From Girardia tigrina (taxonomy: Eukaryota): a DNA stretch of 53,348 nt. Below the pieces are notes generated by a model. The model made no database searches, was not told the origin of the DNA, and saw nothing but the letters and a program-made list of their open reading frames with translations. The number at the start of each line of letters is the position of its first letter. The first letter of the stretch is position 1. This document shows positions 1 to 53,348 of the stretch, one piece after another. The stretch lies in contig MQRK01243661.1 in assembly GCA_001938485.1 (NCBI GenBank), positions 62,001 to 115,348 of the forward strand. Reading direction: 5' to 3'. Position numbers and translations under genes: made by a program.

Positions 1-647
1 CTCAAATTATAAGTAAACATTGAGTTATAAAATTTAAATATTATTTTATACAATTAAGACTTTATTGTATAAACTACAGTTCTGCAATTAGCTTAAATTT
101 AAGTAGTTCTCTTAACTGGAAAATAGTCTTCAATACATTAACAGACACAAGTATGAGATGTATTAAAGTAACATTTTATCAATTAGGAATACATTTAAAT
201 GTGGTACAATACGATCTGGGTAAAAGTGTATTCTTTTGGCAAAAACATCGAAGTGACCCTTTCGATATCAAATATGGTTTCTCAAATGGTGATAGACACC
301 ATGAATTTATTAAAAACATTTTTTGTCGTGTAATAATTTCTTTTAATTGTTTCACTTCAACTAGTTGAAATGAATTTTATTCAATCATCTGGGATAATTA
401 GGTGTCCCTTTCATCAAACAAATTTGCAAACTTATCCATCACACTATGAAAAGGTTTTACTGAAAATCTAATAGCTGTCAAGCTAAAGAAACAATATAAA
501 GTTAAAAATACAGTTCATCTTCTTAGTGGAAAGAAATCATTTTTTATAGAAATTATTTACATGGAAATATAATTTCATATATAGCGCAATTTAAAGACTC
601 ACTCAATCAATTACAGGGTTGTTCGTAATTATATATACAGTGTGCAG

Positions 648-649
<2 letters not shown>

Positions 650-711
<62 letters not shown>
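650..711. repeat. (TA)n microsatellite at the 3' end of the RTE insertion
   Basis: Near-pure TA tandem array read directly. Confidence 0.95.
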
Positions 712-713
<2 letters not shown>

Positions 714-2020
714 CTTCTTTTTGACCTTAGCCGTTGGGCCGTGGGTGCAATTATAAACAAGGTACAATTATAAACAAGCCTTCGCCACATCTTTCTACTT
801 ATAGCTTCTTTTCTCAGAAATTCCATACTGAGTCCAGTCCATTATTTTAAATCGTCCATCCATTGCCTCTTTGATCTTCCTCTTGGACTTTCTCCTTCCA
901 CTCTTCCCTCAATCATAACCTTTGCTAATGCTTGTTTTCTTATTTGATGACCGTAAAATTTCAGCTTCCTTCTCTTGATGATCTCTTCTATTGATTCCGG
1001 TCTTTTACCTAGTATTTCTGTCATTCTCCTCCAAACAAAGTCATTTATCTTCTTTTCTTTCCACATGATCTTCAGCATTCTCCTGTAGCACTTCATTTCA
1101 AAAGCTTTAAGCCTATTCATACTCTTTTGATTTATTGCCCAACTCTCGCATCCATAGAGGAGTGCCCAGACAACAGCCTTAGTGATCTTCAATCTGCTCT
1201 TGAGATGGATTTCTTTGAGGTTAAAAACTGTGATAAGCTTAATCATTGCGCTTGTTGATATACCAATCCGGCTTCTGATTTCTTCTGCGCTTCCCCCATT
1301 CTCTGTGATAGTAGAGCCTAAATATTTGAAACTCCTTACTGGTTCCAGCTTCTCCCCTTCAATGAAAATCTCCAGTTTAACCTCGTTGTTATGGTTTCCT
1401 GAAACCATTACTTTGCTTTTTTGTCTGTTGATTTCCATTCCGAAATTGTTTGACGCTTTGTGTAATCTGTTCGCGAGTTCCTGAATCTCTGCCTCATCTT
1501 TGCCGATTAGGTCTATGTCCTCAGCAAATCGTAGGTTGGTTATTCTTGTTCCTCCGCAGCTTATTCCAACATCGTCTAGATCTTCTATTGCTTCCATAAC
1601 AATTCTCTCAAGAAAAAGGTTGAACAGTGTTGGTGAAAGAATGCAACCTTGTCTTACTCTTACTGATGATTTAAACCAGTCGCTAAATTGCTCACTTGTC
1701 AACACTTTTATCTTTGCATCTTCGTAAAGGCTCTTAATAATATTCGTGATATGTTTTCCTATGTTGTGTTTATTTATTGTGTGCCATAATGCTTTGTGCT
1801 ACACCCTGTCAAAAGCTTCTTTGAAATCTATAAAGTTATGACATTATTCGTTTGTGGTCTCTTGTTTTCTCACAAATTAGTCTTAAGTTGGTTATCTGCT
1901 CCGTAGTGCTGCGGTCTCTTCTGAAGCCTGCCTGCATCTTACTAAGAACTTGCTCCACTTTCGGTGTGATTCTTCTTTGTAAGACTTTCAGCATAACCTT
2001 TGATGCGTGACTGATCAAAT
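712..2020 (-). mobile_element. 5'-truncated, inactivated RTE-clade non-LTR retrotransposon (reverse transcriptase and C-terminal region)
   Basis: Motifs LISHASKVMLKVL, QAGFRRDRST, FIDFKEAFDRV, VRQGCILSP.LFN, RFAEDIDL (degenerate FADD), FKYLGS, LLYGCESW, RRKLKFYGH, GRPxxxW-like tail. A frameshift near 1836 and an in-frame stop inactivate it. It lies antisense to the PTP exons, probably inside an upstream PTP intron. Confidence 0.92.
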
Positions 2021-2022
2021 AA

Positions 2023-2098
2023 ATATATATATATATATATATATATATNNNNNNNNNNNNNNNNNNNNNNNNNNNNNNNNNNNNNNNNNNNNNNNNNN

Positions 2099-2144
<46 letters not shown>
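2023..2144. repeat. (TA)n microsatellite containing an assembly gap
   Basis: TA arrays either side of an N run; another TA array at about 2328-2362. Confidence 0.9.
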
Positions 2145-2147
<3 letters not shown>

Positions 2148-2324
2148 CTAAACGTAGTATATATAATTGTGCACAACCCCGTAAAATATTTGTGAAATGA
2201 ATAATCTAATTTAAACCAAACATCTGACCATTTCATATTTCTGGAAGGAAAGCTCATGTAAATGTACGAAGAAATTCGTCGCGGGGTCTATAATACAAGG
2301 ACAAACTATATCTAAAATTTAATA

Positions 2325-2364
<40 letters not shown>

Positions 2365-2654
2365 TTTGTGTGTGGAGTAATTCAATGGAAATTAAAATTT
2401 AAATAATCGAGGTGATTTATGAAATTGAAAATATATTTCTGTAAATCAAATTTTTGAAAAATTTATAATTGTCAACATTATTTTAATTGATGTGAAATAA
2501 AATCATAATGATCAGACCGTACTAGTCGCCATTTGAATATAATTCAGTAATCCTCAATCTAAATTCAGTTGTTCCTAGAACAAAATTTTAATGTTATTAT
2601 TCTCTTCAATACTATTTATAAGATTATAGAAAATCTTGATTTTTTAATTTATAG

Positions 2655-2868
2655 ACCGGACAAGAACATAGAGTCAACCACTTTTATTTTCATAGTTGGC
2701 CAGATCAAGGAATTCCAAACAGTAGTGAAGGTTTCTTGCATTTTATTACCCAAATACGTCAGACTTATCGACTCAACATTGCCAAACTTGGTTACGAGTC
2801 AGAAATGGATCAAAAAATCCCTCCTCCTCCTATTGTTGTACATTGCAGTGCTGGTATTGGTAGAACTG
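2655..2868 (+). CDS. PTPN9: Penultimate coding exon of a classical non-receptor protein tyrosine phosphatase, PTPN9/PTP-MEG2-like (WPD loop and catalytic P-loop)
   Basis: Acceptor ttatag|ACC and donor G|gtaaga. Translation TGQEHRVNHFYFHSWPDQGIP...PPPIVVHCSAGIGRT(G) has an intact WPD loop and HCSAGxGRTG. The insert before PPIVVHC resembles MEG2. The ortholog name is by recognition only. Confidence 0.88.
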
Positions 2869-4916
2869 GTAAGAATACTTTATTTTATTTATTCTACTTT
2901 TATGTTTATCAAATTCATTTGTGAATATAATATTTATGTACATTGACTTCAAGAATATTGATTATTTGGAATATTTAATTTGTGTATGAATTTTGTGTGC
3001 TGATTTGAGCAAATTGAAATTAGAATTGTGATTCTCCCACCCGTTTTTGAAAATTGATGCTTTATTGTATTTGCGATAACTGAACTTCAAACAGAATCGA
3101 CATTTTTTAAATTAATGAAAAAATTTAAATTTAAAGTAATAATGAAATAAAGACATTGTATAGGTTTGAATTAACTTTACAATTAGTTGCTATAATTAAA
3201 TGAAATATTTTTTCAAATAAATTAAAATGTAATTTTTTATAATGTAAAGTTTTTAAATTTTCATAACATGAATTTTATAGGAAATTTAAATAAAATAATG
3301 CTCAAGTTAAAAATGCAAATTGATTAATTTTATAAAGAATATCTTAATTTTAAATTTTGTAAATGATATTAAAAGGACAGAAATTTATTTGAATATTTAT
3401 TATTTAAAAAATTTAGGCCACTAATTAGAATAGTGACGAAAATGGAAGGATTTTCCAAGAGTTGTCAATGAGATTACTCTAATTGTAATGATAATAAATA
3501 TTTTAACGATAAATGTCTCTGCGAAGGACAGGCTCCCTCTTAAAATTTTTGAAACAATTAATTTTAATAAAAAAGTTCTAAAATAAGGAAATATTTAAAA
3601 TCAAAAGTTTTTTAAGCAATTATTATTAAAAAATATACCTTAATTAATTTTAAAAAGTTATTTTCAGAAATAATCAAATTAAAAACTTAAATAATCGAGT
3701 AAAAACTTGAAATGAAATTAATTGGGAAATAATGGATTTTTAAATAATTGATTTACAAGAAATATATAAAGACAAGGATAATTATGTTTGTACTAATTTA
3801 AAAAGTTATTCTAAAAAAATAAAATAATGAACTTTGTTGCCAGAGATGTAAAGTAAAAAACAACAGATAATTTTAAATTCAGTTTGAAATTCTGCAAATT
3901 AAAGATTTGACAAATACTTAATTCTAAACAGTTTTCGTAAAAAAATAAAAATTAAAACTTTTATCATTAATGTATCATAATAATAATAAAATTTTGAATA
4001 CTGTAAATTATTTTTTGTATTTGAAATTTGTATTGTATTTAAAATAATTGTAGGTAATGAAATGCTTTTAAATTGTATTTAAAATAATTGTAGGTACAAA
4101 ATGCTTTTAAACTGAAATATTGATAATAAATAAAACGTTAAAATCTTTTATTAATTAAAAACGATTTACAAATAAAAGAAAATAACATTAAACTAATTCT
4201 AAAATAATAAAAAATCATTTTTGTTAATTTAGTAAAAATATGACTACAATAAATTATGTTGGTTTTAATTTAAATTAAGTTGCATAAAATAGTGGAATGT
4301 AAATTTTCAAAATAAAGAGAATAAAAAAATTTCAATTTTAAAATAGCTTATCAGTATTTATAGTTCCATATTTTTATATAAAAATCTGGTAAAAAAAACG
4401 AAGAAAAGTTCCTCACGAAAAATTGTTTGAATAATTGTTATTTGTGATAGAAATAAAATTTGGTGTTAATGAATCTTAATTTCGATCAAGAACCCAACAG
4501 TCTCAATGATCCTTCCATGCATATATACAGTCTTCAAATGTAGTCAAATAATTATTTTTTTGCTGTTGTTTCCAAAGTAAAATTATCATTAATAAATTAG
4601 TCACTATTATATTTTATCCGAGTCAAAGGTCAAACTGAATCAACATGATGCAACTTGCAGAATCTGTAAGCTTGCTTAGAGTATTATACAGATTATATTG
4701 AATTTAAGTATCATGTTTTATGACGATAAAGCTTTAGTTTATGTAATCACTAGACAATATTTTCATTAATTTTTTATATATTTCTGTCAATGACAAAGTA
4801 AATTCAAGAAATTCATTTCTTAAATGTTTTTATGGATCAAGAGAGTAGATAAAACACAATAATAGATATAATGAACGGAGAAATTATCTGTCCTAGGTTA
4901 TTGTAATATTTTATAC

Positions 4917-6462
4917 CGGGGATGGCGAACCTTTTTTGATGTCCTTGCCACAAAGTCATAAAAGTTCTTTTTATAATAAGTAAGGTGCCACATTAAAATA
5001 TTCTTCGAAATGTTAGCGGGGTGAAACTATACCTAAGTATAATTACATAAACAAATAAAAACAATTTTTTATTAATCAACGTTTTACAAAAAGCAATATG
5101 TGCTGGAAACAAATTCACGTTAAAAACAATTTTTTAATATGATTTTTGTTGCTGATGATAACGATTTAATATCTGGTTCATATTTAGTTAATTTTAACAA
5201 TACGCATGCAGAGCTCGACTCATCCGTTATTCTATTCCTATATTTATTTTTTATAAAATTTAATTATGAAAATAGAAATTCACATGCCAACATCGAGGAA
5301 AATATTGATAAAATTGTATTTGGTTATATTTTTTAACAATTAAACGTGTCAGAAATTGAATTCTATGTAGTTAGAATTTCATCTTCTGCAATTTTATTTT
5401 TTTATCCCATAATCAATAATTTCTAAATCATTTCTTAAATCAACAAATTTTGGTTATACATGGTACTTGACCGAAATTCCACTAATTCATTAAAATTTAA
5501 CCTTTCAAGGACTTTTAAATTTAATTTTTCAAATGGTATTATATCCGGATATAAGATAAATTTTAAAGTTTCTTCAAATTCTTTAAACTACGTAAATCTT
5601 GCAGAAAATTCCTGAATCAGGCATTGAATTGTCAATGAAAATTCTTTCGTTAATGACTCTTTATTTGGCTTTTCGAGACACTCACTTTCAGAAAATAATT
5701 TTTTGTATTCGGAAAATATTTATTTGAATTTGAAAGAATATCAATATTGAAAATCTGTAATTTGACTTCGAACACTTTGATTAATTCAAACATTATAATG
5801 GCTGTTTTATTAACACCTTGTAGTTATATATATTTATTTCATTTAAGTGAGAGCATAAATCAGTGAAAAAATATAACTTTGCTACATCCAATAACTTATT
5901 GTATTGGTCAATAATGTTCTTATTATTTAGAAATAATCTTATTTCGTCCAAACAATCTAAAAATCTTTGCAAAACATTTCTGCGACCTAACCAACGTACA
6001 AAAGTAAGCTATTGTACGAAGAGTTTACTTCGTTTAACAATTCTTGGAATTTTCTTTTATTTAGTGCTCGTGCTAATATAAAATTGATTAATTTTGTTAC
6101 TCAAACTCAAAACATCATCATACATTTTAAACCTGTTTCGGCACATAACGCTGATTTGAGCGGTGCGACGGCAACAACATACAAAAGGGCGAAACTGGAT
6201 ACGCAAAAAATTATCTAATGTGCATCTTTATATACTTAGAGAGAATTCATGAGATATTTTAATAATAAAATGTATAATTTGACGGTTCTAGTTAACATAC
6301 TAAGGTATTAAGTACTACAAATTTATATCATAAATTATAAATTAAGTGTACATTAAAAAATTTTAATTCATTTCTATCAAAAAAGATAACTTAAATGAAA
6401 ATAACTTTCTTTTTGTGCTTGCCATCAAAATTTTCAAACGTGCCATTGGTTCGCCACCCCTG
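4917..6462 (-). mobile_element. Internally deleted hAT element (Charlie/SPIN, GTF2IRD2/EPM2AIP1-like transposase remnant)
   Basis: TIRs cggggatggcgaacc / ggttcgccacccctg; degenerate 8-bp flanks ttttatac / ttatatat. Minus-strand remnants VRWLGRRNVLQRF...LYFFTDLCSHLNE and C-terminal KNRITDE...LLKLTKYEPDIKSL. Confidence 0.8.
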
Positions 6463-7341
6463 TTATATATACACCAATGAATACACGTATATTTGATAAC
6501 AACAATCGTTTCTATATTGATGATCTCCAATGAGACACTGGTCTTTGTAAGCGTATTCCATATCACAAAATATTTCTTCGTTGGTGTTATCCAGCAACAA
6601 ATACAATTTTATAATATTTCAGTATTTTATATTATAGTGTCCATTTTATTGGAATTCGAATAAAAAAAATATAAGAAACATGTACAATTCCGCTATATAG
6701 TTTCATCAATAACACATAATTAATAGACCAGTATGTTTCCTTTCAATCTAGTTCGAGACCTTTTTGAATAAATTACGTGATATTTAGTAAGTAGTAAAGA
6801 TTTATAATTAAACTAAAATCACTGGATATTTTAGTTTGAGTGGGGAAAATGGAACATCGTCAATAATTTTTCTTTAAATACATTACAGAATTGATTCAAG
6901 TTATTGGCGAGTGTTTTATTATATTTTTATTACTGTTCCAAAGTAATGCTCGCAATATAGAATTAAGATTTCTATCAGTTTTGAGATGATACTCAACAAG
7001 GCTTGTTAAATGGACTAACCAGAGAGAATTTCTACAATTCTACGAGATTTAATTAGTCTCATTAAGAATATAATAGAAACAGACTGACTAACTTTTTGGG
7101 GGATAAAAGAATAAAAAAGAGAGGAAGGATAGGAAATTAATTTAACATAATATATTTTCAATGTATCATCGTAAGATTTTGACAAATTTGTTTGTAGATA
7201 GGAAATGAAATTTGTTTGATTACTTTTTAAATGAAGAAAAATATTCTTGTATATTTAATATTTTTGAAGTATGATTTACTTTACTTGTTCCAGTAATAAA
7301 GGTTCTAAGAATACTATAAATTAATCAGAAAATTAAAAAAT

Positions 7342-7895
7342 AATGGCAACTTATGTTTAAAAACAAAAACACGCCATTTGTTAAATAAACATTTACTTTT
7401 CACTACAATTAATTTTGACTGTATAACCGTCAGGTCTCAAGATAAAAATGAGTTTTACATCTGCTTATCTAGGCAAGCAGAGATTATGTCATCAATGGAT
7501 TGTTATGTCATACAAACACGCTCAATAGGTTTTTCGAGAGACTCGTTTGTACTGCTTGCCTATATAAGCAGATTTAAAATTCATTTTTTTTGAGACCTGA
7601 CAGCGACGTTTATACCGTCGAAATTACCGTATTTTTCCGTGTATATGACCCCCTTTTTGTCAAAATTTAATGAACATTTAATGCGAATTTTCAAAAATTA
7701 GTAAATATTTGAAATATTTTTCCAACAAAAAAGATTTCAATTAATTTTCTGGAATGAATTAAGGTACTTATTTGAACTTTTTTCCAAAAATTACCAAAAA
7801 ATAATGGGAGGGATCTTATACACGGAAAAATACGGTAATTGTCGTAAAAAATAAGTTTTTATTTAACAAACGGCGTGATTTTATTGGTAATAATA
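7342..7895. mobile_element. Palindromic non-autonomous inverted-repeat element (MITE/foldback), copy 1
   Basis: Arms are reverse complements (acgccatttgttaaata...gtataaccgtc...gtctcaa...tctgctta.taggcaagcag vs ctgcttgcctatataagcaga...gagacctgac...taacaaacggcgt). A second copy lies at about 9290-9615. Confidence 0.75.
7627..7835. mobile_element. pogo/Tigger-type MITE nested in the palindromic element
   Basis: TIRs CCGTATTTTTCCGTGTATA / TATACACGGAAAAATACGG with TA on both sides. Confidence 0.88.
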
Positions 7896-7951
7896 AATTA
7901 AGATTATATTTAACCAATATTTTGGATTTTTACATGTAAATTATTGTTTAG

Positions 7952-8304
7952 GTACTTATATTGTTACTGAAATCTGTACAAAAAGTCTCACTGATTGTGG
8001 AAGATTTAATCTTCATCAAGCAATGTTGAAAATTCGTAGTCAACGATATAAATGTGTCCAGAATGCGTACCAATATTTATTTTGTCGGAATACAATTATC
8101 GATTATGCAAAATTTATGGGATATTTAAATTGTCAAACTGGTGTTTCGGAAGACGTTGAACAATCCGAGGAAGAAGAGGAAGAAGAAGTTGAAGAGATAG
8201 ATGAAATTGATGAAATTGTGGAAGAAACTGATGAGATAGACGAAGTAATAGAAAATGAGACAGTTGAAGTAGTGTGTGATTCAACTAAATCCTCGTGTGA
8301 ATGA
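7952..8304 (+). CDS. PTPN9: Terminal coding exon of the PTPN9-like phosphatase (Q-loop and acidic tail)
   Basis: Acceptor tttag|GT completes the phase-1 Gly codon. Reads TYIVTEICTKSL...MLKIRSQRYKCVQNAYQYLFC (the R.QR...VQ...QY.F Q-loop), then an E/D-rich tail and TGA at 8302-8304. AATAAA at 8401. Confidence 0.88.
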
Positions 8305-9289
8305 AATTGACCTTTTCTCTTGAAGTTCAATACCATTGTGATTATTATAAAAATGTATAAAATTGAATAATTCTTTATTTGTTTATAAAGAGATTAATTT
8401 AATAAATATTTTTAACGAGGAATTCACTTGTTTTGATTTTTGCTTTGGAAAACATTGAAGCTAGAGCACAATTCGGTTAGCTTCGGCTAGAGTTGTAACC
8501 GATTTTTAAGGTTTTAGTTACATCGGTTGGGATCCAAGCTTTATGGGTGGTACAGTAAAATATAATCAATTCCACATCAAATTTCCAATGAATGCACACA
8601 ACAGAACATTGTATGATAAAATAACTATTGGAATTTGTACAAAGTTTGATCATTTTATCGCTTTATCAATAATGTATAAATAAAAACTTGAAATCAGTGC
8701 TTAAAACCAGTTTTATGATTATGAAAACGATATAAAATTTGTAGAGATTGTTAGTCGTGTAACAGTGTCATTAGCAATGTTGTGAAGGTCCTGATCACGA
8801 AGGATGTGTGGTCAAGTACGACAACAGAATATTGATTTAATGCGATCAGTTCAACACTTATGTCCTTCTCTTTCTGGAATTGATTCTGGTAGTTCTTTGA
8901 TGTTTTTGGCACCAAGTGGACTCAATGAGGGGCGATCCATGTTTTAATCAATGAGCGCAATCCATGTTTTAATCCCTGATTTGATCTCACTAATGGCTTA
9001 ATATATTTATTAGTATAAATGCGAAGTTGTTTATTCGTATAAAATTGTAAAAATTTTGTTTTAAAATTTGGTGTTTATAATTATTTTGTGCTATTATTAT
9101 ATTCTTAAACACATTTTGCAAAATCTATTTGTTTTACAGATTCCCCAGATTCATATTTTTTAAATGTAGAATAGTGTTAATCAATTTGTCAGACAAACCG
9201 GTATCTTGAAAATGTGTCTACCCCAAAACATCGACAGAAAAAAATAGAAATGGAAATAAATGTTTTAATTATTTAAAAAAATTAAAAAA

Positions 9290-9615
9290 TGATGGCAAAT
9301 TATTTTTAAAAACAAAAATACGCCATTTGTTAAATAGACATTTATTTCTCAAGACAATTAATTTCGACGGTATAACCGTCATCGTCAGGTCTCAAATGAA
9401 TGTCATTATTAAAAAATGAATTTTAAATCTGCTTATATAGGCAAGCAGTGATTATGTCATCTAAACACGCTCAATAGGGTTTTTGAAAGACCCGTTTGCA
9501 CATTAATCTTAGGATCTAAAAATCTGATATAAAGTGCTTCACAGGCCACCCCGACGGTTATACCGTCCAAATTTTTTTTTCATGAAAAATAAATGTATAT
9601 TTAATAAATGTTTTA
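9290..9615. mobile_element. Palindromic non-autonomous element, copy 2
   Basis: Closely matches 7342-7550; the right arm is partly retained. Confidence 0.7.
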
Positions 9616-9989
9616 ATGATAATAAAAATTTAAAATTAGAAAATTCACTAATTCGAAAAACATTTTAAATTCTCGAAAATTTTTCATGTTGCTTATAAAA
9701 ACCATCATTCACTTCTTTTTATATACTTGCTTTCGTGTCATCTTGTCACGTGTCCAGCCTCATTTTGCAATTTTAACCAACTTCCCATGGTGATATAGTG
9801 CTGATTTCTTCAGGGTAGTTGTATTTTGCTATAACGTATCGCTTGAACAAATATAATCATCTCAAAAAGTTAATTTTAATTTTTTTTGGCAAAAGTCGTT
9901 TTACGACTATCTACCAACGTTTAAACAGTTTTTGGCAATTTTAACCCACTTAACAAAAATTCAAAAAAAATATCATCGATTTAATTCAC

Positions 9990-10397
9990 CAATATATTCC
10001 AAAAACGCAGAATATCACCGAGGCTTGGCACAAAATATAGGAATGTGTAATTGGGCAATCCCATATCGGAATTTTAGTATCATAAAAGAGGTACAAAAAA
10101 ACAAGCATTTGTAAGTATTTATGTGGAATGTATTCTAAGAGGTGAACCTATCTTGAAAAGCAAAAAGCTTTTATTCAAAAAGAAAATAGGATAATAGTTG
10201 TAGCTAATAGTCGTTGTAATACTGATATATTGGAATATTAAAGAGAATTCATAATTTATCGTTTTAAATAAATTTTTAATTTATGTTTATTTTTTTATTA
10301 TATTGATATATTTGGTTATTTGATTTTTGTCGAGATTTTGGCTGTCAATATTTTGGCTTGTCAATATCTTGGCTGTCGATATGTTGGTCTGCTCCCC
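9990..10397 (+). mobile_element. MULE/Mutator 3' remnant
   Basis: Degenerate TQNITEAWHK..VIGQSHIG C-terminal transposase motif, then short subterminal tandem repeats (ttttggctgtc.atat) ending in ...tgctcccc. Confidence 0.5.
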
Positions 10398-11989
10398 TTG
10401 AAAATAAACACTCACTTAAGCAACATTTTTTGTTTGTTTACCAATATTTCTGACGATTACAAGGCAAATCTATTCGGATTAAGAATGGGAACAATTCAAT
10501 AGACTATTTCTTCGTAACTCGTGAGGAAAATCATCTCATTTTTTTATGAGAATCTGCAACTGGTTACCGGTCGTCTACAAAGATTACTTTACAGTGATCG
10601 GATTCAGGTTATTGAGCTTAGAGTTCGTTTTGGATGAGCCGATCATCAAGATTTATGAGAGTAGTCGATGTTTTAGAACTACCAAATATTGTTCTCTCGA
10701 GACGAACTTTTTGATTAAGACTTATGCAATGGTTAACATCGGTTTTGACTCGTTTGACGATCTGGAGATACTCGCGAAGTGTTATTTCGTTAACTGTTAA
10801 CTGAATAATTCCCTGGAAGATCTGAATGGTTGAGTTTTTCAAGCTCCATTTTATGAAATTATATTAACGGAAAATTATTATTAATCTGACTGTTGCGGTC
10901 GTACTTCGCTATTCTTTACGCACCTTCATCTCATATCTTAATGCCCATGTACCACTACTCGAATTTTACAGAAATTTACTTTTATTAAAAACAAATAATA
11001 ATAATAAGAACAATAATAAACCAAAAATCGGAAGTATCTGTATTAATAGTTATTAAATAAAACAAAATTCAATCCCCTTGTCGGATGTTGTCCTATTCGT
11101 GTATCCCGATCCCTTCTGATTTTTCAGTTTTCCTACTAGAAAAATAATTTAAAATGTCCAATTTTAATAAAAATAAATTTCTTTATATTCAATATTGCTT
11201 CCAGATGTTAGACATTCAGCTGACACGTCAATCGACAACCTCGAGAAAGCGGACATCTTTAGGATTTCATATCTGTGCCTTTCGATCTCATGGCACCTTC
11301 CGATTACCAGGGCAAAGCCTTGATATATTCTTGAAAAACAAAATAATTAATTACACATAGGCCAATTAAGAAAACTTACGATTTTCAATATGGCCACAAT
11401 TAATCATCATCGTATAACACGAACAAAGATCTGTCATAGAATTAGTTTGTTGTCAACCGGTGTGCGCAAATTCCTAGTCGCATTGGTATGATGGGTGTGC
11501 GCCGCCCGAGTTCTTCGTTTACGCCGTGTTGCCAAGCTTGATATAAAAGTAGCGTTCAATCATGTTCATTTTTACAATTCTACTTATTTACTGATTTACT
11601 TTTATATACTGATGATTCTGTAAATTCGCAGATGAACCTCTTACTCAACGGTTAGCAACTCCATCCCAACTTAATTGCCAAGAGAAACGAAGTACGACAG
11701 GACCACAGTGGAGGCATTTTCATTTATATTTAGTTTTATATTTTAATGTTGTGTTATTTTTATTTTAATTTATTTAATAGTGTTTTGATTTTATTCATTG
11801 TTGTAATTTTGTTATATCACCAAAATATATTTTACTACAGTGGCTTGAAGTTAACTGCATTGAATTAGCAGTTAACTGCAAATTGATGCCAAAACATCTT
11901 AAAATTAATCATTATTTTTTCATTTATATGCATAAAAAAGAAGTAAGATATTTTTTTAAATATTTATTTTAATATAAAATTACAGAAAA

Positions 11990-13340
11990 TTTTCCATATG
12001 TGGTGCCGCACATATGGAAAAGCTGTGAGAACACGTGAAACACATCTGGCTTCTTCAATCAAAGACCATTTGACAAGCAAGAGACATATGTAAGCCAAAA
12101 CGTCTACTACAGAAGTAAAACAGATATCATTGTGCAGCTATTTTGAAGAAGGAAACAAGATGTTGTCTGAGAGATCTGAGTTTTTTCTTGATTTGACAAA
12201 CTTACTTATCAAGTGTAATATACCTTTATAAAAAGTTGCAAATTCTGTCTTTATTGACTTCATAAAAAAGTATACAAATCATACGTGTTCGGATGAAAGT
12301 ACTTTAAGAAAGAATAATGTAGATGTTCTTTTTTCTACAAAATTTAAATTTAATCCGCATTATTATTGGCAAAAACAATGTTTTTTATTTTAGATGAATC
12401 AACTGATATAGTTGGCAGGCAAGTATTAAGTATTTTTGTTGGGAAACTTGACAGAGCTCCGAGCAAGCCGATGCTGCTAAATTCAGTTGTCCATGATGGA
12501 GCAAATGCATTAACAGTATCTCCGGCATTTTTAAGTAGCCTGATGTTCTATGACCAGATGAAAAACAATATAATCGTGTGTGGTTGGTTGTCCCCGATGC
12601 TGCACCTTACATGATTTCTGCATTTAAAAAACTGAAAGAAACATTGTTCCCAAGTTTGCATCATGTAACATGCTTAGCACATGCTTTACATCGAGTGTAT
12701 GAAAGAATAAGAGAAGAATTCGGAGATATAAATTTATTTATATCATTGATGAAGAAGGTTCTTTTCAAGTTAAATGAAAGAACCAACATTTATAAAAGCA
12801 TCACAGGGGCTTCCATTTCCACCAAATCCAGTCATTACACGACGGGCAACATTTATTGAGAGCGCAATGTTTTATTTAGACAATTTTACAAAAATTATAG
12901 ATTTTATACGCGAACTTGAGATTGATTCAATGGATACCAGAAAACTTAAAGATTTGGTTGAAGCAAGAATTATTTTTGATTATCTCTTGAAATTCTCCTA
13001 ATTCAGATTTTTAAAAGAAAAGTTTGCGCAATTAGAAGTTGAAAATTCAAAGCTGAGCACAACACTTAGCATTGTTGAAGAAATAAAATCCCAGTTGGGT
13101 GGCTTTGCAAAAGATAAATTTCTTTATTTTCTGAACAAGAATCCTGATTTGGCTTTATTCACATCAAGAGAAAAAGATTTGACATTTCTAAGCAAAATTT
13201 GCTATTCTCCTCTTGTTTCGGTGTCAGTTGAGAGATCTTTTTCTCAGTACAAAACAATTCTGAGCTCTTTAAGACAACGTTTTACCTTTCTAAATTTGGA
13301 AAAAAATGAACATTCTATATTTTAATGCATTTTTAGAATA
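11990..13340 (+). mobile_element. Fragmented hAT-like transposase of the CGGBP1-related type
   Basis: Frameshifted pieces: SIKDHLTSKRH zinc-finger end, FFLDLTNLLIKCNIP...DESTLRK, ILDESTD, DAAPYM...HVTCLAHALH, PPNPVITR, SVSVERSFSQYKTIL. Confidence 0.82.
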
Positions 13341-14191
13341 AATATTTGAAATTATTATTTTATCTTCTATTTTACTATTTTATTATTAGTAATAATTATT
13401 AACGGACTGAGTAATTAACAGTATAGACGTTACGTGATGGTCTTTTGGAACATCATATTATTGGATTGCGATCATCTCTGACTTTAAATCTACCCGACCT
13501 TTCGGTAATTTGTAGCGAAATTTGGTCAATTGACAAATTATACAATTAAACCTTCAGTCTTTATAATACTTATAATAAAAAACCCTCATAATAAACATAC
13601 AGTTAAGTAAATATTTAAACGATGATAAGTTACAAGTCTGAGACATACAAATGTGTAGAGATGACAGTTGTAACAATAATTAATAATAATATTATTTAAT
13701 CAATTTTATTATGATTTTACTATCAGATACCGAGTCGGTCTGTCAGTCATTATCATTATGTCTGTTAGAGATCCAAAGATCCCGAAGGCGCTCAGACTGC
13801 AGAAATTTAATTGAGTAGAAAGCCTTCAAAAATAGGTTTCTAAATTCCTTGGATATATATAGAAAGCAAGCTAATATAAAAATATGATTATCGAGTATAA
13901 AAATAGTATAAAAAACAATTATTGATAAATAGTCAGTGACCAACTATTTATAATTTAGATTAATTAATACATATATACCACTCTGGTGGTTAAAGTATCA
14001 TGATACCAGTGAACCTGTATATACTCAAAGATATGTGATAAGTGGAAGCAAGCACACTCACGTGCATTGATGGAAAACCCACGAACAATTGGTATAAAAT
14101 ATAAATAAATAAAACACAAACTGATAATTCTCGGGGATGAACATGCTACACATATGATATTTAGCAACGAAAGTTCTGATTTGCAAAAGTA

Positions 14192-14364
14192 TATCAGTAA
14201 GGGGAAAATGTGTGTGCTCCCTCACTACCCCCACAGGAGGGACACATGCGCTAATTGAAGGTTGTAAAAGTAATTTTGAAGGTTGATATTGTAATTTTCA
14301 ATTTCGGTATTTTCTATATATTTTTCTGTATTTATTCTATATTTTTCGGTATTTATTTATATAC

Positions 14365-14404
<40 letters not shown>

Positions 14405-14454
14405 NNNNNNNNNNNNNNNNNNNNNNNNNNNNNNNNNNNNNNNNNNNNNNNNNN

Positions 14455-14505
<51 letters not shown>

Positions 14506-15233
14506 TGAAAAAGGGAGTAGAAATCGACTTTTCAAATATGTGTACAATAAGAATGCAATGTATATACAATCTATGTACAATGTGTACTCTACTGACTTTT
14601 TTAAAAATTTTAAAATTAAATCTGACTATACATATATAAGTTCCTATCCTACAGTTTTCATATTGTGCTTTGCTCTCCCTGCCTACGTATGTCTACCCTA
14701 GGCAGTCTGGGAACCGAAAGATCGATTTGAAAATTAATTTGGAAAATTTTGACCTAGATTCCGAATATTGACCTATAGTTTTTTATCCATGTACACTAGC
14801 AAAATTTTGATATTGTGCTTCCATCATCCTTTAAAATATATACGCATTCTACACCACTTTAAACTTTAACCTTTATTATAGGAAAAATAAATCAATATTT
14901 TAAAATTCCAATTGGATAGAAAATCTAAATATGCATCAAAATAATTTGCACTTCTTGAAATTGGGAAATTTCGAATTTATCAATTTTGGCACACTTTCAC
15001 ATGTGCAGTACACTGTGCTCTATCGATTAGTACATGTGTCATATCAATTAGCACACTTGAACACTGTTCAGCGATCGATAAGCACTTTTTGCACTGTTCC
15101 TATGGTTACGGCACCCATTTCCATGGGTTACCATGGCAAAGAGCCAATCGATAGTGCACATGTGCAATATCGGTTAACATATGTGCCCATCTGAGGGTAG
15201 TGTGGGAGAGCCTATATTTTTCCCTACTTATAT
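14192..15233. mobile_element. Non-autonomous inverted-repeat element with an internal (TA)n array and gap
   Basis: About 65-bp imperfect TIRs (agtaaggggaaaatgtg...cactaccccca...gggacacatg vs catatgtgcccatctgagggtagtgtggg...tttttccctact). Confidence 0.6.
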
Positions 15234-15369
15234 AATGAAAATATTATAAAAGTTCTCTATAATCATAACACAAACAATTCATGTCCATGACGGCTCTCGA
15301 GTCTCAAGTAACTTATGCGTAGGATGAGAATCTGTCTTTCGAATAATTTCAGTACATTTTCTCTCAAAA

Positions 15370-15567
15370 AACATTAAAAAATAATAAGACATAAAAATAA
15401 TATTATGATTCTCAAGTGTAAAGTCGATGATATCAGGCAAAAATTCAAGCATGAAGAATCTAAAAAATAATGTAGAATCTAAATGCTTGAATTTTTACCT
15501 TATATCATCGACTTTTCACCTGAGAATCATAGCAATATTATCTTTTGTTTTATTATATTTTAATGTC
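15370..15567. repeat. About 200-bp imperfect palindrome (MITE-like hairpin)
   Basis: atgattctcaagtgtaaagtcgatgata...aaaaattcaagcat is mirrored by atgcttgaatttttac...tatcatcgacttttcacctgagaatcat. Confidence 0.75.
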
Positions 15568-15639
15568 CTAAGAATAAGAAAAAAATCTTAATTGATTTAT
15601 TTTGAATTTTTCTATTAAAAAAAAGAAAATCGAAAAACG

Positions 15640-16492
15640 GTTTTTTGTAAAAAATGAGCCTTTTATTTTGAACAAACATCCTCAAACATCCATTGTACGA
15701 TACCTTCACGCTCTTGGCAAGGTCAATAAACGATGTCGAGAAGTGCCTCATGAATTGACACAAATTCAAGCCGAAAAGCGTTTCGAAACTTGTCAAAAAT
15801 TGCTTGAAAATCCGCGTGATGACCGTTTTATCCGTTGAATTGTAACTTGCGATGAAAAGTGGCTTTACTTCAGTAATCCAGACCAAAAAATCAATGAATG
15901 GACCCCGGACAAATGGCGAAACCGATAGCGAAACGAGATCGTTTCTCAAGGAAGACACTTTTGTGTGTTTGGTGGAATTTCGAAGGCGTGATTCACTTCA
16001 AGCTGGTTCCAAATGGTCGTACCATCGACGCTGAACTTTACTGTGCCCAACTTGATCGAATGTATGCGGCACTTGGCGAGAAATAACCCGCTTTGATCAA
16101 TCGAAAGCGAGTTCTACTACAACAGGACAATGCAAAACCGCACACTGCCAAACAAACAAAAGAAAAAATCTCGACGCCTTTGAACTTCTTCTACACCCAG
16201 CGTATAGTCCGGATCCTGCGTCATCCGACTATCACCTTTTCCGCTCTATGACACACTTTCTTCGTGGTCGCAGCTTCAAATATCTGGCCGAGGTCGAAAA
16301 CGGGTGTCACCAGTTCTTCGCTTCTAAGAACAAGGATTGGTACCGCAGCGGGATCGCACAACTTACCCATAGATGGGTTCAAGCTATAGATTCAAATGGG
16401 CTTTACTTTGAAACTTAAGTGTTTTTTATTTGTTGTAAAATTATGTTTAAATTTTTAATAAAAAATACGAAAAGACTTTTGGTTCACCCTAA
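15640..16492 (+). mobile_element. 5'-truncated mariner transposase pseudogene with right TIR
   Basis: VPHELT, IVTCDEKW, LLCVWWNFEGVIH, QQDNAKPH, HPAYSPD..SDYHLF motifs with stops and frameshifts; ends ...ttttggttcaccctaa followed by TA. Confidence 0.9.
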
Positions 16493-16771
16493 TATAACCT
16501 AAATAAAACTCAATCAAATCTGTATAAATATCAATTCAATCTTGGTGTTTACCTAATCAGTATCAACAAATCTGAATTAAATCTGCAAATTCCAAAAAAC
16601 TGCCAATTTTTATTTTTTCATATTAGTTTTTTTGTTATTTTATTATAGTATTTGTGATATTTTCAAAGGAAATTAATTGTACTTTGTTTAAATATGGTTC
16701 CGGCATATTTTGATGCATTTTTAAAATTTTAATCAATAAATCTTTTATTCTAAATTTTGTATCTGATAATA

Positions 16772-17288
16772 CAGTTAAGTGCCTCTTAACCGCCACCCTC
16801 TATTAATCGGCAAAAAAATCTGATTTTTTTATTTCACATTGAAAGTTTCTATCAGCCGCCATTTTCTGTCAACCACCATGTAGAATATGACATGATGATG
16901 TGTTTAACTGTGGTGTGATAGTAAAATTGTTGTTTTAATATTCACTTTTTTTCAAATTTGCCGCGCAATCATTTTTATTGTCTAAGAAATCGTATTTTGT
17001 GTCTCTCGCGTATTTTCGATTTTAGTGTTTGAATCACACACCATTTTTAAAATATTTCAAAATAGAGCCCAATGCAGGGTTAGACTCGTCCATCGGAGCT
17101 AGTTGAATGATTATGGTATGTGTGAGATTGTTGTGGTGAAGATTGATGAAAACACTAATCCCGGCTTAAGATACCTCAGAGGCATCCAGATTTTTAAGTT
17201 TTTGTTAAATTTTAAATTACAGTTAAATTCCTCTTAACCACCAAATTTTGTCAGGAACCGTTTTTGGCGGTTAAAAGGAACTTTACTG
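16772..17288. mobile_element. Tigger/pogo-type MITE
   Basis: TA|CAGTTAAGTGCCTCTTAACCGCCA ... TGGCGGTTAAAAGGAACTTTACTG|TA, with a subterminal repeat of the TIR at about 17220. Confidence 0.8.
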
Positions 17289-18809
17289 TAATAGAATATT
17301 TTTGGTATCAAATTTTTTAGTGACCAAAAGAAGTAATTCTGAATCAAATTGGAATTGCATTTCGGATTGTACATATTCCAACGAAATTATTAGGATAAAT
17401 TATTAGATTTGATTTCTGATATCATTTTATTAATCCCGAATCCAATCATAATAATTTCGTCACACTATGTACAATCTAAAATACCATTTTAATTTGATAG
17501 AAACTTACTTCTGTTGATCGAGAAAACAGTCATTTGTATTCGGTCATTCAACGAATCAGTCAGCTGTTGTTGCTTGAAAGAAATCAAAGCAATTCCCAAT
17601 CTATCAATATGATCGGTATCTCAATCAATTATTTCTACGTGAATTCTCGAAAGACTGTCTGTTGTCTTGGAACTGGACCACATTCAACAATGATATTTTT
17701 CAAATCGTTGCGAATAAATTGAAATTTAATATCAATTATAAGAACGGAATGGTTCTAATTTATATCAAGAAATCGTTCAATTCAATCTCCAACCTTAGCT
17801 GCAGTCTCACAGTTAGGAAGATAATTATGTTGTCTAGAACGCAATTTCAGCTATTGTTGGTATGATGGACGATTTTGCAACTGTCGAAAAAGACAAAAAT
17901 TTTAGTGTAACCGACAACTTACAAGAACTTTCCCAAAGAAACATCAATAAATAATAAAAGCGAATAATTAAGAGGTCAGACCGATCAAATCAGTATTTCA
18001 ATTACAAACAATACATATAGCTATTCCAGTTTCACACACTATCTTCTTAACCATCACTTCATCAACTTTTTATTTCTATGAATCAAAATTTAGTAAGTCA
18101 ATTTCAGAAATATTTTGACTTTAGATATGGCAATGGTTCTCTTCACTGGCCATGTGGTTGTTTATTTCTTGAACAGAAAGCAAAGATATATTCATTTAAC
18201 TGCCAATTATCAATTAATATTTTTACTTTTTCAGGATTTGATTTTTTTCTCGTGATTTTCAGTATTGATATGTCATCGCCGGTCTCAGCGCTGTCCATCG
18301 GATCGTATCTCGCGTTGCTGTTCGTCGTCGGTGGAGTATCGCGATCCTAGATTATATGAGAGGCTCGCCGTACCGAATTCTAATCCCGCCTGATTCGTCC
18401 CGGTTTCATTTTTTGTTTCGATCAACACGAATTTGTTGGACCGCTGGCTCGATCCGTTAACGTCGCGATAGTCAGAATCGCTGCTCCTGGCACGGGGGTA
18501 AAATACCGCACCTGTGTCGTTTTGTGTTCCAAAAGGGAAATAAACAGGGTTCAACGCCATTTTTGAATGTTAATTTGATTTATTGAGAAAACGAAGACGA
18601 CATTTGAAATTTTTTATTTATTAAAATTAGTAAAAGAAATACATTGTTTCCATAAAACAATAATCTTTTTTCTTTTTATTGATATCTGTATAAAACTTTC
18701 ATAAAATTTTTACATTGACAAATAATTTTTTACAAGAAAAAAATAGTTTTTTTAAAAATTGGTAATTTTTTACATGGAAATAAAAAGAGGTTTTGTTATA
18801 TTTTTTCTG

Positions 18810-19470
18810 TTAACATGTTGTGGTACACAACATTCAGCAATTTCTTTAAAAACTCTTACCAAACCAGATGCTGACGAGGAAAAATTCTTATTTTTCACTT
18901 TTCGTACACACATGAGATTTATTAATTAAATGCTATTTTAAAAAGTCAAAATACCACTCACCATCCAACCTTTTTCCATTGACAAAATCATTATGACATC
19001 AACAATCTCCTGCAAAGTGGTAAGTGTAGTTGTCACAATTTCGAAGTTGATTTGCCAAGATTGAGAGAGGCTTAAGAAATTTTTTCAGGGCATGTAAAAT
19101 TATAATTCCTTTGCGTGTATGAATTGTCAGTAGAAGGCCATCAGCCTCTGAGGATAAATCACAACTGTTGGCATGAATTTCTTGCTGTTAGAAACTTTTG
19201 GGAGAGGCCGCTCTATAAAATATTCTTTAAAAAATACACAATAGTTATCCGTAGTTAACCATGAATGCTTATCACGGTATTTTTCAGATTTCCGTTTCTT
19301 TGGTGGTTGTTCAAAAGTTACGTCATGAAAATTGACAGGGTCATTAAGGTAAGTCGCGGAAACTTGAGTTTGTTCGGTAGAAGAGCTAATATCCACAGTG
19401 GTACGAATTTTAGTAAAATAATTAAGTAGAGATGTGGCAGGTCGCTTCTTGGAACTCATTGTTGGTTTAT
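18810..19470 (-). mobile_element. hAT (ZMYM1-like) transposase 5' remnant with TTF-type zinc finger
   Basis: MSSKKRP..SLLNYF start and KHSWL...YCVFFKEY, resembling the TTF zinc finger W..W.....C..C; heavily degraded. Confidence 0.5.
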
Positions 19471-20234
19471 CACTGTATTTGTATAAATAACACTAATACT
19501 GAAGTTAACACTGAGGATAGACAATGCAGTACAGTTGCTTCTTTTCACAATAATGTAGGAACGCTGTGAAGGACAAACTACAGTCGCTTTCAGATAATAG
19601 CAACTTTTGAACACTTGTTTGTAAATTATATAGTAAAAATCAAAATCTTAAAATAAATACCCAATAAAAACACAATAGTAAATTGAAATCTTACTTTAAG
19701 AATTGAAATTTAATAGTGATCTTAAATATTAAAAATAATTTCTAACCCTATACTTACACACTATATACATACAATACACACATACAGAAGTCAAAACACA
19801 AGTAACACACATGCACTTTCATTAAAGTTAATTGTAAATCTTTCAGCTAATTGCAAAAAACTTTAAAAAATTTTATTTCGAACTAATGGAAAATTATCAA
19901 TATTCCCCGATTTCCAGTCTAAGCGACAATGAAATAAGGTTTTTTCGTTAATAAAAATCATGTTTATTGTTAACGAATCATAGCTGTGAGATAACGAAAA
20001 GAAGACCAGAAAATCGTAATTTTTATAATTTTTTCAATCATTATTTAAATACCTTTTCTAGAGTTACTAAAATTGTTAAGGATGGGCTTATTAGGGTTTA
20101 TAGTTATTAGGGCTTACACTAACTCAGAGGATTACCTGACCCTGGTCAGGCCACTAGACATATCAGATTCGGCAGCCAAAAATAGTGTTTAAATACCATA
20201 GATATGCTGTTATTTCTTTTGAAAATGAGAAGGT

Positions 20235-20415
20235 TATAGGAAACCCATAATTAATGATGAAGTTGAGCAGTCAATTATTGAATACGTAGAAGGCCATTCT
20301 AAATCAACATTGGCTGAAATGCAGAAATACGTTAAGAAAAATAAAGAAATTGAAATATCGCAACCAACAATATCAAGATTCTTCACTGGGCAGTTACTTA
20401 CAAAAAAGAAAACCA
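20235..20415 (+). mobile_element. IS630/Tc1-like transposase HTH fragment
   Basis: IEYVEGHSKSTLAEMQKYV...EISQPTISRF...LLTKKK. Confidence 0.5.
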
Positions 20416-21059
20416 GTAAATTAGTAATATTCAAATGCGAATTACTAATTAGTGTCACTTTATTATTAATAGCTGAAAGTGAATTTAACTATAAACTTAC
20501 TTGAGTGTCATTACTTGAAATGGCTGACAAAATATAATTGGCCACTGTCTCACTGAATTTGACAGTATATATGTTTGTGCGATACACACCCACTGTCACT
20601 GAATCTTCTCATGTGCCAACGTGTATAATCATGGTCATGTGCATTTTCACTAACTGACATTAAATTCATATACACGTCTACGCAACATATGTGTGTATGC
20701 GCAATGCGTACCCACTCTCAACTGTGACATTTTGCTATAGTCTATCACATTTGACTATAATGGCCAACCACCCGGGTGGACTGCCATTTCATTAACCAAC
20801 AACAGTGCGTCACGCACACTCATGTGTGTGTTATACAGTGCGTTTCATTTAACAACAGCAAAATGTTATAATGTGCACATAATAACAGTAAAAGCAATCA
20901 TAATTTTGCTTTAATGTACTGTTATAAAATATTGCAAAAGACTTATATAATGTTATATTATAAAATTGAATGTTATTCAATTTTATGATATAATTTTATG
21001 TACTGTCGATTAATTTCATTTTTGCAATATCATTTTATTTTCAACCGATTGTTATAACG

Positions 21060-21810
21060 ACATCGGCGATGGCGGTCTTCGAGAAGAGCAACGCCGGAGA
21101 AAGTGAACCAGTCCTCATTAGGGCTACAATTGTTGATTGTAACTGGGAATTTATTTACAGCAGCGATATCAATCGATCAATCAATCAGTCGATGTGCGCA
21201 CCAAGCGCGCCCGTGTCGCGATACGAGCGCGCACAGCGGTCTGCGAGCCGGGCCAGGCGGTCTAGGTCGACCGCGGCGACAATCGAGTAAAGCGAGCGAT
21301 CGATCGACTGGCGGACGACGGGAACCTGCACGGACTGGAGGCGCGAGCACGCGATCCGGTAGTTTCTGGCCGACAATCGATCGATTGTCGCTATTTGAAG
21401 CCGGCGGCGACGACGATGGCGAAGGAGCAGCGGGAGAACTGATCGATTCGTCCTCGTCGTCGTCGTTACTAATCTCGATGATCGATGATTTCTCGGATCG
21501 ATCCTATCGAACGATTGATTGTCGTCGATTATCGGTTGATAGAGCGTCGGTAAATCGATTATATTGTTGCGACTATCGATTAAAGGCGGCGGCGGCGGTA
21601 TTTCATCGTCGATTCATCGATTCATAATTGAATCGACACGCGGGATAAACTATTTTAAACCGCGTCGGGAAGAGCGTCTCCAAATTCGGTATCCCGTCAA
21701 TCGAATATCGATAATTATCGATCGATTTTCGATAACCGATCAATACTTGTCGATTTTCGTTGATATAATCTTGTCCTTTGTTGTACGCCGATACAATTCT
21801 CTCTGTCATT
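21060..21810 (-). pseudogene. GC-rich island with a decayed reading frame of unknown identity
   Basis: Abrupt GC/CpG rise with many ATCGAT/CGATCG words. The minus frame from ATG 21809 continues through three stops into protein-like SSIIEISNDDDEDESISSPAAPSPSSSPP. Confidence 0.35.
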
Positions 21811-22256
21811 CTTAAAAACTCTGAAAAATGAGGAAATAAATCAAGTAAAAAGTTTAAACATCTTACGATTTTCGTTTCTTTTTAGCATGAATTTCATGAG
21901 AAACATCCATTGCTGGGTCAGTATTATTGTCTGACGCCGAAGAAATGGTTTCCAATTCATAATTCATTTTTTTAACTTTTCTGAGATACTGCTGTTAAAA
22001 GAGCCTTAAATTGTTAAATGATTCTAAAATGTTGTGTGTTTTGATGTTTGTATGTATGTATATATGTGTGTATTTGTGTGTATATGCTTGTGTGAGTGTG
22101 TGTAACTTAAATTCCTATAGTAAATGTTATTGTTAAAAGATCTTCAACTGTTATTTCATAGGATAATTATATTCAACCAATTTTTTAAGGTTAGAATTTC
22201 GTATCCTGCTGTTGTTAAATGAAACGCACTGTATATACCCATAGCACATATATATA

Positions 22257-22292
<36 letters not shown>

Positions 22293-22787
22293 AGTACATA
22301 TATATACTGACTGACAAACACCCTAATACACTGACACTGCTGTTTGTATATTAATATGTACAAAATATGTGAATACGTCGCTCAATGTCTAACCTAATAT
22401 AGCGATGGCATCTCATTTAGGCTATGTTAATATAGAGACAGGATGATAGAAACCCATTTATTTTTAAGTGTGTATGTGTGATGTAGTTTTGCTCAATTAT
22501 TTGAATAGTATGTCGTTATTTCAGTGTCATTACTTGAAAACATTTGGATTTTTATTGCTAAATATGGCTTATAATTGGAATATTTTTGAGGGGGAAGCGA
22601 TAAATTTTGGGGTGGAATGCTTCCCCCCGTACAGGACTGGAAGAAACATTGTTTCGTTCAAATTATTTCAACAATTCAGATTTAATGTATTTATAATTCA
22701 TTTTCACAAAAGTCAATCAATTTTTGTATTTCCACCAACTTTCAACAATATTATTTAAACAACTTACAAATTTCTGTATTTTTCCAG

Positions 22788-23990
22788 ACCTTGGTTTTCA
22801 GCAATCAATCCCTCATAGAACCATTCCTAACATTCATGAATGGTCTTCATCTTAGTATCAAATTCACCACAGAATTGGAAGTAGGTAATAAATTTCCCTT
22901 TCTTTACATTCTTCTCCTTAGGATGAATGGAGACTATAAAATTGAATTAATCAGAAAAACAGCAGGTACAGGTCTTTACACAACACCACAGTGTTTTTGT
23001 GAGGACAAATATAGAGAGGGTATGATAAAAGGCATTGTTCATAGAGTTTGGAATTTGTCGTCCGGTTTTGAAATTGCAAATTAGGATTTAAATATTCTTA
23101 GAAGGTGCTTGAGGGACAATAAGGGACAAATAAGCAAATAGAACACAATATGAAGATAAAATTAGACAAATTCTTGACAGATGTAAGAGTTAAGAAACAA
23201 TTAAAAGAAGAAAATACTTAAGAATACAAACAAATTATTAAAATACCATATTCTGAAGGATTTAGAGCATTTAAGAAGAGTATTTGTAGAGCAATAAGTA
23301 GTGCTAAAGTAATCTCTGTCATATCCAAAGTTCAAAGTTTCCTCTCAAACAAATCGAAAACAGTTTGTGGTTTGCAAGTTAATCTGGTATAGAAATTTAA
23401 TTGTCACGGGTGTCAAAACTCGTACATCGGAGATATCTCCTGTACGGCCAGGGATCTGCTGTGAGGCCAGGCGGGTATACTTCTACGTAGTATCCCTGAG
23501 AAACTAGATTGGGTTCGATTCCGTCTCTAGGCTAAAGTGCCCGAAAGCTAGCCGATTATTGCGGAAAAGCCGGCAATGTATCGTATTCAGGAAAGTGCTT
23601 GCAATCCATTCACTGAACTACGCTTTATAATCTCGATGTGAACGCTGTGGGGAGTAGTGACCCCGCTGTCGATGGTTGGATTGCATCGTAATGATCTCGG
23701 ATGAATCGATCCTGGTGAATGGTGTTGTAATGACGTCGTTGCATTTTCGAACAGGCGGAACTAAGGCATGGATTCCAACATTGGGGGAGTGCCCGTTCAG
23801 AACTATCAGCGTCCCAGGCCTCCTAAAAAGTCTCAGGCTTAATACCGTTAAAGGAGTAGAGGTGCAGGTGCACATCGTAGAGACAAATCGTCATCTCAAA
23901 ACCCGGATTAGCGAGCACTCGCATATAAGTCAATCGAGTTAGGTCCTTGATCATTGATTATGTTGTAAGGATAGAACCTCATCTATTTCA
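22788..23990 (+). mobile_element. Penelope-like element remnant (RT C-terminus plus GIY-YIG endonuclease), interrupted by a 438-nt insert
   Basis: FLTFMNGLHLSIKFTTELE..KFPFL..L, RK...TGLY, GIVHRV motifs. The GIY-YIG domain V*KFNCHGCQNSYIG|...|ETNRHLKTRISEH is split at 23434-23871. Confidence 0.85.
23434..23871 (+). ncRNA. Structured non-coding insert (SINE-like or retrocopied structured RNA), identity unresolved
   Basis: Flanked by acatcggaga / acatcgtaga; Pol III B-box GGTTCGATTCC at 23512-23522; several long-range complementary segments (see findings). Confidence 0.45.
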
Positions 23991-23995
23991 AACAC

Positions 23996-24486
23996 TTGAA
24001 CGAGAACAATGACAGAAATGATGACAGGAGGTCACAAATCAGACGAATAAAAAATGGAGAGCAAGTAAAGGACAGAAATGAGGTCCCTCCAGAAAACCAA
24101 AACACTCACAAGGATGAAGACAATATACTGGAAGAAAGTTCAACGGACGAGGAGGATGAAGAGATTATGACAAAAATGTTAAGCCACATGCAATCAAAGT
24201 GGGCGATAGAGTAATGATTGACATACCAGAATATGTACAAGATGCAGTAACGAAGCTAAGAAGACCGTATAAAGGTCCATTCAAAGTTATCAAAGTAACT
24301 CCAACTAATATAAAAGCAATATGGGTAAATGAGCCGATGAAGAAGCCTGTTTATGTTCACACAAACAAATGCAAACCGATACCCCTAGAAACACCAAATG
24401 ATCGAAAGGTAAAACGAAAGGAAAGGATGACAAAGCAAACAAAGGGTTCAGCATCAACTGTCAATGGCGATACGAATACAAAATAG
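23996..24486 (+). mobile_element. Ty3/Gypsy integrase C-terminal remnant (GPY/F domain)
   Basis: RDYDKNVKPHAIKVGDRV...KLRRPYKGPFKV...VHTNKCKP. Confidence 0.75.
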
Positions 24487-24497
24487 ATAATGAGAAT

Positions 24498-26027
24498 ATG
24501 ACGAATGAAGGAAGCTCACAGTATATAGAAAATGTCTTCAAAGAAATGAAGAGGCGAAAAGGACCAGTGACGAGAGAGTGCAATTTACGAAATAGACAAG
24601 TCAACATGCTACAAAATTCGTCACGAGGCACTTATGAATTATATGACCAATATGGACAGTATGGGTTAGTCCACTTGATGAAGCCAACGGCATCTCCACC
24701 AATGATACCAGCACAAAATACCGAGGACGGTATTTATTCGGAACCGATAGAGACAGCACGAGTGCCTGCAACAGTAATGCCACAGAACATATACCCGTAC
24801 GGAAGAGTAATCAACCCTGTCGAGATAGAGAACGGCCATCGAAATGAAACCAGAGAGTAATGGAAAACGAGAAAACGAAACAATGCCGAGAGATGATGCA
24901 AGAAAGCATTGGATATAAGCTTGAAGTTGTTTGTACCTATATCATCCGCCTGGTTATTCATTCTAACAGTCATGATAATACTAGGGTCGACAAAGGTAAT
25001 CAATATAGTGGTCAAAAATGGAAGGGACTTGAAACTAGGTCTCACCATGCTACGTTTCAACAGATATGAGAGCAGTAACGAAGTAAAATTTTGCCACATG
25101 AAATCGAGTGATAATACTTATTGCGAACGAGAGCAGAGCAAGAATGACACGCTAGTATTTGAATGGCCAATAACTATCAATATCGCAACTATAAAGAAGA
25201 CTCACGGAGATGATCTCAATAAATGGGAATTAACCGATGTTGAGGGATACAAAATAAATCAGCATGGAGACTACAGGATCAACATAGATTGTTTACAAAC
25301 AATATAACGAGAAATGGTGGAATTTACGCATGTGAAAGAATATGACCAAGTACAAAAAATCGAGGTCGATATAAAAATTTATGAGCAAAAGATACAGTTT
25401 CATACATTATTACGAGAAGGCGAAAATGTCAGAATAGTATATCGCTCAATACCCTTCGGAACAACAATGATGATGACATCACAGCACTCAAATACGACGG
25501 TGCATCGATTCAATAATAGAACTAGTTCAGAACATATAATAATGCTCTATAATAAAATGTTGGAGTCCAATAATCCATATAAAGACCTTGTAAAAACAAA
25601 CGGGAGATATGAAGTCTATCAAATAGAAAGATCACGAACAGGAAAGGAACACACACGACTATTAAAACCAAAAGAGTGGACAGAAGGAGTGGAAGATGAG
25701 ATATATCAATTATTTGAAACAAGGCTTCAAACGATAAAAAATCAAGAAGTACAAGAACAAGATATCTACGAGAATCGAATTCGAACTTTCAGAAATTTCC
25801 GGTTAGATTGGAATCGACGACATCAAAAAATCAAAGAGACAAAGAATCATGATAAAGTAATAATGATGGCTACAAATTACCGCAAAGGGAATATAGTGAT
25901 TTGGAAAGAAAAGACGGGAGGAAGATACGGATCATCTGCAACCTTAACACCCGAGTATATAAATAAATTCCCAATGCAGGTAAGTGTAAAAGAACGATCC
26001 CAAGAATATAAAATTCTTTTATCGTGA
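24498..26027 (+). pseudogene. Third ORF downstream of Gypsy integrase, possibly env-like; disrupted by three stops
   Basis: ORFs 24498, 24909 and 25314 share one frame (510 codons). Contains a hydrophobic segment LFVPISSAWLFILTVMIILGS, cysteines and N-X-T sequons (NDT, NTT). Confidence 0.45.
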
Positions 26028-26034
26028 GTGTAAA

Positions 26035-26250
26035 AAATAAAGTAAAAAAACTGAGGTTATTACACCTACACTTAAAAAAATTGCAATTTTGGACAAATTA
26101 AAATCGAATTCTGGAAAATCGATCAAAGAACTTTCAAACGAATTTAACAATTCTGAAGAAATGATTGAAAAGTTCACTAAAAATGAGACTGAAATTCGTC
26201 GACAATTTATCGAATTTATTAACAAAACCGACAATCAATCATTAAAAATC
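26035..26250 (+). mobile_element. CENP-B/Tigger N-terminal psq-type HTH fragment
   Basis: KKTEVITPTLKKIAILDKLKSNSGKSIKELSNEFNNSEEMIEKFTKNETEI fits the psq HTH pattern. Confidence 0.5.
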
Positions 26251-26624
26251 GAATTAATTGGGTCAATTTTTGTTGTAAGAACTAAACATTTTTTGGGAAT
26301 TGAATTTGAATTTGTGAATTATTTGGTCGAAATTATAATTGTTATTTTGATTGATTAAATCAAGAACAAAAAAAATTATTTGTGTACGTGATTTTTTATG
26401 CGTTTTGTTTAGTCGAATTAAAAAATAATAGGTTCTGCGCGAATTTTTTTTGTTTGCTAAACAATCAAAATAAATAAATCAGTTGAGCAAAAATTTGTTT
26501 TCATGGCCTTTTTCTATGAATTTTAATGAAGATTTCTTTTTACTATTATAATCAAAATTCATAAATCTAATTACGAAAACAATATATTCTGACTAAATTC
26601 TGAGTAAAAATATCTCCCGAAAAA

Positions 26625-26945
26625 CGTGAAACGCGAACAATCCTCGGAATCGCTATTGACACTAATTCCATAATTATTAATCAAAATCAAATTTATCTTG
26701 AGCAAAATGTTGACAAAATATTCGAAACGAGAGATATTAAATGAAATGAAGGGTTACGGTCTTACTAATTTGAGGCAAATTGGAATATCGGGGCAAATGC
26801 ACGGTGTTTTGTTGGGGAATGACGACAAGGACGAGTCGCGCTACAATCGGCGCTCGAAATCGATTACCTTGATGGATCAGAGATGTAATGCCGATGGTTT
26901 CATTGAATCTCTACCGAAAATGACGTCGTATTTGGTTATAGAAAT
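26625..26945 (+). pseudogene. SHPK: Sedoheptulokinase-like (FGGY carbohydrate kinase) gene fragment
   Basis: TILGIAIDTNS (degenerate LGIDLGTTS), IGISGQMHGVLL, ITLMDQRCNADGFIESLP (cf. LVTWQDGRC...FLASLP). Deletions and a frameshift; abuts the Gypsy remnant. Confidence 0.65.
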
Positions 26946-27099
26946 GCTCGGTAACAGACAATATTTGAGGGAGGGCACAGAGATTTGGTCTCGTATCACC
27001 GAAAAACAACGAGATGATTTTTTATTTGTCTCCTCGACCTGACGATCGCTCCCCGCCACCGGCGCGCAACAGCCACAAAATCATAAAACTGAAAAGACA

Positions 27100-29710
27100 G
27101 ACACCTCGAGGTTGAGAAATAATGGTGATTAGAGACAACCCATCAGATGAGGACAGACTAAGAAGAATAATTAATATATTTAACAAGCAAATTGACGGGC
27201 AATTAATGAAGATTCTAGCAAAGTATAAATCAGTATTCATGGCTAATAAGTGAGATACAGGGAACACATCATTGACAAAACACAGAATAGAAACATACGG
27301 GGATCCAAATCTAGTAAAACCTTCTCAGAAACCAAAACACTTTGAGGACAAATTGCATGATGTTATTAAAAATTGCGAATAAAATGACATAATCGAAAAT
27401 TGTAGCTCACCATAGAATTACCCATTAGTATGTGTGTGGAAGAAGGAAAAACAAGATATTCGAGTGTGTGTAGACTTCCGTCAGTTGAATAGAATTACCA
27501 GCGTTTCCAATGCCAAATCTAGACGACATGCTGAACACACTGAACGGTGCGCAATATTTTAGTACAATTGATCTTGGAAACGCGTAATACCAAGTCGAGT
27601 TGGAAGAAGAATCAAAAATTAAAACAGCATTCTCAACAAAGAACGGACAGTTTTGTTTCAAAAGAATGTCGTTATGATAATAGCAGCCCCCAGCAACTTT
27701 CCAAGAGCTAATAGTCAAAGTCCTAAGAGATTTAAACTGGAAAGAGGCAGCAGTATATTAGGACGATATTTTGGTCTTTGCAAAAAATAAAAATGAGCAT
27801 ATGCAACGAATAGAACATGTACTGGAAAAAATTAAGGAAGTATGTTTAAGAATTAACCCAGAAAAGTGCCAAATTTTAACAGAAAGAACAAAATTTTAGG
27901 ATATATTGTCAGTAAGAATGATATAGAAACTGATCAAACAAAGATTGAGGCCATTAAAAAATTTCAAAACCCATCATGTATCAAACATTTGAGAAGTTTC
28001 TTGGGTCTAACAAATTACAACAGAAAATTTTTAAAAGATTACGCAAAATACTCAAAAGTATTGGAGGGTTTGTGTGGTAAAAATAAAGACAAGAATATAT
28101 TATGGACTGAAGAATGCGAGGAAGCTTTTCGAAAATTGAAAGAAAAAATGATTGACACCCCGATACTGGCGTATCCTGATTTGAGAAGGAGTTTATACTG
28201 GAAAAAATTGAAAGAAAAAATGATTGACACCCCGATACTGGCGTATCCTGATTTGAGGAGTTTATACTGGATACGGATGCAAGCTCCGATACAATCGTGG
28301 CAGTATTATCACAGAAGGACACGTATGGTAGAGAGAAAGTGATCGCGTATGGATCACATAAAATGAACATATATGAGCTTGGATATTGTGTTACAAGGAA
28401 AGAGTTGCTGACATTTTATTATTTTACGCAAAATTTTAAACACTTTTTATACGGTAAAAGATTTTTACTAAGAACTGATCATAAAGCTATTACCTTCATA
28501 CTCAATACGAAAAACCCAATAACACCGCAATTTCAAAAGTAGATAAATTTTCTTAGTAGTCTGGATATGAGAATGGAATATCGGAAAGGAGGAAACACTC
28601 AAATGCAGATGCAATGTCGAGAAATTCTTGTAAATTATGTAGTCAGTGTCAAACAATGCACGAAGAAGCTAAGAAAGGAAAGATTAAAACACGAATCTTG
28701 GCTTTAGACGAAGAATTAAAAGGGTTCAAGTGGCAGAAAGATAATGACGAAATAAATCAGATCAGAGAAGATATTAGAATGGGAAGAACAAAGAAATGGA
28801 TAATGAAAGACAATATTGTGACAACAATAGATAATAAACATTGGATTCTGAGAACCACAAGGACAGAATTCGTGGAAGACGCTCACAAGATTCTATGCCA
28901 TGCTGGTAGTAAAAAGGTTTATAACTATTTGAAAGATGATTTTGATATGGTTAGTATGAGAGATAATTAAGGAAATTGCAAAATGTTGCATAAACTGTCA
29001 AAAGAGAAAAACTTTAACCACAAAAACGAAAGAAAGTTTTATTAAACAATTTGCTGATGAACCATTTCAAAAGCTGTATATGGATTTTTGCGGACCGTTT
29101 AAAAGGACTCTAAAGGGATATCAATATGTACTAGCTATAATTGATCAATTTAGCAGGTATATAAGTCTAAATGCATCAAGATGAGAAAACTGCTCGGAAG
29201 GTACTACTGGACAGATTGATTTGGAAATTCGGACCACCAAAAGAGATCCATGTGGATACAGGTAAAGCATTCGAATCGACACTCTCCAAAGACGCACTGA
29301 AGAGATTTAAAGCAGAAATAATTTACTCCAGTCCTTATCATTACAATACCAATGGCATCATTGAAAGACAATTTAGAACTATTAGAGATGCTATGACATA
29401 AGGATAAAAGATCAAGCCCACAAAGATTGGACGGAAAATTTACCAGAAGTATAATTTATGATGAACAGCACAATTTAAGAGTTGTAATAAGAATGAAAAG
29501 AGCGAAAATACGATAGAGACAAAACGAATATTTCATACGGGGGATATTGTTGATAAAAAAAGAAAATGCTACAATGGAAGAAGATCGATATATGGGTCCA
29601 GCCACAGTAAAAACCAGAAGACATGAAAGAAGTTATGAATTGGAGCTAGAAGATGGTAGAATTTCGATAAGAAATGTGGAATGGCTAAAGCCATTTAAAT
29701 CGAGGGGGGG
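27100..29710 (+). mobile_element. Ty3/Gypsy LTR retrotransposon pol pseudogene (RT, RNase H, integrase) ending at a polypurine tract
   Basis: HRIET, PLVCVWKKEKQDIRVCVDFRQLN, FSTIDLGNA, Y*DDILVF, LRSFLGLTNYNRKF, LDTDAS, VIAYGS, LRTDHKAI, H..LCHAG...C..CQK, MDFCGPF, GPPKEIHVDTG, NGIIERQFRT, YMGP. PPT gagggggg at 29702-29710 followed by TG. Many stops and frameshifts. Confidence 0.93.
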
Positions 29711-30744
29711 TGAGGAATATTTGGTGTACGGATGTTTTTGTGTAGTTTTTGCATGTTTAAATGTTGTATGTTGATTTGGGATTGTGCCTCTCCTAACCAG
29801 ATGGATTATCAATATTTAATTTATTATAATCTGAAACTAATTTATTTAAATTTAATATTCAAATTTTTAATTTTTATTATTGTAACTTTTAATAATTTTA
29901 TTGATTTTATTTTTGTAATTTTTTAAATAATTAAAATCAAATTAATGTTTAAAAATGAATATAAAAATATTTTATTATAGCCAATAAAATTAAATATTTT
30001 TAAATAAAATAATTTTCTCAAGTATAGTTCAGATTATAATGGGAGATATTGAAAATTGAGTGATGGATCTAAGTGAAAGTAATACTATTGGTCATCATAA
30101 AGATGATAAGAAATGTGAATGTAATAAATATTCTGTCAAATGTGAGTTCTCTTAACAGTATCTATTTTTATGAATATCAATAATCATTATTACAGTGGTT
30201 GGCATAAATATAAAAAGATTGTTCAAAAAAGGATTTTTAATAAATTTTTAAAATAAGTTAAACTAAAAATACGTACTCCTTCAATTTTTAGAGAGAATAA
30301 ATTTATTAAAAAATATTTTAAAAATAGTAAAATTAAAAATAAATATTTAAAAAAATTAGCGTTAGTATATATATTTGTGCGCATAGTATATATAAATGTG
30401 CACACAGTATATATATTTATTAAAATTATGCAAAGTTCAGAGATTGTCTTAAATTATGATGAGGACAAAGACACTGAACTGACAGTTGTTAAACCTCAGG
30501 ATGCTTCGCTGGCAAGATTGAAAACGCATTTATTATCTTAAACTTGCTTAATACTTATTTATTTCTTTTTTACATCTTCACTCTCAGACTAGTCATAGTG
30601 TAGCATTTTTTTCACATGTTCAGCGCCTCTATTTTGCTCTTTTAAACAAGCTGGATTCTAGCTTAACAAATACAAGGTAGATAACTCATGTACAGCATAA
30701 TATAATAACATAACATATTATAACATAATACAGCATAATAGAGT

Positions 30745-31330
30745 CTAAAAGAGAATCAGTTGAATGGAAATTTCCGAGTGAATCTGTTTCCAAGAAGCTC
30801 CGATCAGACACATCACATCGGAAATCCGTGATGCTGAGCATTTTCTGGGATTACATTGGTGTCTTATTAGACGATTTTGCTGGAAAAGGTGTTCACATAA
30901 ACTCCACGTACTCTAGTGATCTTATTCAACGAAAGCCACATGGCCATCCACTGTGGCTATTAAAAGAAAATGCTCCTATTCACAAAAGTAGTTAAAACAA
31001 TGGAAACAATTTCGAAAAGTTGATTTGTGTTGCTGGATCACCCTCCATAGAGTCTAGATCTCGCACCAAGTGATTTTTTACCTATTTTTAGAGGCCAAGG
31101 GTTTGAAAATGCTAATTATTTGCGTCAGTACGTGGAGATTTTCTTGAAGGAGCAGCCACGAATTTTCTACAAAAATACTTTCTTGGAACTTGTTGATCGT
31201 TGGAAAAAGTGTGTGGCTCATGAAGGGTCTTATGTTGAGAAATAGTACCTTTATACGATTAGTGTTCCTGTGTTGTAATATGAGGCTCCAGTTATTTTGC
31301 TTTCTTAGTCCGGGTACTTATTGGGCACAT
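30745..31330 (+). mobile_element. mariner transposase remnant
   Basis: ESVEWK, VMLSIFWDYIGVLL, ENAPIH, DHPP*SLDLAPSDF, RWKKCVAHEGSYVEK. Confidence 0.82.
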
Positions 31331-31560
31331 CACCAATATTTTTGGTTAGTTCGGTTTGAGGTATTAATATTGAATAAATTTTTAGTTTAATTTTTTGTCC
31401 AATTACAGCTACAGTTAAGACATAAAACTCAGATTGAGACTTTTACTTATATCGCTTAATATTTCAGGGAATATCAGAAATTTATTTGTTAATAATCTAA
31501 GTAAATATAAAACACGAAAATAAAAAAGAAAGACTTTATTAAAAGGTACCACAAACATTA

Positions 31561-31904
31561 TCAAATCGGAGATTTAATGTTTCTCTCTGTCTCCGACAAC
31601 AATGTTAATAGAGATTGGATTGAAGATAAATTATCAATGAATTCCTTTTGAAAATCTTGTAAAAATAAATCTAATTTGATTATTTTGTCCAAATCAATTT
31701 GGCGTTTTTTCTTTCGGTTTGATTCTCCTTTGCTTTTACAAATTAATATTTGAAGTATCGAAATCAAATTCCGAACAATATCTTCAATTAAGGATTTCCC
31801 CTCGGTCTCGAAATAACTAGTGTATTGCTCAGTGTCGAGATTATTCCGCAAGATCGGTAGGTTTTCTTGCAGAAATTTTTTGATTGAACCGATAGTTAGA
31901 ATTT
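31561..31904 (-). CDS. EDRF1: EDRF1-like terminal exon 10
   Basis: attatag|AA completes a phase-1 Glu codon; open to TGA at 31563-31561. Confidence 0.65.
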
Positions 31905-34900
31905 CTATAATTTCGGTATTGCAAGATGAAATGAGTATCACATATATCGTTAGATTTAAATAAACAGATTAAGCGAATTTTTGAAGAAAAAAGTAAAGTA
32001 ATTCATTTCCACTTTCGATACGAGTTTTTACAAAAAAAGTATCAAATATTTATGGTTAACCTTTTGTACGCGTAAATCGACTTTAGTCGCCCGGATTTAA
32101 TGTTTAATAATGCGTTTAAAGGGTTAAACTTGAATTTAATATCGTGAAATACTAATTAGGTTACCAGAGATTTTGCTCTCTTTGTGGATGTGAGAAGTAT
32201 TTGTAACATCAATTTCCGAAATAATTTAAAATCAATTTATACATTTATTAATAACAATTTTCAATTAAAATTTCTAACTATTTTCTAAATTTTAATTGAT
32301 CAGCCGATCTCTATTTCCAATAATTTTAAATTGCAATCAAATCAAAATAATATTTAATTTTTAATTTTAAAACTTTTAAAAATCATTTATGAATGAGGTA
32401 ATTAATTTTTGGTTATTATTATTCTTTTAAAAATTAATAGAAAATGTTAATCTGAACAAATTTATTCAAGTGAGAAAGATAACATTTCTCCGCTATGAGG
32501 AGGTAGTTAATTTAGTTCACTGATCAAAATTTAAATAGTTTTAAAAAAGATTATTTTGAATTAAAATCAAATTGAAAATTTAAAAAATTAATTTGAATTT
32601 AAAAAAACATTCTGAAAAAATTTTACTAATATTTATAAAAAAATTTTTTCTAATTTTGAATTAATTTTATGATATGATTAAAAGATTAAATATTTAAAAA
32701 ATAAAAATTGAATATTAAATATAACGTAATTTCAAAATTTCTAAAATAATAAAAATGGTTTTTTTAAAAAAACAACGCAAAATTAAAAAAACGGCATAAA
32801 AAGAATAAAATAAAAAAACATATTTAAACATTAAATATGTTTCTAAAGAATTTTAATATAAGCTAAATCATTTTGATAAATATTTTTGTTTAAAAATTTA
32901 AAAGTTGAATGTTGTTTTAATTTAATTCAAATTTTAAATATATGGAAAATTATTTGAATATAGAGATCAGCGGATTAATTATTAATTCGGAAAATAGTTG
33001 GAAAATTTCTTTGAAAGCTGTTTTATAATAAAGATATAATTTGATTAAAATGAATTCTGATATTGAAGTCATAAATACTTCTCACAATGAAAATTATTTG
33101 TCCAAAAAAATAATATAAATGTAATTTTTAATTAAGTACTATTTAGTTCAGTTTTGATTTCTAAATTTTGCTTAAATCTCTTCAAAATTGTTTATTTCCA
33201 ACAATAGCAAATTTTAATTTTCTAAGTAATTATATTTGCTGGTCAATTTAATCGAAAAGCTATTTTGATGATATTAGATCAAGAAATTTGCCAATTGATA
33301 AAGAAACGAAGAGATCTTTGATAAATTGATTCTATAGAAGGATTTTAAACGATGTATTTTATTTAAATTCTCACTATTTAATTGCATAATGATTATTTTC
33401 AATTTATTAACCCTTTAATGCATGATTTATTTTTACTTTAATAAAAAAATATATAATATAGGAAAATATATTTTTAAAAAAAATGATTTTTTCATGAAGA
33501 ATATCCAAACAAACAGTTTGGTCCATATATTATTTTGGATCATAATTGATCCACTATGAGGTGTGATGTACAACAATCCAATTACATATTCCATCAAATA
33601 GAGGCATAAATATATCTTAAATGTCAGTGATTAATACAACTGAGATCGGGTAAAGTAAGTGTATGATTTGGTAAGTAAAATATAAAAAATAATTCAATAA
33701 CTACATGTACAAAGAACGATTTTATGCTACCAGATTTTACAGTAACAATACTAGGATATTAAAGAATACAAAAAGAAATATTTATCCTCGTACAGTTTTT
33801 GTAGAGCCTACTTAAATAGTAGGCTAACTTACAAATAACCTAACCCTAGCCTTTACTATTGACTTTTACAACTGAAGTAACGTTTTTTTGCTTTTATTAG
33901 GTTGTTACAAAAGGAATGCAGGTTTTTGATTTTATAACATTTAGCATAATTTTATACGACTAAAGCATGTACTTGTTTCTCGTTGGCAAAAAGGTATTGA
34001 TTCTGATGGTTTTTATTTCGATTAATAAAGTTAATTCTGTGCTGAGTTACATTTGCTTCAAGTTCAGGTTCAAAAACCTGCATGGCTTTTACAATAACCT
34101 AATACTACTTTCAAAATTTCTTGTTATTTGCTTCAATTTAGTTTAAAGGCTAATCTTTTTATCTTTAACTTTCATACCATTTAATTTCTTTTTAATGTTG
34201 TCTTCAGTATTCTTTACAACTTTGTTTCCTTATTTTAAGTATTTGAGAAGTATTTTTGTAGTCTTTTAATTTGGGAACAAATTGAAACTTCCAGAAGTTG
34301 TTTTAGTGTTTCCAACTTGACGGGAACACTTTTTTCAACTCCATTAGAAATCAACCATATTTTCAATGATAAAATTATAAGTATTAGAAATTTATTTAGT
34401 GAACTAGTTCCAGTCACTGGACAAATATTTGCCTATTTTTTCCATCAATAATAACCATAACTGGTCTTACATTGCCGTTTCTATATGAAAATACTTGACT
34501 TCACTTTTTTAATGTATAAGTAGCTATCCTTTCTAGCTTACAGTCATCTCATTATAAGACTAATTTAGGACTATAAAAAACTTTTCAACTATTTTTGAAT
34601 AAATAACGGATATCTCCTAACAGTGTCTCTAATTTTTAAAAATGGGCACACTATTTAATAGTGCCTCTAAAAATTTTAATAAACGTTGTTAAAATATTGT
34701 TTTAAAATTTTTTTAAAATATGAATTCAATGATATATTTTTTATTTTAGAATCCATAATTATGAAAAGGAAAACATTTACTATAGAATTATGAGAATGAG
34801 GTCATTTCGTATATTGTGAATAATATTAGTTCATATAAAGCAGCGAAAGACTTTGGAGAAAGAGGCGGCTGTGAATATGATCAATCCATGTTTATGAGAT

Positions 34901-37900
34901 GGTATAAGAATAAAGAGGTGATCCAAACCCAATCAAATACAGCACTGGGAGGATTAGAAGAGACGTTGTTATCTGAAATTATAGAACTGCGATTGGTGAA
35001 ATTAAAGGTGACAAGAACCTTTGTTTCTAACAGTGCAGTCTTTTGGGCCGGAAAAATAACATTTTATTAGAAGTAATCGATGGATTGATGGTTTTATGAA
35101 GCGACACAATTAGTCCTTAAAAAGAAGAACCAATCTTACAACTTTGACAGATAATGCCTTGGTTGATAGAGCTGTTTCGTTTGTTCTGTTTCTTTAAAAA
35201 TTATTGCCGTCAATAAACTTATCAAAAACAATCTTAATGGACGAAAGTGCTGTCTATTTTGAAGACAATAGAACCCAGACTGTTGATATGAAAGGAAAAC
35301 GGCATGTCGTCATGCGATCAACAGGATTTTCTCCAATGAGAATAACGGCTGCTCTTTCTTTTTGTGTAAATGGAAAACAGGTCCTACCCTTGATTATTCA
35401 TAAAGGAAAAGATCAGGCGTCGATTTTAAATGAAAATGGAGTAATGCCAACGACACAAAACCGATATTATAATCCATTGGATTGATTTAATATTTCCTAG
35501 CTTTGATACAAGTCCTGGTAAATGCATCATTTTGGATTCATGTAGAGTTTACATTTCCAAGGCTGTCAAAGGTTATTGTCAAAAAATGAACATTTTGATG
35601 GCCATTATTACGAACAGATTAACACCATATCCTCAGGTAGGGGATATTGGAATTTTAAGGAATTTAAAGATTTGGTGTCTTTGAGAATTAATTCTTGGAA
35701 ATTTTCATCTGAAATAGAATTTACCAGAAATGGCAATCCTAAGCCACCTGACAGACCCAAGGTTGATTCTTGGGTTAAAAATTCATGGAACGCTGTATGA
35801 TCGGAAAATAATAATAAATTCTATAAATGTGACTGGAATTTCTCTTGATAATAATAGACGGTATATAGTGAAGCACGATGTCTACGGAACATTACTTAAT
35901 AAAAAATATTTAAAGGAAAAAGCATACAATCCATCTGTTGAACGAACGGATACTTCTGAAGAATCGGATGAAATAGAAGATGAATGAATTTATTATGAAA
36001 CTTTTATTTTATTTGTCAAAAAATCTAAACAGTGTCCTCATTTTAAAACTTTATTGACTTTTTGGAGACACTATTTAATTTATGTCCGGGATACTAGATG
36101 GAAATATCCATTATATTACTCCTTGATTCAATTATATTATTATAGGATTGCTCGGAAAGTATTCGTCGTTTTTATCAATTTTGGTATTCGAAAAACTATG
36201 GGAATTTTCCGAACAAACTTATAATACCGTTATCGCATTCTGTTCCCCTTTTTTCCATTCTTTTATTGGCTTATATATGTATCAATGAAATTTAGAAACC
36301 CTTTTACTCAATCAATTTTTTCCAGTCTTTGTACACTTACTCATTCTCGATGACAATAAATGATTATGTGAAAATTTGATTAAAAAACTTTTTAAGGTCA
36401 CAAAATGGAAAAAACGGAAAATTCGGAGTTCCTGAACAATATTAATTAAAAACGATCTATTATAAGTAGTTTATATTATGCAAAAAAGTAAAGATAAAAA
36501 AGTATTAATAAATGTGATAGTTATTAGGTTCGTGATTAAAATTGGAAGTCATAATTTGTAAACTTTATTTCTACTACAATTTTCATTATTGAAACAAATT
36601 TATGAGGAACAATATTTTATTTACATAATCCAGATCTCAAAATTCTAAATATAAATAATAATATCGATAAATATATAAATATGTTATTTTATCTATTATT
36701 TATCGAATTTTAATTTGCAGAATTTCCAGCTGCCTTTTAGCATTAAATTATCTTTTTTTATTACATTTCTGACAACAAAAATTTCAACAAAAAATTCTTC
36801 CGAATAACTCTTAAAATAAATGCAAAACAATTAAAATTCAATTATTTATGAAATTAACTTTTTAAAATTAATTAAGATATTTTTTACTAATAACTGTTTA
36901 AAACTTTTGATTTTATTTTAGAGATTATTTATAGCAATTAATTATTTCCAAAAATTTAAAGAATGAGCCTGATCTTATTTTAAAGAATTTAAAAAGATTT
37001 TTATTTTAAAGAATTATTTCATTTTAATTAATCGAACATTATTTTTAATTTACTTAAAATACAAATATGATTTTTAAAAATATCAAAAATTTAAAGTTCA
37101 CCAAAAGGAACCCCAACAATAGTAATTTTCCCTTCTACAAAAGATAACAAAATATTCTCTTGGCCAAATAGAGTTCTGTCAGCATAAAGAATGGATATAA
37201 AAAATTTTTTTTGATTAACTAGTTTGTTTTAGTTTTGAACAGAAGATCAATATTCACATAATTAAGGATAGCTGATTTACCAGTCGATGATAAACGCTAT
37301 AACGAGTGTTATAATGGGTGCTTTTTTAATATTAAAATTACTATTCAACAGAAAAACTAAATTTTGACAATTTTCAAAATAAATTTAATAATCATTGAAA
37401 CATAAATATTAAAAAAAATATAAATATTAAATTACCGCATCGATCCAATTGAATTTTAAACATATAAAATTCAATTAAGATTGATTCCTTACATCTGGAC
37501 AACGAATCTTCTCTTCGAAGAATCAAATTAAGATCGTTTTTAAATTCATTCAAGATATGATCATTGTCAAGTGATCGGTCAGCCTTCAACTATCGATGAC
37601 AGATCAAATGTCCGCATATTACAGTTACAAAAAAATTACATTAAGATAATAACGCACAAAATTCATGCGAAGTCGTAAACTAGTTAATTTCATGTTAATA
37701 ACCGAAATGGACTGCAAGGACGATTCCGTCCTGTGTATTTTGTCAGCATATTCTAAAGCTCTGTTCATTTCCAAAATCTAGATAAACATTACTTTCATAA
37801 TTTTCAACTCCACAAATAAATAAAAACCCTTTCCTCTGAGTTCTGATTTTCAGAATCAAGACAGACATAAGCATTTTCAACAATTATCATACACAAATCC

Positions 37901-40900
37901 AACCGATCGCATTTCAAAGTGATCGACATTTGGGAAGGTTTCTTTTTAAAAGACTTTGAAAGAGAATCGATGGCGGATGTATATGAGTCAAGAGCCTGAT
38001 AATTGTAATTACAGTCATGTAATACAGCTGCCGCTAAACGATATAATCTAGCTGCATTAGACCAAACTAAAGCCACAAGATTGTCTTCAACAGTATTATC
38101 AAAGGCTTCTGATCTCGTCCATTTAGTAAGTAAATCTATATTTGGTAATACTGTCTGTCTGCACCAATCTTTAAGCTGATTTTCCTAATGTTACATATTG
38201 TAAAACGGATTTAAAAAGATATGTATAAATATTAAAAAACTTTTTAATGAAAAGCTTTTATAAAAAAAATTTAGTTATGGAAGTTATTTAATGAAAAATT
38301 TGAGTACATTTAAATTAATCTAAATTTGTTCAAAATATCACAGACCTTGACGACTTGTAATACGAATAAATATTGGATGATAAGGCAGCTAAGAAAATGA
38401 AATATACTTTGATTTTATGTAAAAAACAAATATATTAATAAAAAATATTCACTCCTTTTAAAAGATATTTTAATCAGTGCTCCGAAATGTCGAAGTGTCG
38501 ATACTATCATAAATATTTTTGGCCAAATCCCTACTAAAAATGCATTCTTGATCGTTGCGTTAATAACATCAAAAAAATTGTATTGAAATTTCGAAAAACA
38601 GTATCACAAGTCCATTTGTTTCCATCATTGATATAATTATTAATGTTAATTTGACAATGAATTAGCATTTTTTCATCAGTTTTTTTTCAGTTTGATTGCC
38701 AAATATCTTGGCTATTGAACACATCAATGAAAGATTATTGATAACTTGTGTTAATAATCAATATTTTAAAACTTGGAAAAGGAAGAAATTAGAACTATAA
38801 TGAAGTACGAGTTCCTATGCGGAACCTTAGCATTAGAAACCATGCGAAACATCAAAAGTGTATTCAAGTGTATTAGGTTCGTAATTAAAATTGGAAGTCA
38901 TAATTTTGCAAACTTTATTTCTACTACAATTTTCATTATTGAAACAAATCTATGAGGAACAATATTTCAGTTACATAATTCAGATCTAAAAATTCTAAAT
39001 ATAAATAATAATATCGATGTATAAATATATATGTTATTTTCTTCAATTTTGCATAAATCTTATTTTGTTTCTGTTTTATTAATTTTTTACAATGCTTATA
39101 AATATAGATCTTTAAAAATATTTTAATGGACATATCCTGTAAAAATTCAATTCCTAAATAATTTTTCTTTAATTTTAAATTATTTTTTTAATAAAATTTT
39201 CCATTGACAATTAAATTCAATAACATTATGATTTTTATTTTAGACTTGATTTTAAAATATTCAATAAATTATTTTTTAATAAAAACTTTCCGTATACAAT
39301 TAAATTCGATAAACATTCTAATTTTATTTTAAATAGTGTTGCAAAATATATCAAAATCTTCTTTACAATATTCTTTAACTTCGAAGATGATATTTCAATT
39401 GTGAATTTTTAAAACTTAATTTTTATAAAAATTTGTCCCAATTTAATAAAAATATTATCATTACTCTAAATTTTTTTTACAAAACTTATTTCATTTTAAT
39501 TAGTAACATACTATCTGTGAACTATAATTTTTACAAAAATTACTTCAATTTAATTAGTAGAAATATTACCTATAAAATATATTTTTTATGCAATCTTATT
39601 TATTTTAATTAGTAAAAAATATTATCTATAAACTTAAATTTTTTATTTAAAAAATTATTTCATTTTAATTATTCGAACATTATTTTTAATTTATCTAAAA
39701 TATAAATATGATTTTTAATTTAAAAATATCAAAAATTTAAAGTTCACCAAAAGGAACCCCAACAAAGTGTATAAACAACGTTTTGATAGAAAAAATTCAA
39801 TTCTGAAGGTAACATAAAAATGGTCTTTAGAGAATTTTTATTCAAAAAGCCTCAACAAGCTGTCGCTCAAATGCAAAAGTGTGTCGATAATATGCGTGCA
39901 TACTTTGATGAAAGACATAAATATTTGTATTGCTAAGTTATCAATAAACTTTAATTTAAGGTCTACGAATTTCATACTTGACGAATTAATAACACTGAAA
40001 TAGCTTTATAGTCCTAAAATGTATCTTAATGAAATAAAGTGCCATTGTGAAGTTTTCTTGGAATTTAATTTTATAACATTAAAGATATGATTTTTTTAAT
40101 TTTTCATTCTTTTTATTAGCTTACTTCGGCATATATATATATCCATGGAATTTAGAAACCTATTTTTGAAGGCCTTCTACTCAATCAATTTTCTTCAATC
40201 TTTGCACACTTACTCATTCTCGATGACAATAAATGATTATGTAAAAATTTGATCGAAAAAAACTTTTTAAGACCCCAAAATGGAAAAAAGCGGAAAATTC
40301 AGAGTTCACAAATAATATTAATTGCAAGATATCTACTTATAAATTATAAGTAGATTATATTAACTTTTATTGTGTTTGGTTTCATTAAAATTTTTTAAAT
40401 TTTAAAAACTTTGTTGGCAAAGTAGATTTCTGTCTGCATAAAGAATGGATATAAAAAAATTAATTTTTTGATTTATTTTAATTAATTTTAATTTTTGTCA
40501 TCCAAAAATTTTATTAAAAAAATTATGATATGAGGTCTACTTCAAATAAGATTTAAAATCATAATTCGTTTTTAATCATATAAGCAACATTGGATAGCTA
40601 AAAGAACTTCCATAAGCCCATTACAAATAACACTATGAATTGGAATTTAAGGATTATTAAAGAAAGAAAATATAGAATTTAGAATTTCAATATTATAAAA
40701 TGGAACAAGTCCAAATAACTCATAAATTTATTGGATAGGTGTAGGGATAGAATAATCACAAGCTCGGATATGAATAATATTGTTCTTATGTACTTAAATT
40801 GAAATCTCGCAATTAATATCAAAACGGTACATAGATAAATTCATGTCTTACTTGATCTTCGGAATCCTTATAAAGAATTGACTTCTGTTGATAAAGAGTA

Positions 40901-43900
40901 ACAATAGAAGCCACAAGAAAATTTAGCAATATTGACATTCCTCGTTGAATGATGTTTAACTTCGATCTTAGTAGCGATAACTGAGACAATTTATGACCCA
41001 AAGAAACCAAGTAGACCACAGCCCGATACCATCCATAGTGAATTTTGTCATTGATATTGGTCATCTTTCTTTTCTTTTCCGACATAAGAACAGACTTAAA
41101 AAGGAAAATTGCTTCCATAAATTGATCAGTGCGCTCCCCATATCGAAAACCGAGTACTGTCTTGTCAATATCAGAGAGAGAAACTGGAGAATTATTCTGC
41201 TGTGGAGACTGATCCCCACCGCAAAGATCAATGTGCAAATTCAGAAAAGCTGAGAAAAAAGCATAATAGAACTCGTGTTCCTTTAATAGCTTTGCCTCGT
41301 CCAACAGAGAAAGTTCATCATCAATAAGCGCAACCATGAATCCTGATTTGATTACCTCCATCAACTCATCAGCTGTGGCAACCAATATATTGATTTCTAT
41401 GCATCGCCTCATATAAAACGCCATCAATGAATCCGAGATATTATTGGTTTTTGAAGGTTGATTGGATTGGTTATTATTATGAACTGATGTTGTGTTATCA
41501 GAAGTTGTGTTTCCAGGAGACTGAAACAAGAGAGAGTGATACCCTGTGTGACTCGGACGAAGACACAGGCCACCCCTCGAATCCAGTTTGATTGCCTGTT
41601 CGAGAATCTCTCTAGTATTTCTTTTGGCACAATAATCAAATAATCGACTACCAATTAATGTGAGGTCGTTTTCAATTGGGACAAAATTTGGTTGTGACGA
41701 AAAATCGACAATTTCACGTTTAAAATCATCAAGTTCGAATTTAGTAACTCCGGGTGTTGATTCGAAGTCTTGTTGGGGTTTAAAATTGTCGAGAGTGGTT
41801 TGATCAACTTCCAAATACAATAGGCACATCATTAATATCGCCTTAGTGACGAGTTCTTTGTGTTTACCAGTCTTGATTAAGAGATTGATACAGTTCTTCA
41901 ATAATCGAAATATCTCAATAAAATAGAACTCATTGTCGGCCAATTTATTATCAAGTAACTCTTTATTGAACTGGCTTGAGGTTAGTTTTGTCTTTCCACG
42001 TTTCTCTCGTGCCCGGTGCCACTGATTCACTCGGTTTTCTGCCATTCGATAACACAATATTGCAACAGGAATTATGAATGGATTAGAGTCGTGATTGGCT
42101 GGCATATTGACTCGGTTATTTTTTTTGTATTGATCTTTTTCCCAAATAGTCGTCAAATCGTACAATTTAACTGTAGTACTATCAGCTTCTTTAAATAACC
42201 AATATGTGTGGCCTTCTTTAGTGGCGTTTGTCGATAAGAAGTGGGAGAGATTTTTGGCGATAGATTTAACTTCTTGCTCATTGAAATCTGCTAAACGAGG
42301 AATATCGGAAGTTTGGAGGATTTCATATTCTCGCATCACAATTCCCTGGTCATGGTAACACATTGCGATTTCTGGTACCTCATTGAGCATGTTTTCGAGC
42401 CACATATCGATTCCTGTTAGAATATTAATGGGTTCATGACACGGGCTCAAACGCAAGCTTATGCATGGATGACGTTTCGTTCCGAAAATTGATAAATCAG
42501 AACCAACAACGAAACTTAGATCTTCAAGCTTCCAGTCCACTAGGTTGAGAAAATCTTCATTTTTAGAATCGAAACGATGAGAAGAATTGGAAAACTTTGT
42601 TGGAGATTCCATTTTAAATTGCTCAATCGGTCTTTTTACAACTGACAATTGAGTAGAGGAGTTTGGCTCGAGTTCCTCATTCGACATTTCAATACTCGGT
42701 TGACTAACACTGTTTATTGATAATAAATGACAAGTACTCAGACGAAAACCCAAACCTATGATAGAGGAATTTGGCGTATAAATCTCTCATTGAGAGTGAG
42801 GCGCGGCTCAAATCTGGTTTCGTTAACTGAAAACTTTCTTGTTTGATAAAATTGCGTAACCAATCCCAGTCGGCCTAAATAATTAAATTAAGACCCCGAA
42901 GAAATGTTTACAAAGACAAGATGGCAAAAAAGATATCGATGAATTATGATTGATAATCTGTGTTTTTCACCAATTATTACTAAATAATTATATATATTGA
43001 ATGAAATGGAATGAGAACGATTTTTAATCTTATATTTGACTCAACATCTGATGATGCGCCAAAGCAACACCATTTCGATTTATCACATGTTCGTCAGTTT
43101 GTGCTATTTCACGACGATAGTTTAAAATAAAGATTTAATAAGTAAAATATTTTTTAATATATCAATATTAATAAGTAAAAAAAACGCGGCTGATTGGACA
43201 GGTCAAAATCCCCAGACCGAAATCTCTTGAACCAGTGAGCTACTGTCGTTTGCGTACAGGCTTGAGTAGGATACACACTGTTGATATTTCCAACTGCCTG
43301 ACGTGTTGTGGCTCCACGGTGGAACTCATATTTCATTAAAATTCTGATTTCACTGATTTCCATTNNNNNNNNNNNNNNNNNNNNNNNNNNNNNNNNNNNN
43401 NNNNNNNNNNNNNNNNNNNNNNNNNNNNNNNNNNNNNNNNNNNNNATATCTGTCAAGAAATACCTTATTTATTTTCATACGATAGTTCAAAGTTAAGTTA
43501 TACGCGATTGAAATGTAAGGTGTGAAGTTTGACCCGTTTCATATCGAACAACCTAATATAAAGCTCAAAAACCGCCATTATTTTTCGACCAACCTAATAG
43601 TTCGATATTGCAACATTTGATGATGATTTATTGCCACATTTCTACTTGACGAAATGGAAAAATATTTCTACGAATCCGAACCAAATTATTGTCGTGTCAT
43701 TATTGGGTTATTGTAAAAGAGATCAATCTATCAATAAATCGATATCCGGGCAATTGTTACATCTGTCTCGTGTGTAAAGGTGAAATCTTGATGTTCTAAA
43801 TTCGAACTAGTAATATACCTAAAGTAAAGAATTGAATGTAAAGAAAAGAGGTAAACAATTCTGATTGGTCCATGTGTTGAATACAAAACATTTCGTCATC

Positions 43901-46900
43901 CTGCAGTTAGTCATTTGTCTACCATAGTCATGAAAGAGCAACAATTCCGAGACAGTGTTAGCAGATTTTGAAGAATGCATTACACGAAAGGAAAATCCTT
44001 CACCATGTAACACTTCTTAGAATAAGGATTTGCACGCTCGACAATCTATTCCATCCTTACAAGACAACAGATGAATTTGGATGTGTCTTGCAAGCCAGGG
44101 AGTGGTGGACATAAGAAACTGACCAATGCCCAACGCCAGCTTCTGTCGATGGTTATTAAACAAAATGGGTATGTCACTCGGACAAAAAGCCAAGAAGCAC
44201 AATGTGAGTCACCAAACCATCAGAAATGTTCCCAATGAACGGGGAATTCGATATTGTAAACGAATTATAGCTCCACGGTATACCTGAACAAGAGAAGACT
44301 GCAGAACATAGTACAGGAAAATTACTTGAAGTTTTGAGAGGAAAAATGATTCTCATGGATGACGAGTGTTATTTCAAAATCAAATCTGATTATCTACTCG
44401 GACACGATCACTTTTAAACCTTGGACATCCAAACCACTCTCTCTCTCTCTCTCTGGTGAAATATCTGGATCTGTGTTTCAGAGGAGGGAAAGGTTAGTGA
44501 ACCCGTGTATCAATGCCAAATTCTAACAGGACCATTGCACTAACACTTCATTGGTTCACTTTATTGAGAAGGAGCACCGAGAGAGCAATATTACGTTCTG
44601 TCGAGACCTTGCGTCAACACATTACGCAAATTCCACACTGCAAATGTTGCAGTCACTTCATATCCATTTTGTGCCCAAGACATCCAATTCTCCAGACATT
44701 CCTTAATGCCGTCTAGTGGAGAATTTTTGGGTCAATCCTAAATCCGAAGTTTACAAGGGAGGCTGGGAGGCCACTAACATCATGTAGTTGAAGCGTAAGG
44801 TGAAGAAATCATTGAGTGAAATGGACATGTCGCATTTGCGCAATGATTTAAGGACTGTCAGAGCTCGAATAAGATGTGTGTACCTTAATGGACCATTATC
44901 TCTTGTTTAATATGTATTTCATGTTCTGCTTCGATTAGACCTTTATTTGTTCTTGTTTTAGGATTGACAAGATGTCTAGATTTTGCCTTTACACCCGTTA
45001 CATCAGATTAAATCAATAAAACATTACATAGTTCTGCTGCCTCATAAAGAGCGCGTCCAGATCGAATTCATCAAGCAGCCATGTGTCCGCTACTCTATGA
45101 ACCATTATCGAGATCTGCTCTCTACTCGAATATGTCGATTGGATAATCTTTTTCAAATTCTTCGAATAGCAACAAAAAAATCAAATTTACAGTTCCCTTA
45201 ATCAAACACAAATATTACATTTATCCCCGTAACAATATCGAGTTTATCGAGGTCCACCAAACAATTTTTTGCAATTTTAAAACTGAATAAAAAAATTAAA
45301 TCCATAATTCCATTATTCAAAATGTTTTCTGTCAGGTTTTTATGTGTTTTCTAATTTTAGACATTTAAATTGACTTGTATTGGAAAAAATTAAAAATCAA
45401 CTTTCATCGAGATAAAATCGGATATACTACCGTACGGGCCCGAGCAAATATAAAAATATGACAATATATAAAATATTATCGACATTCCAGGAAAAATAAT
45501 TTTCAAATTTTAAAAGTCTAAAAAATATCAATGGAAATTATGTATTGATTATGTAATCACCGACTTTTTTAGAAAATATTCGACTTAATTTAGGAAATAT
45601 TTGTACCGCGACTTCAGAATGAAATAAATGTTTAATAATTTCTTTCATATTTTTAGACATGCTTAGTATATTTTATGTATATAATTTTTATATTTAAAAT
45701 TGAATATTTTTTTTAGGATTTTCTGTTTTTTTAAATTATTTTCAATGAAATTTTTCAATGCAAAATAAGAAAAAATATTAAACAATTTTAAATAATGAGA
45801 CAAAAAACAATTTTATTTTAAAAATATACAGAAAATAAAGGTATCATGACAAAACGGCTCGGACAAAAAGGGCTTAAATTAACCGATAAATTATAGAAAT
45901 TTTAAATGGAGCGCAATCTTTGAGTAGATAGAATGTTAATATTTTGTTTTTAAGAAAATATTTTACAAAAAACGCCGCACACAAAACATCGAATTTAATA
46001 ATTTAATTATAATGAAATAATTTTAGAAAAATGAAATATTTTTTTGGTAAAAAAAGTGGCAAAAAACTGTTTTATGCTTTTAAAAGATGAGAAATTTTTT
46101 TGAAAAACATGCTTTTTTTCATAAAATGTTTTCAAATAAATTTCTGTTTTTACGAAAAAATGCCAATATTATTAATAATTATCAATCGTTATAATAAATT
46201 TACATTTTTATTTGTAGCGGTAAGTATGCATTTTTATCTTGGTGGATTTACTTTCATTGAAAGACTTTTATGGATAATGAATTACATGGAAATTTTTTTC
46301 ATTTTTTCTTCATCGAAATTTTTCGATGAAAATGTTTTTTTCTTTTTATTTAGATGAAATAATTTTCTTTAAAATTTTGAAAATTAGGAAACACTGCAGC
46401 CTCTCTTGGATTATTTTGAGGATACCTGGATAGGGAGGCCTAATAGGAATGGCGCGAGACGTGACCCAATAATATCGATTGATATTTGGAATAGTTATAA
46501 TGCGGCGCTCGGTGGCATCCATAAAACAAATAATCAAATCGAGGGGTGGCACAAGTCTTTTTCCTCTCTCTTAAGCTCACGCCATCTAAACATTTGGAAA
46601 TTTATTGAGAATTTGAAGAAAGAGTAGAATTTAAATGAAATGACGTTTGAACAAGCAATTTCAAGTATGGAAGCGAGCCAGGGAAGGAAAAATTATAAAG
46701 ATTTCAGGAGTAGATTATTAAAAATTGTGCAAGGCTATGGAGAGAAATATGGTGGATTATTTAAGGGGTATAGCACACTGTTTTTTTTATTTACAATCTG
46801 TGTAATATGATCATGTAATTGTATTAAAAATTTCTTTCAGACGTTAGTGTTTTCAAAAAATTTCATAATTATTAATATTTTTTAATTAACATTATTTCGT

Positions 46901-49213
46901 AAAAATAATTGAAAAAATGAAATAATTTATTATAATTTAATCTGATTCCTAATATTTTTAAATTAAAAATAAATTATTGTCTTTCTTTTATCTTTATTTT
47001 TTTAATGTTATAAATTAATACTAAAATTTTAAAAATAGTAATAAATTAAATAAACACTAAATATTTTTCCATATTATTATAAAAATAATTCCAAAAATAA
47101 TATCTTTATATTAATTTTTATTTTTATTATTTAAAAATATTTTGACTTTTGTAAAATATTTTCTTAAAAACAAAATATTAACATTCTATCTACTCAAAGA
47201 TTGCGCCCCATTTAAAATTTCTATAATTTTTCGGTTAATTTAAGCCCTTTCTGTCTGCGGCGTTTTTGGTCACGGTGTTTTTGTCACAATGCGTTTTTGT
47301 TATGCGGCGTCTTTAACACTCGGCGTTTTGATGTAGACCCGAAAATAAATCATAGGGAACGAATGTTATAATGCCCCCATATATTGTAATCTGTATAGAT
47401 TATATAATGTCGTTTCGAATTAGAGGAATAATAATAAATAATTAATTGTTTAAAATTCAATCAAATCAAATTTAATTAAATCGATGAAATCAAATATAAT
47501 AATTTATTTATTAAATAAATTATTTAATAAAATAAATAATAAATTAAATAATTTATTCATTCAATAATTAATTTATTCTTTACTTTATTTACTTTTTATT
47601 CATTTATGTAATAATTGATTTATTGATTCACTAATTTANNNNNNNNNNNNNNNNNNNNNNNNNNNNNNNNNNNNNNNNNNNNNNNNNNTAAATAATTTAT
47701 TCATTCAATAATTAATTTATTCTTTACTTTATTTACTTTTTATTCATTTATGTAATAATTGATTTATTGATTCACTAATTTATTTATTCAATGAATTAAA
47801 TTAATTATTATTAATTTATTAAATAAAGTAATTAAATTAATAATTAATCTTAAAGAATAAATTAATTATTAAATTAAATTAATAAAAAAATAAATAATTA
47901 ATTAAAATAATAATTTATTTGTTAAATAATTTATTTAATAAAATAAATAATAAATTAAATAATTTATTCGTTCAATAATTAATTTATTCTTTACTTTATA
48001 TACTTTTTATTCATTTATTTAATAATTGATTTCTTGATTCACTAATTTATTTATTCAATGAATTAAATTAATTAACTAAAATAAATTAAATTAATTATTA
48101 TTAATTTATTAAATAAAGTAATTAATCTTAAAGAATATATAAATCTTCACAGATTGCATAATATGTGGGGGAGAGTATAACAGTCGTACCAATAATTTTT
48201 TTAAAATTATTTTTCCTGGAATTCTGATGATTTTTTAGATATTTTCATGCTCGGCCCCGTACGGTAGTATTCCTCCAGGCCGGATTTGCTTTGATGAAGC
48301 ATTAGTTTAGTTACATAAGGAGAGAACCGTTGTTAATGAATCACCTCAGTTCCCATCGCATTATTGTGATTTTAATTTTTGGTATTTTTATCAAATGTAA
48401 AAATATTTTTCCAGTAAATTTGGATTTTTTAAAAATTATATTTTTATTATATCAATAAAAATTAAAATTTTGATGTTTTAATTTTTAAAGTATATCCAAT
48501 GCAAAAAACAAATATTTTTTTTATAAATTTGAGTTTTTAAAATAAGATTTTTAATCTATAAAAAGTTTATTTTCCTATAAATATATATTTACTATATTTA
48601 TTAGTATTTTATATTATACAATTTTAATTCATAGAGAAAATTTCTTGTTAGATACAGACGATTCAATTAGTTTTAAATCCATGACAATTATTATCTCAAT
48701 GGATGTTGTTCTGGGAAGAACGAAACATTTAGTAAATTTTCAGGAAATAAATTGTTACTTAGATGATATCTTCTCGTTGTTCACTTTGTTGAAACAATAA
48801 AAACTATATATATATATATGATCCCTAGAGAAATATATTTTAGTCATTTGAAAATTGATTAAAGCCCGACAGAAAACTTTCTCATTGGTCAATAATATCA
48901 AATTAAACCTGGAAAACGGAGATTTATGATTATTTTGACTAAAAATTGCGCGGTAAATTATTTCTTCGATTTTCGATCGTTTCCTCATATAATTTGCCGG
49001 CATTGATGATAAATCAAAATTTTTCGTCAATAAACAAATATCTTTAATCGGATTTTCCTTATATTTAACCAACTCGCAATTGGTGGAACCTGAATCGAAT
49101 ATTTGAAGATAACAAATAATAAAAAATCGTTTTTCTTAGAAGTAAAAACAGATAGGATTCGATCATCAAAAATAAATACCTGATAGAAAATTGATATCGT
49201 CGAATTGATCCAT
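31561..49213 (-). CDS. EDRF1: Erythroid differentiation-related factor 1-like protein, 10 coding exons, 1105 aa
   Basis: Exons (minus): 49213-49180, 49089-48909, 45282-45219, 45159-45028, 42874-42756, 42709-40852, 38184-37828, 37777-37703, 37589-37436, 31904-31561. All introns are GT-AG with matching phases; total 3318 nt and no internal stop seen. EDRF1 motifs: VKY..FDL..PANY, KSPFSSF, NLKKI..YS...IMVHRV..TWLLDEFD, DWDWLRNF..KFLYHS, VVGSDLSIFG..HPCISLRL, PINILTGIDMWLENM..VPE..MCYH, NATKEGHTYWLFK...VKLYDLT. Confidence 0.85.
32189..33086. mobile_element. AT-rich foldback element with TGT...ACA ends and about 140-bp imperfect TIRs
   Basis: tgtgagaagtattt...aactattttct...cagccgatctctat vs atagagatcagc...gaaaatagttg...aaatacttctcaca. 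Confidence 0.65.
33880..34102 (+). mobile_element. mariner 3' fragment / short derivative
   Basis: HVLVSRWQKGIDSDGFYFD C-terminus, then a TIR ending ...caataacctaa followed by TA. Confidence 0.6.
34760..35987 (+). mobile_element. pogo-family DDE_1 transposase pseudogene
   Basis: CENP-B-like HTH, WIDGFMKRH..S.KRRT, ILMDESAVYFE, STG...RITAAL, IILDSCRV, QVGDIGI..FKD, VKNSWNAV and an acidic tail, with frameshifts. Confidence 0.82.
36522..37118. mobile_element. Dispersed element with TA...CA ends and 5-bp TSD (solo-LTR-like), copy A
   Basis: TSD atagt at 36517-36521 and 37119-37123; ends TATTAGGTTCG ... GGAACCCCAACA. Confidence 0.75.
37436..38184 (-). CDS. EDRF1: EDRF1-like exons 7-9
   Basis: Three open exons with canonical splice sites and compatible phases (0/0/0/1). 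Confidence 0.7.
38765..39990 (+). mobile_element. Internally deleted mariner remnant split by copy B
   Basis: EKEEIRTIMKYEF...ETMRNIKSVF upstream of the insert; KCVDNMRAYFD-type C-terminus downstream. Confidence 0.6.
38871..39764. mobile_element. Same TA...CA element, copy B, inserted in a mariner remnant
   Basis: TSD aagtg at 38866-38870 and 39765-39769; same termini as copy A. Confidence 0.78.
40100..40470. repeat. Dispersed repeat with other copies at about 36250-36470 plus 37160-37210, and reversed at about 13790-13880
   Basis: Shared gaatttagaaacc...tactcaatcaattt...cacttactcattctcgatgacaataaatgattatgt and gcataaagaatggatataaaaaa blocks. Confidence 0.7.
40852..42709 (-). CDS. EDRF1: EDRF1-like exon 6 (conserved core domain)
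   Basis: 619-codon open frame bounded by ataaacag| and CAA|gtaaga, with the EDRF1 signature motifs. Confidence 0.92.
43185..43597 (-). mobile_element. mariner 5' fragment (left TIR plus N-terminal HTH), spanning a gap
   Basis: TA|TTAGGTTGGTCG TIR; MEISEIRILMKYEF...AVGNINSVY...TVAHWFKRFRSGDFDLSNQPR. Confidence 0.85.
43769..44997 (+). mobile_element. ITm DD37E Tc1/mariner-superfamily element, near full length, inactivated
   Basis: TIRs cgtgtgtaaaggtgaaatct / agattttgcctttacacccg; MDDECYF; FCRDLASTHYA...NSPDIP*CRLVENFW with 37 residues between D and E. Confidence 0.82.
45028..45282 (-). CDS. EDRF1: EDRF1-like exons 3-4 (59-nt intron at 45160-45218)
   Basis: FKIAKNCLVDLDKLDIVTGIN / NLKKIIQSTYSSREQISIMVHRVADTWLLDEFDLDALFMRQQNY. 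Not in the supplied ORF track. Confidence 0.85.
45840..47340 (+). mobile_element. Non-autonomous MULE with long TIRs, 9-bp TSD and transposase 3' fragment
   Basis: TSD gaaaataaa at 45831-45839 and 47341-47349; about 100-bp near-perfect inverted arms; LDYFEDTWIGRP...WN...TNNQIEGWHKSF...HLNIWKFIENLKKE. Confidence 0.88.
47354..48190. mobile_element. Inverted-repeat element filled with AT-rich tandem repeats (contains a gap)
   Basis: About 50-bp imperfect TIRs (gggaacgaatgttata..cccccata..aatctgt vs acagattgcata..gtggggg..tataacagtcgtacc) around repeated ttattcattcaataattaatttattctttacttta units. Confidence 0.65.
48909..49213 (-). CDS. EDRF1: EDRF1-like exons 1-2
   Basis: MDQFDDINFLSG|STNCELVKYKENPIKDICLLTKNFDLSSMPANYMR...KSPFS; intron 49090-49179. 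Confidence 0.78.
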
Positions 49214-50852
49214 TAGCACTGTTCAAATAATTTACAAGCACAATGTAATTATTTAAACAAATTTAAAAATGGACGAATTAAAAATAATTTATTTAAAATA
49301 ATAGTTTAATCTCAACTAATAAATTAAATTTTATGAAATCTCATCTCTATGAAAATGATTTTTTTCTGTTTAATATAAAAATGTTTGTATTAAATTTTAA
49401 ATTTAATTGTATCATAAAACTTATTGTCAATAAAAAAACTTCTATGTAATTTATGCATCTTTACTTAAGTGATTTTGTGAAATTAAAATTATAAAATTTT
49501 CTTTAAAATTTTCAAATAATAATATTGTTGATATATATGTATATTTCTTGTATATCTATATAAAACAAACAAATAAGTATTTAATCCTTCGTATATTTAC
49601 ATCTACAATTGTCCATGGCTTGTAAACAATGTTACATTTGGATGCGGTATCAATTTTTGTAGTTTTGCATTTATTACATCATCTGTGATGTACAAATGTT
49701 TTGTTTTAATATTAACCGAATTCAGAGCACAATACACAGATCTTTGAGAATCCATTTACCAGATCATAAAAGATTCCTATATCAACCCATTGTGAGTGAC
49801 TCAAAACCGCATGCCCTCCTAACACCTAAGGATTCTTCAACAACATTATCAACTGACGGTAATGACAAGCCACAATCATTTTTACAGTCTTCATCCGACA
49901 GCTTCCCACCGGCATCCAGAAACACTTGATCAGTGACAGAACAATGCTCCTACGGAAATTGGTCTTATTGATCTATGAAATTCCTGATGTACAGCAACCA
50001 AGTTCTATTTACACCTCTGAAGTCCAACCCACAGCCGAAAATTTCCATATCAAGTATCTCAAGAAGGAAATGAACTCCCTTTGAAAGGAGTTTGATGCAT
50101 TCATTGAATCACAACGTAATTTCTATTTTTTATCATCTAATGTCTTATGCAGTCCCTCGGTTTCCCAAGAGACTAACGAGTGGTTGCAGAAACATGGCAT
50201 TAATTTAAAGTTGCTGCTGTTCGTGCAGAGCACTTTTAAAATTTAATATTTGATTGCTCATCTTTAATAATTTTAAAATTGTTAAAAAATGTTAGATCAT
50301 AAAATACAAAATCGCTAAGTCGTTTTTCAAAAATTTAAATAAAATTTATTTTGCAAAGGATAATTAAATTTAATAATTTGGCCAAACAAAAAAATCAGAA
50401 TGATCAGAAAATTGTTTTTTTTAGTCACAACTTAAATAAATTTTAGTCTTCAAAACCAATTAAAATTCATACAATTTATCTCAAAATAATTTGCCGATTC
50501 AGACACACAAAAACCGTTTTAATAGAAAATAAATTAACAGCTGCTCCTTGACTATATAAAGAAATGAACGACTGAAAATTGAACAAGCGTGAAAGAAAAG
50601 TACGGAGAAAAAATATATAATTGTATATATATATATGTATTTCATTAATATATTCTTATATACCTAAAATCACCTTGGTGTAAGCGAAATATCGTTTCCT
50701 CATCTACCCAATTTATAAATTATATCATATAAGGATAAGAATCTTTTCAAACAAAATCAGTTTTAAATATTTTGATTATTAATAAAAACTATTTTAAAGA
50801 ACTTCTTAATCTTTTAATTTTCGTGTTATTTTATAAATCACATAGATACGCG

Positions 50853-50856
<4 letters not shown>

Positions 50857-50901
<45 letters not shown>
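50857..50901. repeat. (TA)n microsatellite
   Basis: Read directly. Confidence 0.95.
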
Positions 50902-50905
<4 letters not shown>

Positions 50906-51819
50906 ATTTAAGTTAAATTCCGAAACATCCTCCAGCCTTAACCAATCTCTAGGGTCAAACCAATCTGGTTTTGATTAAAAATTTCTATAAATGTTTAAAA
51001 TTAAAAAATGTTTCTATTTTTGAATTTGTGAAATATATCATTAAATTATTATTTGACGAATATGAAAACATGAAATAGAGTTGAGTCTGATTAGTGTGAC
51101 ATTGCCGAGATGTGATGTTGATGTCACATTAACCGAACTGTCATATTAATCGGATCATACTGAAAACTTTGTGATGTATAATTTACAGCACATGTTTAAT
51201 TCTGGCTGATAGGATATCACTTTAAAATTCTCATTAACCTCTAATTTATTTCAAAAGTATTCGATATGTTTTTATTTGGCGTGATAATTAATATGTGTAA
51301 AAATTGTATTTTATAATTAAGAGAAATACAGTGGTCTGACAGATTTTCCTATGACAAAGATACGCTTGTTAGATCCCCTGGCATTGGTGAGAAAGACTAA
51401 AGCAAACCGTTCTTTTGTCGTTTTACTAACAGTTGTTTTTTGAAGCTTCAAATCAGATATTGTTTCCTTTAGTCTTAATATTGGCCACAGCAGATCAGAC
51501 GATGCAAACTGGTCAGCAAATCTGCTGTTGAGTAAGAAATCTAGATTCTAGTAGATTCAAGCTTGTTAGGGTTTCGAAAAATTCATATAAACACTTTTAA
51601 CAAAATTTTATGCAGAAAAAATTTAAAACATTTTTTTGGTAAAATTATTAATTTCAAACAAAATAATATTTAGTTTAACAAATTTTGGAATTGAAAACTA
51701 AAAATATTTTAGTGTTTGTTTTATTTGATCAATTTTCAAGGCTGATTGTTTGTTTTAATTGATCCATTTTAAAGGCTGATGAAAACCACTATATAATCAA
51801 CAAATTTAGTTTAGTCTGC

Positions 51820-52238
51820 TGTCACGACCCTTTTGTTTAAAACATTTTTGAAGACTCTGAGCCCCCAGTGACTATTACGGGTCAGTCACAACCCACTTAC
51901 CAAATTATGTTATTCTCTAACTTAACTCCTTTTCTACTCTGGGTCGGACGTCTCTCCTCGCTCAACATCTGTCTAACAGTGAAGAGTCTGGAGGACCTTC
52001 GGGTTCCAGTAAAGATAGGACGGGCGATGGGCCCCCCACCTAGCGGAGCGTCGATCGGGGATGATTATAATTATCTTTTAAACTTTCATTAACGTGTGTG
52101 GTATGTCAGGTTAACTTAGGGCAATGTTATATCTGCATGTGACTTAGTGCGCTTGGCTGTTGTGTTTATATTGACTTGTGGCAATGTGTGTGACTTATCT
52201 GAAGTTGAATCGACTAATTAGGACGCCCCTGGTTGTCA
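51820..52238. mobile_element. Possible solo LTR remnant
   Basis: GC-richer block starting TGTCACGACC and ending GGTTGTCA; no TSD found. Confidence 0.3.
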
Positions 52239-52924
52239 GAAAACGCTTCTTAACTACGTGATTTTAACAAGGTATTATTCAATTAGCAGAATGTGGGAAC
52301 GTGATTCAGACGCCAACAGCAGTTCTACCTTTCTAATTTTTAAACGGATTCTCGAAATTTATTTATTACGCTTTTAGTCGTCATTTGATTGCTTGGAACA
52401 AAACTTTTCCTGAATAAAATTAAAATCGTATTTTATTTCGTCATTAATATTGTTCTACTATGATCGATAGTTTAACCTCATCATGTTAAATGCGATAATT
52501 CGTAGAGAATCTAAAACGATAGTTCTTAAATTAATTTATCATCTTTAAAATCGTAATCGAATTCCGCGAAAATCTTTCTAAATTATCCTTACTCGTAGTT
52601 AATTAATCGGTTAACAGTTTTATCAAATACTAATAGATTTTGAGTTTTGTCGTTTGAATTTATTTAAATAACTCTCCTAATTCAGTTCACAAGTCCTCGA
52701 TCTCATTATAATTTCAATTTTAGCGTAATATAACTCTTGGTTCAAAATTAGTTTAATAAAAATACGTTTATAAAAATAACCGATAATAAATAAATAAATT
52801 AAAATTATTAAAATCAATCCGCACAAAATTCAATTAAATAAATTTATTATAACTGATTAAAATTTCTTTTGTTTAAACATATTAATAAAGTGTCCCGCTA
52901 CACGGTTAATTCAAATAAATAATC

Positions 52925-53180
52925 AACAATGGTCATAAATCGAGACGGATCTACGACCGTTCCGCCCAGTAACGCTGTGCCCGCGGGTATAACATATCAA
53001 CCCACGTCTCGACGTGGTGGCCGTTGGCGAACGTAGCGACGTCGATCGATCGAACGTCGACAATGAGGAGCGGCCGTTCCTCGTCGGCTTCGAGCGACGG
53101 ATTCCAATTCCCTTCCGACGCTGCTTCACGGGGCATCGATACTTTCGAGGCGAAGGCGACGGCGACGGTGGTCCCACCCT
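52925..53180 (-). pseudogene. Decayed cytochrome P450-like fragment
   Basis: Across shifting frames: GGTTVAVAF (I-helix-like) after a tttag acceptor, ELESV / EADEERPLLIVDVRSID, YVIPAGT, DPSRF (PERF-like). No ExxR or heme Cys visible. Confidence 0.4.
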
Positions 53181-53348
53181 AAACTAAAGGGCGAGCGTGT
53201 GGATGCTTATTCGTCGAGCAAATACTCAGAGGTTAATTATAAACAATAGTAAAAAAAAATAAAAATAAAACAATAATTAATAGGTATTTATTAATAATGA
53301 ATGAATTAACAGTAAAGTAAAATTACATTTCGATATTTACTTGGTCCC

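Follow-up and report, generated by a model that had tools for sequence, protein, structure and literature searches.

A short non-coding retroposon family with a predicted HDV-like ribozyme head and a LINE-like tail, found at Penelope-like endonuclease sites in Girardia tigrina

Closest described systems

The closest known systems are the R2 SIDEs and the trypanosome elements NARTc and RIME. R2 SIDEs are short and non-coding, and possess an HDV-like ribozyme at the 5' end, a 3' end derived from a LINE and the target of that LINE; the central part of R2Dwi_SIDE (529 bp) is unrelated to the LINE, and the elements are freed from a co-transcript (PMC3414825). SIDEs are located in 28S rDNA and use R2 or R1. 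An HDV-like ribozyme is also common to NARTc, RIME and SIDER with L1Tc and ingi, L1Tc being cut at C1 (PMC3185411, PMC4035085). L1Tc has in addition an APE domain, C-terminal C2H2 fingers and a conserved pattern upstream of its insertion site (PMC5814959), as well as RNase H and a poly(A) tail. The bipartite RTE derivatives Bov-A, RTESINE and WALLSI3 lack coding sequence and are made up of the two ends, 5' and 3', of an RTE-group LINE, and RTE is listed among the clades with 5' ribozymes (PMC5786205). APE LINEs of the Tx1 and R1 clades, some of which target transposons, concentrate their insertions in multicopy sequence; the three main target-specific groups given there are early-branched, Tx1 and R1, and do not include RTE (PMC4640811). 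PMC13635239 and PMC3774820 are also cited among the known relatives.

The insert described here lies in a window of 53,348 nucleotides, the whole stretch of G. tigrina DNA that was analysed. We consider it highly probable that it is a copy of a non-coding retroposon family with a predicted HDV-like self-cleaving ribozyme at its 5' end, and that this family probably owes its mobility to an RTE-related LINE in the same genome. The family agrees with R2 SIDEs in its short non-coding unit, ribozyme head, LINE-like 3' end, shared target and unrelated central part, and the same release from a co-transcript is proposed for it. Unlike SIDEs, it is associated with an APE-RT-C2H2 LINE and a degenerate genome-wide motif, and it comprises several subfamilies and at least hundreds of copies. 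The partner LINE resembles L1Tc in its APE domain, C-terminal fingers and conserved upstream pattern, but has neither a Pfam RNase H match nor a poly(A) tail, and its motif is different. As in the bipartite RTE elements, both ends are LINE-like and coding sequence is absent; unlike those elements, the family has no poly(A) or microsatellite tail, has a strong target motif, and has a partner LINE in a zinc-finger clade of its own. The concentration in multicopy sequence recalls the Tx1 and R1 LINEs, whereas here the specificity is partial, with most copies outside Penelope. A search of the open full-text literature by title and start of abstract returned no LINE or SINE aimed at Penelope endonuclease codons. 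The families may already be catalogued in Repbase or Dfam.

The insert and its family

The features at the locus are as follows.

22686..23433, + strand: 5' part of a degenerate Penelope-like element (end of the RT/HTH region, linker, start of the GIY-YIG endonuclease)
23409..23425, + strand: target motif RGTGW-N9-T^AC at the G-C-x-x-x-Y codons, with the cut following position 23423
23424..23433, + strand: target site duplication (TSD), 5' copy, from repeat comparison and the TSD survey of copies
23434..23448, + strand: duplication of element nt 5-19, private to the window copy (29 other copies align only from query position 16-18)
23449..23865, + strand: family unit, a 417-nt non-coding retroposon copy, from alignment to genomic copies
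23866..23871, + strand: last 6 nt of the element repeated in tandem, from alignment of copies
23872..23881, + strand: TSD, 3' copy, a 10-bp repeat with 1 mismatch to the 5' copy
23872..23992, + strand: 3' part of the Penelope-like GIY-YIG endonuclease, ended near 23992 by unrelated sequence

The original prediction, made from the window alone, had described 23434-23871 as a discrete insertion. The insertion is real: the 10-bp repeats 23424-23433 and 23872-23881 are present, and natural empty sites exist, reading YIGETNRHLKTRISEH at locus L106. The exact 34-nt empty site occurs 688 times in the same genome, and window positions 23188-23433 are 92-97 % identical to the three empty-site loci L106-L108. 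It was also correctly described as GC-richer than its surroundings (0.49, compared with 0.31 and 0.38 in the 500-nt flanks) and as devoid of a convincing open frame or poly(A), its longest ATG frame being 58 aa. The proposed extent has to be corrected, because the family unit covers 23449-23865 and the remainder consists of small copy-specific duplications. The one at the 5' end likely arose by a template slip via CAGG microhomology; the 6-nt duplication at the 3' end is also present in 2 of the 100 listed rows of 3'-end matches.

The Penelope-like 5' part contains several stops and frameshifts, and its protein neighbours in the Atlas carry PF26215 and RVT_1 in shares from a minority to a majority. 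The Pfam GIY-YIG model matched the equivalent region in locus L055 with E = 0.0048, which is below the curated cut-off. From the end of the Penelope remnant, at about 24000 to 29800 (+), decayed LTR-retrotransposon-like frames (RT, RNase H, integrase-like) were seen by eye.

The genome copy search proposed with the original prediction found many copies with common boundaries and TSDs of roughly 11 bp. The search covered the 1.43 Gb of the same genome in 255,254 contigs, and 40 of 2200 first-look candidates were scored; the copies found were 90-94 % identical to the insert and aligned from query position 16-18 to about 433. A TSD was present in 43 of 46 distinct full-length copies, its length varying from 7 to 15 bp and being 11 bp in 18 of them. 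Subfamily A alone occupies at least 226 genomic places, a lower bound counted with an exact pattern of 15 nt at the 3' end and any base but C after it. Subfamilies A, B, C and D differ in heads and bodies. In five copies the ATG frames did not exceed 81 aa, and in its absence of coding capacity, unit length and variable TSD the family agrees with SIDEs and bipartite non-autonomous LINEs. The suggested retrocopy of a cellular RNA gives way to a self-propagating family with at least four subfamilies, and the fallback idea of the original prediction, a ribozyme-like mobile RNA family, is supported.

Two other classes of element were considered and rejected. In a MITE the TSD length is fixed, whereas here it varies, and the ends of the element are not complementary in the alignments. 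Concerning a non-LTR retrozyme, the Rfam scans gave no hammerhead match.

One more head, E, whose element has a different 3' end, was encountered a single time among the heads compared. The short HDV-headed element of this family lies at L233:229-533 (G000:C230253), and also at L063:1178-1482; this 3' end is G-rich and its Rfam HDV match weak. The element shares a single duplicated target with a copy of subfamily B and a piece of a decayed LINE, the three being nested.

Contigs from two metatranscriptome runs of one study, and from two further runs that are presumed to be RNA, contain parts of the family and of the junction between tail and Penelope; such contigs are uninformative on the ends, strand or level of transcripts. 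An NCBIfam search and a bacterial promoter scan added nothing.

Predicted ribozyme head, body, tail and probable partner LINEs

The head and its predicted elements have the following coordinates.

23449..23543, + strand: predicted HDV-like ribozyme, first 95 nt of the element, from fold descriptor and covariation
5' of 23449, + strand: predicted cut
23449-23455 / 23492-23498, + strand: P1
23472-23478 / 23537-23543, + strand: P2
23479-23481 / 23489-23491, + strand: P3
23482-23488, + strand: L3
23483-23484 / 23499-23500, + strand: P1.1
23504-23508 / 23526-23530, + strand: P4
23532, + strand: C at the catalytic position
23512..23522, + strand: B-box/T-loop-like 11-mer in the variable P4 loop, unconserved between subfamilies

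The head can adopt the nested double pseudoknot of P1, P1.1, P2, P3 and P4. A structure descriptor, written after the fold had been seen and widened in its J4/2 length once the first version missed the LINE heads, matched the 53-kb window at one position, 23449, and matched none of 1000 dinucleotide-shuffled versions of the insert. It matched 20 of 30 subfamily A loci and 6 of 25 subfamily B loci, the misses being due to copy-specific mutations or to the strictness of the descriptor. When 15 heads from four subfamilies were compared, 94.4 % of the cells paired, compared to 16-51 % with the partners slid. Two-sided changes were found in 6 of 24 head pairs (four in P2, one in P3 and one in P1.1); this pair count was reached by 68 of 500 shuffles and the cell count by none, but as the changes are few subfamily-level events, the cells overstate them. 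L3 and J4/2 agree with the consensus line of Rfam RF02682, and the Rfam HDV models gave no match on the short element. The base of P4 is kept while its loop varies in length and sequence, with unrelated shorter or longer loops in C and D.

HDV-like ribozymes usually have a G1-U37 wobble at the cleavage site. Most copies of the family begin at the predicted cleavage base, and among 85 distinct heads the first base is C in 66, position 37 is G in 81, and the C at the catalytic position is retained in 69. As the heads begin with C and have G at position 37, the first pair is C-G and not the usual G-U; it was C1-G37 in 15 of 15 heads. Cleavage is predicted 5' of C1. In a related ribozyme, a C1-A39 mismatch has been termed a defect (PMC4035085). 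It could be argued that the ribozyme is vestigial, i.e. that the C1-G37 head of the same element no longer cuts and is kept as an internal promoter, as Pr77 in L1Tc, or as a protective 5' fold. The non-canonical first pair is in line with this, as is the double role of the 77 nt of L1Tc, which serve as both promoter and ribozyme (PMC3185411). We nevertheless find a vestige improbable, since P1.1, L3 and the C at the catalytic position are retained across four diverged subfamilies, and in L1Tc the ribozyme does cleave, at a site mapped to C1 (PMC3185411). Promoter activity may still reside inside the short element. A well-populated natural set of C1-G37 HDV-like ribozymes beside a canonical G1-U37 partner in one genome offers a comparison of cleavage-site tolerance.

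The original prediction had further pointed to a Pol III B-box at 23512-23522. The 11-mer is a perfect B-box-like match in subfamily A, and together with the SINE-like size and TSDs it could suggest a Pol III SINE with an unrecognised tRNA-like head. This we regard as very unlikely: the 11-mer lies in the P4 loop, which is variable, and cannot be called a conserved promoter, being changed in B and missing from C and D. In addition, ARAGORN detects no tRNA in the window and Rfam no small-RNA head.

Downstream of the head, the following parts were distinguished.

23544..23814, + strand: non-coding body
23553-23583, 23647-23666 and 23697-23714, + strand: body hairpins with two-sided changes (8 of 33 pairs)
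23601-23608 / 23677-23684, + strand: body helix, conserved without two-sided changes
23815..23865, + strand: structured 3' tail common to the partner LINEs (alignment above 200 of 200 shuffles)

The insert had been called highly structured. By folding energy, however, the insert does not differ from its shuffles (z = 0.00). For five whole copies z ranged from +0.99 to -1.39, and z-scores of whole copies and of parts gave no signal, so they neither support nor test a pseudoknot; conserved helices do exist, but they are other ones than those proposed. Every complementary segment listed earlier is indeed present in the sequence. The second stem (23446-23461 / 23807-23820) is copy-specific, as it crosses the duplication junction of the window copy. 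The bases of the presumed pseudoknot (23495-23501 / 23831-23837) belong to ribozyme P1/P1.1 and to the tail hairpin, with no gain over shuffled columns, and for the helix at 23600/23677 the core is conserved, whereas two-sided changes are lacking. Taken in family coordinates, three of the proposed long-range pairings were 78.2 % paired in 22 copies, compared to 77.8 % in shuffled columns, with 147 of 500 shuffles as high. An RNAalifold consensus recovered P2, P3 and P4, missed the tail stems and paired the 5' strand of P1 with a body segment, a long-range pairing that has a mismatch in subfamily D.

The tail consists of two short stems that enclose a small hairpin and a strand with the conserved sequence AATAC, with two-sided changes in 4 of 11 pairs, and it carries neither poly(A) nor a microsatellite. 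Several short copies lie directly behind another element with a similar tail and a common TSD, and following this element led to a LINE. This first LINE is about 3.9 kb long and has a single ORF with Pfam APE and RT domains and three C-terminal C2H2-like fingers (weak C2H2 matches), without a Pfam RNase H match and without poly(A); its nearest database protein, P0001, is 96 % identical over a 500-aa query. Its 5' end has a canonical G1-U37 HDV-like fold, matched by the descriptor in 20 of 25 loci, with sub-threshold Rfam HDV matches (E = 0.13-0.16). A second LINE family, with about 47 % protein identity to the first, has the same tail and an Rfam HDV match with E = 0.0015. The LINE heads score 27-32 bits against the Rfam HDV models, the gathering cut-offs being 44 and 50.

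The tails of the short elements and of the LINEs align above all 200 shuffles, and so do heads A, B, D and E when compared with the head of the second LINE (above 200 of 200 shuffles). With the head of the first LINE, A and B gave no significant alignment. The body showed no significant alignment to the 5' parts of the two LINE families. As the body matches neither LINE and heads A and B cannot be aligned to the first, the direct parent was not found. The LINE copies have 5' and 3' ends homologous to those of the short elements and share their target motif, and nested arrays of LINE and short copies occur at one site.

In a midpoint-rooted RT tree of 120 regions, which contained no labelled RTE, Ingi or Vingi references, 12 zinc-finger proteins formed a separate clade (SH-aLRT 100) from the 108 others. 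Among these others are a protein named craniofacial development protein 2 and many that carry PF20049, presumably both marks of RTE elements. The partner LINE is likely RTE-related, its nearest proteins being RTE-like. It suggests an RTE-related lineage that lacks a poly(A) tail, ends in three C2H2 fingers at the C-terminus and has a DNA target in two parts. Distant members of the zinc-finger clade occur in other samples (P0003-P0007, P0030, P0031, P0049, P0056, P0060; L169-L176). Metagenome relatives of the LINE were found at 44 loci with 25-35 % identity, and their 5' ends gave no match with the HDV descriptor. In LINE loci L082-L105 the first 330 nt contain a stop codon after the ribozyme, and there is no ATG ahead of the endonuclease domain, pointing to non-AUG initiation of translation.

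Most likely, the life cycle of the element resembles that of an R2 SIDE. The copies themselves show the target pattern, the TSDs and the ends in common with the LINE, and the biochemical steps would be as follows. Transcription would read through from flanking DNA, e.g. from a same-orientation Penelope unit around the copy. The ribozyme, as predicted from fold, covariation and the common start base, would cut 5' of C1 and release a unit-length RNA, whose 3' tail, being shared with the LINE, may be bound by the APE-RT-C2H2 protein of the LINE. Insertion at RGTGW-N9-T^AC with a duplication of about 11 bp, a pattern seen in the copies, is as expected of target-primed reverse transcription.

Target motif, Penelope-like elements and other features of the window

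The target motif was present at 14 of 22 distinct non-Penelope, non-nested sites, compared to 15 of 5198 TAY sites of the window; it was first read from 30 loci, 11 of the 14 strict matches come from that set, and one of the loci, L064, may be a diverged Penelope site. The motif recurs at B, D and LINE sites and was seen by eye at 3 of 6 distinct non-Penelope D sites. On held-out LINE ends only 4 of 46 had a usable TSD for the motif test. A bipartite target with a defined motif makes target reading by an APE LINE testable.

The motif overlaps the G-C-x-x-x-Y-I-G codons of the Penelope-like GIY-YIG endonuclease; many independent insertions are found there, always in sense orientation. Among the first 100 ends listed, by eye and with duplicates not removed, about 40 of the A ends and 23-33 of the LINE ends were on the Penelope site. 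Altogether about 25-40 % of the sampled insertions are at Penelope-like endonuclease sites. The motif has 86,947 sites genome-wide and the main Penelope family 5820 (up to two mismatches), so that Penelope supplies from about 7 % (main family) to 13 % (by eye, in the first 100 listed) of the motif sites. LINE ends number 2915 genome-wide, and 1110 were counted on the Penelope duplicate (up to one mismatch). By the ratio of 1110 to 5820, as much as about a fifth of the main Penelope family sites may be taken by LINE ends alone. The crude Penelope excess is two- to six-fold, a range derived from patterns of unequal stringency, with tandem arrays counted repeatedly and duplicates in the assembly.

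The copies at the Penelope site might be passengers, i.e. one old insertion amplified with Penelope, and about 40 of 100 listed A copies (by eye) do have a Penelope flank in common; some identical rows are assembly or segmental duplicates. Such an origin has little to recommend it, as subfamilies A, B, C and D and both LINE families (those with about 47 % protein identity) all occur at the site, more than one Penelope family is hit, and junctions and truncation lengths differ. The Penelope-site copies are also scattered over the tree, which has little resolution. The Penelope hits are independent, as the subfamilies and LINE families found there differ, and so do their junctions and truncation lengths. 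In L234 (G000:C15150) and L235 (G000:C184710), a single Penelope site contains tandem arrays of LINEs, full-length and truncated, from two or three families, with a TSD copy between neighbours.

The excess may reflect a longer preferred sequence, survival in expendable DNA, or selection. It is conceivable, though we would not favour it at present, that the LINE lineage and its ribozyme-headed satellites are hyperparasites of Penelope, which evolved to read the GIY-YIG codons, use Penelope transcription as R2 uses that of rDNA, and knock out the endonuclease while spreading. If the excess is selected, one retroelement would be keeping another in check through disruption of its endonuclease gene, and the R2-like mode of life would extend beyond rDNA.

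That the insert is a retroposed RNase P or MRP RNA, as a loose motif order in the window copy alone had suggested, can practically be dismissed: an Rfam search of the insert gave no match at E up to 5, the 30-mer bearing the CR-I-like motif AGGAAAGT occurs once in its own genome with up to one mismatch allowed and is thus private to this copy, and the proposed pairings are not above shuffles.

Elsewhere in the window, a 318-aa open frame at 842-1798 (-) appears by eye to be an RTE-like reverse transcriptase of a different family. A short open frame at 7897-8304 (+) recalls, as we take it, the C-terminus of a tyrosine phosphatase, and a 655-aa open frame at 40819-42786 (-) is reminiscent of EDRF1-like proteins. 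Positions 21060-21720 form a GC-rich, CpG-rich island with many ATCGAT words in AT-rich surroundings, which may be a promoter or another repeat.
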